Positions 1-64,000 of a DNA stretch of 64,000 nucleotides are shown one piece after another. The stretch comes from Candidatus Multivoradales bacterium (GTDB lineage: Bacteria > Acidobacteriota > Thermoanaerobaculia > Multivoradales > J023). The stretch lies in the NCBI GenBank assembly GCA_965248925.1, contig CBDFLE010000005.1, forward strand, positions 800,001-864,000. Direction: 5' to 3'. Position numbers and translations under genes: made by a program. The stretch's first letter is position 1; each line of letters opens with the position of its first letter. A model generated the notes under the pieces. It did not search any database. It was not told the origin of the DNA and saw nothing but the letters and a program-made list of their open reading frames with translations.

Positions 1-1681
1 CTTCACCCAGCCGGAGAGATTGTCCCTCGGTCACCACCGCATGAGTGTCGAGGAACCGCGCGAGATCATCTTGCGGGACGATCAAGAAGCCGCCGTCGAA
101 CCACTGATGCAGGGCCTAGCCAGCGCCGCTTACGCTCCCTTCATGTTGCATGGGATGACCGGTTCGGGTAAGACCGAGGTCTACTTGCGGGTCGCTCGGC
201 GGTCTCTTGATCAAGGACGGGGCGTTTTGCTGCTGGTGCCGGAAATCGCTCTGGTCCCTTCTTTGGCGGCAGTTACTCGCGAGCGCTTTGGCCGTGATCT
301 TGCCGTGCTGCACTCCAATTTGTCGTCGGCTGAGCGGCAACAGGAGTGGGAGAGGGTACGCCAGGGCGAAGCGCGAGTGGTGCTTGGCCCACGCTCCGCA
401 TTATTTGCTCCGCTGCAGAACATCGGACTGATCGTAGTCGACGAAGAGCACGACGGCTCCTACAAGCAAGACGCCTCGCCACGCTACAACGGCCGCGACC
501 TCGCTCTCTGGCGGGCCCGTGCCGAGGGAGCGGTGGCGGTACTGGTGTCGGCGACTCCGAGCTTGGAGAGTCGTCACAACATAGTTACCGGCAAACTGGC
601 GCCGCTGGTCCTCACCCGCCGTGCTGGTGGAGCGGAGCTACCTACCGGGGTGCTGGTTGACCTGCGCCAAGAGAAGCTTTCCCGCCGTCCCGGCGAGGTG
701 CATTTCTCGGCCCGCCTGCGAGGCGAAATCGGCGCCGCCTTGGAAGCCGGCGATCAGATCATTCTGATGCGCAATCGGCGCGGCTACTCGCCGGTGCTGC
801 TGTGTCGCGCCTGTGGCGAGGACTTTCGCTGCGAAGACTGCGGTCTGCCGCAGACATTTCACCGCCGACAGCGGGCCTTGGTGTGTCACTACTGCGCTAG
901 CCAACGCTCGGTGCCGCGGGCTTGCCCGGCTTGCCAGCAGGAGGCGCTGGAACCGATCGGCGCCGGCACCGAGAGGGTGGAGGAGCAGTTCAACGAGATC
1001 TTCCCCGGGGTGACAGCTGATGTCTTGGACGCCGACGCCGCCCGCCGACGAGGTGGCGCCGCCGCCGTTCTGGAACGCTTCGGCAGTGGCCGCTCGCAAG
1101 TGTTGATCGGCACTCAAATGGTCTCCAAGGGTCACCACTTCCCACGCGTTTCGCTGGCCGCGGTGCTGCACGCCGATACCTATCTCGGCTTTCCCGACTT
1201 TCGCGCCGTCGAACGAACCTACGCCCTGCTGGTGCAGCTAGGCGGCCGGGCCGGTCGCGGCCAGCGGCCCGGCAAAGTGGTAATTCAGACCTACCATCCC
1301 GACCACTACGCCATCCGTGCCGCCTTGGAGCACGACGACGAGGCCTTCGCCAAGGCAGAGATGCGCTTTCGCCGGGTGTTCCAATATCCACCCTTCAGCC
1401 GCATGGTGCAGTTACTGAGCCAACACCGCGACCGCCAGCGGGCGGCCGACCTGCTGCGCGATCTCAGTCAGCGCCTGCGGCGCCACCCGGCGGCAAGAGA
1501 CCTGCGGATCACCGGGCCGGCACCGGCCGCGCACGAGAAGTTGCGCGGGCTGTGGCGCTTTCAGCTCTTGCTGCGAGGACCCAATGGCAGCCATCTGCGG
1601 CGGCTGGTCAGAGAAGTAGCGCTGGCCGATGGAGCGTTGCCTGAACTGACAATCGACGTCGATCCTTTCGATCTGCTTTGA
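1..1681 (+). CDS. priA: Primosomal protein N' (5'-truncated by window)
   Basis: GMTGSGKTEVY Walker A, VDEEHD, CxxC zinc cluster, GAGTER, QLGGRAGR, C-terminal DVDP. Confidence 0.97.
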   Translation, partial: FTQPERLSLGHHRMSVEEPREIILRDDQEAAVEPLMQGLASAAYAPFMLHGMTGSGKTEVYLRVARRSLDQGRGVLLLVPEIALVPSLAAVTRERFGRDLAVLHSNLSSAERQQEWERVRQGEARVVLGPRSALFAPLQNIGLIVVDEEHDGSYKQDASPRYNGRDLALWRARAEGAVAVLVSATPSLESRHNIVTGKLAPLVLTRRAGGAELPTGVLVDLRQEKLSRRPGEVHFSARLRGEIGAALEAGDQIILMRNRRGYSPVLLCRACGEDFRCEDCGLPQTFHRRQRALVCHYCASQRSVPRACPACQQEALEPIGAGTERVEEQFNEIFPGVTADVLDADAARRRGGAAAVLERFGSGRSQVLIGTQMVSKGHHFPRVSLAAVLHADTYLGFPDFRAVERTYALLVQLGGRAGRGQRPGKVVIQTYHPDHYAIRAALEHDDEAFAKAEMRFRRVFQYPPFSRMVQLLSQHRDRQRAADLLRDLSQRLRRHPAARDLRITGPAPAAHEKLRGLWRFQLLLRGPNGSHLRRLVREVALADGALPELTIDVDPFDLL

Positions 1682-1779
1682 GGCGCCAGCCCGCATCTGC
1701 ACAGACCTTTCATGGCGTTCTCTCACCGCTGCTCAGGCGGTCGTTGACCCACCCGTGAGCCCTCTGCTAGCGTGCCTGC

Positions 1780-2733
1780 ATGCGGGCAGCGGAAAGTTCT
1801 TTTGAAGGGCCTCTCATCGAACTCCGGCAACGGATCGAGGAGTTGGAGGGCTACCCTCAAGGTAGCGGCCACGAAGCCGAGCTAGAGCGCTTGCGAGGCC
1901 GCTTGCTGAAGACCACCAAAGATGTTTTCAGCAAGCTGACCCCGTGGCAGAAGACCCTGGTGGCGCGGCATTTCGACCGCCCGTACACCCTGGACTACAT
2001 TGACTATTTGATGGACGAGTGGGTCGAGCTACACGGCGACCGCAACTTCTCAGACGACCCGGCTATAGTCGCCGGTTTCGCCCGTTTTCGCGGCCGTTCA
2101 GTGGCGGTGATCGGCCACCAGAAGGGGCGCGGCACCAAAGGCCGGATTCGGCGTAACTTCGGTCAAGCGAGACCCGAGGGCTATCGCAAGGCCTTGCGCA
2201 TCATGCGCTTGGCGGAGAAGTTCTCACGTCCAATCCTGACTTTTATCGACACCCCCGGCGCTTATCCGGGATTGGGTGCTGAAGAACGCGGTCAGGCCGA
2301 AGCCATCGCCCGCAATCTGATCGAAATGGCCGCCCTGAAGGTGCCGGTGGTGGTCACCATCACCGGCGAGGGCGGAAGCGGGGGCGCTCTGGCCCTCGGC
2401 GTGGGAAATCGGGTCTTGGTGCTCGAATATTCGGTCTACTCTGTGATCTCCCCAGAGGGCTGCGCGGCGATCCTGTGGAAGGATCAAGGCCGCAAGGCCG
2501 ACGCCGCAGCCGCCCTACGCTTGACCGCTCCCGACCTCGAACGCCTGGGGGTGATCGATGGCATCATCACCGAGCCTCCCGGTGGCGCCCACACCGACCC
2601 GGCCGCCGCCGCCGCCGCTCTTGGCGACCAGCTCGACAAGAGCCTCGACGAGCTGGTCGAATTGGATCCCCAGGCGCTGGTCGATCAGCGCTACAGCAAA
2701 TTCCGCTCCCTGGGTATGTTCGAAGAGCGATAG
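1780..2733 (+). CDS. accA: Acetyl-CoA carboxylase carboxyltransferase alpha subunit
   Basis: LHGDR, GYRKALR, DTPGAYPG, GEGGSGGALA, YSVISPEGCAAILW. Confidence 0.97.
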   Translation: MRAAESSFEGPLIELRQRIEELEGYPQGSGHEAELERLRGRLLKTTKDVFSKLTPWQKTLVARHFDRPYTLDYIDYLMDEWVELHGDRNFSDDPAIVAGFARFRGRSVAVIGHQKGRGTKGRIRRNFGQARPEGYRKALRIMRLAEKFSRPILTFIDTPGAYPGLGAEERGQAEAIARNLIEMAALKVPVVVTITGEGGSGGALALGVGNRVLVLEYSVYSVISPEGCAAILWKDQGRKADAAAALRLTAPDLERLGVIDGIITEPPGGAHTDPAAAAAALGDQLDKSLDELVELDPQALVDQRYSKFRSLGMFEER

Positions 2734-2737
2734 GGCA

Positions 2738-4426
2738 CTGCGAGCCTCCATCGTCTGGTCCCAAGCGGCCACACCCCCCACACCAGCACTCTCTGAGGCG
2801 GGCTGTCCCGCTTGGTTTGCTGAACTCCTGGCGCGCCGTGGTGTCGACCACCCGCTGGCCGCCAGCACTTTCCTGCAACCGAGTCTGGAGCAGCTGCACG
2901 ACCCTTTCTTGTTGGCCGGCATGCAACAAGCGGTCGAGCGCCTGCTGGCCGCCAAGCAGCAGGCTGAGCCGGTGGCGGTAGTGGGGGATTACGATGTCGA
3001 TGGGGTTTCAGGCACTGCCCTGCTGGTAGCGGTACTGCGCGCCTGCGGCCTCGAGACCCATCCGATCCTGCCGCACCGACTGCACGACGGCTATGGCTTT
3101 CAGCCAGTGCATGCGGAGCGAGCTCAGGAGCTGGGCTGCCGCTTGGTGGTCACGGTTGATTGCGGGACCACCTCGCTCGCGGCCTGCCAGCGAGCGCAGG
3201 AACTTGGTCTGCAAGTGATCATCACCGACCATCATTTACCGGGTCCCGAACTGCCGCCAGGAGCCTTGCTGATCAATCCTCAGCAAGAGAGTTGCAACTA
3301 TCCCTTTAGTGACCTCTCAGGCGCTGGCCTGGCGCTCAAGCTGGCCAGTGCCTTGGCCAGCGCTTGCCATCTCTCGATCGATCCTCAACGCTTGCTGCGC
3401 ATTGCCTGTCTGGGCACGGTTGCCGACATGGTGCCGCTGCGAGGAGAAAATCGGGTGATTGCCGCGATCGGCCTGCGCGAGTTGGCCAAGACCCGCTCGC
3501 CGGGCTTGCAAGCCCTGATCACCGCCGCCGGGCTTCGGCCGCCGCTGGCGGCTGCGGATATCGGTTTTCGCCTGGGCCCGCGGCTCAACGCCCCCGGTCG
3601 CCTGGGTTCGGCAGAACCCGCCCTGGAACTTCTGCTCTGCCGCGATCCGCAACGCGCCCAGCAGCTTGCTCAAGAACTAGAAGCCGCCAATCGTCAACGC
3701 CAGGAAGCTGAGCGGCAGGTGACGGAAGAAGCCTTTGCCGGCGCCGAGTCAGAGGCGGAATTGCCACCGATCATTGTCGCTTGGAGCGACTCCTGGCATC
3801 GCGGCGTGGTTGGAGTAGCGGCTGGACGGTTAGCTCGCCAACTGCACCGGCCGACCATTCTACTGGCGGTCGATGGCGGGATGGCGGTAGGAAGTGGCCG
3901 TAGCATTCCAGGCATTCATCTTTACGATTTTCTTTCCCCTTGGCAGGATCGCCTGGAGCGCTTTGGCGGTCATGCACAGGCGATCGGCATGAGTGCCGAG
4001 GTGGCGCGACTCGAAGAGCTGCGCGATGGCTGGCAGTTGGCGGCCGCCGATTGGGGTGAGCAGTTGGGGGAGAAGTCCTACGAATATGAACTCGAGCTGG
4101 CGGTCCGAACGGTCACTTCGCGGTTCTATCAGCAGTTACGGCGCCTCGAACCTTTTGGCCAAGGCAATCCGCAGCCCTTGCTGCGGATTAGCGGTCCGTT
4201 GCGCCTGGTCGGCTCGCCAAGGATTTTTGGCCGTGGCCACCTGAGTGGTGAGGCAGTCGCCGCGGATGGCGGTAGAATACGCCTGCTGGGTTGGGGATGG
4301 GCCGAGCGGCAAGCGGACCTCGACGGGGAATTCGAGCTCTTGGGGTACCTTGAGGAAGATCGCTACCGCGGTGGCCTGGTCCTGCGCCTGGTCGACAGCC
4401 GGCCTGCGAGCGAACTAGCAGCATGA
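2738..4426 (+). CDS. recJ: ssDNA exonuclease RecJ (start uncertain, probably CTG 2738)
   Basis: GDYDVDG, TVDCG, TDHH, GPRLNA.GR, GSGRS, FGGH, LEPFGQGNP. Confidence 0.95.
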   Translation: MRASIVWSQAATPPTPALSEAGCPAWFAELLARRGVDHPLAASTFLQPSLEQLHDPFLLAGMQQAVERLLAAKQQAEPVAVVGDYDVDGVSGTALLVAVLRACGLETHPILPHRLHDGYGFQPVHAERAQELGCRLVVTVDCGTTSLAACQRAQELGLQVIITDHHLPGPELPPGALLINPQQESCNYPFSDLSGAGLALKLASALASACHLSIDPQRLLRIACLGTVADMVPLRGENRVIAAIGLRELAKTRSPGLQALITAAGLRPPLAAADIGFRLGPRLNAPGRLGSAEPALELLLCRDPQRAQQLAQELEAANRQRQEAERQVTEEAFAGAESEAELPPIIVAWSDSWHRGVVGVAAGRLARQLHRPTILLAVDGGMAVGSGRSIPGIHLYDFLSPWQDRLERFGGHAQAIGMSAEVARLEELRDGWQLAAADWGEQLGEKSYEYELELAVRTVTSRFYQQLRRLEPFGQGNPQPLLRISGPLRLVGSPRIFGRGHLSGEAVAADGGRIRLLGWGWAERQADLDGEFELLGYLEEDRYRGGLVLRLVDSRPASELAA

Positions 4427-6474
4427 TGAGCCAAACCACCACACCACCTAGAGCGCGAGTGAAAGCCAAACGGCCATTCGCCTGGCTGCGCCGGTTGATG
4501 TTGGTATTGGCGCTGCTGATGATTGTCGGCATTACTATCTTGTTGCTGGCCTACCGTTTCGCCAGCAGTGGCTCCGGCGGCGGTAGCAGCGCCTTGAGCA
4601 GCGGCGTCAACACGGATCCTGAGGTCCGGGTCAGCGGCACTCGCTTTGACTTCACCCAGACTAGCGAAGGCCGGCCGATCTATCGCATCCGCGCCGAGAC
4701 CGACCAACACACTGTCGATGGCACAATCCAACTGGGCCAAGTAGATCTTGAAATCTACCGCCAAGACGGCTCCTCCTACTTTGTGCGCAGCGAGCAAGCA
4801 GTTTTCCGCGAGGACGGCGGCGAGGCCGTGCTGCGGGGCAATGTAGTGCTGAGTGGCTGGGATTCTCTGGTCCTCAAGACCCGCGAGCTGCACCTGCGAT
4901 CTGGTGGCGAGGTGCTATACAGCGATGGCAAGGTACGCTTCGCTTATGCCCCCGACCTGGAGGGCCAGGCGTCGAAGTTGCGGGTCGATTTTCGCTCCGA
5001 TTCAATCGTACTCAGCGACGGAGTCCACATCCGGAGCATTCCCGGCGCGGCTAACTTCCTGCGGTTGGACAGTGAACGCCTCTACTACCAACCGAACGAT
5101 GGGCTGATCCGCGCCCATGGCGGTGCTGTTCTGGTTCGCGATCAACAGCGCATCGAGGGCGAAACCCTGACTGTTTTCTTCCAAGACGATCTGAACAGTC
5201 TGAAGACTCTGCGAGCGCGTTGGGATGTTCGAGGCGTGCTGACCAGCGCCGGCGATCTCGGAGCCCGTACCCAGGCCGAGATCTCGGGCTACAACTTGAC
5301 TTTGCATTTCGACGAGGCGAGCGGCGAGCCCACCCGGCTTGACCTGGAAGGATCGGCCGAGAGTGGGCCGGCTCAATTCAGCGTGGTCGACGACAGCGGC
5401 CTCGGCCGGCAGTTGCTCGGCAGCCACCTGACCGGCCACTTCGGCGGTGGTCGCCTGCAAACCCTCTCCGGGGCGGGGAAGCCGCTGCGTATCACCGAAG
5501 TCGTCGATGTTGATCCGCCCTATATCTTGCGCCGGCTCTGCGCGCGGCGGGCCGAGGCTCGCTTTCTCGCCGATGGTAGCCTGGCGCTGATCACCCTCGA
5601 AGAGCAAGTCGAGCTGCAAGACCGCGAAGTTCAGCTCAGCGGCGGCGATCGAGCAACGCTCGATATTGTCGCTGGCAAAGTGGCGATCCAAGGCGCCGAG
5701 GTGGCACTGTACAGCGAGCGCGGGGAAGTTATCGCGCCCAGTCTGGAATACAACCGCAGGTCGGGGCTGATTCGCGGCCGCGGCGGCGTACGGACGGTCT
5801 TGCCCGCGGGCTCGCTCAACGCCCTGGAGAGGACTCCCCTGGGCCAAGGCTCGGGGCCGATTAGGATCGAGTCGAAGGAGGCGGTGTGGAATCTGTCGCC
5901 GCCGAGTTTCTCCTTCCTCGGCGGGGTCCGCGCTTGGCGTGGCGACAGCCTGCTGCTGGCCGACCAGTTGCGCGGCGAACAGCAGCTCGACCAACTGGCG
6001 GCCAGCGGCGAGGTCAGCAGCGTGTGGATCCCAGCAGGCGGCGATCTGCTGGGCGAGGCGGCGCAGCCGATCAAGGTCAAGGCCGAGCGTCTGAGCTATC
6101 GCGGCGCTGATTTGGCGTTGGTCTATGACGGCAATGTGCGGGTCGAGCAAGGGCAGAGGATTCTCAGCTGCCGCGAGCTCACCGTCGAACTATCAGCCGC
6201 CAGCCGCCAGGCCGAGCGCATGTACTGCCGAGATTCGGTACGTCTCGACGATCCTGTAGCAAGTCGGCGGGTGTTCGGCGATTCGGCGATCTACACTCTA
6301 GCGCGGCGCGAAGTCGAGGTCTTCGGCAAGGAAGTACGGTTGGTTGATGGCCAGGGAAACGAGCTTTCTGGCCGCTATTTGATTTACGATCTGAGTCTCG
6401 GCACCGTCGCCCTCAGTGGCAAACCGCCGGTCGATCACGCGTCACAGAACCCAGCGAGTGCGCCCTCTCGATGA
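4423..6474 (+). CDS. LPS export periplasmic protein, LptC/LptA(OstA)-like multi-domain
   Basis: N-terminal TM helix then repeated beta-jellyroll-like segments (G.V.V.QG, G....YDL..G); directly upstream of lptB. Confidence 0.8.
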
Positions 6475-7202
6475 GCGAAGTGAAAGTTCTCTCGGCCCAC
6501 CAGCTGAAAAAGGTCTACCGCGGCCGGGCAGTGGTCAACGAGGTCTCCCTTGATGTCAGCCAAGGAGAGATCGTCGGCCTGTTGGGTCCCAACGGCGCCG
6601 GCAAGACCACCACCTTCTACATGGTGGTGGGGCTGACGCCCCCTGATGCCGGCGAGGTGATCCTCGGCGACGTCGATATCACCGCCTTGCCGATGTATCT
6701 GCGGGCCCAGCGAGGCATCAGCTACCTGCCGCAAGAGCCTTCGGTGTTTCGCAAGATGTCAGTCGAGGCGAATCTAGTCGCCATCCTCGAGACTTTGGGC
6801 TTGCGCCGCGCCGAACAGAAGCGGCGGGTGGAGTTTCTGCTGCAGGAGTTCGGTCTCGATCGAGTGCGGAAGAATCCTGGATACACCCTCTCGGGGGGCG
6901 AGCGGCGGCGGGTGGAGATCGCCCGCGCGCTGGCCATCGACCCTCTCTTCGTGCTCCTCGACGAGCCCTTCGCCGGCATCGATCCGATCGCGGTGCTCGA
7001 CATTCAGCGCATTGTGCGGTATCTCAAGGAGATGGGCATCGGCGTGCTGATTACCGACCACAACGTTCGAGAAACATTGAAGATTACCGATCGCGCCTAT
7101 ATCATCAACAACGGTGAGATTCTCCGCTCCGGATCACCGACAGAGCTTTCCTCCGATCCACAGGTGCGCAAGATTTACCTCGGCGAAGAGTTCAGTCTTT
7201 AG
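6471..7202 (+). CDS. lptB: LPS export ABC ATPase
   Basis: [47 protein letters not shown]. Confidence 0.97.
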
Positions 7203-7214
7203 GGGCTTACGACT

Positions 7215-8939
7215 ATGGCCTTAGAGCAAAAACTCTCTCTCAAACTAGCCCAACGGCTGGTGATGACACCGTCATTGCAGCAGGCGATCAAGCTGTTGCA
7301 GATGACCCGGCTAGAGCTCGATGGTGTGCTCACCAAGGAGATGGAGGAGAACCCGGTCCTTGAGGAAGGCACTCTCAGCGAAGAGGAAGCAAGCAGCGAG
7401 GATACCGAGGAAGAGAAGGAGTCCTCCGAAGAGGCGATGAACGAAATCGACCTCGATGCCTATTTTGGTGAGTATGGCGAGAGCTGGGAAGGAAGCACCT
7501 ACGCTTCGGTCTACGAGCATCGCCAAGGGCCGCCCTTAGAGAACATCCTCACCCGGCAACCGGATCTCTACGATCACCTGCTGTTTCAGCTGCACATGAT
7601 GGACGTGCCACCAGCGGTGCGGGAAATAGCAGAGTTCATCATCGGCAACCTCGACAACGAAGGCTACCTTCGAGCCTCGATCGAGGAGATCATGGCCCTA
7701 GGCGCCCTACCCGAGGATGCTCAACAGCAGATTGCGGAGCTGGACAAGGACGCCGCCACCGCCGAAGCGGTTATAGAAGCAGCGCTGGCGGATTTGCGCC
7801 TGCAGCAGCCGGCGGCGAAACAACCTGCCAGCGCGACTTCTGGGCCAGAGACCGAAGTCCTAGCGGACCCAGAGCGAGCGGCTGAGGCACTGACCGCCAC
7901 CGCCCACTTCGAAGAGCAACCGACCGCGAATCTCGATGCCGCAGAGTTCGGCAACGCAGAACCGCGAGCCAGTGACGACCCCCAGGCGTTGGCCAGCGGA
8001 GACGGCTACAGTCGGGACGAGGTCAAGCGCGTGCTGGCGCTGGTGCGGAGCCTCGATCCTCCGGGTATCGCCTGCGGCTCGCTGCAAGAGAGCTTGCTCT
8101 TTCAGCTTGATCGTCGCGGCGAGCCTGAAGATAGCCTCTCCCGGCAGCTCATCGCCGACCATTGGCCGGCCTTCAAGAAGCGCAAGTTCGAGGCCATCGC
8201 CCGTGCGCTCGGCTTGCCGCTGGCCAAGCTTAAGCCCGCTGTCGATACCATCCGCGGTCTCGAAACCCGTCCCGGCCGCGAGTTCAACACCGATCGCACC
8301 CACTACGTTGAGCCCGATGTCTACTTGCTCAAAGTGGGAGAGAAGTACATCGTTCAAATCAACGACGACGGCATGCCCCGACTACGGGTCAGCCGTGCTT
8401 ACCGCAAGATGCTGAAGCAGATGGCCGCCGAGGGGCGGCAGGCAGAAGCACAGCAATTCATCAAAGAGAAAATGCGCTCCGCGGTGTGGCTGATCAAGAG
8501 CCTGGATCAGCGTCAGAGGACCATCTACAAAGTCGCCAACTCGATCGCCAAGCAGCAGCGAGCCTTCCTCGACTATGGCATCGATCATTTGCGACCGATG
8601 GTGTTGCGCAACGTAGCCGAAGACATCGAAATGCACGAGTCGACAGTCTCGCGAGTAGTGTCGAACAAGTACATCCACACCCCGCGTGGCTTGTTCCCGA
8701 TGAAATTCTTCTTCCACAGTGGAATCGACCGTGAGTACGGCGGAGATATTTCATCGCTCACCGTCAAGCGCAAGCTCGAACATCTGATCGCTGACGAGAA
8801 CAACCGTAAGCCGCTGTCCGATAGCGAGTTGATGCGCATCCTCAACCGCGAGGGCATTCACATTGCCCGGCGGACGGTCGCCAAGTACCGTGACGAGCTG
8901 GGCATTGCTTCCTCCACCGAACGAAAGAAGATCTTCTAG
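7215..8939 (+). CDS. rpoN: RNA polymerase sigma-54 factor
   Basis: LQQAIKLLQ, HESTVSR, RpoN box ARRTVAKYR. Confidence 0.98.
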   Translation: MALEQKLSLKLAQRLVMTPSLQQAIKLLQMTRLELDGVLTKEMEENPVLEEGTLSEEEASSEDTEEEKESSEEAMNEIDLDAYFGEYGESWEGSTYASVYEHRQGPPLENILTRQPDLYDHLLFQLHMMDVPPAVREIAEFIIGNLDNEGYLRASIEEIMALGALPEDAQQQIAELDKDAATAEAVIEAALADLRLQQPAAKQPASATSGPETEVLADPERAAEALTATAHFEEQPTANLDAAEFGNAEPRASDDPQALASGDGYSRDEVKRVLALVRSLDPPGIACGSLQESLLFQLDRRGEPEDSLSRQLIADHWPAFKKRKFEAIARALGLPLAKLKPAVDTIRGLETRPGREFNTDRTHYVEPDVYLLKVGEKYIVQINDDGMPRLRVSRAYRKMLKQMAAEGRQAEAQQFIKEKMRSAVWLIKSLDQRQRTIYKVANSIAKQQRAFLDYGIDHLRPMVLRNVAEDIEMHESTVSRVVSNKYIHTPRGLFPMKFFFHSGIDREYGGDISSLTVKRKLEHLIADENNRKPLSDSELMRILNREGIHIARRTVAKYRDELGIASSTERKKIF

Positions 8940-9038
8940 CCTAGCCGCGTTGGCCCACCACTCATACGCCAGTCACTAACTCACCAAGAACCGATCCGTA
9001 CCACTATCTCAATGCTACGCGTCCACAAGGATTGAAGC

Positions 9039-9593
9039 ATGTCCATCGACTACACTGCCCGCCATTTTCATCTCGACGATGAGGTCCGCGACTTCACCGC
9101 TAGCAAACTCAACAAGACGATCAAATTCCTCGACGATCCGGTGGAAGTGCATGTGGTTCTCGAGTACCAGCGGCGCCTGAAATACGCTGAACTCAACGTT
9201 ACCCACAAGCACGGCAGCCTGCACGCGACCGAGGAAGCAGAAGATCTACGCGAGGCGATCAGCGCCGCGGTCGCCAAGCTGGAAAAGCAGGCCCGGCGCT
9301 CGCGTAAGAAGATGATCGGCCAGCGACGGCGCGCCCAACACCAAGACGGTGGCCCACGACATTGGCCGGTAGAGGTCATCGACAGCGACAGCCTGTCCGT
9401 GGCCAAGGAAGAGCGTCGGGTGATCAAGACCACCCGCTTACCGATCAAGCCGATGACTCTTGAGGAAGCGGCACAGGCTCTGGCTTCGTCGAAAAATGAC
9501 TTCTTCCTTTATCTGGATTCGAGCAGTGATCAGGTGCATGTGCTCTATCGTCGGCGTGATGACAACTTCGGTTTGATTGCTCCGGAAAGCTAG
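9039..9593 (+). CDS. hpf: Ribosome hibernation promoting factor (long HPF)
   Basis: KLEKQ.RR, C-terminal KPMTLEEA and VLYRRRD.NFGLI; follows rpoN. Confidence 0.92.
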   Translation: MSIDYTARHFHLDDEVRDFTASKLNKTIKFLDDPVEVHVVLEYQRRLKYAELNVTHKHGSLHATEEAEDLREAISAAVAKLEKQARRSRKKMIGQRRRAQHQDGGPRHWPVEVIDSDSLSVAKEERRVIKTTRLPIKPMTLEEAAQALASSKNDFFLYLDSSSDQVHVLYRRRDDNFGLIAPES

Positions 9594-9598
9594 CTTCC

Positions 9599-10045
9599 AT
9601 GAAACTGGCCGAGTTCTCTAGTCCCGGGCTGATCTTCACCGGCCTGCAAGTAGCTGATCGTGACTCTCTGCTGCGAGCCGTCGCCGAGCACTTGGCAGAG
9701 GCCCGCCCGATTGGCGACGCTGACCAGCTTTACCGGGAGCTGGTCGAGCGCGAAGAACTCGGTTCCACCTCAATCGGGCACAGCGTGGCGATTCCGCACT
9801 GCAAGCACAAGCTTCTGTCGCGGGTGGTGCTGGCGCTATTCAAGACCGATCAAGCCATCAACTTTGGCGCCGAAGACGGCGAGTCCGTTCGGCTATTCTT
9901 CGTCCTTGTTTCGCCAGAACGCCAACCAGCGGCCCATCTCCACTGCCTGGCAGCTATTGCCAAGCGGGTCCAAGATGCGGAGTTGCTGGATCGCCTGATG
10001 TGTCTCGACGACCCAGCCGAGCTTTACCGCTTGTTGGAAAACTAG
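9599..10045 (+). CDS. ptsN: PTS EIIA(Ntr/Fru-type)
   Basis: REELGST.IG..VAIPH, HL..LA.IA. Confidence 0.9.
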   Translation: MKLAEFSSPGLIFTGLQVADRDSLLRAVAEHLAEARPIGDADQLYRELVEREELGSTSIGHSVAIPHCKHKLLSRVVLALFKTDQAINFGAEDGESVRLFFVLVSPERQPAAHLHCLAAIAKRVQDAELLDRLMCLDDPAELYRLLEN

Positions 10046-10053
10046 GATATTCC

Positions 10054-11001
10054 GTGGCCAAGACTGCCAACGTTGATGTAGCTGATTTGCTGGGGCCGGC
10101 GCTGGCCGATCTGCATCTTGAGATAGTGTGTGGGGAAGAGAACCTAAGCCGCCAGATCACCCATCCCCGAGTGCAGAAGCCTGGCCTGGCCTTTGCCGGT
10201 CATTACGATTACATCCGAAGTGGGCGGGTACAGATTATCGGTGCTAGCGAAGTTGAATTCCTCGACACACTGAGCGCCAGTGTGCGCCGCGAACGCTTCG
10301 ACCACATCACTCAACTCGACATTCCGGTCTTTGTCATATCCAAGGGGCTGGAGGTGCCGGAGTTGGTCGAGCGCTGCCGCCTGCAAGGCCGGCCGGTGCT
10401 GTCGTCCCCGGACTTAACCTCGAAAATCATTCGCCAGCTGAGCTTCTTTCTCGAAGATCACCTCGTACCTCACACCCAAGAGCACGCGGTGCTGCTAGAA
10501 ATCTACGGCCTAGGTGTGTTGCTGATCGGCAAGAGCGGCGTCGGCAAGAGCGAATCGGCTCTCGACTTGATCACCCGCGGTCACAGCCTGGTGGCCGATG
10601 ATCGAGTCACCATCCGGCTCTATCCTCGCGGTGAGTTGATCGGCTTTGGCGGCGAGGGCAGTCGCCACCACATGGAACTGCGCGGGCTGGGCATCATCAA
10701 CGTCAAAGATCTCTTTGGCCTAGCCGCGGTGCGCGAGCGCAAGTCGATCGATCTGGTAGTCCGCCTGGAACGCTGGGAGAAGGGTAAGGCCTATGATCGC
10801 TTGGGACTCGACGAGAGCGTTTATCATATCTTGGAGACCCCCGTCCCTTACTTGGAAATGCCCGTCGCGACCGGTCGTAACGTGGCTATTCTGGTCGAGG
10901 TGGCGGCGCGAAATCATGTGCTGAAGATGCAGGGGCATCACTCGGCCTGGGAATTTGTCAGCAAGCTGGAGGCAGAGCTTGAGCGAAAACGACGCCCCTG
11001 A
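10054..11001 (+). CDS. hprK: HPr kinase/phosphorylase
   Basis: GKSGVGKSE, LVADD, ELRGLGIINV, GRN.A.LVEVAARN; GTG start. Confidence 0.96.
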   Translation: MAKTANVDVADLLGPALADLHLEIVCGEENLSRQITHPRVQKPGLAFAGHYDYIRSGRVQIIGASEVEFLDTLSASVRRERFDHITQLDIPVFVISKGLEVPELVERCRLQGRPVLSSPDLTSKIIRQLSFFLEDHLVPHTQEHAVLLEIYGLGVLLIGKSGVGKSESALDLITRGHSLVADDRVTIRLYPRGELIGFGGEGSRHHMELRGLGIINVKDLFGLAAVRERKSIDLVVRLERWEKGKAYDRLGLDESVYHILETPVPYLEMPVATGRNVAILVEVAARNHVLKMQGHHSAWEFVSKLEAELERKRRP

Positions 11002-11866
11002 CCGCCCCCGCCTGGTTCTGGTCACCGGCTTGTCCGGCTCCGGCAAGAGCACAGCGGCCAAGGCTCTAGAAGATATCGGCTACTACTGTGTCGACAATTT
11101 GCCATGGCCATTGCTCAAACGTTTTTTGGCCGACCCGATCGCCCAAGTAGGTCAAAGGCGACCGATCGCCCTGGTGACCGACGTACGCGCGGCGGGTTTC
11201 GCTGAGTCCGTTCCACAGCTGCTGAACGACGTTGATCGCAAGAACTTCCGCTTCGTGGTGCTCTTTCTCGAAGCCAGCGAAGAATCCCTAGTGCGGCGTT
11301 TCTCTGAAACCCGCCGTAGCCACCCCTTGGGCGATGGTGACCGGCCGTTGATCGAGGGGATTCGACGTGAGAAGAAGTTGCTCAGCGAGCTCCGTGGCCA
11401 GGCCGGCCTGGTATTCGACAGCACCGGTTGGTCGGTCCACGACGCCCGCCGGGAGATCTACCGCGAATTCACCGACTCGCCCGAAGACGCTCCTGAAATG
11501 GTGGTCTCGCTGGTCAGCTTCGGCTGCAAACACGGCACACCCTCCGCTAGCGATTTGCTCTTCGATGTGCGCTTCCTCGCCAACCCTTACTTCCATCCCC
11601 GTCTGCGCCAGCTCAGCGGCAAAGACGCCCCGGTGCGTGAGTTCCTCGAAGGGCAGGAAGAATTCGTTGAACTCTGCCAACGTCTGCTCGACTTACTGCT
11701 CTTCCTCCTGCCGCGTTTTCGTCGCGACAACCGCAGCTACGTCTCGATCGCCATTGGCTGCACCGGTGGCCGCCACCGTTCGGTAGCCACCGCCGAGCAT
11801 CTCTCACGCAAGCTCACCGAAGCGGGCTGGACCGTACGCCTCAAGCACCGCGACTGCGACCGGTAG
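10979..11866 (+). CDS. rapZ: RNase adapter / P-loop protein RapZ
   Basis: TGLSGSGKS, CVDNLP, RRFSETRR.HP, DVRFL.NP, GCTGGRHRSV. Confidence 0.96.
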   Translation: MSENDAPDRPRLVLVTGLSGSGKSTAAKALEDIGYYCVDNLPWPLLKRFLADPIAQVGQRRPIALVTDVRAAGFAESVPQLLNDVDRKNFRFVVLFLEASEESLVRRFSETRRSHPLGDGDRPLIEGIRREKKLLSELRGQAGLVFDSTGWSVHDARREIYREFTDSPEDAPEMVVSLVSFGCKHGTPSASDLLFDVRFLANPYFHPRLRQLSGKDAPVREFLEGQEEFVELCQRLLDLLLFLLPRFRRDNRSYVSIAIGCTGGRHRSVATAEHLSRKLTEAGWTVRLKHRDCDR

Positions 11867-12049
11867 ACCACAGCTGGCGAGGCGGCTCTGAGTCCTCGGG
11901 CCAAGCAGCAGCTGTCTGGCCGGCGATGACCAGGAGGCAGATTTCAGTTCTTGGTGGCGAATTGCGCCTAGCGAATCAAACCAGGAGGGGAAACTCCTCT
12001 AGATCGGATGCAACCCACTTCGAGGATGTCAGGGCCAGAGGAGCCCGGT

Positions 12050-12069
12050 GGCCCCGTCAGCACGGGGCC
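12050..12069. terminator. GC-rich hairpin between convergent rapZ and RRM genes
   Basis: ggccccgt-cagc-acggggcc 8-bp stem; no clear U-tail. Confidence 0.45.
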
Positions 12070-12084
12070 GGAGCAATGAGTCTC

Positions 12085-12357
12085 CTACCAGCGATCGCGG
12101 GGCGGCCGGCGGTCCACGCGCGGACGCGCTTCATTGATATTCAGTGTCCGGCCACCAAGATCTTTGCCGTTGAGTGCTTCAATCGCCTCGTCGGCGCCAG
12201 ATGACATTTCAACAAAACCAAAGCCCCGGGGCCTTCCAGTTTCACGATCGGTGATAAGGCTCACTGAGTCGACGGCTCCGAACTCAGCGAAGAGTTCTCT
12301 GACTTCGTCATCGGTAGCGGAAAACGGCAGGTTGCCTACGTAAATCTTCTTCGACAT
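12085..12357 (-). CDS. RRM-domain RNA-binding protein
   Basis: RNP2 IYVGNL, RNP1 RGFGFVEM, GRTL.INEARP. Confidence 0.95.
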   Translation of the reverse strand: MSKKIYVGNLPFSATDDEVRELFAEFGAVDSVSLITDRETGRPRGFGFVEMSSGADEAIEALNGKDLGGRTLNINEARPRVDRRPPRDRW

Positions 12358-12577
12358 GACTGAATCCCTTGTGCCGCACTGCGGCGGAGAATAGGAGTGA
12401 GTGGGTGGTGGGGTGAATCAGACGTGCATTGTAGCGTGTCATGAGATCCCGTGGTTGAATATGTCCCTGTAGCAGTTTCGTGCTTTACTAGCGCGCTTGC
12501 CGCCTCCTCGAGTCAGCAGGTAGACTGAGCGGGGCGAGAGTGCTTTGCCCGCGGCCAAAGTCTGAGATCTTCATTCC

Positions 12578-13003
12578 ATGATCAACGTACTGATTGTCTC
12601 CCACGGCCGCTTGGCTGCCGAACTGCTTGCCGCCGCTCGCACGATCGCCGGTTCGATGGAGAATTGTGAAGCTCTTTGTCTAGACTGGCAGGATAGCCCC
12701 GAGGAAATCACTCAGGCAATCGCCCGAGCGGTCGAAGGTCTGCTCGAACAAGCTGGCGAGGTGCTGGTCCTCACCGATATTTTCGGCTCGACGCCAACCA
12801 ACGCGGCCATGAGGCTGCGCCAGCCGGGGCGGGTCGCGGTGGTGGCCGGAGTCAACCTACCGATGGTCGTGCGCCTGAACTGCGTTCGTCCGCGGCAAAT
12901 GCCCCTGAGCGGAATGGCGGCCTGGATCGAAGGCAAAGGTCGTAGCAGCATCTGTAGAGGCTGCGAAACCGCGCCGGCAGACAGGGAGAGCTGCGATGGT
13001 TGA
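12578..13003 (+). CDS. PTS EIIA mannose-type
   Basis: IVSHG.LA, LTDIFGSTP.N, GVNLPM. Confidence 0.92.
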   Translation: MINVLIVSHGRLAAELLAAARTIAGSMENCEALCLDWQDSPEEITQAIARAVEGLLEQAGEVLVLTDIFGSTPTNAAMRLRQPGRVAVVAGVNLPMVVRLNCVRPRQMPLSGMAAWIEGKGRSSICRGCETAPADRESCDG

Positions 13004-13265
13004 GCGCCAGGTTGAAATCGTCAATAAATCGGGATTGCACGCTCGCGCGGCAGCCAAACTAGTACACCTCGGCGCTAGTTTCGAGTGCGACATCCATCTG
13101 CTTCAGGACGGCGAGAAAGTCGACGCCAAGAGCATCCTAGGCATCCTTCTACTAGCCGCAGCCCAGGGCACTCGACTGGCAATTCGCTGTGACGGCAGTG
13201 ACGAAGACGCTGCGTTGAGCGCTTTAGAGAAGTTAATCGCCGACCGCTTTGGGGAGCAGTACTGA
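12996..13265 (+). CDS. ptsH: Phosphocarrier protein HPr
   Basis: GLHARAA (His15), DAKSILG (Ser46). Confidence 0.96.
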   Translation: MVERQVEIVNKSGLHARAAAKLVHLGASFECDIHLLQDGEKVDAKSILGILLLAAAQGTRLAIRCDGSDEDAALSALEKLIADRFGEQY

Positions 13266-13267
13266 GC

Positions 13268-15097
13268 ATGACTTCACAGCAGCAGCCACGCCGACCGATG
13301 CAGGTATTTGATGGATTGGGGGTCACCGAGGGCATCGCTTTTGGCAAAGCGGTGTGCATCAACACGCGCTTGCTCGACGTGCTGCAGATCCCCATTGCCA
13401 GCGACAAGATCGACGATGAAATCAAGCGCTTCCACTCGGCGTTGAACAAGGTTCGCGATGAGCTGCACAAGATGCGGGATCGGGTTGGAGAAGAACTTGG
13501 CCGCGACTTGGCGGGGATTTTCGATGCCCAGGCGCTCTTGCTGAGTGATCCTACTTTCGTCGGCCAGGTCGAACAGCATATTCGTGGAGAAGCGGTCAAT
13601 GCCGAATGGGCTGTCCATCAAGCGGCTACGGCTCTGCAAGCACGCTTCGAAGCTCTCGATGTGCTGCACCTGCGGGAGCGGGGAGAAGATCTGCGCGATG
13701 TTGGCCGGCATCTGCTGCGCTGCCTGCAGGGCCTGCAAGTCCACCGGCTCTCAGAGATCGATGGCGATGTGGTCATCGTCGCCGATGACCTGACGCCTTC
13801 CGACGCCGTTCGCCTGGGGCGCGAGAACGTCCGTGGGTTTGCTATCGAGCACGGCAGCCGCACCTCGCACACCACCATCATCGCCCGGTCGTTAAATATC
13901 CCGGCGGTCACTGGGGTTGGCGGCTTGAGCCACTGGTTGGCCGACCACACCGAAGCGCCGATCATCGTCGACGGGCTCGATGGCAAGGTCATCCTCCACC
14001 CGACGGCCGAGTTTATCGAGCGCTACCGCGAGCGCCAACGCGGCTTGCGGCGCAAGGAGCGCCATTTGCTGGCGACCCGCGATCTCGAGGCAGTGACCCG
14101 CGACGGTGTTCAAGTGCAGGTGATGGCCAACATCGACCTGCCTGAGGAGATCGAGGAAGCACGACGCTTCGGCGCTGCTGGCATCGGTCTGTATCGCAGC
14201 GAGTTTCTCTACATCGAGATGAGCCCGCAGCAACCGTCGGAAAAACAGCACTTGGAAATCTACCGCCGAATGATCCAAGCCGCGGCGCCCCATCCGGCGA
14301 TCATTCGGACCTACGACTTGGGAGGCCGCAAGATCGCTCGTGAGCTGCTGCACACCCAAGAGGACAATCCAGTGCTTGGCTTGCGCGGCATTCGCCTGAC
14401 CTTGGCCAAGCAAGACGTCTTCCGAGCCCAGCTGCGCGCGTTGTTTCGCGCCGCCACCGAGGGTGAGCTGTGGATCATGTTACCCATGGTGACCCTAGTC
14501 GAAGAAGTTCGCCAGTTCCGCAAGATGGCGGCACGGGTACTGCGGGAACTCGAATGTGAGGGTTCGCCATTCCGCTCCGACTACAAACTAGGCGTGATGA
14601 TCGAGGTTCCAGCGGCGGCGATGATTTCAGACTTGCTGGCCCGAGAAGTTGATTTCTTCTCCCTCGGCACCAACGATTTGATCCAATACTCCTTGGCAGT
14701 GGATCGCAACAACGAGAAGGTCGCCGACCTCTACCAGCCTTTTCATCCCGGCATGATCCGCTTGCTCAAACTGGTGATTGACAACGCTCGCAAAGCAGGC
14801 ATCGATATCAGTCTTTGCGGCGAAATGGGCGGCGACCCGCTAGCCACCGCGGTGCTCTTAGGCTGTGGCCTGCGCCGGATCTCCGTAAGCCCGCGGCAAG
14901 TGCCAACCATCAAGCGGCGGATCCGCGAACTCGACACTCAACAGCTGGAGCAAGTGGTAGAGACCTGCGCCAACCTAGCGACTGCCGGAGAAGTAGAGCA
15001 GCACTTACGCCACGCCGTCAGCACTGTAGCGGAGCAATTTACCGAGGATGCCTCGACGGCTACTCCGAAGGAGACCTGGCCCCATGGCAAAATTTAA
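13268..15097 (+). CDS. ptsI: PEP-protein phosphotransferase (Enzyme I)
   Basis: TSHT.IIAR, GLYRSEF, NPVLGLRGIR, GTNDLIQY, CGEM. Confidence 0.96.
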   Translation: MTSQQQPRRPMQVFDGLGVTEGIAFGKAVCINTRLLDVLQIPIASDKIDDEIKRFHSALNKVRDELHKMRDRVGEELGRDLAGIFDAQALLLSDPTFVGQVEQHIRGEAVNAEWAVHQAATALQARFEALDVLHLRERGEDLRDVGRHLLRCLQGLQVHRLSEIDGDVVIVADDLTPSDAVRLGRENVRGFAIEHGSRTSHTTIIARSLNIPAVTGVGGLSHWLADHTEAPIIVDGLDGKVILHPTAEFIERYRERQRGLRRKERHLLATRDLEAVTRDGVQVQVMANIDLPEEIEEARRFGAAGIGLYRSEFLYIEMSPQQPSEKQHLEIYRRMIQAAAPHPAIIRTYDLGGRKIARELLHTQEDNPVLGLRGIRLTLAKQDVFRAQLRALFRAATEGELWIMLPMVTLVEEVRQFRKMAARVLRELECEGSPFRSDYKLGVMIEVPAAAMISDLLAREVDFFSLGTNDLIQYSLAVDRNNEKVADLYQPFHPGMIRLLKLVIDNARKAGIDISLCGEMGGDPLATAVLLGCGLRRISVSPRQVPTIKRRIRELDTQQLEQVVETCANLATAGEVEQHLRHAVSTVAEQFTEDASTATPKETWPHGKI

Positions 15098-16016
15098 ATC
15101 TCATGTTCTGACAACGTCGTTGCTCGGCCTGGCTGCCTGCGCAGCCATCTCTTGTGGCGGTGCCAAGCAGCCAGACCCCTTGCCATCACAGACTTTGAGC
15201 AAGGTCGCGCCGCAGATCGAGCCGCCGCCTACCAGCCCTGCCCTACCACCGATCACCGAAGTGCCAGCATCCAGGAGTTCGGAGATCAAGGTCATCGATC
15301 CCGGAGGCAACAGCGAGCGGCCGCTGACCCTCGGCGAGGCCTCCCGTTTGGCGAAAGAGATCAAAGCATCTAGCAAACCGTCGATAATCACCATCGACGA
15401 CGACAATCTGGCAGAGTATGCCGCCGGCGGCCAAGTCACCATCATGGAGTCTGAACCCGCCGCGCCTGCCCTCGAAGAGCTCTCCGCCATCATTGCCCAG
15501 GCCGGACCCGCCGCCGCTGCTGGCAGCAACCCACCGCCTGCAATCGGGCGCCGACCGCGAAGCCCTTTGGCGGTTGGCAGTGGCGAGACGCCGCCCGGCG
15601 ACGACGAAGGCTACTGGCGTGGTCGCGCCCTGGATCTACGCCGCGGCTGGCGCGGCACCGTCGATGAGATCAACCAACTCGAGTTGCAGAGCGCCGCTTT
15701 GCGGCAGCAGTTCTACGCTGAAGACGATCCCTATTTGCGCGACTCGCAAGTCAAACCGGCTTGGGATCGTGCTCTCGATAGACTCGACACTCTGCGCCGC
15801 GAGGCTGGCGTCTACGAGGCGGAGGTCGAGGCCTTTGTCGAGAGCGGCCGACTTGCCGGCGCCGAACAGGGTTGGCTCAACGAAGGCTGGGAGCTAGAGC
15901 CCGATCTTGACGAGCAGAAGCGTTCACCACGAATAGGTGTCGGCCGTTCAGCCGAGCCCGAGGACACCCTGGAAGCCCAAGATCTATCCTCGGTCGAGCC
16001 TGAGAACGGACCATGA
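15084..16016 (+). CDS. Hypothetical lipoprotein, Pro-rich linker and C-terminal helical domain
   Basis: Lipobox-like LAAC; overlaps ptsI stop and miaB start. Confidence 0.7.
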   Translation: MAKFKSHVLTTSLLGLAACAAISCGGAKQPDPLPSQTLSKVAPQIEPPPTSPALPPITEVPASRSSEIKVIDPGGNSERPLTLGEASRLAKEIKASSKPSIITIDDDNLAEYAAGGQVTIMESEPAAPALEELSAIIAQAGPAAAAGSNPPPAIGRRPRSPLAVGSGETPPGDDEGYWRGRALDLRRGWRGTVDEINQLELQSAALRQQFYAEDDPYLRDSQVKPAWDRALDRLDTLRREAGVYEAEVEAFVESGRLAGAEQGWLNEGWELEPDLDEQKRSPRIGVGRSAEPEDTLEAQDLSSVEPENGP

Positions 16017-17383
16017 CTCCCTCTACTCTGAAGCCCCAACAGCTACCCAAACCGCGGCGGTTCTACGTCGAGACCTGGGGCTGCCAAATGAACGAACTTG
16101 ACAGCCAGCGGATGACCGGCCAGCTGATGGAGCAAGGCATCCTGCCAACCCGCGATCCAGGCGACGCCGACTTGATCTTGCTAAACTCCTGCTCGGTGCG
16201 CGAGAAGGCAGCCCAGAAAGCCTATTCGCGACTGGGCCAATACCGTCTGCTGAAGCGGGACCGGCCTCATCTGCTGATTGGCTTCTGCGGCTGCGTCGCA
16301 CAACAAGAAGGCGACAAGGCCATGGCGCGGGTGCCTGACTTGGACTTTGTTATCGGCCCGGGGCGGGTCGGCGAACTCAAGCAACTACTAGCCCAGCGCC
16401 AACTCGGACGTCGGGTGGTTGCCACTGGGTTTCCCAAAGCCGCCAGCCGCAACTACGCCTTCGACAGTCTCGCCAGGCAGAGTTCCTATAAGGGCATGGT
16501 CACCATCATCGAGGGCTGCAACAAGAAATGTACCTTCTGCATAGTCCCCAGCACCCGTGGACCCGAGCAGTGCCGTTCCTTGCCGGTGATTCTCGACGAA
16601 GTGCGCCATTTGTTGGACTATGGCTTTGCCGAGATCGAACTCCTGGGTCAAACGGTGAACCATTGGCTAGATCCCGAAACCGGCGCCGACTTCGCGGTCC
16701 TGCTCGACCAAGTCGCCGCTCTCGATAGGGTAGAGCGGCTGCGATTCGTCACCTCCTACCCACGTGACTTCAGCCAGCAGATGGTCGACCAAATCGGCCG
16801 GCACGAGAACATCTGCCCCTATCTCCATCTGCCGGTCCAATCGGGATCAGATCGAGTGCTCAAGATGATGGGGCGAGGCTATGAAGTCGCTTTATTTGAT
16901 GATCTTGTCGCCCGGCTACGCCAAGCGAGATCAGGTCTAGCTATATCTTCCGATTTCATCGTCGGCTTTCCGGGAGAAGCCGAGGAAGATTTCCAGCAGA
17001 CTCTGGACCTGATCGAGCGCACTCGCTTCGCTTCGCTCTATGCCTTCAAGTACTCGCCAAGGCCCGGTACCGCCGCACCGAGAATGAAGCAACCGCCCGT
17101 GCCTGACGAGATCGCCAGTCGCCGCTTGCAAGAGCTTCTGGCGCTGCAAGGGGGCATTCAACGAGAGATCAACGAGAGTCTGGTCGGTCAAATCTACGAC
17201 GTGCTGGTCACCGGTTGGGGAAAGAAGCCCGGAAGTCAGAGTGGCCGCACCCCTTGCCACCGGGTGGTCCACTTTGAACCCACCGCTGGCGCCTCGATCC
17301 CGCTCGGCAGTTTGACGACAGTGAAGATTGAGCGGGCTTTGCCCCACAGCCTAATCGCTTCCCTCACCGATTCACCGACTTGA
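16013..17383 (+). CDS. miaB: tRNA-2-methylthio-N6-dimethylallyladenosine synthase
   Basis: GCQMN..DS, radical SAM CNKKCTFC, HLPVQSGS, YSPRPGT, TRAM domain. Confidence 0.96.
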   Translation: MTPSTLKPQQLPKPRRFYVETWGCQMNELDSQRMTGQLMEQGILPTRDPGDADLILLNSCSVREKAAQKAYSRLGQYRLLKRDRPHLLIGFCGCVAQQEGDKAMARVPDLDFVIGPGRVGELKQLLAQRQLGRRVVATGFPKAASRNYAFDSLARQSSYKGMVTIIEGCNKKCTFCIVPSTRGPEQCRSLPVILDEVRHLLDYGFAEIELLGQTVNHWLDPETGADFAVLLDQVAALDRVERLRFVTSYPRDFSQQMVDQIGRHENICPYLHLPVQSGSDRVLKMMGRGYEVALFDDLVARLRQARSGLAISSDFIVGFPGEAEEDFQQTLDLIERTRFASLYAFKYSPRPGTAAPRMKQPPVPDEIASRRLQELLALQGGIQREINESLVGQIYDVLVTGWGKKPGSQSGRTPCHRVVHFEPTAGASIPLGSLTTVKIERALPHSLIASLTDSPT

Positions 17384-17417
17384 CCTACCACCTCGACAGG
17401 CGGACAATAGGACCACT

Positions 17418-17924
17418 ATGAGTGAGTCACCAGAGGATCGCGTCCGCGTCGAAGTCAAAGGTTTGATGTTGGATCCAAATTCGAACGTACCGATAGTTAT
17501 TCTGCGGGAGGCTGGCGGTTCAGAGATCCTGCCGATCTGGATCGGCGTCTTTGAGGCCAACGCTATCGCCTTGTCGCTTGAGAAAATCGAGCCTACCAGG
17601 CCGATGACCCATGATCTGATTGCAAACTTGGTCGAGCAGATGGAGATCGACGTCTGTCGGGTGGTGATCTGCGATCTGCAAGAGAGCACCTTCTTCGCTC
17701 GCATCGATCTGCAGAGAGGCAGTCGGCCCGAAGTGTCGATCGATTCACGACCCAGCGATGCGATTGCCTTGGCCCTCCGAGTCGACGCTCTGATCTTTGT
17801 CACCCGAGGGGTCCTCGATCAGGCACGGGACGTTGACCTCAGCGATCAGCTCGGCGAGCGCAATAAGATCCGTAAGTGGCTCGAAGAGGTCGATCCCGAA
17901 GATCTTGGGAAGTACACCATGTAG
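17418..17924 (+). CDS. Bifunctional nuclease family protein (DUF151)
   Basis: LPIWIG..EA.AI, RPMTHDL, DSRPSDAIALA. Confidence 0.93.
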   Translation: MSESPEDRVRVEVKGLMLDPNSNVPIVILREAGGSEILPIWIGVFEANAIALSLEKIEPTRPMTHDLIANLVEQMEIDVCRVVICDLQESTFFARIDLQRGSRPEVSIDSRPSDAIALALRVDALIFVTRGVLDQARDVDLSDQLGERNKIRKWLEEVDPEDLGKYTM

Positions 17925-18017
17925 CTCCAAGCGGCCCCGGTCCCAGGCACCTTCGACAGCCACCATCTCCGTCGTTGTCAGCCACCTAAACCTTTAGACC
18001 GCAGCGACTTACCTCTA

Positions 18018-18035
18018 ATGTCGGCGCGCCGACAT
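18018..18035. promoter_or_regulatory. Perfect 18-bp palindrome, candidate non-canonical parS site
   Basis: ATGTCGGCGCGCCGACAT; 16-bp core has the TGT-N10-ACA geometry of parS; 100 bp upstream of parA. Confidence 0.6.
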
Positions 18036-18094
18036 CGGCCAATCCGAGGCGCCGGCCGCGCTTTCTTAGACCATCGTCCCCAGCATCGTCTCCC

Positions 18095-18124
18095 TTGACC
18101 GATGGGTCGCACAGCTCATATGCT
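18095..18124 (+). promoter_or_regulatory. Putative sigma-70 promoter of parAB
   Basis: TTGACC-N18-TATGCT, 10 nt before ATG 18135. Confidence 0.5.
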
Positions 18125-18134
18125 GAGTTCTCCT

Positions 18135-18893
18135 ATGATCATTGCCATCACCAATCAAAAAGGCGGGGTGGGGAAGACCACCACCGCAATCAATCTCTCC
18201 GCCGCATTGGCGACCAAGGGTCTCAAGACTCTGCTGATTGACCTTGATCCCCAGGCCAACAGCTCGATGTCATTCGTCGATGTGCATTCTTTGGAGCGGG
18301 CGATCTACGATGTACTGACCGAGGATGAGGTCCATTTGGAAGATGTCGCGGTCGCAGCGGAGAAAGTTCCCAACCTATTCGTCGCCCCCTCAAGCATCAC
18401 CTTGGCGAAGATAGAGTCGAAGTTGCTCGGCGAACTCGACAGTCACTTTCGCCTCAAGGACGAGGTCGATCGGATCCACGATGACTACGACTTCATCATC
18501 ATTGACACGCCCCCGACCCTCGGCATCATCACCGTCAATGCGCTGGTCGCCTCGACCCATGTGCTGATTCCGATTCAGTCGAGCTATTTCGCCCTCGAGG
18601 GAACCGATGACTTGATCGAGACCATCGACAAGATCAAAGTGCGAGCCAATCCCAATCTGCAGATCCTCGGCGCGGTCATCACCCTCTACGACAAGCGCAC
18701 CATCTTGGCCCGCGATATCCGCCATGAAATCGGCAAAGTGTTCGGCGACAAGCTTTTTGAGACTTCGATCTCGAAGAGTGTTCGCCTTGAGGAAAGCCCT
18801 GCTTATCGTGAGTCGATTTTCACCTTCGCGCCTTCCTCCAGTGGCGCCTATGAATATTACAAGCTCTCTGAAGAGGTGCTGAGCCGTGTCTAA
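18135..18893 (+). CDS. parA: ParA family ATPase
   Basis: Deviant Walker A KGGVGKT, DLDPQAN, IIDTPP.LG. Confidence 0.95.
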   Translation: MIIAITNQKGGVGKTTTAINLSAALATKGLKTLLIDLDPQANSSMSFVDVHSLERAIYDVLTEDEVHLEDVAVAAEKVPNLFVAPSSITLAKIESKLLGELDSHFRLKDEVDRIHDDYDFIIIDTPPTLGIITVNALVASTHVLIPIQSSYFALEGTDDLIETIDKIKVRANPNLQILGAVITLYDKRTILARDIRHEIGKVFGDKLFETSISKSVRLEESPAYRESIFTFAPSSSGAYEYYKLSEEVLSRV

Positions 18894-19776
18894 TTCCAGC
18901 TTGGACGCCAAGAAACGAGGCCTACCAGAACGGGTGCGAATGCGGCATACGCCGCACTTCGTTGAAGAACTGACCACCCGCAGCGAGCAGCCGGTGGGGA
19001 AGATGGTACCTATCGCGCTGGTCGAACCCGACCCCGATCAGCCTCGGTCGACCATGGGAGACCTCAGCGATCTGGTTGGTTCGATCCAAGACAAGGGCAT
19101 TCTCGAACCCATCCTCGTTCGTCCTTTCGGCGACCAGCGGGCTGGCAAGCCGCAGTACCGCATCATTAGCGGCGAGCGGCGTTTCCGCGCCGCGATGGAA
19201 GCCGGTCTGGTTGAAATTCCACTCATTGAGATGGAGGTCAGCGAGCAAGAAGCTCTTGAGATCGCCTTGATCGAGAACCTGCAACGCAAGGATCTAACCC
19301 CCTTTGAGGAAGCCGAAGGGTACTCATTCTTGAGTGGGCGGCATGATTACACCCACGAAGAAATCTCCCAAGCGGTGGGCAAGTCCCGCACCGTAGTGAC
19401 CGAGAGCCTGGCTCTGCTACAGATGCCACGCCGTGCCCGTGAGACCGCCCAGGCGCTGGGTATCCAGACCAAGTCTCTGCTACTCGAAGTTCTCAAGGTT
19501 GAAGACGAGGAGCAAATGATCCAGCTCTTGGAGCAGGTAAGTCAACGAGGTTTGAACCGCGACGACCTGCGCCGCCGGCATCGCGGAGCAGCCAAGCCCG
19601 GCACGCCGAAGCCAAGACGTAAGCCCTATGTCTTCAATTTTCGCGCCCCGGACAAAAGCTTCAGTCTGGCACTGAAATTTCGACAGGTGGACGTCTCGAA
19701 AGAAGATCTGATCTCCACGCTCGAGAACATCCTGACCGATCTGAGAACAACCAAAGAAGGTCCTGAAGGCGCCTGA
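18886..19776 (+). CDS. parB: ParB/Spo0J family CTPase, atypical DNA-binding region
   Basis: QPR, GILEPILVR, ISGERRFRAA, ENLQRKDL, HTH THEEISQAVGKSR. Confidence 0.93.
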   Translation: MSNSSLDAKKRGLPERVRMRHTPHFVEELTTRSEQPVGKMVPIALVEPDPDQPRSTMGDLSDLVGSIQDKGILEPILVRPFGDQRAGKPQYRIISGERRFRAAMEAGLVEIPLIEMEVSEQEALEIALIENLQRKDLTPFEEAEGYSFLSGRHDYTHEEISQAVGKSRTVVTESLALLQMPRRARETAQALGIQTKSLLLEVLKVEDEEQMIQLLEQVSQRGLNRDDLRRRHRGAAKPGTPKPRRKPYVFNFRAPDKSFSLALKFRQVDVSKEDLISTLENILTDLRTTKEGPEGA

Positions 19777-19823
19777 ACTGGCGCCGCCGTGTGCCAAGGA
19801 ACGGAGGGGTTCTCGTTAGTCCT

Positions 19824-19851
19824 AGTTGACATAATGTATCTTATCAGACTC
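19824..19851 (-). other. dif-like XerCD recombination site
   Basis: Minus strand GAGTCTGATAA-GATACA-TTATGTCAACT: 11-6-11 layout with inner ATAA/TTAT; XerD arm resembles E. coli TTATGTTAAAT; AT-rich and intergenic. Confidence 0.85.
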
Positions 19852-19933
19852 TAGAAATTAGCCCCTTGTGACCACCTTGGCGGGTACGAACTGCTCACCA
19901 GGCCGTCGCTGCCCAGCGTATAATCTCGACCGT

Positions 19934-22294
19934 ATGATCAAACGCCTGGACCGCTACATCTTCGCCGAGATCCTTGGGCCGCTGGCTCTCGGCTTCCTGG
20001 TCTGGACTTTCATCCTCGTTCTGCGCTACCTGTTTGAGATCGCCGAAATGGTGATCCGCCGCGGCGTGGGCTGGTCGACCGCTGGCGAACTGCTGTTGCT
20101 CTACCTGCCGAGCATCGTCGTGCTGACCATACCGATGGCTTTGTTATTTGGCATCTTGGTGGCCGTGGGTCGGCTGTCTGCCGAGAGTGAGCTGATCGCC
20201 ATCCGTGCCTCAGGGGTGAGTCTATTCTCCCTCTATCGACCGATCCTGGTGCTGTCGCTGGTGCTGGCGCTGACCAACGGCTACCTGATGCTCGAGGTGC
20301 TGCCGTACCAGAACCACGCTTTCTCGCGCCTGCGCTACGAGATTCTGCAACAGGGCCTGACCCGGCAGATCGAGCCGCGGGTGTTCTACACCGATTGGGG
20401 CAACCAGGCGTTCTACGTCTTTGAGACCCCTGCCGGTGAAGAGCGCTGGAAGAACACTCTGCTGACCAACAAGATCCCAGCTGGCGACCATCGGTTGGTG
20501 GTCGCCGATTGGGGTGCGGCGCAAACCAACGAGGAAAACGGCAAGGTAACCTTGACCTTCTGGAATGCGGTTGAGCACCAGGTTAATCTCACCGACCCCA
20601 CTGACTACCGCTATTCACGCCACGCAAAGCTCGATCTGGTGATCGACACCGGCCAGGATCGGCAGACTCGCAACTCGGTGAGTCGCAGCATGCGGGAGCT
20701 GGACCTCAAGGGGCTACGCCAGCGAGCACGCGACGCGGGGGCTTCTCCACTGGTCCGCAATCTAGCCCGGGTGGAAATGCATAAGCGCTTCGCCCTGCCC
20801 GCCGCCTGCGTGGTGTTTGCCCTACTCGGTCTGCCCTTGGGCTTTACTACCAACAACCGACATGGCGGGCGATCGTCCGGCCTGGTGTTGTCGATGGGCG
20901 TGATCTTGGTCTATTGGGTTCTGCTGACCATGGGCGAAGAGATGGCCGGCAACGGCCACTTACCGGGTTGGCTGGCGGCCTGGTTTCCCAATTTGGGCTT
21001 GTTCGCTGCTGGCTTGTTCATCATGGCCAGGCGCAACCGCGATCGCGGTTTGGCGTTGATCAATTTTTCCTGGATCAGGCGCTGGCTCGATCGCCGCAGT
21101 GAACGAGCCGAGAACCGCAGACGCAGTCGCCGCCAGGCTTTGATCTCGAAGCGCCAGAGTTCGCGCGCCGATTTGGTGTTGCGCCTGCCCAGCTTCCAGC
21201 TGCGTTTTCCCAACTCGATCGACCGCTACATTTTGAGCAGCTTCTTCCGCACCCTGCTTCTGGTCTGCATGGGTTGCTTGACGGTTTATATCGTTGCCGA
21301 CGTCACCGATAAAGTCGATGACATCTTGAAGAACGCCGTGCCCGGCAACGTGTTGCTGTCGTACTACCGATTCAAGATGTTGGCGATCATCTACGAGATT
21401 GCGCCGATCATTTTGCTGGTGACGACTTTGACCACCTTCGCCATGCTCAGCCGAAACAACGAAGTGACCGCCTGCAAGGCAGCCGGAGTCAGCCTCTATC
21501 GCTTGTCCTTGCCGGTGATCCTCGCCGCCGCCGGACTGGCCGGTCTCTTATGGTTGTTAGGCTCGGAGGTCCTGGCTGCTTCCAACGAACGGATGGCGGT
21601 ATTGCAAGCGCAGATCAAGGGTCGTGAGGCGGTGCCGCAGCATCAGCGGGCCGATCAACGTTGGCGTTTCGCTACCGACCAGAGGCTCTACAACTATCGC
21701 CAGTACGATGCCGGCAAGCAGCTGGTCAAGAATCTCCAAGTCCTGGAGCTGGACGATCGGCGTCACCTGGTGCGGCGCCTAGTGGCGGAAAGCGCGGCCT
21801 ACGCCGGCGATGGCTGGTGGGCGTTGAAGAACGGCTGGACGCGAGAATTCGGTGACCATCAGGTCACTAGCTTTGAGCGCTTCGATGACGTCAAGAAGGC
21901 TCGCCTGCCGGTTGAGCCCGAGTTCTTTCTGGGCGAGTTGCGCAGTCCCGACGAAATGAACTTCAGCGAGTTACGTCAGTATCTGACCGAGCTAGAGGCT
22001 ACCGGACAGCAAGAACCGGTCCTCGAAGTGGAACTCTACGACAAGATCGCCTACCCCACGATCTCACTGGTGATGGCGCTGGTTGCCCTACCCTTCTCCT
22101 TCTTGCTCGGCCGCCGCGGTGCACTCTACGGAATTGGCCTGGCAATCGTCCTCGGCATTGTTTTCCTCGCCTTGATGGCCACCTTCAAAGCGCTGGGCCA
22201 GGCGGCGGTCCTGCCACCGCTAATAGCTGTGTGGAGTCCTAGTCTGATCTTCTCGCTGTTGGCGCTCTATCTCTTCCTCGGCATTCGCTCCTGA
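19934..22294 (+). CDS. Fused LptF-LptG LPS export permease
   Basis: Two tandem YjgP/YjgQ-type units (LDRYI...E..A.RASGVS...W.PN; IDRYI...E.TA.KAAGVS...WSP). Confidence 0.9.
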   Translation: MIKRLDRYIFAEILGPLALGFLVWTFILVLRYLFEIAEMVIRRGVGWSTAGELLLLYLPSIVVLTIPMALLFGILVAVGRLSAESELIAIRASGVSLFSLYRPILVLSLVLALTNGYLMLEVLPYQNHAFSRLRYEILQQGLTRQIEPRVFYTDWGNQAFYVFETPAGEERWKNTLLTNKIPAGDHRLVVADWGAAQTNEENGKVTLTFWNAVEHQVNLTDPTDYRYSRHAKLDLVIDTGQDRQTRNSVSRSMRELDLKGLRQRARDAGASPLVRNLARVEMHKRFALPAACVVFALLGLPLGFTTNNRHGGRSSGLVLSMGVILVYWVLLTMGEEMAGNGHLPGWLAAWFPNLGLFAAGLFIMARRNRDRGLALINFSWIRRWLDRRSERAENRRRSRRQALISKRQSSRADLVLRLPSFQLRFPNSIDRYILSSFFRTLLLVCMGCLTVYIVADVTDKVDDILKNAVPGNVLLSYYRFKMLAIIYEIAPIILLVTTLTTFAMLSRNNEVTACKAAGVSLYRLSLPVILAAAGLAGLLWLLGSEVLAASNERMAVLQAQIKGREAVPQHQRADQRWRFATDQRLYNYRQYDAGKQLVKNLQVLELDDRRHLVRRLVAESAAYAGDGWWALKNGWTREFGDHQVTSFERFDDVKKARLPVEPEFFLGELRSPDEMNFSELRQYLTELEATGQQEPVLEVELYDKIAYPTISLVMALVALPFSFLLGRRGALYGIGLAIVLGIVFLALMATFKALGQAAVLPPLIAVWSPSLIFSLLALYLFLGIRS

Positions 22295-22401
22295 GCACCT
22301 CGGGCTTGCGCGCGGCCACCGCCGCTTTTCGCCAGTTCTTCAGCGTACGCCTCTCGGCTGCAGTGAGGTTCAGACTGGTAGTTCCGCTGACTCTATCTAA
22401 C

Positions 22402-23082
22402 TCACTGAGCCGCCAGCAGTAGCTGGCTAGCGGCGGGGTGGTTGCCTCGGCGAGAAAAATCGATCGCTAGACGCCCATCCTCAGCGGCCAGAGCAGGTGA
22501 CGCACCTCGCTCCAGAAGGAGTTTCACCAGTTCTGTCTTGCCGCCCGCCGCTGCTTGATGCAGCGGCGAGATGCCTCCATGTTGTTGGCAATTTGGCGTC
22601 GCACCCGCATCCAACAGCAAGCGAGCGGTCTCGAGCCCGGAAGCAATTTCTGCGTTGGCTGCAGCGCTGTGAAGAGGCCGCACCTGCATCGGGTTTTGGG
22701 AGGGTCGGTCGACATCGGCCCCATTCTTCAGCAGCAGCTTGGCTGCCGCCGGCCGGCCGAAGAAGGCTGCAAGCCCAAGCGCCGAGAAGCCATCCGCAGA
22801 CAGCGCGTTGGCCAGATCAGGCGACGCTTCCAAGCAGTCGCCTAGGGCCGCGACGTGGCCTAATGCCGCCAGCTCGAAGATATCGAGAGGACGCTCGCAG
22901 GCAGCCAGTAGTTGCTCGGCCAGGGAAGTCTTCTGGTGGTAGAGCGCTAGCAAGATCAGGGACACGCCGGAGGCGTCGCGGGCACCGGCGAGTGTTTTGG
23001 AGTCTTGCAGCAGCTGATCGAGAGCCGGCGAATCGCCGTCACCAATCGCCCGCTTGGCAGCTGAGACATCATCTTCGCTCAC
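22402..23082 (-). CDS. Ankyrin repeat protein
   Basis: Repeated G.s/pLH.AA..G...v.LLL..GA units. Confidence 0.92.
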   Translation of the reverse strand: MSEDDVSAAKRAIGDGDSPALDQLLQDSKTLAGARDASGVSLILLALYHQKTSLAEQLLAACERPLDIFELAALGHVAALGDCLEASPDLANALSADGFSALGLAAFFGRPAAAKLLLKNGADVDRPSQNPMQVRPLHSAAANAEIASGLETARLLLDAGATPNCQQHGGISPLHQAAAGGKTELVKLLLERGASPALAAEDGRLAIDFSRRGNHPAASQLLLAAQ

Positions 23083-23123
23083 GGCTGGATCCTCCTATTT
23101 GATTAGTAGCACTGAAGATTATA

Positions 23124-23142
23124 TAGTTAGGTAGTCTAACTA
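23124..23142. promoter_or_regulatory. Probable MarR operator
   Basis: TAGTTAG-N5-CTAACTA inverted repeat in AT-rich divergent intergenic region. Confidence 0.7.
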
Positions 23143-23154
23143 AACAAGTTTCAA

Positions 23155-23649
23155 ATGAACCTAGACAGAGAACACCCAGCCATGGACGCAGCCAATCCCC
23201 CTGACCTCGGTGACCAGGTCGACCTCTTCGAGCTTGCCGATCGCTTACACAGCGCGGCCATTGATCTGCTGCGCCGAGTGCGGCGAGACGATCCCGTCAC
23301 AGGACTCAGCTCGGCTCGTTTGTCCGCATTGTCGGTGATGGTGATCGCAGGGCCGCTGACTCTCGGTGAGCTAGCCCGGGCCGAGCAGGTTAGCTCCCCC
23401 ACCATCACCGGTCTGGTGAGAGGTCTGGAGAATCAGGGACTGGCGCGGCGGCGGCGGGACCCTGAGGATCGGCGAGTCTTTCGCATGAGCGCCACCGCGG
23501 CCGGCATCGAGTTGCTGCGTGCGGCTCGCCAGCGTCGACTGCAGCACCTGGCCAGCGAGTTGGCGCAGCGAACTGGAGAGCAGCGCAAGATCCTCAGCGA
23601 CGCTGCCAGCCTGCTGCTCGACGGCACCCTCGCCTCGCCATCGAAGTGA
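23155..23649 (+). CDS. MarR family transcriptional regulator
   Basis: LTLGELARAEQVSSPTIT.LV..LE..GL..R..DPEDRR. Confidence 0.93.
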   Translation: MNLDREHPAMDAANPPDLGDQVDLFELADRLHSAAIDLLRRVRRDDPVTGLSSARLSALSVMVIAGPLTLGELARAEQVSSPTITGLVRGLENQGLARRRRDPEDRRVFRMSATAAGIELLRAARQRRLQHLASELAQRTGEQRKILSDAASLLLDGTLASPSK

Positions 23650-23687
23650 CGTGAACTCGGCGCTGGACTGCGCCGTCCAAGGATCTT

Positions 23688-25091
23688 CTAGCGGCGAAAC
23701 TTGGCAAGCTCTTCGATCAGCGGCTGACTGGCTAGATCGTCACTCAAGATCGCCACGAAAGGCTCGATCTCCCGATGCTGTATTTGAGTCGAGAGTTTCC
23801 AATAGAGGATACCCTGCAGAAGATTCGGGAATTCCTGCTGGCTGATTTGGCGCAAGGCAGCAATGGCATGCCAGCGCTCGGTGGGCTCCAGGGGCTGATT
23901 CTGCCAGACGATCAAGCGCTTCTCCGCCGCCAGCGGCTCTTCTCCCTCGGCAACAGCATCAGGCTCACCCCAGACGACGGTGAAGTTGTCACCCGCCCAC
24001 GGCGCCAAGGTGCTGTCGCGGCGTTCGGTGTAGCCCAGCTCGGTGAAGATCACCGGCATCTCGGCGATCCCTTCGCTGGCGCGGAAACTGTCGATTCCAG
24101 CCATTACTTCGCGCCAGCCTTGTTGCAACAGTGCTGGTAGCTGGTCCCGTTGGCTTTCGTCCAAGAAGCGCTTGCGCAGCGGGAAGTAGGCATTGATGCC
24201 TATCAGGTCGAGCTGCTCCCAGAAGCCAACTTGGTGGTACTGGTCGAAGTTGGCGGCGTAGGTGAGCTTGCCGGAGTAGACCTCGCGGGTGCTCTCGATC
24301 AACCACAGCCAGCATTCCTCGAGCAAGGCGCGGCGGCGGTTGATCCGTTGCAGGTGATCCTCGCCGCTGTAGGCGGTCATCTGCCCCGCCCAGCTCTCGA
24401 AGGTCTCGACCTTGGCGGCCAGGAAGTCGCCGACCGATTCGCTCTCCTCGGCAGTGCCATCAAGGCGGGCGCCAGCGGCGATGCCGGCCAGCACGTCCTG
24501 CTTGAACTCCGTCTGCTTCTCCGCATTGAGGTAGTACTCCTCGAGCACCGGGATCTCCTCGATCGGAATCGTCGAGGCCAAGGCGTTCATCTCGCTCGCG
24601 ATGCCCAACACGTCCACTCCCTCTGCCTCGGCGACTCGAGCCCACTGCTGGACGAAGCTGGTGTAACGCATGAACCAGCCGCGTATCTGCTCCTCGGTGC
24701 CGGGCATGATCATGCCGTGCCACAGATGGCTATTCGCCAGGTAAGTGTGATCCAGTGCCACCCGCAGGATCAGCACCACCTTGAGTCCGGCCTTTTTCGC
24801 CTGACGAATCTCATGCAGCACCCACTTACTGTCGGCATCGAACCACAGGTGGTCGGTGTTCCAATTGCCCTGGTGGGCGTAGACCGTGGCGGACACGGTA
24901 TTCATCCCCGCCGCCCGCAGGCTGGCCATCCACTGTGGGTGATCGGGCTCATTGACCTGAATACCGCCGAGGTAGAAAGAATCGTCGAGGGCAGGGGGCG
25001 CCACCGCTGCCGGTGCACCGCCACAGGCGCCGAGCCAAAGAAGAATGACGCCGGTCAAGACGGTCAAGCTGAGGGATGATCGTTGGTGCAA
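23688..25091 (-). CDS. Lipoprotein, GH113-like TIM-barrel glycoside hydrolase
   Basis: Lipobox LGAC; GIASEM (acid/base), Y.GKLTYAANFD, FW..LD.IGINAYFPL, FTELGY (nucleophile). Confidence 0.75.
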   Translation of the reverse strand: MHQRSSLSLTVLTGVILLWLGACGGAPAAVAPPALDDSFYLGGIQVNEPDHPQWMASLRAAGMNTVSATVYAHQGNWNTDHLWFDADSKWVLHEIRQAKKAGLKVVLILRVALDHTYLANSHLWHGMIMPGTEEQIRGWFMRYTSFVQQWARVAEAEGVDVLGIASEMNALASTIPIEEIPVLEEYYLNAEKQTEFKQDVLAGIAAGARLDGTAEESESVGDFLAAKVETFESWAGQMTAYSGEDHLQRINRRRALLEECWLWLIESTREVYSGKLTYAANFDQYHQVGFWEQLDLIGINAYFPLRKRFLDESQRDQLPALLQQGWREVMAGIDSFRASEGIAEMPVIFTELGYTERRDSTLAPWAGDNFTVVWGEPDAVAEGEEPLAAEKRLIVWQNQPLEPTERWHAIAALRQISQQEFPNLLQGILYWKLSTQIQHREIEPFVAILSDDLASQPLIEELAKFRR

Positions 25092-25210
25092 GGCTGCTGT
25101 CCTCCAGGCTGCCGGTCCATTCTGACGCTAGACAATAGCAGTCGAGGGAGCCGCTGGGGTGGCTGCCCTTGACCTGGCGACGGCGGATAATGCATGCTTC
25201 GCCCTCGGCG

Positions 25211-25362
25211 TTAGATCCACACGCCCAACCTCTCAGACCCTTCCTCAGCAAGGGTCCTCGCGGGGCAAAAGGAGGCATACTCCCGGATCTCCCGGATAGC
25301 TGCCGGATCGCTAACTCTTGCTAGGCCATCGATTTCGCTGCTGAGGAGCGTTAGCGTTGGCC
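25211..25362 (+). ncRNA. Candidate structured 5' leader RNA with loop-loop pseudoknot
   Basis: Stem gaccctt/aagggtc whose loop cctcagc is complementary to gctgagg inside stem cgctaac/gttagcg; closing ccaac/gttgg. Confidence 0.5.
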
Positions 25363-25381
25363 TGGAAACAGGAGTTTGCTG

Positions 25382-26065
25382 ATGCCGAAGGACAAAGACC
25401 TGAAACGCCTTGCCCGCCAGCGCATGGAGAAAACTGGCGAGTCCTACACCACCGCCCGAGTCCAACTACTCGCCAGGAAAAGCCTCGACGGCGAACGGCT
25501 AGGCGAAGCAGAGCTAGCTGAACTCGCTGGCATATCAACCGCCGCGGTCCAGCGGGCCACCCAGCATGATTGGGGCTGGTGGCTTGAGCACCTGAACGCC
25601 GCTACTTGCCGCCAGCAAGAGCACCGCGAGATCGCTCAGTACGTCGCTCGTGAGTTCGCCATCTCACCCTGGTGGGCGCAGACCTTGACGGTCGGCATTT
25701 ACCGCATTGTCGGCCTCCGAGAAATCGGCCAGCGCCGCGAAGGTAGCTACGAAGCCAGCAATAGCAGAACTCTGCCAGTGCCGATTGAAATTCTCTTTCG
25801 CGACTTCGACGACGAAGATATTCGTCGTCTCTGGCTGCCAAAGGTCGAGTGGCAGGTGCGAAAATCCACCACCAACCGCTCGATCCGCCTCGACTGGCCG
25901 GGTGGATGCCGGGTTGACCTCTGGTTCACCGCCAAAGGAGATGCCAAGAGTAGCGTGCAGATTCAGCATCGCAAGCTGCCGGCGAAAGAAGAGGTCGTCA
26001 GGGTCAAAGGCGAATGGGCGCAGCGACTCGCAGCGCTGACCCGGTATCTGGACGGATCAAGCTGA
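25382..26065 (+). CDS. Hypothetical protein: basic N-terminal helix, DUF4287-like middle, SRPBCC-like C-terminus
   Basis: SD AGGAG; KDLKRLARQRMEKTGESYTTAR; WWAQTLTV; V..QH.KL....E......W..RL. Confidence 0.8.
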   Translation: MPKDKDLKRLARQRMEKTGESYTTARVQLLARKSLDGERLGEAELAELAGISTAAVQRATQHDWGWWLEHLNAATCRQQEHREIAQYVAREFAISPWWAQTLTVGIYRIVGLREIGQRREGSYEASNSRTLPVPIEILFRDFDDEDIRRLWLPKVEWQVRKSTTNRSIRLDWPGGCRVDLWFTAKGDAKSSVQIQHRKLPAKEEVVRVKGEWAQRLAALTRYLDGSS

Positions 26066-26488
26066 TCACACTGTCCGCGAAGTTCGGTAGACCGTGCCGC
26101 GAAACAGGGCGACGGTACTACCGGACTGGTTTTCCACCGCCACATCCCAGGTACCCAGCCTATGCCCAAGGGTGCGGGGTTCGGCGGTGGCGGTGAGCCG
26201 ATCGCCGGTGGTCACCTTTTCGGCATAGACGATGCTGTTCTCGGTACTGACACTGAGCCGGCCGCGGCTGTTCGAGGCAAAGGCGAAAGCGCTGTCAGCG
26301 AAGGCGAAGGTTACGCCGCCGTGGCAGATGCCAAAGCCGTTACACATTTCCTCGCGCACAGTCATCCGCAGGGTGCAGCGATCTCGTTCCACCTGCAGCA
26401 GCTCGATCCCCAACCAGCGGCTGAAGGCATCGTTGGCCAACATCTTGGCGACGCTGGCCTCGGCAACCTGCTGTGCGTTCTCAGGCAT
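26066..26488 (-). CDS. paaI: PaaI-family hotdog thioesterase
   Basis: NGFGICHGG..F.FADSAFAFASNS, VALFRGTVY. Confidence 0.9.
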   Translation of the reverse strand: MPENAQQVAEASVAKMLANDAFSRWLGIELLQVERDRCTLRMTVREEMCNGFGICHGGVTFAFADSAFAFASNSRGRLSVSTENSIVYAEKVTTGDRLTATAEPRTLGHRLGTWDVAVENQSGSTVALFRGTVYRTSRTV

Positions 26489-26542
26489 CGCTTAGCCGGT
26501 CGGTCGCAGCGAGATAGCTCCGCGGCGGCGCCGGCCAGGCCA

Positions 26543-27712
26543 TCAGGAGCCGACTTCGCTGGTGATTCCGGCAGCATCGCGCAAGGCTGCGACTTTGTCA
26601 GTTTTTTCCCAGGTAAATCCGTCCTCGTCGCGGCCAAAGTGGCCATAGGCGGCGGTGCGCTGGAAGCGCGGCAGGCGTAGTTCCAAGTGTTCGATGATGC
26701 CCCGTGGAGTGAGCGGGAAGTGCTCGCGAATCAGCACTTCGATACGCCGGTCGTCGATCCGGCTGGTGCCCTGAGTCTCGACATGCACCGACACCGGGTC
26801 GACAACACCGATGGCGTAGGCCAGCTGCACGGTAGCGCGTTCGGCGAGGTCGGCGGCTACCACGTTCTTGGCGATGTAGCGGGCCATGTAACTGGCTGAG
26901 CGATCGACCTTGGTGGAGTCTTTGCCCGAAAAAGCACCGCCGCCATGGGGGGCACTGCCGCCATAGGTGTCGACGATGATCTTGCGACCGGTCAAGCCGC
27001 AATCACCCTCTGGACCACCGGTCACGAAACGGCCAGTAGGGTTGACGTGGAAGATGGTCTGCTGGTCGATCAGACCGCCGGCCAGGGTCGGGCGGATTAT
27101 CTTCTCGATCACCTGCCGTTCTATCTCATCCTGGCTCGCCTCGGGCCCGTGCTGGGTGGAAATCACCACCGTATGCACCCTCTTTGGCTGGTGGCCAGCG
27201 TACTCGACGGTGACCTGGCTTTTGCCGTCGGGCCGCAGCCAGCCGATCTCACCGCTCTTGCGAGCAGCGGCCAAGCGACGGGTCAAACGCTGCGCCAAGG
27301 TAATCGGCAACGGCATTAGCTCGTCGGTCTCGCGGCAAGCATAGCCAAACATCAACCCCTGGTCGCCAGCGCCACCCGGATCCACCCCTTGGGCGATGTC
27401 GGGAGACTGTGGATCGATGGTCGACAGCACGGCACAGCTCTTGCCATCGAGGCCGAAGGCGGAATCCGTGTAGCCGATCTCACAGGCCGTTCGCCGCACC
27501 ACTTTGGAGAAATCTATATACCCCTGGGTGCTGATTTCGCCAGCCAGCAACACCATGCCGGTGGTGACTAGAGTCTCGCAGGCGACGCGGCTGTTGGGGT
27601 CTTGGCGCAGGGCCTCGTCGAGTACCGCATCGGAGATTTGGTCGGCAATCTTGTCGGGATGACCCTCGGTGACCGACTCGGAAGTGAACAGATGAGTGTT
27701 GCTATCGGACAT
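26543..27712 (-). CDS. metK: S-adenosylmethionine synthetase
   Basis: [42 protein letters not shown]. Confidence 0.99.
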
Positions 27713-27843
27713 CGGTCTGATTCCTCGGGCTCTTCTTTCGCGAACGAAGATGGGCAGATTGATCGGGGTGAAACTCGACGCCTTCGAGCAATACCTTGCG
27801 GCTTGCAGTCTCCACTAGCAAAACTCCACGGCGAAGCTCGCGG

Positions 27844-27873
27844 ATCGTACCAGACCGCCAAAAAGGGGGTCAA
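27844..27873 (-). promoter_or_regulatory. Putative sigma-70 promoter of metK
   Basis: Minus strand TTGACC-N18-TACGAT with extended TG. Confidence 0.6.
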
Positions 27874-27883
27874 TGAACCATCA

Positions 27884-28513
27884 CTAGCGGAAGAGCTTCT
27901 TCTGCCCCTGGCGTTCTCGCATTTGCCTCGGCAAGCCCTCTCCAAGGCCCCACATGAGGGTAGCCAAAGCGCTCAGAGTCGAGAGCTCGGTCGTGCTGCG
28001 GCGATTCTCTAGACCACCGGTCAATGAACTCACCATGCCGCCGCTACGCCGAGTACCAGGCACCACGCAAGGAAAGTCGTCCGGGCCCAGACCGTGGATC
28101 AGAAGCTCGGGCAGTTGCAAAGAGCCGCTGGACCCCCAAGCCTGGTCGCCAAGCCCCAACACGACGGTCCAACAGCGGACGAAATGCCGCCGCTGCCCCG
28201 CTGCCTCGAAGCTCAGCAGTCCGGCTTCGCTTCCAACGTAGAAGTCGAAAGAGCCGCCGAGCTGTGCCTGCTCGGCGATAGCCCGGCCGTGGGCGAGCTG
28301 AAGGATTTCGGCATCGGTCATCGGCAGGGCGGTGCTACCCTCGTCCTGGGGACGCGCCTTCACCGACACCGGCACTGTCTTGCCCAAGCCGTCAGCAAAA
28401 TACCGCAAGAACCCATCGCGCACGCCAAGCAGCTTGTCGGCCACGGACGAAGCTACCGCGATGTCGACACCAGATTGGAATTGGCGCCAGAAATCCGTAA
28501 GATCCTTAGTCAT
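27884..28513 (-). CDS. YjjX/DUF84-like non-canonical purine NTP phosphatase
   Basis: VAS...KL.GV, P....E....A..RA, VGSEAG, G..S.LTGG...R. Confidence 0.7.
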   Translation of the reverse strand: MTKDLTDFWRQFQSGVDIAVASSVADKLLGVRDGFLRYFADGLGKTVPVSVKARPQDEGSTALPMTDAEILQLAHGRAIAEQAQLGGSFDFYVGSEAGLLSFEAAGQRRHFVRCWTVVLGLGDQAWGSSGSLQLPELLIHGLGPDDFPCVVPGTRRSGGMVSSLTGGLENRRSTTELSTLSALATLMWGLGEGLPRQMRERQGQKKLFR

Positions 28514-29291
28514 GATTACCAGCAGAGATAACGAACGGGTGAAGGATATTCGCCGTGCCCGGGGAAGTAAAGCCGGCGCGGCTTTGCTCGAAGGGCCACA
28601 TCTGGTGTGCGCCGCCTTGGCCGCCGGCTTGGAGCTGCAATGCCTGTTGGCGACCGAGGATTTTATCGCCTCACCCGCCGGAGCTGAGTTGGCCGCCGCG
28701 CTGCCCCGCCCCGCCCTGCTGATCCATCCTCCATTGCTGCGGGAACTCACCGACAGCGGTACCCCCCGCGGCGTGGTGGCGGTCGTCCACCTCCCCCGCC
28801 CCGCGCTCGACCTGCTGCCGGCCGCCCCCGGCCTCTATGTCTACGCCGAGGGCTTGCAAGATCCCGGCAACCTGGGCGCCCTGGCCCGCAGTTGCGAGGC
28901 TGCTGGCGCTCAAGGCTTGGTGCTCGGTCCCGGCTGTGTCACGCTCACTCACCCGCGCGCCTTGCGCGGATCCGCCGGCAGCCTGCTGCGTCTGCCCCTG
29001 GCCCGCGCCACCGCCGGCGAGTTAGAGCATCACCTGAGCGCTCACCAACCCCAGTGGGCCGCCCTGGCCACGCGCGGCGGAGAAGACCTCTACGCCACCG
29101 AGCTGCCACCTACTCTGCTCCTCGCCCTGGGCGCCGAGGGTGCTGGTCTACCCGAGGACCTCGAACGCCGAGCGGAAAGCAAACTGACCATCCCCATCGC
29201 CACGCCGGTCGAGTCGCTCAACGCCACCGTGGCGGCAGCAGTCGTGATGTTCGAGTGGCGACGACGGCAGCTCGCCGGCCCCAGCGACTGA
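28512..29291 (+). CDS. TrmH/SpoU family RNA methyltransferase
   Basis: ITS.DN.RVK, QDPGNLGAL.R, GAEGAGL, IP....ESLNA.VAA. Confidence 0.93.
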   Translation: MITSRDNERVKDIRRARGSKAGAALLEGPHLVCAALAAGLELQCLLATEDFIASPAGAELAAALPRPALLIHPPLLRELTDSGTPRGVVAVVHLPRPALDLLPAAPGLYVYAEGLQDPGNLGALARSCEAAGAQGLVLGPGCVTLTHPRALRGSAGSLLRLPLARATAGELEHHLSAHQPQWAALATRGGEDLYATELPPTLLLALGAEGAGLPEDLERRAESKLTIPIATPVESLNATVAAAVVMFEWRRRQLAGPSD

Positions 29292-29426
29292 TTGCGCTCT
29301 GCGGCGCTCCTTGCCCACAGCCCCAAGACGGCAGTTTCGCCGGCAACGCCATCTAACCACTTATCGCGGGGCGCTACCGAATTACCCTCGCGATCAACAA
29401 CTGCCAGGCCCGATCAACGAGCCGAG

Positions 29427-29798
29427 CTAGCCGACTCCGGGTAGGCTATCGATAAGAGCCAACAGCTCATCGACGGCAAAGGGCTTCTCGATGGTCGCGG
29501 CGGCACCAAGTTCCATCCCCCGGGCTACTTCTTCCTCGCTGCCTTCGGTGGTGACCAACACCACTGGAGTCGTTCGCCTCTGAGGATCGCAAGCAAGCAC
29601 TTTGAGGAACTCAAGACCATCCATTCGCGGCATGTGAAGATCGAGCAGGATAAGATCGATCTGTGGATCCTCGGCGAGGCGTTCTAGGGCCTCGGCACCA
29701 TCGGGGGCGGTGACCACCTGCTCATCGTGCAACATAAATTCAAACATTCTGCGCATTAACTTCGAGTCGTCGACGACTAGAATCGTCCGTGGATGCAA
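29427..29798 (-). CDS. Single-domain response regulator (CheY-like)
   Basis: ILVVDDS, LLDLHMP.MDG, KPF; SD GGAGGTG before TTG. Confidence 0.92.
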   Translation of the reverse strand: MHPRTILVVDDSKLMRRMFEFMLHDEQVVTAPDGAEALERLAEDPQIDLILLDLHMPRMDGLEFLKVLACDPQRRTTPVVLVTTEGSEEEVARGMELGAAATIEKPFAVDELLALIDSLPGVG

Positions 29799-29828
29799 AA
29801 TGCACCTCCCTTTGATAACAAGCAACAA

Positions 29829-30659
29829 TCATTCTACGAACCGTACCTGAAACATCCAAGGCCAATGCTTGCCAGTGATCCAGAAAGATTCACTACTCGG
29901 GTCCCAGGCGATGCCGTTGAGCACTTCGGCATGCCGAAGTTCGGCCGCGGTGAGCAGGCCGGAGGCGTCGATCACCGCGGTAATCGCGCCGCTGATAGGA
30001 TCAATTTCAACTATTTCGTCACGATACCAGAGGTTGGCATAGAGCCTGCCGTCGACGTATTCCAGCTCGTTGAGCTGGTTCTGTGGCCGCCCTTGCAAGG
30101 TGACTGGTAACTGGCTGAGCAAGGTGAAGTCGTCGACATCGCGAAAGCTCAGCAGATCGCTGCCGTCGCTCATCACCAGCTTTTCGCCGTCATGGGCTAG
30201 GCCCCAGCCCTCGCCACGATAGCTCAGCCGGTCAACCTCCGCCAAAGTCTCAAGATCACTGACCAGCAAGACACCAGACTTCCAAGTCAGTTGATAGAGA
30301 CGGCTACCGACCCGCGCCAAGCCCTCGGCGAAGAAATGTCGCGGCAGCTTGCGCCGCGCCAACACCTCGCCACTGGTCGGATCGCTGCGCCGTAGCTGAG
30401 AGAGTCCATAGTTGCCGCAGCTCTCTAACAACTGCCCCTGGTGCCACACCAAACCCTGAGTGTAGGCGTCGGAGGGATGCGGATACTTGGCGATGACCTC
30501 TAGATGTAGCCGCAGCGGCTCGACCACCGGGGTGGCAGCTGAGGGCTCTACCAAGTGCTCCCGCCCACTCACTTGCGCCGCAGCGTTGGCGACACTCTGG
30601 CCGCCGCAAGCGATGACTAGCAGCGCCAAGATTGCTGCCGGCAGCAAATATGCTCCCAT
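29829..30659 (-). CDS. Glutaminyl-peptide cyclotransferase (lipoprotein)
   Basis: YTQGL, FAEGL, GEGWGL, LNELE, VLNGIA, TGK.W; lipobox VIAC. Confidence 0.93.
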   Translation of the reverse strand: MGAYLLPAAILALLVIACGGQSVANAAAQVSGREHLVEPSAATPVVEPLRLHLEVIAKYPHPSDAYTQGLVWHQGQLLESCGNYGLSQLRRSDPTSGEVLARRKLPRHFFAEGLARVGSRLYQLTWKSGVLLVSDLETLAEVDRLSYRGEGWGLAHDGEKLVMSDGSDLLSFRDVDDFTLLSQLPVTLQGRPQNQLNELEYVDGRLYANLWYRDEIVEIDPISGAITAVIDASGLLTAAELRHAEVLNGIAWDPSSESFWITGKHWPWMFQVRFVE

Positions 30660-32617
30660 CAGCCCTGCTGCTCCCGACGACCCGTGGCTAAACGCCAGAA
30701 GCCGAAGATCAAGCCGGCGAACACCAACGCCCCGAACCCGTAGCTAAAAGTCCCCGCCCAGGAGCTTCCCAAGCCCGCCCAAGCCCTACCCGAGACCCCC
30801 GCCGCGACGGCGATCAAGACTCCCAACAGACCTTCTCCTCCGACCAAGCCCGAGCCAAAGAGCACCCCGCGCTCGCGCCGCGCGGTCCGCTCGTCGTCAT
30901 CCGTGGCAGTCGACTCCGCGAATTTCCGCAACAAGCCACCGAGATAGACCGGCACCATCGTCGCCACCGGCAAGTAGACACCGACCGCAAACGGCAGGCT
31001 CGGAATCCCCAACAGTTCGACGATCAACGCCAAGGCGATGCCGATGCCGACCAACCCCCAGGGCAGATTCGCCTCGAGCACACCTTCGATCACTACTTTC
31101 ATCAGCGTCGCCTGCGGCGCTGGCAGGTCGATACCGCCAAAGCCATAGACCTTGTCGAGGGTGATAACCGTCATGCAGACCGCGGCGGCGCTGCTCAACA
31201 CCCCCACTAACTCGCCAATCTGCTGTCGCCTGGGAGTCGCTCCAAGCAAGAACCCGGTCTTCAGGTCCTGCGAGGTATCGCCCGCAATCGAAGCGGCAAT
31301 CGCCACCACACAGCCGATGGTCAGCGCCGCTACCTTGCCGGTGTCACCGGTCCAACCGAGCAGCAGAAAGATCGACGAGGTGGCCAACAACGTAGCAATG
31401 GTCATGCCGCTGGTGGGATTGGAAGTCACTCCTACCAGTCCAACGATGCGCGAAGACACGGTGACGAAGAAGAAAGCAAAGATCACCACCAACACCGCCG
31501 CCAAGGCACGACCGAGCAGATTGTCGATGCTCGAGAAAATCAACGGCACCAGAGCCAACACCAGAGCAATCAGCACCGCCCCCACTCCAACCACCGACAG
31601 CGGCAGATCGGTCTCCGTCCGTGGCAGCTCCTCGGCCGCCTCTCCGCGCAGCCGAGAACGCAACTGCTGGCCGCCGATCTTGAAACTCTCGATCATCATC
31701 GGCAGGCTCTTGAGCAAGGTCAGTAGGCCAGCGCAGGCTACTGCTCCAGCGCCGATGTAGCGCACATAGCGGGTCCAGATGATCTTCGGAGCCATGTCTC
31801 CGATCAACAGCTCGGTTTCGGGAAAAAGAGGCATGGGGCGCCCTTCGCCGAACACCGCGATGGCTGGAATCAGCACCAGCCATGAGAGCAATCCGCCGCC
31901 GACCATGATTGCCGCGGTGCGCGGCCCGAGGATGTAGCCAACGCCGAGTAAGGCGGCCGAGATCTCGGTCGAGAGCTGCCCCTTCTTGAGCAAGGGCAGG
32001 TTGATTTGCAGATGATCTGGCAGCAGCTTCAGCCAACCGAAAGCCAGTCTGAACAAAGCTCCGGCCGCCAGGCCAAAGAAGACAAAACGCGACCGATCGC
32101 CCCCTTCTTCACTGGCCACCAAAACCTCAGCACAAGCGGTGCCTTCCGGGTAGGGTAAATGACCATGCTGGCCAGCGATCAGGTAACGCCGCAAGGGGAT
32201 CATGAAAAGTACGCCGAGCAGGCCGCCGCACATTGCTAGCAAGGTCATCTGCAACAGCGACGGCGCCACCCCCCAGAGAAAGAGGGCCGGCAAGGTGAAG
32301 ATCACTCCACTAGCCACCGAACTCGACGCCGAGCCAATGGTCTGAGAAAGATTTGCTTCGAGCAAAGAGCCGCCCAGCAGCTTGAAGACCGCCACGGTCA
32401 TCACCGCCACCGGAATCGAGGTTGAGATAGTCAGCCCGACCTTGAGTCCAAGAAAGGCGTTAGCGGCGCCAAAAAGAACGCCAAAAATCATCCCCGCCAG
32501 CACCGACTTGAGGGTGACTTCCGCCGGATTGCTAGTTGGCGACACGTAGGGCTCGTAACTGCCCCCTGGTGGGATCGGCTCATAGGCCTGATTCGACAAG
32601 CCCTGCTGCTTCTTCAT
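30659..32617 (-). CDS. OPT family oligopeptide transporter
   Basis: LGLKVGLTI..SIP, PYPEG.ACAEVL, NP.SGMTIAT, QDLKTG.LLGATP, APQATLM. Confidence 0.95.
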   Translation of the reverse strand: MKKQQGLSNQAYEPIPPGGSYEPYVSPTSNPAEVTLKSVLAGMIFGVLFGAANAFLGLKVGLTISTSIPVAVMTVAVFKLLGGSLLEANLSQTIGSASSSVASGVIFTLPALFLWGVAPSLLQMTLLAMCGGLLGVLFMIPLRRYLIAGQHGHLPYPEGTACAEVLVASEEGGDRSRFVFFGLAAGALFRLAFGWLKLLPDHLQINLPLLKKGQLSTEISAALLGVGYILGPRTAAIMVGGGLLSWLVLIPAIAVFGEGRPMPLFPETELLIGDMAPKIIWTRYVRYIGAGAVACAGLLTLLKSLPMMIESFKIGGQQLRSRLRGEAAEELPRTETDLPLSVVGVGAVLIALVLALVPLIFSSIDNLLGRALAAVLVVIFAFFFVTVSSRIVGLVGVTSNPTSGMTIATLLATSSIFLLLGWTGDTGKVAALTIGCVVAIAASIAGDTSQDLKTGFLLGATPRRQQIGELVGVLSSAAAVCMTVITLDKVYGFGGIDLPAPQATLMKVVIEGVLEANLPWGLVGIGIALALIVELLGIPSLPFAVGVYLPVATMVPVYLGGLLRKFAESTATDDDERTARRERGVLFGSGLVGGEGLLGVLIAVAAGVSGRAWAGLGSSWAGTFSYGFGALVFAGLIFGFWRLATGRREQQG

Positions 32618-35238
32618 CGCTCGCTTCCCCATCGTGATTGGTAGATCGGCGGCGGACCGTAGAGGTCGTCCATCGCACAATTTGCTGGCGGTAGGCTGCT
32701 CGCCCCGCCGCTGCCGCCGATCGGACTGCCCGGGGGCGGCGCCAAAACCTGGCGGGCCGCTAGCGGCGCCGCATACTGACGGTTCAAGAACCGCAGCAAG
32801 CGCTGCTGCAGCACCTCGGCCCGTGGATCGTCGTCCACATCCGCCAGCCGCCGGGCCAACTTGTCGAGCGCCCATTCCGACCAGTCGCGCACCGCTGGCA
32901 AGGCTTCCTCATCAGCGGCTAGACGCAGTAGGTTCTCGCCCACCACTGCCCGCACCACCCGCCGCAGCTCCATCCAGCCTTGCGGCTCCGCCGTCGACTG
33001 TCGAGACACCAGAGCTTGATCGAGTAAGGCCAAGAGGATCTCTCGCGGACTGGGAAGTTGGCTGTCGCGGCGGTGGAACTCGATCACTCGAGCAAAGCGT
33101 TCGCGCTGCAAGATCGAACCGACAATCTGATCCGCCAGCGACTCGGTGGCACTCAATAGATCGAAGGCGGGGGCCGCGCGGCTGGCGAACATCTCACGAT
33201 TGCGCCCCTGGCCATAAGGACGCGGCGCCAACAGGTCTAGCACCTCATTGTTCACCGTCAGCTGCTCTGCATCGAGCTCGTGCAGCAGGCTGTCGAGAGC
33301 CAGACGTTGACGACGCCCATCGACTATCTCGGTCGGCTGTTGACCATCTCCCGCCAAGGCGTAGTGATACTCCATGCCGCCGATCACCTTGGCGGCGGCG
33401 GCGAGCTGGTAGCGGTGGTGAAAATAAACTGGTGCCAGCACCTCTTGCAGCTCGGCCAGGGGGCGACCGGGGTGTAGATTGTCGATGCCGAAGCCGCGCA
33501 GGGCATGGCCGCGGTTGGCACTGACGTTAGCCAGTTCGGCCACCGGATCTTCGCCGTTGTCCCACAGATTGGCGCGCGGATCCGCGGCCCCCGCCGGCCG
33601 TGCGTCGGCATCGCTGAGCAACAGCAAGCCGCCGGCGACCGCCCGCTCTACCATTTGCCGCAGCTCGCTGGCCCGGTTGCTGGTCGGCGCCAGTTGACGG
33701 TAGGCATAGGAGATGGCGAAGTCGTCCCAAGCGCCGACCCCCACACCATAAGCCCGAGACACATCGAGCACCCCAGCGGCGGTCAGCCGCATTGCTGGCG
33801 CCGGATAGTCCATCACCGAAGCTCGGCCGCCATAAGTCGAAGCGGCGAAATTATGGGTCAGCCCCAAGGTATGTCCCACCTCGTGAGCGGCCAGCTGACG
33901 AATTCGCGCCAGAGCCAGCTCGATCGGGTCGCGGTCACTGCCCGAGCCGGTTTCAGCCACTCCGAGTATGCCTTCAAAAAGTAGAATGTCTTGGCGTACC
34001 CGTAACGAACCCAGGCTGACATGGCCTTTGATGATCTCACCTGTGCGCGGGTCGTAGATCGAACTGCCATACGACCAACCACGGGTGGCGCGATGCACCC
34101 ACTGGATGACGTTGTAGCGCACATCCAGCGGATGGGCATCGGCGGGCAGCAGCTCGACTCTGAAGGCATCGACAAAACCAGCCTTGGCAAAGGCCGTAGA
34201 CCACCAGCGAGCGCCGTCGAGCAGCGCCGAGCGCACCGGCTCCGGTGCCCCCCGGTCAACGTAGTAGACAATCGGCTGGCGCACCGGCGAAGACTCGGCG
34301 CTGGCATCGGTCTTCTCCAACCGGTGGCGGATCAAGGTGCGTCGCAGGAGAGGTTGGTCGAGGCCAGTCGCGTAGTCAACCACCTCCAAGGCGTAGACCC
34401 CGGCCCGTGGATCGAAGGGCCGCTGCTCAAAACCCGCGGGCGGCAGGCGGACCAGCGATTGATGTTGCACCAAGGTGATGGACTTGGCCGCCGGAGTGGT
34501 GGCGATCACCTGTGCGCCGGGGCCGTCTTCATCCAGGCCAAAGGTGAGCACGGCCTCGAATTCCAGGTTGTCGGGAAAAGCTAGGCAGGCGGCCAGGTCG
34601 ACGGCGCTGCGCTGCGCATCGAGTAAGTACTCCCCTTGGCCGCTGTCGAACAGGGTATCGACGACGCCGTGCGCATCGCGCAGCAGGAAGGGCGTCAAAT
34701 CGATCAGTTGTCGACCATTGCCAGCTTCGGCGGCGACTTCAGCAGCCCAAATCACTGAACTAGCGAAAGACTGGCGGGTGGCGTTGCGCTCGTCGGCCGA
34801 GTCGCTCAACGCCTGGAAGCGCAGATTGGGCTGCTCGAATAGGATGCGCCCACCCACCCGTCGCAGCACCAGCAAACGCGACTCCCCCATCTGGCCGCGA
34901 TCAAGCCCCACCGGATTCGAGCCCAGGCCGGTCAACAGCCCTTCCAGGTGGATCAATCTCAACACTTCGCCATCGGCCGCGGGCGCCGGCAACTCGAGCC
35001 AGACCTTGCCATGGCGGCGATCGAGATGAAGGCCGAGCAGGCCGGAGCGCCGTTCGAGGCCCTCGAGAATCTCGGAATAGGCGTCCGCCGCAGCTACTGG
35101 GGGTTGTTTCTTGGCCACCGCGAGGGCGGCGAACAGCAAGAATGAGAGCCCGACGAGCAGCCCAGCCAACTGGTTGATGGAGAGGCCAAGACGGCCTCGA
35201 TCTGCCTGGCGTAGTAGTGAGAAAAGGACCTTCGGCAA
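32614..35238 (-). CDS. Secreted zinc metalloprotease (DUF5117/DUF4953-like)
   Basis: HEVGHTLGLTHNF, Met-turn SVMDY, DPRTGEIIKG. Confidence 0.9.
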   Translation of the reverse strand: MPKVLFSLLRQADRGRLGLSINQLAGLLVGLSFLLFAALAVAKKQPPVAAADAYSEILEGLERRSGLLGLHLDRRHGKVWLELPAPAADGEVLRLIHLEGLLTGLGSNPVGLDRGQMGESRLLVLRRVGGRILFEQPNLRFQALSDSADERNATRQSFASSVIWAAEVAAEAGNGRQLIDLTPFLLRDAHGVVDTLFDSGQGEYLLDAQRSAVDLAACLAFPDNLEFEAVLTFGLDEDGPGAQVIATTPAAKSITLVQHQSLVRLPPAGFEQRPFDPRAGVYALEVVDYATGLDQPLLRRTLIRHRLEKTDASAESSPVRQPIVYYVDRGAPEPVRSALLDGARWWSTAFAKAGFVDAFRVELLPADAHPLDVRYNVIQWVHRATRGWSYGSSIYDPRTGEIIKGHVSLGSLRVRQDILLFEGILGVAETGSGSDRDPIELALARIRQLAAHEVGHTLGLTHNFAASTYGGRASVMDYPAPAMRLTAAGVLDVSRAYGVGVGAWDDFAISYAYRQLAPTSNRASELRQMVERAVAGGLLLLSDADARPAGAADPRANLWDNGEDPVAELANVSANRGHALRGFGIDNLHPGRPLAELQEVLAPVYFHHRYQLAAAAKVIGGMEYHYALAGDGQQPTEIVDGRRQRLALDSLLHELDAEQLTVNNEVLDLLAPRPYGQGRNREMFASRAAPAFDLLSATESLADQIVGSILQRERFARVIEFHRRDSQLPSPREILLALLDQALVSRQSTAEPQGWMELRRVVRAVVGENLLRLAADEEALPAVRDWSEWALDKLARRLADVDDDPRAEVLQQRLLRFLNRQYAAPLAARQVLAPPPGSPIGGSGGASSLPPANCAMDDLYGPPPIYQSRWGSER

Positions 35239-35430
35239 CGAAGTCTCCCCAGGGGTTCAGCATTCACGAGCTCAGCTCGGGTGGGTTGGAAGGACGAGAG
35301 CCGGGCCGATCTTAGCATTCAGCTGATGAGCCTCCGGTGGCTCTCTGATAGCTTCGGCGGGCATCCACTATCCTCAGTCATCCAACCACCGAATTCCTCT
35401 GGAATCGGTTTCGCCGTGGAGATCTCGCCC

Positions 35431-37071
35431 GTGTTCGCCAACCGCTCCCTATTGCTTCGCACCAGCCTCGCGCTAGTCATGCTCTCGACAGTCTTGGGCT
35501 GCATCCTGCCCCTGGCCGCGCAGACTGAGGGCACCCCCGAGTCCGCGGCCGTCTACAGCGTGCCCGCTGAGCACGCTTCGGCGCGAGCCACCATGCAAAC
35601 TTTCTTGCAGTCCTTCGAATCCAGCCTCGCCGGCTCCGGCGGCGATTCCTTCAGTGAGGCCGCCGACTGTCTCGACTTGACGCAGATTCCGCGCTTGATC
35701 CGCGCCACCAAAGGGGCCGAGCTAGCGGTGAGCCTCAAGGAAATTATCGACCGCGTTGAGGTGATCGATTTCAAGCAGATCTCAGATGCCGCCAGCGCCC
35801 CCCCTTACCGCCTGCCGGTTTTCAATCACGGCGACATTGTGATCTCCGCCAATAGCCGCGGCGAATGGCGTTTCGACAGCGCCACCGTCGAGGCGATTCC
35901 AGGTCTCCTGGACGCCACCCAGGAGCGTGCCAAGGTGGAGGGCATCGTCGAGGTCGATCGGCTACCGCTGTCGATGCAGATCCGCGCCGCCGTGCCGAGC
36001 AAGCTGCGTGCCTCATTCCTAACCCTGGAACTCTGGCAGTGGATCGGCCTCGCCAGCCTGCTGGTACTCGGCTGGCTGGCAGATATCGTTGTCGTGGCGA
36101 TCTTCCGTGTGCTGCTTCGTCGGCGGCTGTTACAAGCAGCCTTCGTGGTCGAGCCGGGGCGCCTGGCCAAGGTGCTGCGACCGGTGGGGTTGGTGGCCTT
36201 GGCGCTGGTCTGGGGCGCCGGCATCCACGCCCTGGGCCTACCCACGGGCCTGGCGCTGGTGCTCAGCAGAGCGGCGCGACTAATACTCACCGTCAGCATC
36301 GTCTGGGCGCTCTACAAGGCCATCGATCTAGCCACCGCGCTCTACGCGCCGCGGGCCTCGGAGACCGACAGCAAACTCGACGACCTGCTGCTGCCGCTGC
36401 TGCGCAAGACCTTCAAGATGGCGGTTTTCGCTTTCGGCTTGGTGTTCATTGCCGACAGCCTCAATCTGCCGATCACCAGCCTGGTGGCCGGCCTCGGCAT
36501 CGGCGGCTTGGCCTTGGCCTTGGCGGCCAAAGACACGGTGGAGAACTTCTTCGGCTCCTTGACGGTGATGATCGACAAACCCTTCCAGGTTGGCGATTCG
36601 GTCAAGATCGACGGTATTTCTGGCACGGTCACCGAAGTCGGCTTTCGCAGCACCCGCATCCGCACCTTCTACGATTCCTACCTGACCTTGCCCAACTCCA
36701 AGCTGATCAACGCCGCCGTCGACAACATGGGCGAGCGCCGCTTCCGCCGCTGGAGCACCTCCATCGGCCTGGCCTACGACACCTCGGCCGACCAGATTGA
36801 TGCTTTCTGCGCCGGCGTCCGCCAGCTTGTCCTCGACCACCCGGCCACCCGCAAAGACGGTTTCCAGGTTGCCTTTAAAGACTTCGGCCCCTCCTCCATC
36901 GACATCATGCTCTACATCTTCTTCACCGTCCCCGGCTGGGCCCAAGAACTCGAAGGGCGCCAGCAGCTGGCTCTCGATATCCTGCGCTTGGCGGAAAAGA
37001 TGGAGATCGAAATCGCCTTTCCGACGACGACGGTACACCTGCGGCGGGAGGAGGGAGGGGACTCGCCATAG
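35431..37071 (+). CDS. MscS family mechanosensitive channel with periplasmic N-domain (start uncertain)
   Basis: GLGIGGLALALAAKDT..NFFG, PF.VGD, GFRSTRIRT, IAFPT. Confidence 0.93.
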   Translation: MFANRSLLLRTSLALVMLSTVLGCILPLAAQTEGTPESAAVYSVPAEHASARATMQTFLQSFESSLAGSGGDSFSEAADCLDLTQIPRLIRATKGAELAVSLKEIIDRVEVIDFKQISDAASAPPYRLPVFNHGDIVISANSRGEWRFDSATVEAIPGLLDATQERAKVEGIVEVDRLPLSMQIRAAVPSKLRASFLTLELWQWIGLASLLVLGWLADIVVVAIFRVLLRRRLLQAAFVVEPGRLAKVLRPVGLVALALVWGAGIHALGLPTGLALVLSRAARLILTVSIVWALYKAIDLATALYAPRASETDSKLDDLLLPLLRKTFKMAVFAFGLVFIADSLNLPITSLVAGLGIGGLALALAAKDTVENFFGSLTVMIDKPFQVGDSVKIDGISGTVTEVGFRSTRIRTFYDSYLTLPNSKLINAAVDNMGERRFRRWSTSIGLAYDTSADQIDAFCAGVRQLVLDHPATRKDGFQVAFKDFGPSSIDIMLYIFFTVPGWAQELEGRQQLALDILRLAEKMEIEIAFPTTTVHLRREEGGDSP

Positions 37072-37072
37072 C

Positions 37073-37545
37073 GTGAAACTACGCCTTGTCTCGACTGCCG
37101 CTGTTCTGGCGCTCATTGGCGTGAGGGTCGCCCTGTTTTATAACGTGCCGAGTGGCCCGGACGAGCCCGTCGAGTCGGGTGACTTCCGGTTTGACCCCGA
37201 TCCAGGGCACGTCTTGCTGTCGGTGAAGCAGATCGGTAGCACGGTGGTTCGGCCTCCAGCTTGTTCGCTGATGATCGCCTGGTGATCGGGAAGATCGATC
37301 GTCGCGGCGTGCCAACGGGCTCTACTTCGGAGATTGCTCTGTCGACCGAGCAGGCCGTGGAGTTGGCCGGCCTGGCGGTCGACGGCGGCCTGATGGAATG
37401 GCATCTCAATCAAGTCGAGATCTCCATTGACTCGCCAACCTCGCGGCCAAACGCGAGTGCCGAGGTTCAAGCACTTGCTGAAATTGTGCGCGAGCTGCGC
37501 CACTATCAGCGAGAGGCCAGGCGACGAGCAGCCCGAGAAGGATAG
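37073..37545 (+). pseudogene. Frameshifted paralog of the 44855-45436 secreted protein
   Basis: Frame 1 DEPVESGDFRFDPDPGHVL, frame 2 LFAD...GLAVDG.LM...EVQAL both align to the 44855 product; shift near 37255. Confidence 0.7.
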
Positions 37546-37706
37546 CTCCACTAGCCAGTTTCGGCCAGCAACCCTTTGCACAGCGCACCCACAGCGATAC
37601 GGGCAGCTCTTTCTTCGAGAGTGACTCGCCTGGTTACCTGGATATACCGAGACAAGGAGAGCGAGCGGGGTAGTGCCTCCCGTAACTAGCTGATTATAAA
37701 GATAAC

Positions 37707-37759
37707 GCCGGAGATGGGACTCGAACCCACATGCCTTGCGGCGGCGGATTTTAAGTCCG
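37707..37759 (-). repeat. att site: 53-bp duplicate of tRNA-Leu 3' part
   Basis: Identical to 48435-48487. Confidence 0.95.
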
Positions 37760-37886
37760 GCTACCTCGACTTCGCGTAGCTACGGCACGCTACGCGAAGT
37801 CTCCATAAGCCTCTTACTTCTAGCAGTTACCGCTTCTCCCGTGCTATGCTCGTCTGCGACATGCTACCCGCCACCGCGCCACTTCC

Positions 37887-37905
37887 TGGTTACTTGGTGG
37901 TTACT
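37887..37905 (+). repeat. Tandem TGGTTACT, putative integrase arm-type sites (left)
   Basis: Two copies at 11-bp period, same as 48350-48368. Confidence 0.7.
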
Positions 37906-37916
37906 CGGGAGAAGGC

Positions 37917-39089
37917 ATGCGACTGACCAAGCGAGCAATCGACGCGGCGACCTTCGAGGGCGGCACCGACTACCGATGGGATGACGCCCTGCCTGGCTTC
38001 GGACTTAGGCTCTACCCGAGCGGCAAGAAGTCCTTTGCGGTGGCCTACCGCGTGAAGGGGCGGAAGCGAATCATGATCCTCGGATCGTATGGCGCGCTCA
38101 CCCTGAACCAGGCGCGCGACCGGGCCAAGCGTGTCCTCGCTGATGCGCTCGACGGCACCGACACCGCCGAAGCTCGCCACGCGGTCTTTGCAGCTTCCAC
38201 CGTTGCCGACCTCGCCGACCGTTATCTCCGCGAGCACGCCATTCCCAAGAAGAAGCCGTCCAGTGTGAAGAGCGACACGCAATTGCTCACCAACCACATC
38301 CTGCCGGCGTTCGGTGCTCGCAGGGTTAGCGAAGTCACGCGCCCCGATGTTGTGGCGCTCCATACAAAGGTGGGGACGACCGCCCCAGGAGCAGCGAACC
38401 GAGTGATCGCTGTTGTCTCGAAGATGTTCAATCTCGCCGAGATCTGGGAACTGCGGCCAGATGGCTCCAACCCTTGCCGCCACGTCAAGCGCTTCAAAGA
38501 GCGCAAGCTCGATCGATACCTCTCGGGTGCTGAGCTAGCCACGCTCGGCCAGGTGCTCACCGAGACCGAGCAAGCGCAAACCGAACACCCGTCCGTGATC
38601 GCCGCTATCCGGCTTCTCCTCTTCACCGGCTGTCGGGTCGGAGAGATCCTCTCGCTCAGGTGGCAGGACGTGGACTTCGATCGCCACTACCTCCACCTGC
38701 CCGACTCGAAGACCGGCCGCAAGACGATCTACCTCAACCCGCCGGCTCTCTCGGTGCTCGCCGACCTGGAACGTGTCGAGGGTAATCCCTACATCCTGCC
38801 TGGCCGCAAAGTCGGGCATCACTTCGTCAGCATCAATGACCCGTGGGGCCGAATCCGCACGATCGCCGGCCTCGAAGAGGTCCGGCTACATGATCTGCGG
38901 CACACGTTCGCGAGCATGGGTGTTGCCGCTGGCTTCTCCCTGCCGATCATCGGCAAGATGCTCGGGCACACCCAAGCGGTGACGACTGAGCGATACGCGC
39001 ACTTGGCGGCTGACCCGATTCGGCGGGCGGTGGATGGGGTGGGTGGGGAGATTGCGGCGGCGTTGGGGGCGGTAGCTGGTCAGCCCTGA
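37917..39089 (+). CDS. Tyrosine recombinase/integrase with arm-binding N-domain
   Basis: WD..LPGFGLR; catalytic R (TGCR), K (SKTG), HDLRH, LGH, RYAH all intact. Confidence 0.96.
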   Translation: MRLTKRAIDAATFEGGTDYRWDDALPGFGLRLYPSGKKSFAVAYRVKGRKRIMILGSYGALTLNQARDRAKRVLADALDGTDTAEARHAVFAASTVADLADRYLREHAIPKKKPSSVKSDTQLLTNHILPAFGARRVSEVTRPDVVALHTKVGTTAPGAANRVIAVVSKMFNLAEIWELRPDGSNPCRHVKRFKERKLDRYLSGAELATLGQVLTETEQAQTEHPSVIAAIRLLLFTGCRVGEILSLRWQDVDFDRHYLHLPDSKTGRKTIYLNPPALSVLADLERVEGNPYILPGRKVGHHFVSINDPWGRIRTIAGLEEVRLHDLRHTFASMGVAAGFSLPIIGKMLGHTQAVTTERYAHLAADPIRRAVDGVGGEIAAALGAVAGQP

Positions 39090-39865
39090 CCCCCAGCTGC
39101 ACATTTCTCACGCCACGAGACTTCCGGATCAGGCGGCACAGTTACTTCACAGCTGTATTTACCCGCATCGAGCCGGAAGACCGTTGTCTTGCCTGGATGG
39201 CGTTGACAGGCGATCTCGCGGCTCGAGAAGGCAAGCGTCGAGCCCCGCCGCCACGGCTCGCTACAGGTGGCGCCCTCGACTTTCAACTCCTCCCGCAATC
39301 TGATCCTGAGATCAAAGAAAACGTCGGAGAACCACCGTGCACCAAATACAATCTCCCCGCCGTCGCCTGGGATCGCAGTGCAGGCAAGGAGTCGCGTCCC
39401 GCCGCTGTGCCAGAACTGGCGAAAATATCGCATGCAGGTTTGCCACGGCCAGAGTAAATCCGTCGGCGTCTGAGCATACGCTTCCTGCCATACAGGAAGC
39501 CACTCCTCGGATCCAACCAACGATTCCTGGCTCTCGCAATGCACTCCCCGCCACCGATCCGCGCGGGCCTGATCGACGATATACTCCCTACCCCTACCGC
39601 CCAGCACCGTCTGATCGTAGACAACTGTTCCTTCTCCGATTCCCAAGTGCCGCAGGTCCGAGCCCGTCTGGGGGTCGACTCGGCAGAGCGCCTTCTCGAC
39701 TGCTTCAGCCATCTCGGGGAAGCATGCCAGCGTTTCTGTTGTAAAGATGCCCTGACGACTCGTTTCGAGACACGCGGCAAAGGACGGGCTCGGCCTTGGC
39801 ATGCTTGCGCACGCCACAAGACCGAGCAGCGGGATGATGTGCAGTAGCTTCGCGACTCTCAGCAT
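39080..39865 (-). CDS. Hypothetical Cys-containing lipoprotein
   Basis: Lipobox LVAC; start overlaps stop of upstream PLA2-like gene. Confidence 0.7.
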   Translation of the reverse strand: MLRVAKLLHIIPLLGLVACASMPRPSPSFAACLETSRQGIFTTETLACFPEMAEAVEKALCRVDPQTGSDLRHLGIGEGTVVYDQTVLGGRGREYIVDQARADRWRGVHCESQESLVGSEEWLPVWQEAYAQTPTDLLWPWQTCMRYFRQFWHSGGTRLLACTAIPGDGGEIVFGARWFSDVFFDLRIRLREELKVEGATCSEPWRRGSTLAFSSREIACQRHPGKTTVFRLDAGKYSCEVTVPPDPEVSWREKCAAGGQG

Positions 39866-40479
39866 GCGCACTCAGGGCAGCAGATCTGCTGATCGACCGA
39901 CAGACATTGTTTGCATGCAACAAACAAGCATAGTTCCGGATTCGGGCCTGGCAGCGGCGGCGTGTTGAAGTAGCACAGCCCGCGCCCGCAGGCTGGAGGC
40001 AGTGGCGCACCCACGGCCGTACAAGCATCTCGATTGCACCCATGAAGGCATTGGGAACCCAAGAAGATGCCGTTCGTGAACGGAGTTGCGACAGCGGCGA
40101 AGATCGTCCCGGCAATCACCGAGCAGTCTTCGATAAAGTCCTCAGCAGACGAAGCACCATCGAGCGGGAGCGCGACGACTGCCGCGATGGCAACACATGC
40201 GGCTTCCATATCAAGCAGGAATCTCAAGTCACACTGCGCCTTGTCTCCAAGGTCCAAGAACGGCGGGTTCTGGCCGTTGCACTGCCCCCAGCAGCGATCA
40301 TGGGCATCGCACGCCCCCAAGAAGAGGCCGTCAATACCCTGCTGCACCCAACCTGGAGCACCCACGGAGCAGCCGTTAGGCCACGGCGGTTCGAGAGGTT
40401 GCGCGACCAACGAGGAAGACGCGGCGAACGACAAGATCAGAATCAGGGCAGCAGACCGGGAAACAAGGAAAGAACGCAC
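39859..40479 (-). CDS. Secreted Cys-rich phospholipase A2-like protein (5' end possibly frameshifted; ATG 40489)
   Basis: Signal peptide; NGC...ACDAHDRCW...K..CD..F...M...C resembles secretory PLA2 (group XII-like) motif. Confidence 0.7.
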   Translation of the reverse strand: MRSFLVSRSAALILILSFAASSSLVAQPLEPPWPNGCSVGAPGWVQQGIDGLFLGACDAHDRCWGQCNGQNPPFLDLGDKAQCDLRFLLDMEAACVAIAAVVALPLDGASSAEDFIEDCSVIAGTIFAAVATPFTNGIFLGSQCLHGCNRDACTAVGAPLPPACGRGLCYFNTPPLPGPNPELCLFVACKQCLSVDQQICCPECAC

Positions 40480-40606
40480 ACTGCTTCATAGATCACCTCC
40501 ATACCCAGTAGCCACATCCCTAGACGTTTCGAGTATACGGACGACGCGTTCCAATTGTCAACGCCTGCGCCAACTGAGCGGTCGTGCATTCTGTATTCGA
40601 CCGCAC

Positions 40607-40630
40607 AAAAACCCCGAGAGGGTGGGTTTC
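40607..40630 (-). terminator. Possible intrinsic terminator
   Basis: Minus strand aaacccaccctctcggggttttt, imperfect stem plus U run. Confidence 0.35.
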
Positions 40631-40688
40631 TTGCACTTTCCGCACGTCGCGCCCGTCCGAGAGAGGAGTAAGCGGTAGGAAACAAGTA

Positions 40689-40816
40689 GACATCGGGGAC
40701 GTCGGGGACATAGTCGGCGGAGGTGAGAGAGGAGAACAGTAGCTGCATAAGGGCTTGCAGTGAATAGAGCTGCAAGTAGGTAAGGGTAAAAAGATGTCCC
40801 CGCCGTCCCCGATGTC
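40689..40816. repeat. 23-bp inverted repeat built of GGGGAC units
   Basis: gacatcggggacgtcggggacat (40689-40711) vs atgtccccgccgtccccgatgtc (40794-40816), 1 mismatch. Confidence 0.85.
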
Positions 40817-40944
40817 CCCCGAAGCCACCTTCTCATTCTCTTCTTAACGAGGATAAAGGTCAGAGCGACGGTGGTGAGAGTTGCCAGAAGTGGCACGTTT
40901 GTCTGCCTTTTGTGAATCTCGGGGTCGCGATAGGCTTCGGACCA

Positions 40945-41115
40945 ATGCAAACCGACAAAATGGAGAGCCAATACACCAAACGTTTGCAGGAAATATATGC
41001 GAACGAAGTGGATCTCGAACTGACCGACGAAGAAGCCACAGAAGCACTACGTAGCCTCACTGACCTAGCTGAGACATTTTTTGTTGACAGTGATGCACCC
41101 GAGTGCCTATGGTGA
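40945..41115 (+). CDS. Small acidic helical hypothetical protein
   Basis: LQEIY...VDLELTDEEA.EA...L..L amphipathic pattern; upstream of excisionase. Confidence 0.45.
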   Translation: MQTDKMESQYTKRLQEIYANEVDLELTDEEATEALRSLTDLAETFFVDSDAPECLW

Positions 41116-41164
41116 TTTCAGAACGTTGACAACAGCATCACGCTCGAACATATGGAGGGCACAC

Positions 41165-41373
41165 ATGACCAACCAACTACTCACCGAGACTCAGGTAGCC
41201 GACTACCTCAACCTCTCTCCGCGTTCGCTCCAAGCATGGCGGTGCCGTGGTGGTGGGCCGAGGTTCGTGGCCATCTCAAGCCGAGCGGTGCGGTACAGGC
41301 GGGATGATTTGATGCGTGGGTCAGCTCACTGGTGCGGCGGTCGACCTCGGACTCGGACGAGTTCGGAGAATAA
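41165..41373 (+). pseudogene. Excisionase/HTH_17-type DNA-binding protein with 1-bp frameshift
   Basis: SD GGAGG; LLTE.QVA.YL.LS.RSL..WR..G.GP.F......VRYR..DL; one extra base at ~41311 restores DAWV...RRSTSD and stop. Confidence 0.8.
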
Positions 41374-41410
41374 AAAAAGACTCCCGAGGAACAGCAGAAA
41401 CCCTCGGGGG
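41371..41410 (-). terminator. Intrinsic terminator for minus-strand transcript
   Basis: Minus strand cccccgagg...cctcgggag stem followed by tcttttttt. Confidence 0.55.
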
Positions 41411-41429
41411 CCGACGAGGGGACCCCAGT

Positions 41430-41858
41430 TCAACCTCCTGCACTGACTTCACGCCTAAGACGCTCCCGCACTCGCCGCAGTCGCGATGTATCGCCACGGA
41501 AGCGGCTGATCTTGGCGTCGAGAACGGCGATCAAGCCTTCGTGGTCAACACCGATGATCCGCTCGGGGTCGAGCAGGTCTCTTGAGTGTTTCCAGGTCCG
41601 CCCGTCTGAGGACATCAGCCGACCCGCCTACCGGTGGAGTTCGAAGGTCGAGAGCGCCCAATGCCGACTGCCGACCCTGATCTCTGCGTCGATCGCCATA
41701 TGCTGAAGCTCGACGAAAAGTGGGCAGGTCGCTGGGTCACGGCCGAGCAGATACCACACGATCTGATAAACCCTGATGCCGCCCTCCTCTGCTACCAAGA
41801 GCAGGTTCACTACGTCCTCTAACTTGGGTTCGATCGATGACGTTCGCACTACGTACAC
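41430..41858 (-). pseudogene. Degraded hypothetical gene with in-frame TAG at 41628
   Basis: ORFs 41628-41858 and 41430-41615 share a frame, read protein-like and end at the terminator. Confidence 0.35.
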
Positions 41859-42171
41859 CGTAGCGCCTCGCCGCCGGTTCCTCCCGAATGCCTCGAATTT
41901 GATCTGATCCGGCCTTTGGCAGAAATTCCCCCAGAACGGCGAAACCGATCACGATAGGGCCTTCGCTGCATATCCGTCGGGGCAATTGAGCCGCAACGGC
42001 TAGTTGCAGCAGGAGGCACCATGAGTACAGCACTCATCGCGATTCACCGCGCCGGGCTGGCAATCGACCCGAGCGCGTAAGGCCATTGACTGATGACCGG
42101 TATGGGATCAGTTCCCATGCTGGTCAGTTTTCGCTAAACTGTCGGCGAAAAGGTCGAAGTAATTTGCTTAG

Positions 42172-43668
42172 CAGCCCGTGGCAGAAGTCCGTTTCTACAA
42201 AATGTGGCCTAAATTGAGGCCAGCCGGCGCAGGTGGTCTGATCGAAGATCTTAGTGGCCAATATCCGCTCTCGTGCGGCAGAAGCCAGCTCAGCAAGCTA
42301 CATACGGCGCGAAAGCCCTGTTCGAGAGCCGAAAGAAAGCCCTGAAGGGCCCGTGGAGTGCCGGCTCCATACATTTGACGAAGCAGCAGCCCAAGATTGA
42401 ATCCCGCGATGTGAATCAGCAACCTTTTGCGGATGTTGTCGTGACCTCGAAGGTGGGTCCTTCTCATACCGCCAGTCTCGTAGCAATGGGCAAAGGTGCG
42501 TTCTACTTTCTCTCCTCGACGCCGCGACAGCTCGCGGCCTCGACGACCCTTGATCCGTCGACGGTTGGCATACACCGCTTGCTTCTCCGCCTCTTTGCCG
42601 CACCAGTTGCGTCGGCCTCGATCCGGTTCCGAAATATAGGTTCGAATCTTCCCTTGACGCTGTGCCTTCATGACCGCGTTACTGTGATAGCCCTTGTCAG
42701 CCACCAGCTCTGAACGGACTTTCTCGCTCAAGTGATCGCCAGCCTCCGAATCCTCAACGACATCTTCCAGCACCGCAGCGACTTCATCCAACGTCCGCTC
42801 TAGGCTCGACGTGTCCCCTCGGTCTGCAGGTTGCACCGTCACCGCCACAACCGCACCCGTCTCCATATCCACCGCATGCTCGGCTTTGTGCGCCAGATGC
42901 GTCCGCCCATCCTTCATTCGCGTGACTTTGGCGTCGGGATCGTGGGGGTTCTTCCAGTCGCCGTTCGACGTCTTTTTGTTCTTCCTTTGGCGGTCAAAAC
43001 GCGCCAGATCCGCTCGCGTCGGGGTCTCCACACCCGAAGCCTCGGCCAGGCGCGTGAGAAACTCTTCGTAGCTCTCGCCCGAGTCTCGACGCACGATGCT
43101 GCGCATCGCCGCGTTCGCCTCGAGGGTCGTCGCATCGATGCCCAGCGTCTTTCCCCGGAGCAAGCCAGCCTTCGCCAGTACTTGCAAAGCCCAAGCAAAC
43201 ACCGCCTCATGGGTCTCGAGATCGATCAGGCGACGGGTCCGAGAGAGCGTCGAATGGTCCGGGGTCTGGTCCGAGAGTTCGAAGCCCAGAAAGTCGCGCA
43301 GAGTCATCGAATCCGCAAGTCGCCAAGCGATACCTCGCTCGGAGTCGATACCCTCGAAGAAGCCGATCAGCAGCAACCGAAAATACACCGCGGGCGCCAG
43401 CGAAGGTCGTCCCATGCTCGTAGCGTAAAACCTCGCGCACTGCTCCTCGATAAAGCGATCGAAACCGTGCTTGTCGAGAATCTTGGACAGACGCTCGTAG
43501 AAAGGATGTCCTGGGGACTTGGCCAGCGCCTGGGTTTCCACCCAGAGCTGCCGCTGTCTTCGTTTGCTTCGCCTGCCCATCGCCATGGTCGCTACCTCCC
43601 TCGGGTGGAAAGATTCTACCAGGGAAGATCGCCAAGACGGCCGTAATCGGGACTTTCACCACGGGCTG
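42172..43668 (-). mobile_element. IS1182-like insertion sequence
   Basis: Terminal IRs cagcccgtggcagaagtcc / ggactttcaccacgggctg; TTAG duplicated at 42168-42171 and 43669-43672. Confidence 0.9.
42195..43586 (-). CDS. DDE transposase (IS1182/IS5-like)
   Basis: GRPS..P, PDHSTLSR.R, IDAT..EANA, ADKGY, VER.FA. Confidence 0.95.
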   Translation of the reverse strand: MAMGRRSKRRQRQLWVETQALAKSPGHPFYERLSKILDKHGFDRFIEEQCARFYATSMGRPSLAPAVYFRLLLIGFFEGIDSERGIAWRLADSMTLRDFLGFELSDQTPDHSTLSRTRRLIDLETHEAVFAWALQVLAKAGLLRGKTLGIDATTLEANAAMRSIVRRDSGESYEEFLTRLAEASGVETPTRADLARFDRQRKNKKTSNGDWKNPHDPDAKVTRMKDGRTHLAHKAEHAVDMETGAVVAVTVQPADRGDTSSLERTLDEVAAVLEDVVEDSEAGDHLSEKVRSELVADKGYHSNAVMKAQRQGKIRTYISEPDRGRRNWCGKEAEKQAVYANRRRIKGRRGRELSRRRGEKVERTFAHCYETGGMRRTHLRGHDNIRKRLLIHIAGFNLGLLLRQMYGAGTPRALQGFLSALEQGFRAVCSLLSWLLPHESGYWPLRSSIRPPAPAGLNLGHIL

Positions 43669-43682
43669 TTAGGGGTGATGCT

Positions 43683-44747
43683 GTGAAGTATGTACGAGCG
43701 CTGCTGGCTGAAGCTCTGCGGAAGGATCCGACACTTCTGCTTCAAGAACGTCGGTTCTGGAAACGCGATGTTTTTGCGCTGCTACTGGAGCGGAGCGACG
43801 ACTTACTCCTCGATGATCCCAAGGAAGCGCGGGCGCTAGCCAAGCTCGCTCCACACCTTGCGCGCAGAATCGCCGACCTCGATCCGGTTGTCAATCTTGA
43901 TCAGATGCTTTTCACTGCCTACTGCGTCCTCGGCTCGTCACAGCGAGCGTCGGGCGACCTCGCTGCCGCGATGGCATCGTACAAAAGGGCAGCGGCACGA
44001 CAAGTGCCTCGTCTCGAAGTTGCCGACCTTCTCCGCCGTAAGGCGTACCTCTTTCGAGATCTTCGCGATCACGAGCAGGCAATTGCCTGCGTCGACGAGG
44101 CCATTCTCATTCACCGAATGGAAAGTGACTTCGTGGATCGACACCACTTCGGGTGCTGCCAACTCGCACGCGGTCAGATAGAGCTTGAACTCCCCAACCC
44201 ATCAGCAGCGATCAGCTTCATCAGCACTGCCCTCAACCATCTCGATGTTCAGCGCGACCCGAAAACCTACTACGCTGCACTCCACAATCTGACCCTGGCG
44301 CTGGTCGATGGCGGTTCAACCGCCGAGCTAGCAGCATCGCTGCACAAGCTCGAAAGCGCCCACCGTCTGCTTAGCATGCTCAAGAAGCGTGAACTCGCCA
44401 AATACAAACTCTGCGGGCTGAAAGGGCTCATCCACGTCAGACTCGGCGCACGCCGAAAGGGTGAGCTGCTGCTACGCAAGGCACGCCAACACTTGGTTGC
44501 GCTTGAAGTTCCCTACGAGGTGGGCGTAATCTCGCTCGACTTGGCCTGCATGTATCTAGAGGAAGGTAGGGATCGGGAAATAGAGACGCTGGCTCGCGAC
44601 ACCTACCGCTGCTTTCGAGCGCTCTCCGTCGAACGAGAAGCGTTGGCGGCGCTTTCACTCTGGACGACGGCGATCAAGAAGCGCCAGCTCAGCGAAGAGC
44701 TACTCGGAAACGTGCGAGAAAAGCTCACGGCCTTTGCTGCGCCGTGA
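43683..44747 (+). CDS. TPR-like all-helical protein
   Basis: Helical repeats with A/L/G periodicity; C-terminal LA..YL.EGR..E...LA......F.AL.V.REALAAL. Confidence 0.75.
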   Translation: MKYVRALLAEALRKDPTLLLQERRFWKRDVFALLLERSDDLLLDDPKEARALAKLAPHLARRIADLDPVVNLDQMLFTAYCVLGSSQRASGDLAAAMASYKRAAARQVPRLEVADLLRRKAYLFRDLRDHEQAIACVDEAILIHRMESDFVDRHHFGCCQLARGQIELELPNPSAAISFISTALNHLDVQRDPKTYYAALHNLTLALVDGGSTAELAASLHKLESAHRLLSMLKKRELAKYKLCGLKGLIHVRLGARRKGELLLRKARQHLVALEVPYEVGVISLDLACMYLEEGRDREIETLARDTYRCFRALSVEREALAALSLWTTAIKKRQLSEELLGNVREKLTAFAAP

Positions 44748-44854
44748 GTAACCGCCGCCAGAGATCCACTCAACCAAACTCTTGGAACCAATGCGGTCCC
44801 AACCGGGTCTGTCTCTTTGTGTCCTGAGAATGTCCAATGGGAAGGAGAACAGCA

Positions 44855-45436
44855 ATGCGTATTGCCTCGACTGTCGCCCTCCTGGCGCTCGCTATCGCGG
44901 GCGTCACCATGCTCTCTACCGCACCACACACGGGTGCCGACGAGCCCGTCGAGTCTGGCGAATTCTGGTTCGATCCCGATCCGGAACACGTCTTGATCTC
45001 GGCTCGCTTCTCCAATAATCAGACCGCGAATGTCTGGATCTACGACCTCTTCGCCGACGGACACTTGACCTACCGGCTGACGACTCAGCGTGGTGAGGAT
45101 TACGACAACACGGTCGAGCAGGATCTTTCCTTTGAAGATACCCGCGCACTGGTCGGTCTCGCTGTCGACGGTAGGTTGATGGACTACGAAGCCGTCCGAG
45201 TCAGGGCCGCAATGGGTCCCGTCACCCACTATCGATCCCACACCGGAACTGTGCGGCTGAAGATAGATCTGCCGCACTACCAACGCCCCGGCCAGGACGA
45301 TGCGCCGGCTGTCATCGAGATCAGCGTCGGCGACGTTGCCGGTAAGGCGAAACGGTATCCGAACATCCCAGAAATTCAAGCCCTCTCGACACTCTTTAGT
45401 GCACTGCGCAGCCACCGGAAGGTGGTGGCGCCATGA
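44855..45436 (+). CDS. Secreted or membrane-anchored hypothetical protein
   Basis: SD AAGGAG, N-terminal hydrophobic segment; paralog at 37073. Confidence 0.8.
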   Translation: MRIASTVALLALAIAGVTMLSTAPHTGADEPVESGEFWFDPDPEHVLISARFSNNQTANVWIYDLFADGHLTYRLTTQRGEDYDNTVEQDLSFEDTRALVGLAVDGRLMDYEAVRVRAAMGPVTHYRSHTGTVRLKIDLPHYQRPGQDDAPAVIEISVGDVAGKAKRYPNIPEIQALSTLFSALRSHRKVVAP

Positions 45437-45505
45437 CTCGCTTTCGCAGTTTTGCCTGGCTCGTCCGGAATGTGTCAATGAAAGTGAGACACTTTCTTCT
45501 GGGAA

Positions 45506-46627
45506 TTAGTACGGAATCGGTAGTGGCTCCGGCACCATCGCTTTCAGCGAGGGCGCGCAGCCAGGGGTCTCGCCTGGTGCGTCGTTGTGTACGCGGTGTG
45601 TCACTACGTTCTCGGTATCGACTGGGTCAGTGCTGGCGGCGGTGGTCGGCGGGTTGATCCAGACCTTGTCACTGGGCTCCGGCAAAGCCGGCGCTCGCCG
45701 CTTGAAGCGGCTTGGATGAGCGGCTGAGGCGGCGGCGAGGACTTCTCGACGTTGCTCCAGTACTGAGGCCGTGAGGCCGTAGTGGACGGTCTCTGGCGTC
45801 AACAAGCCGAGTCCTGTGTGGTAGTGCTGCGTGTTGTACCAGCCGATGAACGAGCGGCAGAATGCTCGTGCATCTTCCAGTGATCCGAAGCGGTCGGGAA
45901 AGCTCGGATGGTACTTGAGCGTCTTGAACTGGGCCTCAGAGAACGGATTGTCGTTGCTCGTGTAGGGCCGGTTCAGCGACCGTGTCATCCCGAGATCGGC
46001 CAGCAGTAGAGCCACTGGCTTGGATGTCATGCTCGAACCGCGGTCCGAGTGCAAGGTAAGTCGATCTCGCTCAACACCTTGCTTCTCAACACTGTCGGCG
46101 ATCAACCGCTTCGCGAGCCCTCCGGACTCGCGGCAGGCGAGCATCCAGCCGACGATGTAGCGGCTGAAGACGTCCAGAATTACGTAAAGGTAGTAGTGGG
46201 TCCACTTCACCGGGCCCTTGAGCTTGGTGATGTCCCACGACCACACCTCGTTCGGCCCTGTGGCCAGCAGTTCGGGCTTGGTGTAGTTGGGATGACGCCG
46301 CTGACGGCGTCGCTCGCGCAGCTCGCCCTCAGACTCCAGGACCCGGTACATGGTGCGCACCGAGCAGATATGGCGCTGATCCTCGTCCAGCAGCGCCGCC
46401 CAGACTTGACGCGGCGAGCGGTCGACGAAGCGCTCCGAGTGCAACACATCGAGGACCTCCTGGCGTTCAGCGGGCGTCAATGCCAGCGGCGGTCGAGGCC
46501 GCGTTGATAGCTGCGGCCCTGCGCTCTGCTGCCGACGGCGGCGATAGAAAGTGGCTCTGGGGACCGCCAAGGCGACGCAGGCTGCTTGCACCCCCACCGT
46601 CTCGGCCAGCGGCGCCACAGCGCTCAT
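45506..46627 (-). CDS. IS3 transposase OrfB (integrase core)
   Basis: WSWDIT, LHSDRG, DNPFSEA.FKTLK. Confidence 0.95.
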   Translation of the reverse strand: MSAVAPLAETVGVQAACVALAVPRATFYRRRRQQSAGPQLSTRPRPPLALTPAERQEVLDVLHSERFVDRSPRQVWAALLDEDQRHICSVRTMYRVLESEGELRERRRQRRHPNYTKPELLATGPNEVWSWDITKLKGPVKWTHYYLYVILDVFSRYIVGWMLACRESGGLAKRLIADSVEKQGVERDRLTLHSDRGSSMTSKPVALLLADLGMTRSLNRPYTSNDNPFSEAQFKTLKYHPSFPDRFGSLEDARAFCRSFIGWYNTQHYHTGLGLLTPETVHYGLTASVLEQRREVLAAASAAHPSRFKRRAPALPEPSDKVWINPPTTAASTDPVDTENVVTHRVHNDAPGETPGCAPSLKAMVPEPLPIPY

Positions 46628-47037
46628 GGCTGGCTCTCGCTCGGCTCGATCCCTAGCAGCCGGGAAAGTTTTTTTTGGACATCGATGATCGTCTCGGCTT
46701 TGTACAGCTGATGCTTGAGCCGGGCATTCTCACGCTCAAGCTCCGCGACGCGGCGGGCCTCGGCAGAGACCGGTCGACGCTTGCGACCGCGCTTCTTCGA
46801 CAGACCGGCCAGAGCTCCCGTGTCGCGCTGACGGCGCCACGTCGACAGTAGCGAGGAATACAGACCCTCCTGGCGAAGCAGGGCGCCAATCTCGCCGGGC
46901 TTGCTACAGGCGTCGGCGGCCTGGACGATGCGCAGCTTGTACGACGCGCTGTACCGCCGCCGCTTCGCCTTCTCAGCTACCTCGGGATCTGGTCGGTCAG
47001 CACCCATATCTCGCAGCTCGTGGCTTGGACTCGCCAT
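46624..47037 (-). CDS. IS3 OrfA (HTH plus leucine zipper)
   Basis: RRRYSA.YKL.I, LR.EGLYSS.L..WR, LERENARL, IIDVQKK. Confidence 0.92.
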   Translation of the reverse strand: MASPSHELRDMGADRPDPEVAEKAKRRRYSASYKLRIVQAADACSKPGEIGALLRQEGLYSSLLSTWRRQRDTGALAGLSKKRGRKRRPVSAEARRVAELERENARLKHQLYKAETIIDVQKKLSRLLGIEPSESQP

Positions 47038-48349
47038 GGTGATTGCTCTCCACACCCTCACTAATTTCTCGGTACTTGAGTGTCTCACTTACATTGGCAC
47101 AGAGGGGTCTGGCTGGTTATCTCGCCAGTACACGCCGGCAGCTACACCGGCGTGTCGGTCTGCTCGGATGGTGACGGTGTTCCGGCCGACTGTAAAGCGG
47201 GACGGTTCACCTCATCCCCTGGAAACACCGTGCCACCGTTCGCCATCACTCACCCTCCCGGCTACAGTGGCGGCGGTGGGGCTCGGCAGTATCGAATCTG
47301 CGTAGACAAGAGCAGTGAAGTCCTGACTCCTCCATTGTCCCGAGCTATCGCGACGTGGAACGCGCTACAACCGACCACGGGCAACTGCTCGGGATCGGGC
47401 TGCAAGACGTGGGAAGAGGCTGCGCCGCTCATGACCGCTGACGCTGAGACGGTGTTGCTCCATGAGCTTGGCCATTGCCCGCTCGGCTTGGGTCATCCTG
47501 ATCGGCCCTGGGATGCTGGCGATGATGGCATCTGGGAGTCCACGAGCTTTACCCGGTCCTGGAGAGTCGCGGCACCGCCGGTCGGAATTGTGACCGGCCC
47601 TGATTTTCTGCGTGGCACCCTCGACGATGAGCAATTTGGTTTCGGCGGCATGCGCGCACAGTCCGTCTCCTGGTTTCGGATCGCCGACAATGACCCGGTG
47701 GTCGTTGACGGAACTATCATCGACATCAACACCTACTCGCGCTCAACCGCAGGCGATTTGCCGGCCGGCCACAGCTGGGCAGCCAACGCCAACCGAGTTA
47801 CGGCTGAGCAGCTCGGCGCCCCGAACACGCAAGCGGTGATGTACAGCCTCGTGTCTGACAGCGAGATCAAGCGCCAGCTATCGGCCGATGACGTGAACAT
47901 GGCGCGGATGGCACGGACGGGTCAGGACTCAGTTGCTGGCACGGCTGACGATTACACCGTCGAGCTCGTGCTCGTCGACTCCTGCGACAGTGGCGCGGAT
48001 GTGATCGTCTTCTTCTCAGACGTGACCGACGACCAAGGCAATCCACTCGACCTCGCCGGCTTCTGCTCGCCAAGCGGGGTCGATTTCTCGTTTCCTCAAA
48101 ACCCGCTCTTGGCTCGGCATGTCTCCCTGGTCTCGGAGGGTGGCGGCGCCTTTGTCTTGACGCTGAATAGCTTGCTTGACTGGATCTTCGGCGAGGAGGT
48201 CTTCGCGGCTGGCTTCGAAACCGGCGACACGTCCGAATGGGATGTCGTCGTAGCGGCGGCGCCAGAATCGCCATAGCGAGTAAGCATGACCAGGCTGCTC
48301 CACGAGCTACGCTATGCGTAACCACAGTACTGCAAAGCACCCTCTCGCC

Positions 48350-48368
48350 TGGTTACTTGATGGTTACT
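48350..48368 (+). repeat. Tandem TGGTTACT, putative integrase arm-type sites (right)
   Basis: Same motif and 11-bp period as 37887-37905. Confidence 0.7.
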
Positions 48369-48433
48369 TGCAATTTCGAGCGACAACCGAAGAGCCGCCC
48401 GAAGCACTCGCAACTAACTGATTCTAAAGAGAA

Positions 48434-48514
<81 letters not shown>

Positions 48515-48530
48515 GTGGAGTTGCGTGATC

Positions 48531-49961
48531 CTAGCAGGGCTCTGCATCTCTTTTCTCGCCACCTCCAAGTTCGCGCAGGCGATCTTCTAGCGGCTTGAGA
48601 TCGGCTTCGCCAACAGTACGTAAATCGAGCCACAGAGCGGCGGCGTGAAGACGGCCGAGGATCGGCGGGTCGCCACGCCGCAATTGCGCGGCCAGCTGGT
48701 CGACGGAGCCGCCGCGAGGCACTAAGCGCAGCGCCCAGCTACTGTAGTCGCGAGCCGGCAAGGAACCACTACCGGCCTGCGCCTGGCTGGGGGCGGCTTG
48801 GAGGTCAAAACCCGGCAGGTCGGCCAAGGACGCGGCTAACCGCCGCGCACGCTGTTCGAGCTGACTCTCATCCATCAACAAGCGTGACAAGGCCGGAATC
48901 TGGTCAACGACCTGGGTAGGTTCGTCGAGATAGAGCCGCAATGTGGCTTCAAGAGCGGTGTAGGTTAAACGCCCCGGACGCAAGGCGCGGAAAAGAGGAT
49001 GGCGACGGCAGAGCTCGATGCCTTCTACACTGCCAGCCAAAATTCCCGCCTGTGGACCTCCGAGTAGCTTGTCGCCGCTGAAGCACACCAAGTCGGCACC
49101 GGCGGCAATCGACTCTTGTACCCGCTGCTCTCCAGACCGACCATGGCGAGCTAGGTCGAGCAGCGAGCCGGACCCCAGATCATGCACCACCGGCACACCC
49201 CGACCGCGGCCGATCTCGACCAGGGTTGCCAGGTCGACTTCGCCGGTGTATCCCACCAGCCGGTAGTTCGAAGTATGCACCTTGAGCAGCAAGCCGGTGG
49301 CGGGATTGATCGCTCGATCATAGTCGGCGGCGTGGGTACGATTGGTGGTGCCGACACCCACCAGTTGGCAGCCACTCTCTTCGAGAATGTCGGGAATGCG
49401 GTAGGAACCGCCGATCTCCACCATCTCTCCACGCGACAGCACGACCTCTCGACCCCTCGCCAAGGCGGCCAGAATCAGCAGCGTGGCGGCGGCGTTGTTG
49501 TTCACCACGGTCGCCGCCGGGCAGCCCAGAAGCTGGCACAGCAGCTGCTCGCATCCACGATCCCGTCCTCCTCTCTGGCCACTGTGCAAGCGGATCTCGA
49601 CTCGCTGAGGATGGCCGGCGGTTTGGGCGAGCGCCGCAACCGCTGCCGCCGGCAGAGGTGCTCGGCCCAAACCGGTGTGCAGAATCACCCCGCTGGCGTT
49701 GATCACCCGCCGGTAGTAGGGCCGCCGGCCATCGAGCCGAACGGCGATGACGGCGGCTAGACGCGATGGCTCGAACGCCCGTGGGTTGAGCGGCGCCACC
49801 TGAACTTGCTGGCGTAGTTCATCTAGGTGCTGACGCAAGCTGCGCAGCACGGACTGCCGAGAGTGCCGCTGCAAGACCTCGGTGAAGGCGTCCGAAACTA
49901 CCAACCGATCAACTTGTGGGATACGGCGTAGCGTGGCGTGCAGCCCTTGGCGGTCCGTCAT
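48531..49961 (-). CDS. selA: L-seryl-tRNA(Sec) selenium transferase
   Basis: INASG.ILHT.LGRA, VNNNAAA, SRGE.VEIGG, DLGSG, FSGDKLLGGPQAG. Confidence 0.95.
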   Translation of the reverse strand: MTDRQGLHATLRRIPQVDRLVVSDAFTEVLQRHSRQSVLRSLRQHLDELRQQVQVAPLNPRAFEPSRLAAVIAVRLDGRRPYYRRVINASGVILHTGLGRAPLPAAAVAALAQTAGHPQRVEIRLHSGQRGGRDRGCEQLLCQLLGCPAATVVNNNAAATLLILAALARGREVVLSRGEMVEIGGSYRIPDILEESGCQLVGVGTTNRTHAADYDRAINPATGLLLKVHTSNYRLVGYTGEVDLATLVEIGRGRGVPVVHDLGSGSLLDLARHGRSGEQRVQESIAAGADLVCFSGDKLLGGPQAGILAGSVEGIELCRRHPLFRALRPGRLTYTALEATLRLYLDEPTQVVDQIPALSRLLMDESQLEQRARRLAASLADLPGFDLQAAPSQAQAGSGSLPARDYSSWALRLVPRGGSVDQLAAQLRRGDPPILGRLHAAALWLDLRTVGEADLKPLEDRLRELGGGEKRDAEPC

Positions 49962-50091
49962 CACGGCAGTATACGTGGATCTCCCCCGCCGTTCGGCTCA
50001 GCTGCCATCGTCCTGACCGTGGACGCTGAGGGCGCTGGCGACTACACTGAGGGCATCGTCAGGTAACCAGTGCCCGGGGGGCCCCAGAAGA

Positions 50092-52329
50092 ATGCCGAGT
50101 CTTCGTGTCTTGCTACTGCTATCCGTGTGTCTGGTTGGCTGCCAGCCGTCTCTCATCAGTCTCCAACCGGTCAGCCCAGGGGGCGCAGCTAGCGCCGCCA
50201 CCGGCGATGAGCGCCACGGCGGCCCGCCGCCACCGGGCTATGTGCGGATCCTTGGCAACGCCGTCCCTGGTTGGCAGTCCACGGATGCGTTCCACCAGCG
50301 CAACAGCATGTTGAGCTGGTCGTTACTCGGCCCTCAACCGATCACCCACGAGTTCTGGAGCGGCAATGATCTGGCTACTGGCCGCGTTGTGGCGGTCGTG
50401 CCGCATCCGACCGACGCCGACACGGTCTACATCGCCGCCGCTTCGGGAGGCATTTGGAAGACCACCAATGGTGGTTCTAGCTGGCTGCCCCTGACCGATG
50501 AGCTGGCGAATCTAAACCACGGCTGCTTGGCCCTGGATCCCGCCAATCCGCAGACCATCTACGCCGGCACTGGCGAGTACACCACCGCGAGCGGTGGCGA
50601 CGGTATTTTTCGCTCCGTGGATGGCGGCGTGACCTGGAGTCGCTTCTCCACCGCTGCCGAGACCGGCGCCAATTGCAGCGCGGTGATTGTCGACCCCCAA
50701 GAGCCGCTGACGGTCCACGTCAGCGGCAGTTCTGGCTACGCTCGCACCAGCGATGGCGGTACAACCTGGCAGCTGCTGCTGGCGGGCGCGGCATCAGCCC
50801 TGACCATGGATGCTGGCGATCCCGACACTCTGTTCTTGGGTCGCCAGAACGCCGGCATCTTTCGTTCCCGCGACGGCGGCGATACCTGGACTCAGGTTTT
50901 CGGCGGGTTACCGCTGACCGGCGTGCGACGGGTGCTGGTGCAAGCCGCACCGGCGGATCCGGGCACTCTTTACGCTGCCCTGATGAACACCGGCAACCAG
51001 CTGCTCGGCTTGTTCCGCTCGGACGACGATGGCGACACTTGGATACCCAAAGCCAACACGCCGAATTTCGCCGGCAGCCAAGGGTGGTATTCCGCCTTCT
51101 TGACGGTCTCACCTACCGATTCAGATCTACTTTTCGCGGGCGGCGTCTTCCCCACTTACGCCCCGGCTGGAGCAGTGCGCAGCAGCGATGGCGGCAACGG
51201 CTGGATCGATGTCACGGTCGGCGTGCTGGGCGGTCAACTCCACCCCGACATGCACGCTGGCGCTTTTGCCGCCGACGGCAGCATTTGGATCGGCTGCGAC
51301 GGCGGGGTGTGGAAATCGAATGACAACGGCCAAGAATGGCTCAACCTCAATCAAAGCCTGGCCATCACTCAGAGCTATACCATCGCTCGCGCGCCTGGCT
51401 CTGGCTTGCTGATCAACGGCACTCAGGACAATGGAACTATCGAGGGCAATCCCGTCAACCCGGCCTGGTCGCAGATCCTGGCCGGAGATGGCGGCTTCGC
51501 CACCTATGACTTCGATCAGCCATCGCGCCGCTACGTGACTTACATTCGTCTGTCGGTCTACCGCCTCGACAGTGGCGGCAGCCGAGAGATCACTGGCCCC
51601 TGGGGCGCAGACAATGTGAGCTTTATCGCTCCGCTGGTGGCCGACCCGCTCGATTCCGACACTCTCTACGGCGGCACTAATCGGCTGTGGCGAACCACCA
51701 ATGCCAGCGCCACCAACCCGCAGTGGACGCCCATTAGCAATGCGACGGTGGGAGCTGGCCAGCCCCTTGACGCCATCGCCGTGGCCGCCGCGGACCCAGC
51801 GACCATCTGGCTGGGCGGCGCCGCTGGCAAAGTAGCGATCACCAGAGACGGTGGCGCGACTTGGCAAGATCGCTCCAGCGGCCTGCCCGGCGGCGGCATC
51901 AGCGACCTGCTGGTCGATCCGCAAGATCCACAACTCGCCTGGGTCGGCTTGTTCTCGACCAGCGGTCCGCGCCTGCTGCTCAGCAACGATGCCGGCCTCA
52001 GCTGGCAGAACAGAACCGGCAGCCTACCCGGCGGCTTGTCGATCAAAGCCTTGGCGGTGGATTGGCGGTCACCGAGCAATCTCTACATCGGCACCGGTGC
52101 AGGGGTCTATTACTCCACCAATGGCGGGCAGACCTGGACCAAGGATGGCTCGGATCTGCCGAATGTCAACATCGGTGATTTGCTGATCGATTTTGCAACC
52201 GAGGAGATCTATGCCGCGACTTTCGGCCGCGGTACCTGGCGGGCGCCGCTGCTACCGATCGGTGGAATCTTTGTGGATGGCTTCGAAGCCGGCAACAGCA
52301 GCAGCTGGAGTAGCTCTCAGGGAGACTGA
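50092..52329 (+). CDS. Secreted BNR/Asp-box beta-propeller (sortilin/YCF48-like) protein
   Basis: Lipobox-like LVGC; many S/T.DGG.TW repeats; GTQDNG; ATFGRG.W; C-terminal IFVDGFEAG. Confidence 0.88.
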   Translation: MPSLRVLLLLSVCLVGCQPSLISLQPVSPGGAASAATGDERHGGPPPPGYVRILGNAVPGWQSTDAFHQRNSMLSWSLLGPQPITHEFWSGNDLATGRVVAVVPHPTDADTVYIAAASGGIWKTTNGGSSWLPLTDELANLNHGCLALDPANPQTIYAGTGEYTTASGGDGIFRSVDGGVTWSRFSTAAETGANCSAVIVDPQEPLTVHVSGSSGYARTSDGGTTWQLLLAGAASALTMDAGDPDTLFLGRQNAGIFRSRDGGDTWTQVFGGLPLTGVRRVLVQAAPADPGTLYAALMNTGNQLLGLFRSDDDGDTWIPKANTPNFAGSQGWYSAFLTVSPTDSDLLFAGGVFPTYAPAGAVRSSDGGNGWIDVTVGVLGGQLHPDMHAGAFAADGSIWIGCDGGVWKSNDNGQEWLNLNQSLAITQSYTIARAPGSGLLINGTQDNGTIEGNPVNPAWSQILAGDGGFATYDFDQPSRRYVTYIRLSVYRLDSGGSREITGPWGADNVSFIAPLVADPLDSDTLYGGTNRLWRTTNASATNPQWTPISNATVGAGQPLDAIAVAAADPATIWLGGAAGKVAITRDGGATWQDRSSGLPGGGISDLLVDPQDPQLAWVGLFSTSGPRLLLSNDAGLSWQNRTGSLPGGLSIKALAVDWRSPSNLYIGTGAGVYYSTNGGQTWTKDGSDLPNVNIGDLLIDFATEEIYAATFGRGTWRAPLLPIGGIFVDGFEAGNSSSWSSSQGD

Positions 52330-52409
52330 CCAGGGCTCAACCGCCACCTGGCACATGCCGTGAGCCTGGAAACATGGGCCTGAAGACGCAGAACTGAAAC
52401 AGGGATGTT

Positions 52410-52486
52410 TGGAGGCGACGGCCGGATTCGAACCGGCGAATAGAGGTTTTGCAGACCTCCGCCTTAGACCACTTGGCCACGTCGCC
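52410..52486 (-). tRNA. tRNA-Cys(GCA)
   Basis: Cloverleaf, CT-GCA-AA loop, U discriminator, encoded CCA. Confidence 0.96.
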
Positions 52487-52644
52487 TTGATTCCGCGCTC
52501 GATTTGCATCGAGGGCTTCCAGCATATCACCCGCCTCTCACCCTAAACGCGGACCGCGGCTGAAGATCCAGCCTGCCGACGACCGCATTCTTGGTGCAAC
52601 CGAGACGTCGACGGTGAGCCAAAGGGCGGCAGAGGGAAAATGCA

Positions 52645-52719
52645 TGGAGCGGGAAACGGGATTCGAACCCGCGACCCCAACCTTGGCAAGGTTGTGCTCT
52701 ACCACTGAGCTATTCCCGC
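52645..52719 (-). tRNA. tRNA-Gly(GCC)
   Basis: GCGGGAA acceptor, TT-GCC-AA loop, encoded CCA. Confidence 0.97.
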
Positions 52720-52730
52720 TCGGGAGGAGA

Positions 52731-52759
52731 AGGATAGTGTCCCTTCAACAGGCTGTCAA
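52731..52759 (-). promoter_or_regulatory. Sigma-70 promoter of tRNA-Gly/tRNA-Cys
   Basis: Minus strand TTGACA-N17-TATCCT. Confidence 0.75.
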
Positions 52760-52796
52760 GCGCCTTTATCTGTGCCGGTTTGCGGCCCTCCGCAAG

Positions 52797-53186
52797 CTAT
52801 CTCGCGGAAGCGTTAAAGGCGTCGCGAATGAGGGTAAAACTCCACCCTGAGGCGGTCCAATCGAGCCCGATAACATCGAACCGACACGCTGCATCGAAGT
52901 TTCGCTGAGCGAGAAATAATGCGGCAGCGCGAGCTATCTTGCGCTGCTTGGCGGGCGGAACGGCGGCAATCGCCGGGCCATAGGAAGCGCTGGCACGCGC
53001 TTTGACCTCTACGAAACACAGGGTCTCCCCTTCCCAGGCCACCAGATCGATTTCACCCGCGGCGGTGGTGACATTGCGTTCGACAATGCGATAGCCATGC
53101 TCCTTGAGCCAACTTTCAGCTTCACCCTCCCCGACCCGCCCTCGAGCCCGGGTGTGGGGTTGACGATGAAAGAGGTGCTCCGCCAT
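52797..53186 (-). CDS. YraN family (UPF0102) nuclease-fold protein
   Basis: G..GE..A..WL...GY.I..RN, GEIDLVA, FVEVKAR, RFDVI. Confidence 0.93.
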   Translation of the reverse strand: MAEHLFHRQPHTRARGRVGEGEAESWLKEHGYRIVERNVTTAAGEIDLVAWEGETLCFVEVKARASASYGPAIAAVPPAKQRKIARAAALFLAQRNFDAACRFDVIGLDWTASGWSFTLIRDAFNASAR

Positions 53187-53194
53187 CTGTTCGC

Positions 53195-54613
53195 CTACCG
53201 GCGCCGCCATCGGCTGCCCGTCGCGCTGTCTTCAATCACCACGTTGGCCTCTTGCAACTGGTCGCGAAGGCGATCGGCAGCAGCGAAATCGCGATCGGCG
53301 CGGGCTTGTTGGCGAGCGGCCACTAACTGGTCGATCTGCGCGTCGGTGAGGCCCGCGGCGGCGGCATCCTGCCACGCCGTCGGATCGAGCACAGCGAGCA
53401 CTCGGTCGACTTCGGCCAGCGCTGCCAGGATTCGCTGGCTATCGCCCTCACCGAGTTCCTGGTCGCCAATCATGCGATTGACCTCTCGAACAAAACCAAA
53501 CAGCGCGGCGAGGGCCTCGGCAATATTCAGATCGTCGGCCAGACCAGCGGCGAAGTCGTCGAGCAGCTTGGCGCAGGCCGTCGCCACCGCTGGCCGCGGC
53601 TCCCCCTGCTCACCAGTTCCGCCGAGGCGAAAACACATATCGTCGACCCGCTTCAGAGCGGCGCTGGCAGCAGCCAAAGACTCAAAGGTGAAGTTGAGTT
53701 TCTGCCGGTAATGCACCGACAGCATCAAATAGCGCACCGAGCGCCGGTTGCCCCCTTTCTCCAACACATCTCCGAGGGTGTAGAAGTTGCCCAACGACTT
53801 GGACATCTTCTGCCCATCAACCATCAGATGCTCGGCATGCAACCAGGTGTGAACATAGGTCTCGCCGGTGGCGGACTCGCTTTGAGCGATTTCGTTCTCA
53901 TGATGGGGAAAGATGTTGTCGACCCCACCACAGTGGATATCGAAACTCGGGCCAAGGTACTTCATCGCCATCGCCGAGCACTCGATATGCCAACCGGGGC
54001 GCCCTGGTCCCCACGGCGAGGGCCAGGAGGGTTCGCCTTCCTTGGCCGCCTTCCACAGGCCGAAATCGCGAGCGTCTTCTTTGTCGTATTCATCCGAGGC
54101 CACCCGCTGGCCTTGCCTGCTGTGGCTCAGATCGGCGCCCGACAGACGGCCATAATCGGCATCTGAGGCGATGCGAAAGAACACCGAACCGTCGTCGCCA
54201 ACGTAGGCATTATCACGCTCGATCAGCCGCTCGATCAGCTCGATCATCTCAGCGATGTGCTCGGTGGCCCGCGGATAACACTCAACGCGTTCGAAGCCGA
54301 GGGCATCGAGATCGGCGAAAAAGGCATCGATGTGAGTGGCGGTGAACTCGTCTAGCTCAACCCCGTCGCGCAAGGCACCGCGGATGGTCTTGTCGTCGAC
54401 ATCGGTGAGGTTCATCACCTGGGTCACCTGATAACCGAGAAAGCCCAGCGTGCGACGGAGCAGATCTTCGAAGAGAAAAGACCGAAGATTGCCGATATGT
54501 GCCCGATTGTAGACCGTCGGACCACAGGTGTAGATCTTGACCCGCGGCGGATCGAGCGGCTGAAAGACCTCAAGCTTCTTGCCGAGGGTATTGAAGAATC
54601 TAAGCTGGCGCAT
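53195..54613 (-). CDS. cysS: Cysteine-tRNA ligase
   Basis: CGPTVY..HIGN, GRPGWHIECSAM, KMSKS. Confidence 0.98.
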   Translation of the reverse strand: MRQLRFFNTLGKKLEVFQPLDPPRVKIYTCGPTVYNRAHIGNLRSFLFEDLLRRTLGFLGYQVTQVMNLTDVDDKTIRGALRDGVELDEFTATHIDAFFADLDALGFERVECYPRATEHIAEMIELIERLIERDNAYVGDDGSVFFRIASDADYGRLSGADLSHSRQGQRVASDEYDKEDARDFGLWKAAKEGEPSWPSPWGPGRPGWHIECSAMAMKYLGPSFDIHCGGVDNIFPHHENEIAQSESATGETYVHTWLHAEHLMVDGQKMSKSLGNFYTLGDVLEKGGNRRSVRYLMLSVHYRQKLNFTFESLAAASAALKRVDDMCFRLGGTGEQGEPRPAVATACAKLLDDFAAGLADDLNIAEALAALFGFVREVNRMIGDQELGEGDSQRILAALAEVDRVLAVLDPTAWQDAAAAGLTDAQIDQLVAARQQARADRDFAAADRLRDQLQEANVVIEDSATGSRWRRR

Positions 54614-54716
54614 GCCGAGAGCCCCTGTAGAGAGAGTGCTTGCGAGTTCGCGCAGGCTATCGCAAAACGCCTTTCGCGGCAGGACCAAACCAGGAGCCCA
54701 CGGCGGGACTTGCAAC

Positions 54717-55223
54717 TCACCCGGAACGTGCCAGGCGGCGCAGCTGACGGCGTACCCGATCGCGGCGCAGCCCTCGGACATGGTCGTAGAACAGAATGCC
54801 GTCCAGGTGATCAAGTTCGTGGCAGATAGCCCTTGCCTCAAAGCCCTCAGCGCTGAACTCGAAAGTTTTTCCTGCCAGGTTCTGGGCCTGCAATTTGACC
54901 TGAGTAGGTCGAGCAACCCGCTCCGAGATACCCGGCAGGGAAAGGCAAGCCTCGGCCTCGACCTCGCGGCCCACTTGCTGTAACAGCTGGGGATTAACCA
55001 GCACTCGCAGCTCTTCGGCATGCTTACCCACCGACACGTCGACCACCGCCAAACGTAGCTCTACACCGACCTGCGGCGCCGCCAGGCCAACCCCGGGAGC
55101 GGCCACCATGGTCTCCACCATGGCCTCCGCCAGCTCGCTAAGTTCGTTGTCGAAGCGCTCTACAGGGGCACACTTCACCCGCAAGATGGGATCGGGATAC
55201 AAACGGATCGGGAGTACCGCCAC
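54717..55223 (-). CDS. def: Peptide deformylase
   Basis: GVGLAAPQVG, EACLS, HELDHLDG. Confidence 0.97.
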   Translation of the reverse strand: MAVLPIRLYPDPILRVKCAPVERFDNELSELAEAMVETMVAAPGVGLAAPQVGVELRLAVVDVSVGKHAEELRVLVNPQLLQQVGREVEAEACLSLPGISERVARPTQVKLQAQNLAGKTFEFSAEGFEARAICHELDHLDGILFYDHVRGLRRDRVRRQLRRLARSG

Positions 55224-55226
55224 CCC

Positions 55227-56096
55227 TCAAACCCCAAGGCGCTGAATCGAGACCGCGACGTCGCGATCATTCTGTTGCTTGCGCAAGACGCCCAAGAAAC
55301 CCCGCGGATCTTCGGCGCCGACCATCGATTGCTGCAATCCCCGCCGGCCGAGTCTAAAAACAGTCACCGGCGTCGTCGCCTGATACCGAGCGGGCCAGGT
55401 CTTCCGCTCGATCAACGCCGACTCGCCGATCAGATCGCCGGTCGAGAAGCTGCGAACGTTGGTGAATTTGCCGGCCATTTCCACTTCGGCGTCGACCATT
55501 CCATCGACCACCAAGAACATCATCGAGTGACTGTCTCCCTGCTCGGCCAAGATCTCTCCACGGGGCAGCTGGAGCAACTCCATCGCCGCGAACAAGCGTT
55601 TGAGCTGCTCACCAGCGAGCTGCTCGACCAGGTGGCTCTTGGCGATCTTGTTCCACAGCATCTCCACCGCCAACACCGAGTCACCCGCCGCCAAGGCGCC
55701 GGCAGAGGAGTTCGATCGCAGTCCTTCGATCGCCAGACGACGACGGTGCTCAAGGCGCTTCTTGCGGCGATAAATGGCGATGCGCCGCGGCAGGGTATCG
55801 TCTCCCGGCGCCAGCCGAACCGCCTTTGAGAGCAGCGCGATACCCTTGTCGAAGAACCCGTCCTCGGCCTGGGAGTCGGCCACGAAGACGTATTCACCAA
55901 GCGCTTTTTTGACGTCCTTGAGCCCGAGATAGACTTCGGCCAGCTTGAGGTGGGAATGCAGATCCTTGCGCGACGTCTTGATCCTTGCCTCGAGCCGATC
56001 AGCGGCATCTTCGTAGCGTTCGAGAGTGATCAGATCCTCGATCGTCAACTCGCGCTTCTTCTCGGGGGCACCCTTGCCAAAGAGCTTTTTCAGCAC
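55227..56096 (-). CDS. TPR plus cyclic-nucleotide-binding domain protein
   Basis: N-terminal TPR-like helices; QGD....FLVVDG.V, GDLIGESAL. Confidence 0.8.
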   Translation of the reverse strand: MLKKLFGKGAPEKKRELTIEDLITLERYEDAADRLEARIKTSRKDLHSHLKLAEVYLGLKDVKKALGEYVFVADSQAEDGFFDKGIALLSKAVRLAPGDDTLPRRIAIYRRKKRLEHRRRLAIEGLRSNSSAGALAAGDSVLAVEMLWNKIAKSHLVEQLAGEQLKRLFAAMELLQLPRGEILAEQGDSHSMMFLVVDGMVDAEVEMAGKFTNVRSFSTGDLIGESALIERKTWPARYQATTPVTVFRLGRRGLQQSMVGAEDPRGFLGVLRKQQNDRDVAVSIQRLGV

Positions 56097-56358
56097 GATG
56101 GCATCGCCAGGGCCCGCGCCGTCACTAACGGGTGGGTTGCCATCCGCTTGGTTGTCGCCATTTTATCGCCCCCTCGGCAGTAGATTTGATCGAGGGAACC
56201 GCCCTCTGCGGCTGCTCTATGTGGCAGCCCTCGGCCCGACTCGATCACGGTTCAGCTATTGGTAGGAAGCTATTATATAGAAGCGGCGCTAGCCTCGGCT
56301 CGAAAAAGGGCCGGCGTGCGGTAGCTACGACCTGCATTGGGCTATAGTCACGGCGCCT

Positions 56359-56610
56359 ATGGAACTGGACCTGCTGCTGCGCTTCATCTTCATCCTCTAC
56401 TGCACCGTCGTCGGGATGATTCTTGTTCTCGCCCCGTGGATGGCGAGCTGGGACCAGCTGTTGGCACCACTAGCAGCGTCGACCCTGCGTCTGCTGCAGC
56501 ATCCAGTTTTGCGCGGTGGGCTGAGCGGCTTCGGCTTGGTGCATCTGCTCTGGGCGTTGCACGATCTCGGAGCCATGCTGCGCCAAGTAGGGGAGAACGA
56601 TGAGCCTTGA
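56359..56610 (+). CDS. Small membrane protein
   Basis: Two hydrophobic segments; overlaps thiE start. Confidence 0.65.
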   Translation: MELDLLLRFIFILYCTVVGMILVLAPWMASWDQLLAPLAASTLRLLQHPVLRGGLSGFGLVHLLWALHDLGAMLRQVGENDEP

Positions 56611-57247
56611 GTTTCGCCTGCCCCGACTGATGGCGATCAGCGATCCGCTCGAACGGGGTCAGGAGAGCTTCGATGGCTGGTTGCGGCGGGTTGCCGATGC
56701 GGGGGTCGACACGGTGCAAATACGCGAGAAACAGCTCTCGGATCGTTCCCTCTACCAACTCGCCCTCAACGCCCGCCGCTTGCTCGGCGAGCGACCGCGC
56801 ATTCTGATCAACGGCCGCGTCGACATTGCTTTGGCAGCGGGCTGTGCCGGCGCCCACCTGCCGGCCGCCGAACTCTCCGCGCTGGATTTGCGCCGGCACT
56901 TTGGTAGCCATCTACTCCTGGGGCGCTCGACCCACCACCCCGAAGAGGTGGCGGCGGCTCGGCGCGAAGGTCTCGACTACGTGACTTTCGGTCCGATCTT
57001 TCCCACGCCGACCAAAGCTGCCTATGGTCCGCCGCCTGGCCTGGCAGGACTCCGCAAGGCGCTGAGCCACGGCTTGCCAGTGCTCGCCCTCGGTGGGGTT
57101 GGCAGCGAGAACTTCGCCGCAGTGTTGGCCGCAGGAGCGCGAGGCCTGGCGGGAATCCACGCCTTCCATGACCCTCAAAGCCTCGCCATCATCGCTCAGC
57201 CTGGCGTTGCCCAAGCCAACCTCAGGCTGGCCAACAGCGACCGCTAA
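56600..57247 (+). CDS. thiE: Thiamine phosphate synthase
   Basis: VQIREK, INGRVDIA, STH, FGPIFPT.TK, ALGG. Confidence 0.88.
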   Translation: MSLEFRLPRLMAISDPLERGQESFDGWLRRVADAGVDTVQIREKQLSDRSLYQLALNARRLLGERPRILINGRVDIALAAGCAGAHLPAAELSALDLRRHFGSHLLLGRSTHHPEEVAAARREGLDYVTFGPIFPTPTKAAYGPPPGLAGLRKALSHGLPVLALGGVGSENFAAVLAAGARGLAGIHAFHDPQSLAIIAQPGVAQANLRLANSDR

Positions 57248-57651
57248 TGGCGATTCTCGGAATCGGTCTCGACTTGGTCGACTTGGGCCGTATCGAGCGC
57301 CTATACGACCGCCACGGCGAAGTCTTCGTGTGCAAATTCTGCTGCCCTGGGGAGTGCCAAAGGCGCCAAGGCCATGCCATGATCGAGCATCTCGGCGGCC
57401 TATTCGCCGCCAAGGAAGCGGTGCTGAAAGCTCTCGGCACCGGTTGGGCGGCCGGCCTCGGCTTTCGTCAGATAGAAGTCGTGCGCAACTCAGCCGGCGC
57501 GCCGTCGATCAACTTGCACCAGCGGGCAGCACAGCGCGCAGCGGCTCTGGGAGTGGGCTCGATCCATCTGTCGATTACCCACGAGCGCACTTACGCGGCG
57601 GCCGTTGCGGTGCTAGAAGGAAGCCTGATAGCAGAAGAGGATTTACCATGA
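57247..57651 (+). CDS. acpS: Holo-ACP synthase
   Basis: GIGLDLV, FAAKEA..KALGTG, LSITH. Confidence 0.95.
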   Translation: MAILGIGLDLVDLGRIERLYDRHGEVFVCKFCCPGECQRRQGHAMIEHLGGLFAAKEAVLKALGTGWAAGLGFRQIEVVRNSAGAPSINLHQRAAQRAAALGVGSIHLSITHERTYAAAVAVLEGSLIAEEDLP

Positions 57652-58181
57652 GTTCGCCCAAGCGCTTCGTCCGTAGTCGCTACTTGCTGATCTCGATCGC
57701 TGTCTTGGCCCTCGACCAGTGGAGCAAGTGGCTGGTCGAATTACATCTGCCCTTATACTTCCGCGAACCGGTGATTCCCGGACTTCTCAACCTCGCTCAT
57801 GTGCGCAATACCGGTGTCGCCTTTGGTATGTTCGCCAATCACGGCAGTTCGGCTATCGGCACTTGGGTGCTGAGCCTCCTCGGCCTCGGTGCGCTGACGT
57901 TCGTCTTGGTCTATTTTAGCCGCGTGCCGGAGGACAGCCGGTTGCTGCTAGTGGCGCTCACCCTGGTGCTCGGCGGCGCGGTGGGCAACTTGCTTGACCG
58001 CATCACTACCGGCGGGGTGACCGATTTCATCGACTTCTACTTTCGCGACTATCATTGGCACACCTTCAATGTGGCCGACAGCGCCATCACCATCGGCATC
58101 GGTTTGATGCTGATCAGTTCCTTCTCGCAACAGCGATCCGCCGCCGCCGAAGTCGAGCCGGTGACGCTGGAGAGCCCATGA
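57648..58181 (+). CDS. lspA: Lipoprotein signal peptidase II
   Basis: DQWSK, N.GVAFG, GN..DR, V.DFI, FNVAD. Confidence 0.96.
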   Translation: MSSPKRFVRSRYLLISIAVLALDQWSKWLVELHLPLYFREPVIPGLLNLAHVRNTGVAFGMFANHGSSAIGTWVLSLLGLGALTFVLVYFSRVPEDSRLLLVALTLVLGGAVGNLLDRITTGGVTDFIDFYFRDYHWHTFNVADSAITIGIGLMLISSFSQQRSAAAEVEPVTLESP

Positions 58182-58191
58182 GTTCTCCAGC

Positions 58192-59196
58192 GTGAGCGCC
58201 GCTGAGGCAGCGAACGAGACCGACCGAGCCACTCGTTGGCGAGTTGCGGAGCACGCTGCCGGTGACCGCCTGGACCGGCACTTGGCGGCCCAAATGGAGA
58301 TCAGCCGCAACCGGGCCCAGCATTGGATCCGCGACCATCGGGTACAGGTTGCCGGCCGACCCACGGACAAGGTCTCAGCCCTGGTCGCGGCCGGTGATGA
58401 AATCGTCGTCGAGCAGCCCCGGCAACCGCCAGCTGCTGGGGTGGAGGCAGAGGAGGGTGAACTCTGCCTGCTGTACCAAGATGCCGACGTTCTGATACTC
58501 GACAAGCCAGCCGGCGTGTTGGTCCACCCCGGAGCCGGCCACCCCAACGCCACTCTGGCCAATTTCCTCTTGCACCGCTATCCAGAAATTGCCGGGGTCG
58601 GCGGCCTCGGTCGGCCGGGCATCGTCCATCGATTGGACAAGGACACCACCGGAGTGTTGGCCATCGCCCGCAACGATCGGTCTTATCAGGCACTGATCGC
58701 CGCTTTTGCCGAACGTCGGGTCGACAAGACCTACCTAGCGATCGTCCATGGCCAGCCGCGCCCTGACCGAGGCACCGTCGACCTGCCGATCGGCCGCCAT
58801 CCCCACGATCGCAAACGAATGACCGTGCGCACCCATGGCCGACCGGCGCGCACCCACTACTCGCTGCGTGCCACCGCCGCCGGCATCAGCCTGCTGGAGC
58901 TAGGTTTGGAGACTGGCCGTACACACCAAATCCGGGTCCACCTCAAGACCCTGGGCAATCCTCTGATCGGCGACCCGACCTACGGCGAAGCACGTTGGCG
59001 CAGCCTGCCAAAGCACCGCCAAGCCCGACTGCGGGACTTCCCCCGTCCCGCCTTGCATGCTTGGAAAATCCGTCTTCCCCACCCCAGCGACGGTGACCCT
59101 TTCGAGACTTGCGCGGCGGTGCCGCCTGACTTACGCCAGCTGTGGACTGGGTTCACCGGCGACCCGTGGCCCCTCAACGAGCCCGGCGAGAACTGA
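58192..59196 (+). CDS. rluD: RluA/RluD family pseudouridine synthase
   Basis: S4 domain RLD, KPAG..VHP, HRLDKDTTG, TGRTHQIRVH, LHA. Confidence 0.92.
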   Translation: MSAAEAANETDRATRWRVAEHAAGDRLDRHLAAQMEISRNRAQHWIRDHRVQVAGRPTDKVSALVAAGDEIVVEQPRQPPAAGVEAEEGELCLLYQDADVLILDKPAGVLVHPGAGHPNATLANFLLHRYPEIAGVGGLGRPGIVHRLDKDTTGVLAIARNDRSYQALIAAFAERRVDKTYLAIVHGQPRPDRGTVDLPIGRHPHDRKRMTVRTHGRPARTHYSLRATAAGISLLELGLETGRTHQIRVHLKTLGNPLIGDPTYGEARWRSLPKHRQARLRDFPRPALHAWKIRLPHPSDGDPFETCAAVPPDLRQLWTGFTGDPWPLNEPGEN

Positions 59197-59288
59197 GTAC
59201 AGCTCCGGAGTCGGCGGCGGGGAGTCCTCTTCTAGGCTATAGAAGCATAAATTCGGCTTGACACCGCGCGTGACCTAATCCGCTCGCC

Positions 59289-60410
59289 CTACGCAACCTT
59301 CAGCAGGTCGCGGAGGTCGGTGTAGGGTCGGTCTTGGGACTCCGCTACCGGTAGGCAGGTCACCTGGCCCGCGTGGGTGTTGACCCCGGCATAGAGTCCA
59401 GGATTCTCATTCACCGCGCGCGCGAAGCCCTTGTTGGCAAGATCTAGAGCATAGGGCAAGGTGGCGTTGGTCAGCGCCTGGGTCGAGGTGCGTGGCACCG
59501 CCCCGGGCATGTTGGCGACGCAGTAATGCAAGATGCCGTCGACTTCGTACACCGGGTTAGAGTGGGTGGTCGGGCGAGTGGTCTCGAAGCAGCCTCCCTG
59601 GTCCACGGCCACATCGACCACCACCGAACCTGGTTTCATCAGCTGGAGCATCTCGCGACTGACCAATTTCGCCGACGCACGGCCGGGGATCAGTACCGCG
59701 CCAATCAACACATCGGCATAGCCCAGTGCTTGCCTCAAAGTCAGGGGATTGCTCGCCAGAGTTTGAATTCCACCGTGGAAGACATCGTCAATGAACCGCA
59801 TGCGTTTGGCGCTGCGCTCCAGGATGGTCACTTGTGCGCCCATTCCATGAGCGATCTTGGCGGCGTTCAGGCCCACGATGCCACCGCCCAACACCACTAC
59901 ATCAGCTGCCGGCACCCCCGGCACTCCAGACATCAGAATGCCACGCCCACCGTGCCGACGCTGCAAGTAGGTGGCGCCGGCAAGCACTGCCATTCGGCCT
60001 GCCACCTCAGACATCGGCGTCAGAACAGGTAGGCCGCCCTCAGCATCGGTGATTGTCTCGTAGGCTATCCCGGTCACTCCGCGCTCGACAAGAATCTCGG
60101 TGAGCAGTGGCAGAGGAGCCAAATGGAGGTAAGTGAACAGCAACTGTCCCCGGCGCATGCGTCGGTATTCAACTTCAATGGGCTCCTTGACCTTGATCAC
60201 CATCTCGGCCGTGGCGTAAATCTGATCCCCATCGCCGAGGATCTTTGCTCCGGCCTCCAGATACTCCGGGTCTTCGAAAGCACTGCCTGCACCGGCCTCG
60301 GTTTCGACGAAAACTTGGTGGCCAACGCCAACCAAAGCGTGCACCCCCGCAGGGGTCATGCCGACCCGGTATTCGTGATCTTTGAGTTCCTTGGGGATGC
60401 CGATCTTCAC
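59289..60410 (-). CDS. ald: Alanine dehydrogenase
   Basis: [39 protein letters not shown]. Confidence 0.98.
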
Positions 60411-61003
60411 CGGCCGGACCTGCTGGAGCCGCCAAACGCCTTGCGCTGTCCGCCTACAGTGCTAGCCTTTTCAGAACTCTTGCCCTCGCCCGAGCCTGGC
60501 TTCTTGGCAGCGTCGCCAGCAGTGGCCTGAGCCGCTACTGCTTGCTGTTGCTTCGCCGCATTGGCATGTCTGCTCTTGCTGGCGGTCATTTCGACCTTAC
60601 CTTTGAAGAAGGCACCTTCCTTGATCCTCACTCGCGGCGAGGTCACATCGCCCTCCAAGCTGCCCGAGGCCAATACTTCGACCCGCTCGGTACCAATTAC
60701 ATCGCCATGGACCTTACCGCCGACCTGCACCGTCAGGGCGCGAATCCGTCCTTCGACCCGTCCTTGGGCGCCGACCACGACCTGGCTTTGCAAATCGATC
60801 TCGCCCTCCACAACGCCCTCGATCACCAATTCGGCAGAGCCCGAGATCTGCCCCACCACCTTGGTGCCGCTAGCAATCTGAGTAGCTGCCTGGCGGGTTG
60901 GCTGAGCAGCCTTCTGGGGCCGCTGAGCAGGGGTCACAGCTGGCCGAGAAGGGGCTGGAGTCTTGGGCCGCTCACGGTCTTTTTCACGGTTGAAGATAGA
61001 CAT
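60407..61003 (-). CDS. Bactofilin (polymer-forming cytoskeletal protein)
   Basis: Beta-helix repeats I.G.VEG.I, V.G.V.G, GA.F.G. Confidence 0.92.
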
Positions 61004-61188
61004 TTTTCACCTATTCCTCGCAAGATCTCGAACGGACGACGGCCGGGACTCACATGGTCTCCAAGCCAGCAATCCGACATGTTCCCGATGTGGCGACGAT
61101 ACACCCCACTGGCCGGAGGTCGCAACTTTTTAGGCGACAAACGCGCTCCAACGCGGGAGACATCGAGAGGCTGTTTCGGGGGTTGAAA

Positions 61189-61264
61189 TGGAGCGGGCAA
61201 CGGGACTCGAACCCGCGACATCAAGCTTGGGAAGCTTGCACTCTACCAGCTGAGTTATGCCCGC
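61189..61264 (-). tRNA. tRNA-Gly(CCC)
   Basis: GCGGGCA acceptor, TT-CCC-AA loop, encoded CCA. Confidence 0.96.
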
Positions 61265-61277
61265 TCGATAGGTCGGC

Positions 61278-61306
61278 AATTTAGCCCAGACGGAGCAAGT
61301 CGTCAA
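61278..61306 (-). promoter_or_regulatory. Sigma-70 promoter of tRNA-Gly(CCC)
   Basis: Minus strand TTGACG-N17-TAAATT. Confidence 0.65.
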
Positions 61307-61401
61307 GTCATCGTCGCGGCAACCACTCACCGCTGAGAGTCAGGGGTCGAGGAACCGATCCTCGTTGGAGATTGCACCGCCGCCCGCTATACTAGTTCGC
61401 T

Positions 61402-61701
61402 ATGAGGCAGACCGACCAAGAATCTCAACTGGACAACTCGCCAGCAGACGAGGTCGAAGGCCTCTACTTCTTCCCCGACCAAGCTGTCACCGAGTCGCAA
61501 ATGCGGCAAACCCTGCATCGCGGCACCGAGCAAGAACGGGCCTGGGCGGTCTCGCATTTGCTGCGCTATGCCCTGTGGGACGATATTTGGCGCTATGTGA
61601 GCCGTGAGGACGTGCGCGAGATATTTGCCGAACTCGAGCTTCCCGAGAAGCTCCGAGCCGCTTGGGGCAGGATGCTAAAAGTGGAAGCGCCGGTCGCCTA
61701 G
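61402..61701 (+). CDS. Small hypothetical protein
   Basis: 99-aa ORF with protein-like composition, preceded by TATACT -10-like element. Confidence 0.65.
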   Translation: MRQTDQESQLDNSPADEVEGLYFFPDQAVTESQMRQTLHRGTEQERAWAVSHLLRYALWDDIWRYVSREDVREIFAELELPEKLRAAWGRMLKVEAPVA

Positions 61702-61756
61702 ACGAACCTCGATCCACCTAGGCGCCGCCACCAGCTCAACAGGCGGTAGTGCTTTC

Positions 61757-62779
61757 TCAGCTGCCCATCAACACATCGCCGAGCCCGCCGAGTACCGAGC
61801 CTTCGCCGGTGCGCTTTCCTCCGGTCTGTGGCGCGGCGGCAAAGACCTTGCCGGCGAGCCGGCTGAAGGGCAGGGATTGAATCCACACCTTGCCAGGTCC
61901 AGTGAGCGCGGCGTAGAACAGGCCTTCGCCACCAAAGATCTTCGATTTGATGCCCGGCACGCTCTGGATCTCGTAGTTCACTTGCTGCTCGAAAGCCACT
62001 AGGCAACCGGTATCCAAGCGCATCGTTTGACCAACCTCCAAAGTGCGTTCGACCACATGGCCACCGGCGTGGATAAAGGCCAGGCCATCCCCATCGAGCT
62101 TCTGCAAAATGAAGCCTTCGCCGCCGAACAAGCCGGTAAGGATCTTGCGTTGGAAGGCAATACCCACCGAAATACCCTTGGCAGCGCACAAGAAAGCGTC
62201 TTTCTGACACAGGATGCGCCCACCGTGCTGCTTCAAGTCGAGGGGGATGATACGCCCAGGATAGGGGGAGGCGAAGGCTACGTTCTGGCGCACGGAAGCG
62301 GCGTTACCAAAGACCGTCATGAACAGCGATTCGCCGGTCAACACCCGCTTGCCTGCGCCCATCAACATGTTCAGAACGCCACCACCGCTGGCCTTTTCCT
62401 GGGCTGATCCGTCGCCGAAGATGGTCTCCATCTGAATGCCTGGATCCATGAACATGAAGGAACCGGCCTCGGCGATACAAGCCTCCTGCGGGTCCAGGGT
62501 AATTTCGACGAACTGCATCTCCTCGCCGTAGATCTTGTAGTCGATCTCGTGCGCTTCCATCGCCCCGCCCGGCGTTGCCGGCGGCGGCGCGGCAGTGCTA
62601 GCGAGAACGCCGGAGAATTCGGCGCGCGAAGACGCCTTCACCCAATTGTCCATACCTTGGGTGAAAACGTGGGTGTCAGCAGCGAGTTCTCCCGCTTGAA
62701 AGCGTGGCAGCAATTGCTCGAGGCTGTAGGGGCCTTGTTGTTGTCCGCCGAGGGCGTAGTACCAAACCTTATCGCTCAT
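61757..62779 (-). CDS. AIM24/TIGR00266 family protein with N-terminal GYF_2 domain
   Basis: WYY..GGQQ.GP......WVK; MQFVEI.LDP.E..AEAG, GLFGGEGFILQ, FGGEGLF.A.L.GPG.VW.QSLP. Confidence 0.92.
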   Translation of the reverse strand: MSDKVWYYALGGQQQGPYSLEQLLPRFQAGELAADTHVFTQGMDNWVKASSRAEFSGVLASTAAPPPATPGGAMEAHEIDYKIYGEEMQFVEITLDPQEACIAEAGSFMFMDPGIQMETIFGDGSAQEKASGGGVLNMLMGAGKRVLTGESLFMTVFGNAASVRQNVAFASPYPGRIIPLDLKQHGGRILCQKDAFLCAAKGISVGIAFQRKILTGLFGGEGFILQKLDGDGLAFIHAGGHVVERTLEVGQTMRLDTGCLVAFEQQVNYEIQSVPGIKSKIFGGEGLFYAALTGPGKVWIQSLPFSRLAGKVFAAAPQTGGKRTGEGSVLGGLGDVLMGS

Positions 62780-62952
62780 GGAATCAAAGTCCTCCAGTGT
62801 GGATTCGTCGCGCCCTGGCCCAATGTCGAGGACGCCTAGAAGCGGTCGCAGTCTAGCAGCCCCAAGACGCCGGATCAGCCTCGCGAAAGGGCTCATCACC
62901 CAACGCCGCGAGGCCATCCGGCCGTACCGAGGATGGTAGGCTGCCGGCCGCT

Positions 62953-64000
62953 ATGGATGCTACCTTGCCCCCTCCCACGGAAGAACTGATCGAGAGCCAC
63001 CTCGGTCTGCTGCAAGAGCTGACCGCTGTCTCCTCCCCCACCGGCGACAGAGCAGGCCTGCTACGCTGCTGTGAGCTGCTCTCCACCGCCTTGGCCGCCC
63101 AAGGCATGCAGGTCAGCTTGGAAGATCAGGAAGACGGCGCCGGCAACCTCATGCCGGTGTTGCACGCTACCCACCCGGCACTGGCAGAGGGCAGCTGTCT
63201 GCTGCTGGTAGGCCACCTCGACACGGTGCAAGCGGCGCTTCCACCACGCCGCAGCGAGCGGCGCCTGTGGGCTACCGGCGCCATCGACATGAAAGGAGGA
63301 TTGGTTGCCCTGGTCGGCGCCCTCGCCATGTTGCGCGCCGAGGGGAGCAAACTACCCCGCGATCTGCGGCTGCTGGTGCTCCCCGACGAAGAGACCGCCG
63401 GGCCGATCTGCCAACGGCTGATGGGCCGCTGGACCGCCACCGCTCGGGCCCTGTGGATTCTTGAGCCGGGCTTGCGAGATGCCCGCCAAGAGGCTGGCGA
63501 ACGAGCCACCGAGACCCTGGTGATCGGCCGTCGCGGCTTATTTCACTGGCATCTCCAGGCGGCTGGCAAGGCCGCCCATGCCGGCAATGACTTCTGGAGC
63601 GGGCGCTCTGCCGTAGAGGCGGCCAGCGAATGGACTGTCGCGGCCAGCGCCTTTTCGCGGCCTGGCGGCGGGCCGATCGTCAACCCGGCCCGACTGGTCG
63701 CTGGCGAAGCCGACTTTGTAGACCATCTCAGCCATCGCGCCGCCTTGCTCGGTACCGTCCGGAGCAGCAATGTGGTGCCTGACCGGGCGCGAATCGACGG
63801 CGAAGCGCGCTTCAGCGGTCTTCGCGACGGTGAAGAGTTGCTGCGCCAGCTGCAGCAGCTAACCGGCGAGATCAGCACCCGACGAGGGGTCGCGCTCGAC
63901 TTCTCGCACTCACCCCTGGTCAAGCCCCTGGTACCGTCGGCGGCCAGTCGGCAACTGGCACAGCGAGCCTGCGCCTTGGGCTATCGCCGTGGCCTGCAGC
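62953..64000 (+). CDS. M20 family metallopeptidase (3'-truncated by window)
   Basis: Own translation: GHLDTV, G..DMKGG, PDEE, G.AAHAG, NVVPD. Confidence 0.9.
   Translation, partial: MDATLPPPTEELIESHLGLLQELTAVSSPTGDRAGLLRCCELLSTALAAQGMQVSLEDQEDGAGNLMPVLHATHPALAEGSCLLLVGHLDTVQAALPPRRSERRLWATGAIDMKGGLVALVGALAMLRAEGSKLPRDLRLLVLPDEETAGPICQRLMGRWTATARALWILEPGLRDARQEAGERATETLVIGRRGLFHWHLQAAGKAAHAGNDFWSGRSAVEAASEWTVAASAFSRPGGGPIVNPARLVAGEADFVDHLSHRAALLGTVRSSNVVPDRARIDGEARFSGLRDGEELLRQLQQLTGEISTRRGVALDFSHSPLVKPLVPSAASRQLAQRACALGYRRGLQ

Follow-up and report, generated by a model that had tools for sequence, protein, structure and literature searches.

A candidate second ParABS system beside dif at the replication terminus of Acidobacteriota chromosomes

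A parA-parB operon (parA2-parB2) lying between a palindrome (parS2) and a dif-like site was identified at the skew-defined terminus of an Acidobacteriota chromosome that also encodes a canonical ParA/ParB pair, with a different site, by dnaA. The arrangement of two systems on one chromosome is retained, as sequence comparison showed, across much of Acidobacteriota. ParABS is the textbook machine for origin and plasmid segregation, and parS2-parA2-parB2 is probably a second chromosomal ParABS that marks the replication terminus and not the origin. On the sequence evidence, its most likely role is to position or segregate the ter/dif region.

Genome and locus organization

The window, i.e. the whole stretch of 64,000 nt that was analysed, covered positions 800,001-864,000 of contig C5 (CBDFLE010000005.1) in assembly GCA_965248925.1 of Candidatus Multivoradales bacterium. 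The source genome (G000) was 7.98 Mb in size and belonged to a Thermoanaerobaculia-type Acidobacteriota. It was compared with 40 close relatives, 301 Acidobacteriota genomes, 7 single-contig genomes and 10 near-complete genomes, and neighbourhoods were counted in 30 order-level loci and in two further sets of 80 and 26 loci. Among public sequencing runs, four from a single study contained this DNA, and none was listed as an RNA run with the locus. In the window sequence, parS2 was followed by parA2, parB2 and a 28-bp dif-like site (Table 1).

Table 1. Features of the terminus-linked locus (positions in the window).
Feature	Position	Strand	Basis or assignment
BFN-domain gene (PF02577), conserved upstream neighbour	17418..17924	+	Pfam BFN_dom 1e-39
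parS2, perfect palindrome ATGTCGGCGCGCCGACAT (16-bp core 18019-18034)	18018..18035		Putative ParB2 centromere-like site
Predicted promoter-like element, TTGACC-18 nt-TATGCT	18095..18124	+	Consensus scan
parA2, Soj-type ParA ATPase, 252 aa	18135..18893	+	Pfam, structural relatives
parB2, ParB-family protein, 296 aa	18886..19776	+	Pfam, solved relatives, AF2 model
dif-like XerCD site, 11-6-11, AGTTGACATAA TGTATC TTATCAGACTC	19824..19851		Core pattern, flank conservation

Generally, the order miaB-like gene, BFN gene, parA2, parB2, dif and lptFG was conserved across the phylum, with housekeeping genes on both flanks. The BFN gene was located 5' of parA2/parB2 in 23/30, 73/80 and 26/26 loci of the three sets, and it remained immediately 5' of parB2 where parA2 was gone. 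The GC content at the locus was slightly below that of its surroundings (0.567 vs 0.60-0.63). Some of the 80 loci carried the titles Heliomicrobium, Bifidobacterium, Polyangiaceae and Acidithiobacillales, names which are uncertain, and the miaB-like-BFN-parA2-parB2 order was the same there.

Partition proteins ParA2 and ParB2

The longest parA2 ORF began at 18102. The predicted promoter ended 10 nt 5' of the ATG at 18135, a near-leaderless arrangement, and inspection by eye showed TTGACC...TACACT/TAGACT at the same position in most orthologous loci. The parA2 stop (18893) overlapped the GTG start of parB2 (18886), which suggests coupled expression. ParA2 produced Pfam hits with AAA_31 (3.8e-60) and CbiA (2.7e-25), its best solved relatives were Soj of T. 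thermophilus (1wcv, 1.5e-51), 8ray and 6iub, and it was 40% identical to the origin-side ParA1. The KGGVGKT motif reported in the initial annotation was recovered as a deviant Walker A, NQKGGVGKTT, which was invariant in 27 sequences. With this KGGxxK[ST] signature ParA2 is assigned to the Soj/ParA class of ParABS ATPases. Across the order ParA2 was 73-83% identical with all ATPase motifs invariant, and parA2 adjoined parB2 in all 30 order-level loci and elsewhere in all but truncated loci and those of the type found in genus g17.

ParB2 showed Pfam hits with ParB_N (PF02195, 5.7e-25) and HTH_ParB (PF17762, 3.6e-15), its solved relatives included 1vz0 (5e-36) and 6t1f (9e-33), and it was 36% identical to the origin-side ParB1. 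The AF2 model had a pLDDT of 77 and its best Foldseek matches were ParB and Noc (6t1f with a TM of 0.83; the 7nfu fold also matched). A beta-beta-alpha unit, a candidate C-terminal dimerisation domain, was modelled at residues 248-290 with a pLDDT of about 80, the solved matches being C-terminally truncated proteins. The CTPase motifs GERRFRAA and ENLQR were present as annotated, and the boxes were invariant in 30 sequences and across the phylum sample. The segments described beforehand as departures from the usual ParB (TKSLLLEV, SRTVVTESLALL and RGLPERVRMRHTPHFVEEL) were all found in the translated sequence, and the N-terminal peptide was indeed unusual, with RGLPxxxxMRHxxHFVEEL in place of LGRGL. 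DNA-contact residues of Caulobacter ParB include Q162, N178, G201 and R204 (PMC7383237); in ParB2, H stood for Q162, E for N178, K or S for G201 and L for R204, and Caulobacter G170, K171, S172 and R173 were retained. ParB2 is thus, as predicted from its sequence, a ParB with an N-terminal CTPase domain and an HTH, in which the CTPase motifs are intact and the putative DNA-recognition residues altered. The ParB2/parS2 and ParB1/parS systems would be mutually orthogonal.

Palindromic site parS2

The perfect palindrome that had been noted upstream of parA was present as two halves of 9 bp, ending 100 bp 5' of the ATG at 18135 (MIIAITNQKGGVGKT). The 18-mer had a single occurrence in the 7.98-Mb genome with up to 2 mismatches allowed, and this lone site was 59 bp upstream of the predicted parA2 promoter, where it may serve as an operator. 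Weaker copies in G000 were discarded as not meaningful, given that the 14-mer core occurred 3 times, all on C5, and control words 2-16 times. No T-run followed the palindrome, and its reading as an intrinsic terminator for BFN was therefore rejected.

The linkage of the palindrome with the operon was conserved, as the initial annotation required. The core was invariant and occurred in 1-6 copies 5' of parA2 in all 28 order-level loci that covered that region, and the pattern was present in 28/30, 67/80 and 22/26 loci compared to 0/30, 1/80 and 0/26 for the reversed-pattern control. Of the 174 ParB2-positive genomes, 129 contained exact TGTCGGCNNGCCGACA (TGTCGGC-NN-GCCGACA), compared to 2 of the 127 ParB2-negative genomes, counts in which relatives are non-independent. 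The exact site was absent from the other 45 ParB2-positive genomes, and 13 of the 80 loci had no parS2 within 3 kb, which indicates a different site or one located elsewhere in some lineages. Most genomes had 1-3 parS2 sites, a centromere-like number. One copy abutted the -35 box in several relatives; in other classes, the site was within parB2 (encoding C-R-L-A-D) or 3' of its stop, away from the promoter. Overall, the uniqueness of the 18-mer together with the reversed controls (0-1 loci for the palindrome, 0 for the dif core) placed the palindrome and dif beyond chance. A palindromic parS-like site, new in sequence, is thus close to the operon and conserved alongside ParB, as in a ParABS, and parS2 is predicted to be bound by ParB2.

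dif-like site and Xer recombination genes

The 11-6-11 site annotated after parB began 48 bp past the parB2 stop and 1.8 kb from parS2. The core ACATAA-N6-TTAYC had 2 copies in the genome (the locus and the 41-kb contig C2) and none with the reversed control, and was single-copy on the chromosome contigs. Among the 10 near-complete genomes it was present exactly once in 8, and 7 of these 8 had it at a distance of 0.1-2.5 kb from parB2; the pattern had no match in the remaining two (G109 and G274). A dif site was next to the locus in 26/30, 45/80 and 20/26 loci, so that the proposed dif linkage was also conserved, and the flanks beyond the search pattern were conserved as GTT (70-86 of 86) and GAC (75-86 of 86 distinct sites). 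The genome encoded XerD (TIGR02225, 351.7 bits with a cut-off of 329.6), a XerC-like protein (333.9 bits, just below the cut-off of 335.15) and an FtsK gamma domain (FtsK_gamma, 96.1 bits). In one relative (G040), a 24-kb conjugative element with TrbI, TraG/TraD-like and VirB11-like genes was flanked by dif on one side and, on the other, by a degenerate dif copy that adjoined parB2 and had the same central hexamer as dif, which is indirect evidence of XerCD recombination.

Position relative to the origin and the canonical system

The locus was away from oriC and not on a plasmid. The cumulative GC skew of C5 reached its maximum there (at about 808 kb; dif at 819.8 kb, 819,829), and the GC skew was persistently negative from 810 kb onward. 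The dnaA gene was at C6:2,699,640, by the skew minimum at 2,702,000. In all 7 single-contig genomes ParB2 shared the contig of dnaA at 42-50% of the genome away along the shorter arc. The six most strand-skewed C6 octamers, which are generic G-rich words and may not be FtsK-orienting sequences, produced a curve on C5 that formed a plateau between 550 and 850 kb and had its maximum at 562,752; this is consistent with a switch in that interval and does not pin it to dif, so that skew locates the terminus only coarsely. A 28-bp 11-6-11 site, single-copy per chromosome, at the skew switch opposite oriC and in a genome that encodes Xer and FtsK proteins has the attributes of dif, and is a predicted XerCD recombination site.

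The locus was not the only parAB of the genome, since canonical parA1-parB1 was found 12-14 kb from dnaA together with the single exact canonical parS (C6:2687780). The origin-proximal position and TGTTTCACGTGAAACA that characterize canonical chromosomal ParABS were not those of the parA2B2 locus. A separate C5 replicon with parAB2 at its origin was rejected based on the terminus-type skew polarity, slopes as on C6 and the presence of both systems in single-contig relatives.

Distribution and site arrays

ParB2 orthologues were present in 37 of the 40 close relatives and in 174 of the 301 sampled Acidobacteriota genomes (134 of 192 genera). None was found in the other 127 sampled genomes, and the system is thus dispensable in parts of the phylum. 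Across the phylum ParB2 retained 41-74% identity, and its catalytic and DNA-contact residues did not vary. The expected clustering of palindrome-like sites round dif was seen in some lineages and, as there is just one site, not in this genome. Core sites at 0.8 Mb or less from dif made up 14/14 in G304, 13/13 in G040, 8/8 in G254 and 7/10 in G030, and 8 of 13 sites in G145 were within 100 kb of dif. Genus g17 had 8-14 sites over about 1 Mb round dif (range for g17 and G145 together, 0.15-1.3 Mb). Such dif-confined arrays fit the analogy with MatP/matS. In g17, parA2 and the N-terminal motif of ParB2 were lost together while ParB2 with its CTPase boxes, dif and the sites were kept. The co-loss indirectly supports the motif as the contact with ParA2, and given the persistence of ParB2 and sites the conserved core function may be ParA-independent.

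Discussion

The locus shares with canonical Soj/Spo0J-parS a Soj-type Walker ATPase, a ParB with N-terminal CTPase, HTH and putative C-terminal domain, an operon with stop/start overlap, and a 16-bp palindrome next to or inside parB. parS2 retains the outer TGT...ACA of canonical parS but differs in the inner 10 bp. Canonical ParABS is located at oriC, whereas parA2B2 is at the terminus by dif and shares its chromosome with a canonical system. ParB2 differs from canonical ParB in the RGLPxxxxMRHxxHFVEEL peptide, which stands where the latter has LGRGL, and in the replacement of N178, G201 and R204 (Caulobacter numbering). A search of the main texts of openly accessible papers found no terminus-linked ParABS, Acidobacteria ParAB or parS2 sequence. 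The locus is a real, conserved ParABS variant at the terminus, apparently undescribed so far, and suggests that in these bacteria the ends of the chromosome are handled by a machine hitherto known for origins and plasmids.

Two ParABS with distinct parS in one cell are also found with ParAB2-parS2 of Vibrio cholerae chromosome 2, but there they are near the origins of separate replicons, whereas here a single chromosome carries both, one by its replication origin and the other by its terminus. Noc sites avoid the terminus, where ParB2 sites instead concentrate. ParB2 scored 139.2 bits on the Noc model TIGR04285, failing the cut-off of 315, and ParB1 scored higher (214.1 bits). The g17 ParB2 resembles Noc in having many sites and no ParA partner, while in most lineages ParB2 differs in having a cognate ParA. 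Noc is a ParB paralogue with the CTPase kept and the specificity switched via the recognition helix and GHAR region (PMC7383237); ParB2 differs again in that R173 is kept and not changed to Q.

In the proposed mechanism, ParB2 dimers would load on parS2 as CTP-dependent clamps, for which the intact GERRxRA and ENLQR boxes would serve, and would spread over the neighbouring few kb, dif included. ParA2, as a Soj-type nucleoid-bound ATPase stimulated only by the N-terminal peptide of its own ParB2, would equiposition the ParB2-parS2 complex in the manner of plasmid ParABS. A single unreplicated terminus would thereby be kept at mid-nucleoid, the site of the divisome and of FtsK/XerCD action, and the sister termini would be driven apart once replication and dimer resolution are done. 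Orthogonal parS sites and ParA-stimulating peptides would allow the origin and terminus systems to share the nucleoid without cross-talk.

The strongest alternative, though a fairly unlikely one, is that ParB2/parS2 chiefly serves as a Ter-region organiser or signal that works without ParA, with ParA2 an accessory that some lineages dropped. ParB2 might then act like MatP/matS, as a loading or blocking point for SMC, or as a terminus-divisome link of the Noc or MipZ type; we know of no divisome link for the ParB2 system. MatP/matS, which organises the Ter macrodomain in enterobacteria and vibrios, consists of a sequence-specific protein with sites confined round dif, and the multiple dif-centred sites of g17 and G145 are of this kind. 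This genome has one site, ParB2 is of the ParB family by Pfam, sequence and fold and so unrelated in fold to MatP, and most ParB2 lineages have 1-3 sites, as for centromeres, and a dedicated ParA ATPase. The argument for ParA-independence draws on g17, where 8-14 Ter-confined sites, ParB2 with its CTPase boxes and dif persist with neither parA2 nor the N-terminal motif, on the 8 sites of G145 within 100 kb of dif, and on the score of ParB2, even if below cut-off, on the Noc model. It is opposed by the adjacency of parA2 and parB2 in 30/30 order-level loci and most others, by the 73-83% identity of ParA2 across the order with invariant ATPase motifs, and by the overlap suggesting coupled expression.

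An improbable reading is that an ancient replicon (plasmid or chromid) or Xer-exploiting element once integrated at dif and left its partition cassette as a relic, which persists with no terminus-specific function. Elements do integrate at this dif (the 24-kb element of G040), the 41-kb contig C2 of this genome bears a dif-like site, and the locus is slightly low in GC. Dif-integrated mobile elements of the gonococcal genetic island type carry parA and parB, and here too both genes are beside dif, but the parA2B2 locus has no second flanking dif, transfer genes or integrase and belongs to a phylum-conserved core-genome synteny. No second dif-like site was found in the 64-kb window even when as many as 4 of 19 positions were allowed to differ, and the flanks are miaB-like, BFN and lptFG, unlike those of such an element. 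Against a relic there are also the phylum-wide identity of 41-74% with invariant catalytic and DNA-contact residues, the expansion of site arrays round dif in some lineages, and the failure to see a replication initiator nearby, the weak DnaA-family matches on C5 being repeated 342-aa ORFs. Finally, that the palindrome is merely an operator of parA2B2 for ParB2 or another regulator, with dif proximity a functionless inherited gene order, would suit the lone promoter-proximal site here and the copies abutting the -35 box in several relatives, but is most improbable given the sites inside or after parB2 in other classes, the G145 and g17 sites tens to hundreds of kb from the operon yet round dif, and a dif adjacency (26/30, 45/80 and 20/26 loci) kept despite the usual plasticity of termini.

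A terminus-marking ParABS is thus the preferred reading. A broader proposal, put forward tentatively, is that the chromosome is effectively dicentric in many Acidobacteriota: ParABS-1 would serve the origin centromere, and an orthogonal ParABS-2 a terminus centromere. By equipositioning dif at mid-nucleoid, ParABS-2 would link termination to dimer resolution and division, and at least one genus would have shed the ATPase and multiplied the sites to give a MatP-like Ter organiser. Lineage-restricted proteins of unrelated kinds (MatP, ZapT) are known to handle the terminus, as are FtsK/XerCD; a phylum-wide ParABS at dif would be a new way to position the last-replicated DNA and to clear it from the septum. 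It would also be the second natural case, after Noc, of rewired ParB specificity, and would provide a natural pair of orthogonal ParABS on one replicon and a new ParB-parS pair for locus labelling. The ParA-less genus with its site arrays may represent a halfway stage from centromere to macrodomain organiser, and would then make an evolutionary route from the one to the other visible.

Genome position of the second partition locus

Cumulative GC skew on contig C6 of the source genome (G000; 7.98 Mb in six contigs, 96.9% complete) dropped to a minimum at 2,702,000, where dnaA was found (2,699,640; 231 bits). The canonical pair parA1-parB1 and its parS lay 12-14 kb from dnaA, and the sole exact canonical parS of the genome was at C6:2,687,780. 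On contig C5, which carries the window, the skew climbed to its highest value near 808 kb and was persistently negative from 810 kb, with the dif-like site (dif) at 819,829. As the skew slopes of C5 and C6 were alike, C5 was assigned to the chromosome of C6, as the part that holds its terminus. Strand-skewed octamers on C5 yielded no more than a plateau between 550 and 850 kb, so skew alone can locate the terminus with a precision of tens of kilobases at best. Independent support for this placement came from the seven single-contig genomes carrying ParB2 (G030, G040, G109, G128, G145, G274 and G330), in all of which (7/7) ParB2 was on the dnaA contig with a shorter arc to dnaA of 42-50% of the genome (sizes rounded). 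The initial annotation had proposed that parA2-parB2 was a second, terminal pair, and both points held, as the locus is at the skew maximum in G000, opposite dnaA in the relatives and not the only parAB of the genome.

Organisation of the locus

The locus was flanked by housekeeping genes, and all motifs quoted in the initial annotation were recovered in the window sequence. The BFN-domain gene preceded parA2 or parB2 in 23/30 order-level, 73/80 public and 26/26 phylum-sample loci and was kept there where parA2 was lost. This gene could be an additional part of the system or just frozen synteny. A -10-like box was present approximately 10 nt before the ATG of both parA2 and lptFG (18095-18137 and 19915-19937), with relatives alike, which suggests leaderless or near-leaderless mRNAs. 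The LptF/LptG fusion was kept downstream of dif in many relatives.

Features of the partition locus and its flanks (window positions)
Feature	Position	Remarks
Upstream flank		PEP-utilising enzyme, MiaB-like radical-SAM enzyme, BFN-domain protein
BFN-domain (PF02577) gene	17418-17924	Conserved acidic tail ...KKWLEEVDPEDLGKYTM
parS2	18018-18035	Perfect palindrome ATGTCGGCGCGCCGACAT
Promoter-like element	18095-18124	TTGACC-18-TATGCT, between parS2 and parA2 ATG
parA2	18135-18893	ATG at 18135
parB2	18886-19776	GTG start, overlaps parA2 stop
dif-like site	19824-19851	11-6-11, AGTTGACATAA-TGTATC-TTATCAGACTC
Fused LptF/LptG permease (downstream flank)	19935-22294	Apparently one ORF, ~790 aa, two LptF_LptG domain stretches

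ParA2 and ParB2 proteins

ParA2 belongs to the Soj-type ATPases (AAA_31, 3.8e-60); among solved structures its best relative is Thermus thermophilus Soj (1.5e-51), and it shares 40% identity with ParA1. ParB2 has a ParB N-terminal domain and HTH and 36% identity to ParB1. Its AlphaFold2 model (pLDDT 77) predicted a disordered segment at 1-22, a short helix at 25-31, a CTPase domain, an HTH domain and a beta-beta-alpha C-terminal unit, and Foldseek matched it to chromosomal ParB and Noc structures. The parS-contacting residues of Caulobacter ParB listed in PMC7383237 were transferred to ParB2 through two alignments. Among these listed residues, ParB2 keeps G170, K171, S172 and R173 (Caulobacter numbering), while Q162 is replaced by H, N178 by an invariant E, R204 by L, and G201 by K or S, the two alignments being one register apart at this last position. 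The substitutions at listed contacts are common to ParB2 phylum-wide (TESL and [KR]SxLL). GERRxRA and ENLQR are invariant, and the family-wide N-terminal peptide is RGLPxxxxMRHxxH[FY]V[ED]xL, with RRGLGRGLDALL in ParB1 instead. The alignments agree across the phylum with the earlier description of a ParB with altered recognition residues and an unusual N-terminus that retains its CTPase boxes.

The parS2 palindrome

parA2 adjoined parB2 in 30/30 order-level loci, and TGTCGGCGCGCCGACA-type sites were present upstream of parA2 in one to six copies in 28/30, the two loci without a site both being cut inside parA2. With at most one mismatch, parS2 was found in 67 of the best 80 public loci and 22/26 phylum-sample loci, compared to 0, 1 and 0 loci for the reversed control in the 30-, 80- and 26-locus sets, which may overlap in genomes. 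The expected conservation of the palindrome in orthologous loci was therefore borne out. The TGTCGGC half-site does not vary; the two central bases do. Placement differed, as sites were found before parA2, past the parB2 stop or within parB2, where they encode C-R-L-A-D (Vicinamibacteria-/Blastocatellia-type loci L132, L137, L139, L145, L146, L151, L152 and many of L064-L120). Canonical parS likewise occurs inside spo0J in Bacillus subtilis. In G031, G033 and G039, the exact 16-mer had a single genome-wide copy, at the locus.

A survey of 301 Acidobacteriota genomes (completeness at least 90%; ParB2 threshold E ≤1e-40) found ParB2 in 174 genomes, or 134/192 genera, and exact parS2 in 131; the reversed control matched in 8/301. 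Exact parS2 was present in 129/174 ParB2-positive genomes vs 2/127 genomes where ParB2 was not found, an association that its Fisher value overstates since relatives are not independent. These tallies include the unpublished G062 and G182, without which they are 172/299 and 127/172. Exact parS2 was not found in 45 of the 174 ParB2-positive genomes, among which G030, G304, G109 and G320 had one-mismatch forms. Overall, the palindrome is, by sequence comparison, a conserved candidate cis site tied to ParB2.

The dif site

The dif core ACATAA-N6-TTAYC occurred once each in G030, G031, G033, G039 and G040 (control 0) and once each in G128, G145 and G330, and was not found in G109 and G274 by the same genome search. 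In 6/8 genomes it was 0.1-0.8 kb from the parB2 stop; the distance was larger in G033 (2.5 kb) and G040 (24 kb). The proposed dif linkage recurred in orthologous loci, with the core in 26/30, 45/80 and 20/26 loci and a control of 0 in all three sets. Across 86 distinct sites, GTT before the left arm and GAC after the right arm, both outside the search pattern, were conserved and the central six bases varied. Conserved arms and flanks with a variable centre are the layout of Xer sites. G000 encodes XerD and FtsK with a gamma domain, and its XerC-like recombinase was 1.3 bits below the cut-off. No second dif-like site was found in the 64-kb window.

The 24-kb gap in G040 (C1:3640940-3665099; L153, L154) carries genes for TrbI, a TraG/TraD-like coupling protein and a VirB11-like ATPase. 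At one end of the gap is dif, and at the other, 118 bp past the parB2 stop, a degenerate copy that shares its central hexamer. The arrangement resembles a conjugative element that was inserted through Xer recombination, and this signature is indirect evidence for an active dif site.

The only other dif-core match in G000 was at C2:11347, on a 41,481-bp contig (L155, L156) encoding an AAA_24 protein, a RecD2-like helicase and an archaeo-eukaryotic-type primase. The contig could represent a plasmid, a phage or an element that exploits Xer. Outside the window, 100-160 kb right of dif, seven near-identical 372-aa tyrosine-recombinase ORFs (C5:923200-976003) lie 7.5-12 kb apart, all on the minus strand, interspersed with repeated 342-aa ORFs weakly matching a DnaA ATPase model; this is a mobile-element array near the terminus.

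ParB2 without ParA2

In five genomes of one genus, g17 (G030, G040, G227, G254 and G304), parA2 was not found, as the sole ParA match (36-38% identity) adjoins ParB1. Here ParB2 directly follows the BFN gene and is without the RGLP...MRH...HFVEEL segment, with the CTPase boxes, TESL and TKSxLLE elements kept. Since motif and parA2 were lost together, the N-terminal motif is a putative ParA2 contact.

The core GTCGGC-NN-GCCGAC was multiplied, and restricted to the surroundings of dif, in the four g17 genomes examined, with 1-4 matches per genome for reversed controls. Ter-region sites were 14/14 in G304 (-396 to +565 kb of ParB2), 13/13 in G040 (-728 to +563 kb of dif), 8/8 in G254 (-351 to +410 kb) and 7/10 in G030 (-324 to +809 kb), the last two relative to ParB2 or dif. 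In G145, from another class, 8/13 were at most 100 kb from dif. Clustering of parS2-like sites round dif, as anticipated, was thus seen in both groups. parS2-like sites with up to one mismatch recurred every 82-104 kb on one side of dif in G040 (C1:3.17-3.72 Mb), a regularity that was harder to see when only the exact 14-mer core was counted.

Possible function

At the sequence level, parS2-parA2-parB2 belongs to ParABS. With location, conservation, family membership and ParB2-parS2 co-occurrence all observed, it is rather probably a second chromosomal ParABS that marks the terminus and not the origin. ParB2 would bind parS2 and spread, the terminus and origin systems would be orthogonal, and the former would position the terminus. 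The main alternative, which appears unlikely, is that the system organises the Ter region or provides a link to division without depending on ParA. An integrated element and a palindrome serving only as operator both fit poorly with the conserved synteny and distal site arrays.

Canonical chromosomal ParABS is defined by origin location and canonical parS, and the terminus system has neither. ParB2 was rejected as Noc (below the model cut-off, opposite site distribution) and as MatP (different fold). No terminus-linked ParABS of this kind was described in the full-text literature searched, subscription journals and supplements being out of reach. By analogy, the terminus ParABS may work most like the plasmid type of ParABS, which equipositions its cargo, with the terminus as that cargo, and g17 ParB2 with its sites most like MatP/matS. 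As g17 keeps ParB2 and dif-centred sites without parA2, a Ter-tied function of ParB2/parS2 may be able to outlive ParA2.

Follow-up and report, generated by a model that had tools for sequence, protein, structure and literature searches.

In the leader of rpsO, the gene of ribosomal protein S15, an RNA structure overlapping the ribosome-binding site is stabilised by the S15 protein itself, giving feedback on translation; this structure is a pseudoknot in E. coli and a three-way junction in other bacteria. In phage lambda, an N-terminal arginine-rich peptide of the N protein binds the boxB RNA hairpin; N is a single dedicated protein that works in transcription antitermination. The ZTP (pfl) riboswitch is built of two subdomains with a variable linker and a long-range pairing beside the expression platform.

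We analyzed a leader RNA of about 175 nt located upstream of the gene 25382-26065 in the window (the whole 64,000-nt stretch of DNA under study). The leader consists of a 5' three-way junction (P1, P1a/P2 and P3) followed by a long 3' hairpin that pairs with the Shine-Dalgarno (SD) sequence. The P2 loop kisses the top loop of the 3' hairpin, and the whole leader is thereby one compact fold over the ribosome-binding site. This arrangement shares with riboswitches in general a conserved, folded 5'-UTR domain whose expression platform is located at the ribosome-binding site, and with autogenous leaders a structure that overlaps the SD and the start of its own gene. The original prediction for this locus proposed that the RNA and the N-terminal peptide encoded directly behind it form one portable unit, and their co-occurrence in both directions (39 of 40, 77 of 80 and 27 of 27 loci in three surveys) bears this out.

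Layout of the leader RNA and its gene

The features of the locus are listed below. R1 denotes a covariance model of the 5' domain (78 positions, 21 pairs) and R2 a broader model; A9 and A10 are alignments of 40 full-length and 49 diverse leaders, respectively.

25169-25198, plus strand: promoter-like candidate site, TTGACC (25169-74), 18-nt spacer, CATGCT (25193-98)
25207-25210, plus strand: GGCG, directly 5' of P1, conserved in the upstream flanks of related loci
25212-25291, plus strand: 5' domain, three-way junction (R1 match, 86.5 bits)
25214-18/25285-89, plus strand: P1, covaries in 3-4 of 5 pairs
25222-28, plus strand: junction strand CGCCCAA, nearly invariant among relatives
25229-32/25262-65, plus strand: P1a
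25236-42/25250-56, plus strand: P2 (loop 25243-49), covaries in 7 of 7 pairs of A9
25243-25249, plus strand: P2 loop CCTCAGC, 5' partner of the kissing loop
25266-70, plus strand: junction strand CAAAA (CAAA(A)G in relatives), nearly invariant
25271-74/25280-83, plus strand: P3
25292-25306, plus strand: small hairpin CCGG/CCGG (25292-95/25303-06), an insertion seen in the window and locus L132 only
25314-25375, plus strand: P4, long SD-pairing hairpin from minimum-energy folds (25314-20 with 25369-75, 25321-27 with 25359-65)
25336-25350, plus strand: P5, apical hairpin CGCT/AGCG, covaries in 4 of 4 pairs of A9
25340-46, plus strand: 7-nt P5 loop GCTGAGG, 3' partner of the kissing loop
25370-25374, plus strand: Shine-Dalgarno sequence AGGAG, 7 nt upstream of the ATG
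25382-26065, plus strand: whole gene, 227 aa (module, linker, DUF4287-like helical domain, SRPBCC/Aha1-like domain)
25382-25483, plus strand: N-terminal module, 34 residues (helix 3-18, turn TGE, helix 22-35)

The promoter at 25169-25198 is assigned as a candidate site, because a consensus scan detected no sigma-70 site there; the TTGAC element stands 39-44 nt ahead of the model match in 44 of 131 related loci. From the position of TTGACC and CATGCT, transcription is predicted to start near 25205, at the conserved GGCG, which probably marks where the transcript begins. GGCG and its complement CGCC are both almost invariant and so offer no variation for covariation testing.

Two elements of the original prediction are part of the conserved structure: the hairpin gaccctt/aagggtc with its loop cctcagc is P2, conserved and covarying among relatives, and the predicted loop complement gctgagg is the P5 loop. 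Its remaining helices do not exceed chance or are particular to this window. The strings of the stem cgctaac (25309-15)/gttagcg (25350-56) and of the closure ccaac (25225-29)/gttgg (25356-60) are present in the window, but neither helix has a counterpart in relatives such as L132, and both are incompatible with the conserved SD-pairing helix 25314-27/25359-75. The CCGGA-rich stem placed between them is present, but as the small hairpin confined to the window and L132. Likewise, the 9-bp helix tcctcagca (25242-50)/tgctgagga (25339-47) can be drawn; it is the loop-loop pairing plus closing pairs, and only the extension is not conserved.

Two sequence peculiarities are located in the same region. 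At 25283-25309 the motif CCGGAT(C) occurs three times within 27 nt; the first copy is the 3' strand of P1, and the third is a potential register-shifted partner of the same 5' strand. The triple repeat was seen only in the window, with a weaker form in L132. In P3 (25271-25283, and in relatives) an SD-like GGAGG or GGGGG follows CAAA and is paired with CCUCC or CUCCC, and this helix looks like an internal SD/anti-SD pairing.

Conservation and covariation of the leader structure

Taken alone, the fold of the window sequence 25211-25400 is only modestly unusual (z -2.12, with 5 of 200 shuffles folding equally well), and by our estimate a 7-nt complement within about 130 nt would be expected about 0.01 times by chance. 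The comparison of relatives is decisive. The window protein has 1118 database relatives at E<=1e-3 and is present in 14 of 41 related genomes, and the 300 nt upstream of the relatives' genes are strikingly similar. Within these regions the P2 hairpin loop and its downstream complement co-vary, for example as cctcagc/gctgagg, ccccagc/gctgggg and gccgtcgc/gcgacgg.

A perfect Watson-Crick complement of at least 7 nt to the P2 loop, delimited from the model alignment alone, was found in 126 of 140 leaders, and in nearly all 140 it is positioned 29-40 nt upstream of the start codon. The loop partners comprise at least 12 distinct compensating 7-mer pairs, and most of the weaker cases are off by a single G-U pair, mismatch or bulge. 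A control by cross-pairing of leaders is uninformative here, as the loop class CCCCAGC dominates (93 of 140) and shares 6-7-mers with its variants.

The two upstream alignments, A9 and A10, both support a conserved, covarying structure. In A9, 89.4% of cells are paired, compared with 43-53% when the partners are slid by 1-3 columns, and 31 pairs changed on both sides (12-19 when slid). The corresponding values in A10 are 87.2% versus 36-57%, and 25 pairs versus 12-20. None of 500 shuffles reached the observed values in either alignment. Changes on both sides affect five of the seven kissing-loop pairs in A10, in which MAFFT offset some actinobacterial rows by one column so that these rows count as unpaired. 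The counterparts of the P4 helices also covary in relatives (A9, helices 7-9).

The 3' domain is more stable than its shuffles (mean z -2.8; below -2 in 102 of 138 leaders), and opening the SD of the window leader by force costs 11.7 kcal/mol. In minimum-energy folds, 84 of 138 leaders have 75% or more of the SD paired and 34 have it paired completely, and in 10 it is largely open; in many leaders the pairing of the SD is only partial. We also looked for an alternative conformation in which the anti-SD strand pairs with the 5' domain; the mean z was -0.37, with 10 of 130 leaders below -2. The switch envisaged in the original prediction is left unsupported, and we set a classical two-state mechanism aside for want of a conserved alternative pairing.

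We also scanned the locus with Rfam 15, a check attached to the original prediction. The search with all 4227 models at E<=10 gave four matches in the window interval 24800-25700, with E-values of 1.7-4.6 and scores far under the gathering thresholds, and seven diverse related loci had no match at E<=1.

The N-terminal module and its bodies

The product of the ORF 25382-26065 begins MPKDKDLKRLARQRMEKTGESYTTAR. An AlphaFold2 model of this protein (P0001) comprises two helices (3-18 and 22-35), a low-confidence linker, a helical domain and an alpha/beta domain. The invariant residues of the module are K8, R12, T18, G19, E20, Y22 and A25, and R14 is found in 138 of 139 module sequences. Since the invariant residues are encoded by 2-5 synonymous codons each, selection on the module acts on the protein and not on mRNA pairing.

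A Pfam search with the module produced noise only, in at most 2 of 36 members, and a PDB profile search gave no match at E<=10. An ESM Atlas search for look-alikes of residues 1-36 reached a top score of 0.75 and was uninformative. As the module has no Pfam or PDB relative, its basic composition is the one feature of the peptide itself that points to RNA binding.

P0001 itself matched neither Pfam at E<=1 nor NCBIfam. Its relatives carry PF14117 (DUF4287) and PF08327 (AHSA1), and the alpha/beta domain of the model resembles the Aha1 domain 8es5_A (E 1.4e-5, target-normalised TM 0.61). The body is thus DUF4287/SRPBCC-like by its relatives and modelled fold, as had been predicted. The expectation that the module occurs on varied C-terminal domains was likewise confirmed: among the bodies found behind both RNA and module are DUF4287 with AHSA1 or Polyketide_cyc2 (SRPBCC), BtrH_N with DUF4872, DUF1835 and CN_hydrolase, which are mutually unrelated. 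Further bodies among database representatives, known as proteins only, are DnaJ, Clp_N and GerE. A shared pathway that would point to a ligand, as with riboswitches in general, is not found among these unrelated bodies.

Taxonomic distribution of the RNA and the module

In the window's own 7.98-Mb genome, R1 gave one strong match, that at 25212-25291; this single copy speaks against a repeat or mobile element, a reading that we rejected. A chance match of 17 bits in the same genome is located upstream of an ORF that is presumably RNase PH-like, judging by its translation. Of 151 genomes sampled from this order, 37 contain R1 matches, almost always a single one. A loose DNA pattern scan of species genomes was also tried and returned chiefly chance matches, with 5 of 80 screened loci real by R1. 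Copies confirmed by R1 are found in a Gemmatimonadaceae MAG, Actinoplanes, an Actinomycetes MAG, Nonomuraea basaltis and a Solirubrobacteraceae MAG.

A profile of the module detected 3975 clusters (50% identity) at E<=1e-3 in 1.84 billion representatives. The module begins at residue 1 in most of the best 150 of these 3975 clusters, and offsets of roughly 20-100 residues are probably due to ORF calls extended upstream through an open leader. Named records are from Acidobacteriota, Gemmatimonadota, Actinomycetota (Actinoplanes, Nonomuraea, Solirubrobacteraceae) and other MAGs. None of the plasmids in PLSDB encodes the module, which likewise speaks against a mobile element.

Co-occurrence of the RNA and the module

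By following the RNA to the module and the module to the RNA, we found that each occurs in the sequences surveyed only with the other, barring broken genes and weak matches. Starting from the RNA, 40 of the 44 R1 matches score at least 25.9 bits, and in 39 of these 40 the module begins right at the start codon; the invariant KTG lies 16 residues past the start in every case. The four weakest matches (16.6-22.8 bits) lack the module, and the three of them that were inspected sit within other genes. The remaining strong match, L152 (G120:C1, 624763-624839, minus strand; 76.8 bits), has an intact leader in front of a broken gene. In L152 the module ends after KKTGEA, where a deletion and a frameshift lead into the middle of the body with loss of a stretch that includes the DUF4287 region.

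A phylum-level scan with R2 found matches in 10 of 151 genomes. Seven of the nine new matches examined, with one unpublished genome left out, are followed by the module; the other two are a deletion remnant and a weak 27.8-bit match without it. In one locus, L290 (G510:C14:18820-18893), the leader is cut short, and its 5' part (46 bits) is followed directly by the final ~35 codons of an SRPBCC body. An internal deletion has apparently taken out the 3' domain together with the module and the greater part of the gene.

In the opposite direction, the RNA was found at all seven module genes in five genomes of other phyla; one of the seven copies is divergent, yet its loop pair still matches. Among metagenome loci picked by the peptide alone, the RNA is present at 77 of 80, a sample less varied than its size suggests because 75 of the 80 share the body type of the window. 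The three exceptions are a locus with no upstream DNA, a palindromic misassembly and an N-containing locus with the 3' domain only. The second of these (L224) is a hairpin-type misassembly, in which the DNA upstream exactly repeats the coding start in reverse complement; in the third (L179) the sequence contains Ns, and the 5' domain is missing while the 3' domain is kept.

In Actinomycetota, the module is present in 43 of 301 genomes with 1-4 copies each (a tally that includes 8 unpublished genomes), and R2 detected the RNA at 27 of 27 loci, namely all 25 published ones and two further copies. In the sample of 151 genomes of the order, 44 possess the module, and no module locus lacks the RNA as judged by R1, R2 or inspection; these loci include one truncated by a contig end and one with just 17 bits. 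Three genomes of this sample have only weak RNA matches (22-24 bits) and no module.

The RNA element is always in the orientation of the gene and at a fixed distance from the start codon. Its adjacency to the module is not absolute, because in L013 (G015:C210, 188-466) an upstream ORF of 35 codons stands between them. In this locus the canonical start behind the leader opens the 35-codon ORF, which lacks the module and whose TGA overlaps the ATG of the module gene (ATGA); the overlap suggests translational coupling, and it is the sole such case seen.

A conserved neighboring gene was sought across 94 loci and none was found, and the unit is thus self-contained. The neighbors in the window (22402-27712) are what we take to be a MarR-like regulator (23155-23649, plus strand), a lipoprotein-like ORF of 467 aa divergent from the leader (23688-25091, minus strand), a PaaI-type thioesterase-like ORF (26066-26488, minus strand) and MetK (26543-27712, minus strand). 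None of them is kept beside the cassette elsewhere in the 94 loci.

Proposed mechanism and alternative explanations

Given that a compact fold at the ribosome-binding site and a basic N-terminal peptide always co-occur, autogenous control is the simplest reading. We propose, with even confidence for and against, that the promoter, the leader and the first 34 codons form a self-contained cassette that controls translation through binding of the module to its own leader. Indirect support for such binding comes from the obligate co-occurrence and from the conserved basic residues K8, R12 and R14. The basic two-helix module would recognize the leader probably at the invariant junction strands CGCCCAA and CAAAG, and when bound it would stabilise the docked, SD-closed form, resulting in negative feedback on translation. 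The feedback may act in cis, on the same mRNA molecule, since the module exits the ribosome first and the leader adjoins it on the same mRNA. The N-terminal position of the module could be explained by recombination, since at no other position would one event carry the RNA and the peptide-coding part along together.

A bolder version of autogenous control can be offered tentatively, at clearly lower confidence. The nascent module would fold on leaving the ribosome and clamp the leader of the mRNA being translated, limiting each message to a set number of translation rounds. The cassette of promoter, leader and tag, moved before unrelated genes in at least three phyla, would then be a general, gene-independent dosage controller, a kind not known to have been described in bacteria.

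An alternative of the same tentative standing is that the leader senses a global signal (a small molecule, an ion or temperature) as a riboswitch does, that the module is an independent tag for degradation or localisation, and that the two travel together as one useful expression cassette. The leader is indeed built like an aptamer, with a multi-stem junction, near-invariant unpaired nucleotides, tertiary docking and an SD-pairing helix, and the module matches no RNA-binding family. However, the regulated bodies have no pathway in common, and the mutually exclusive alternative pairing was not found. A lone sensor or a lone tag would also be expected sometimes, whereas these were seen only as broken genes and weak matches of 22-28 bits.

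We regard it as rather improbable that the module mainly binds the ribosome or a different cellular RNA and thereby anchors varied enzymes to it, and that the leader mimics this target. Ribosomal-protein leaders are established to work so, P3 pairs an SD-like GGAGG with a CCUCC-like sequence in a manner that recalls SD/anti-SD pairing, and the bodies include the chaperone-related domains DnaJ and Clp_N and the Aha1 fold. At the sequence level, however, short-word BLAST with the leader as query yielded only chance words in its own genome, and the module matches no ribosomal-protein family. Finally, two-helix basic modules can bind DNA and a promoter-like site lies just upstream, but the idea that the module represses its own promoter from a DNA operator in the conserved leader sequence is very improbable, as an operator does not predict compensatory changes that keep pairing in six helices and the loop-loop contact, or an element that keeps the gene orientation and a fixed distance from the start codon.

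The RNA described here is a widespread structured element outside Rfam 15, and it is unusual for an RNA motif to be defined by an obligate link to an N-terminal peptide and not by a pathway. Should the proposed binding of the module to its leader be true, the two would constitute a natural modular RNA-peptide pair. Autogenous control would then account for the regulation of hundreds of 'hypothetical' SRPBCC, BtrH-like and DUF1835 genes, and the cassette could serve elsewhere as a compact part for controlling expression. Designs for mutational tests are ready-made in the compensating loop pairs.

Comparison with known systems

No description of the RNA or the peptide was found in the openly accessible literature searched, which included PMC6429828. 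As far as this literature shows, an autogenous leader is a known kind of control, and a portable leader-plus-tag on unrelated enzymes has not been described.

A paper on rpsO in mycobacteria is PMC8470358. With the S15 rpsO leader the cassette shares a leader structure overlapping the ribosome-binding site, and binding by the encoded protein is presumed for the cassette. They differ in that the presumed binder here is a 34-residue tag on unrelated enzymes and not a ribosomal protein, and the cassette leader matches no Rfam leader. Like lambda N, the cassette combines a short basic N-terminal peptide with an RNA element encoded near its own gene, again with presumed binding. However, its RNA is a 175-nt multi-helix fold over the SD, its peptide is found on many bodies, and there is no sequence relation between the module and N. 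The resemblance to the ZTP (pfl) riboswitch lies in two linked subdomains held by long-range pairing near the expression platform, whereas the cassette has no Rfam match and its gene association leads to a peptide and not to a metabolic pathway. Finally, the body of the window protein has the same architecture as proteins with DUF4287 (PF14117) and SRPBCC/AHSA1 (PF08327) domains; the N-terminal module and the leader are additions to this architecture, and they are found on other bodies too.
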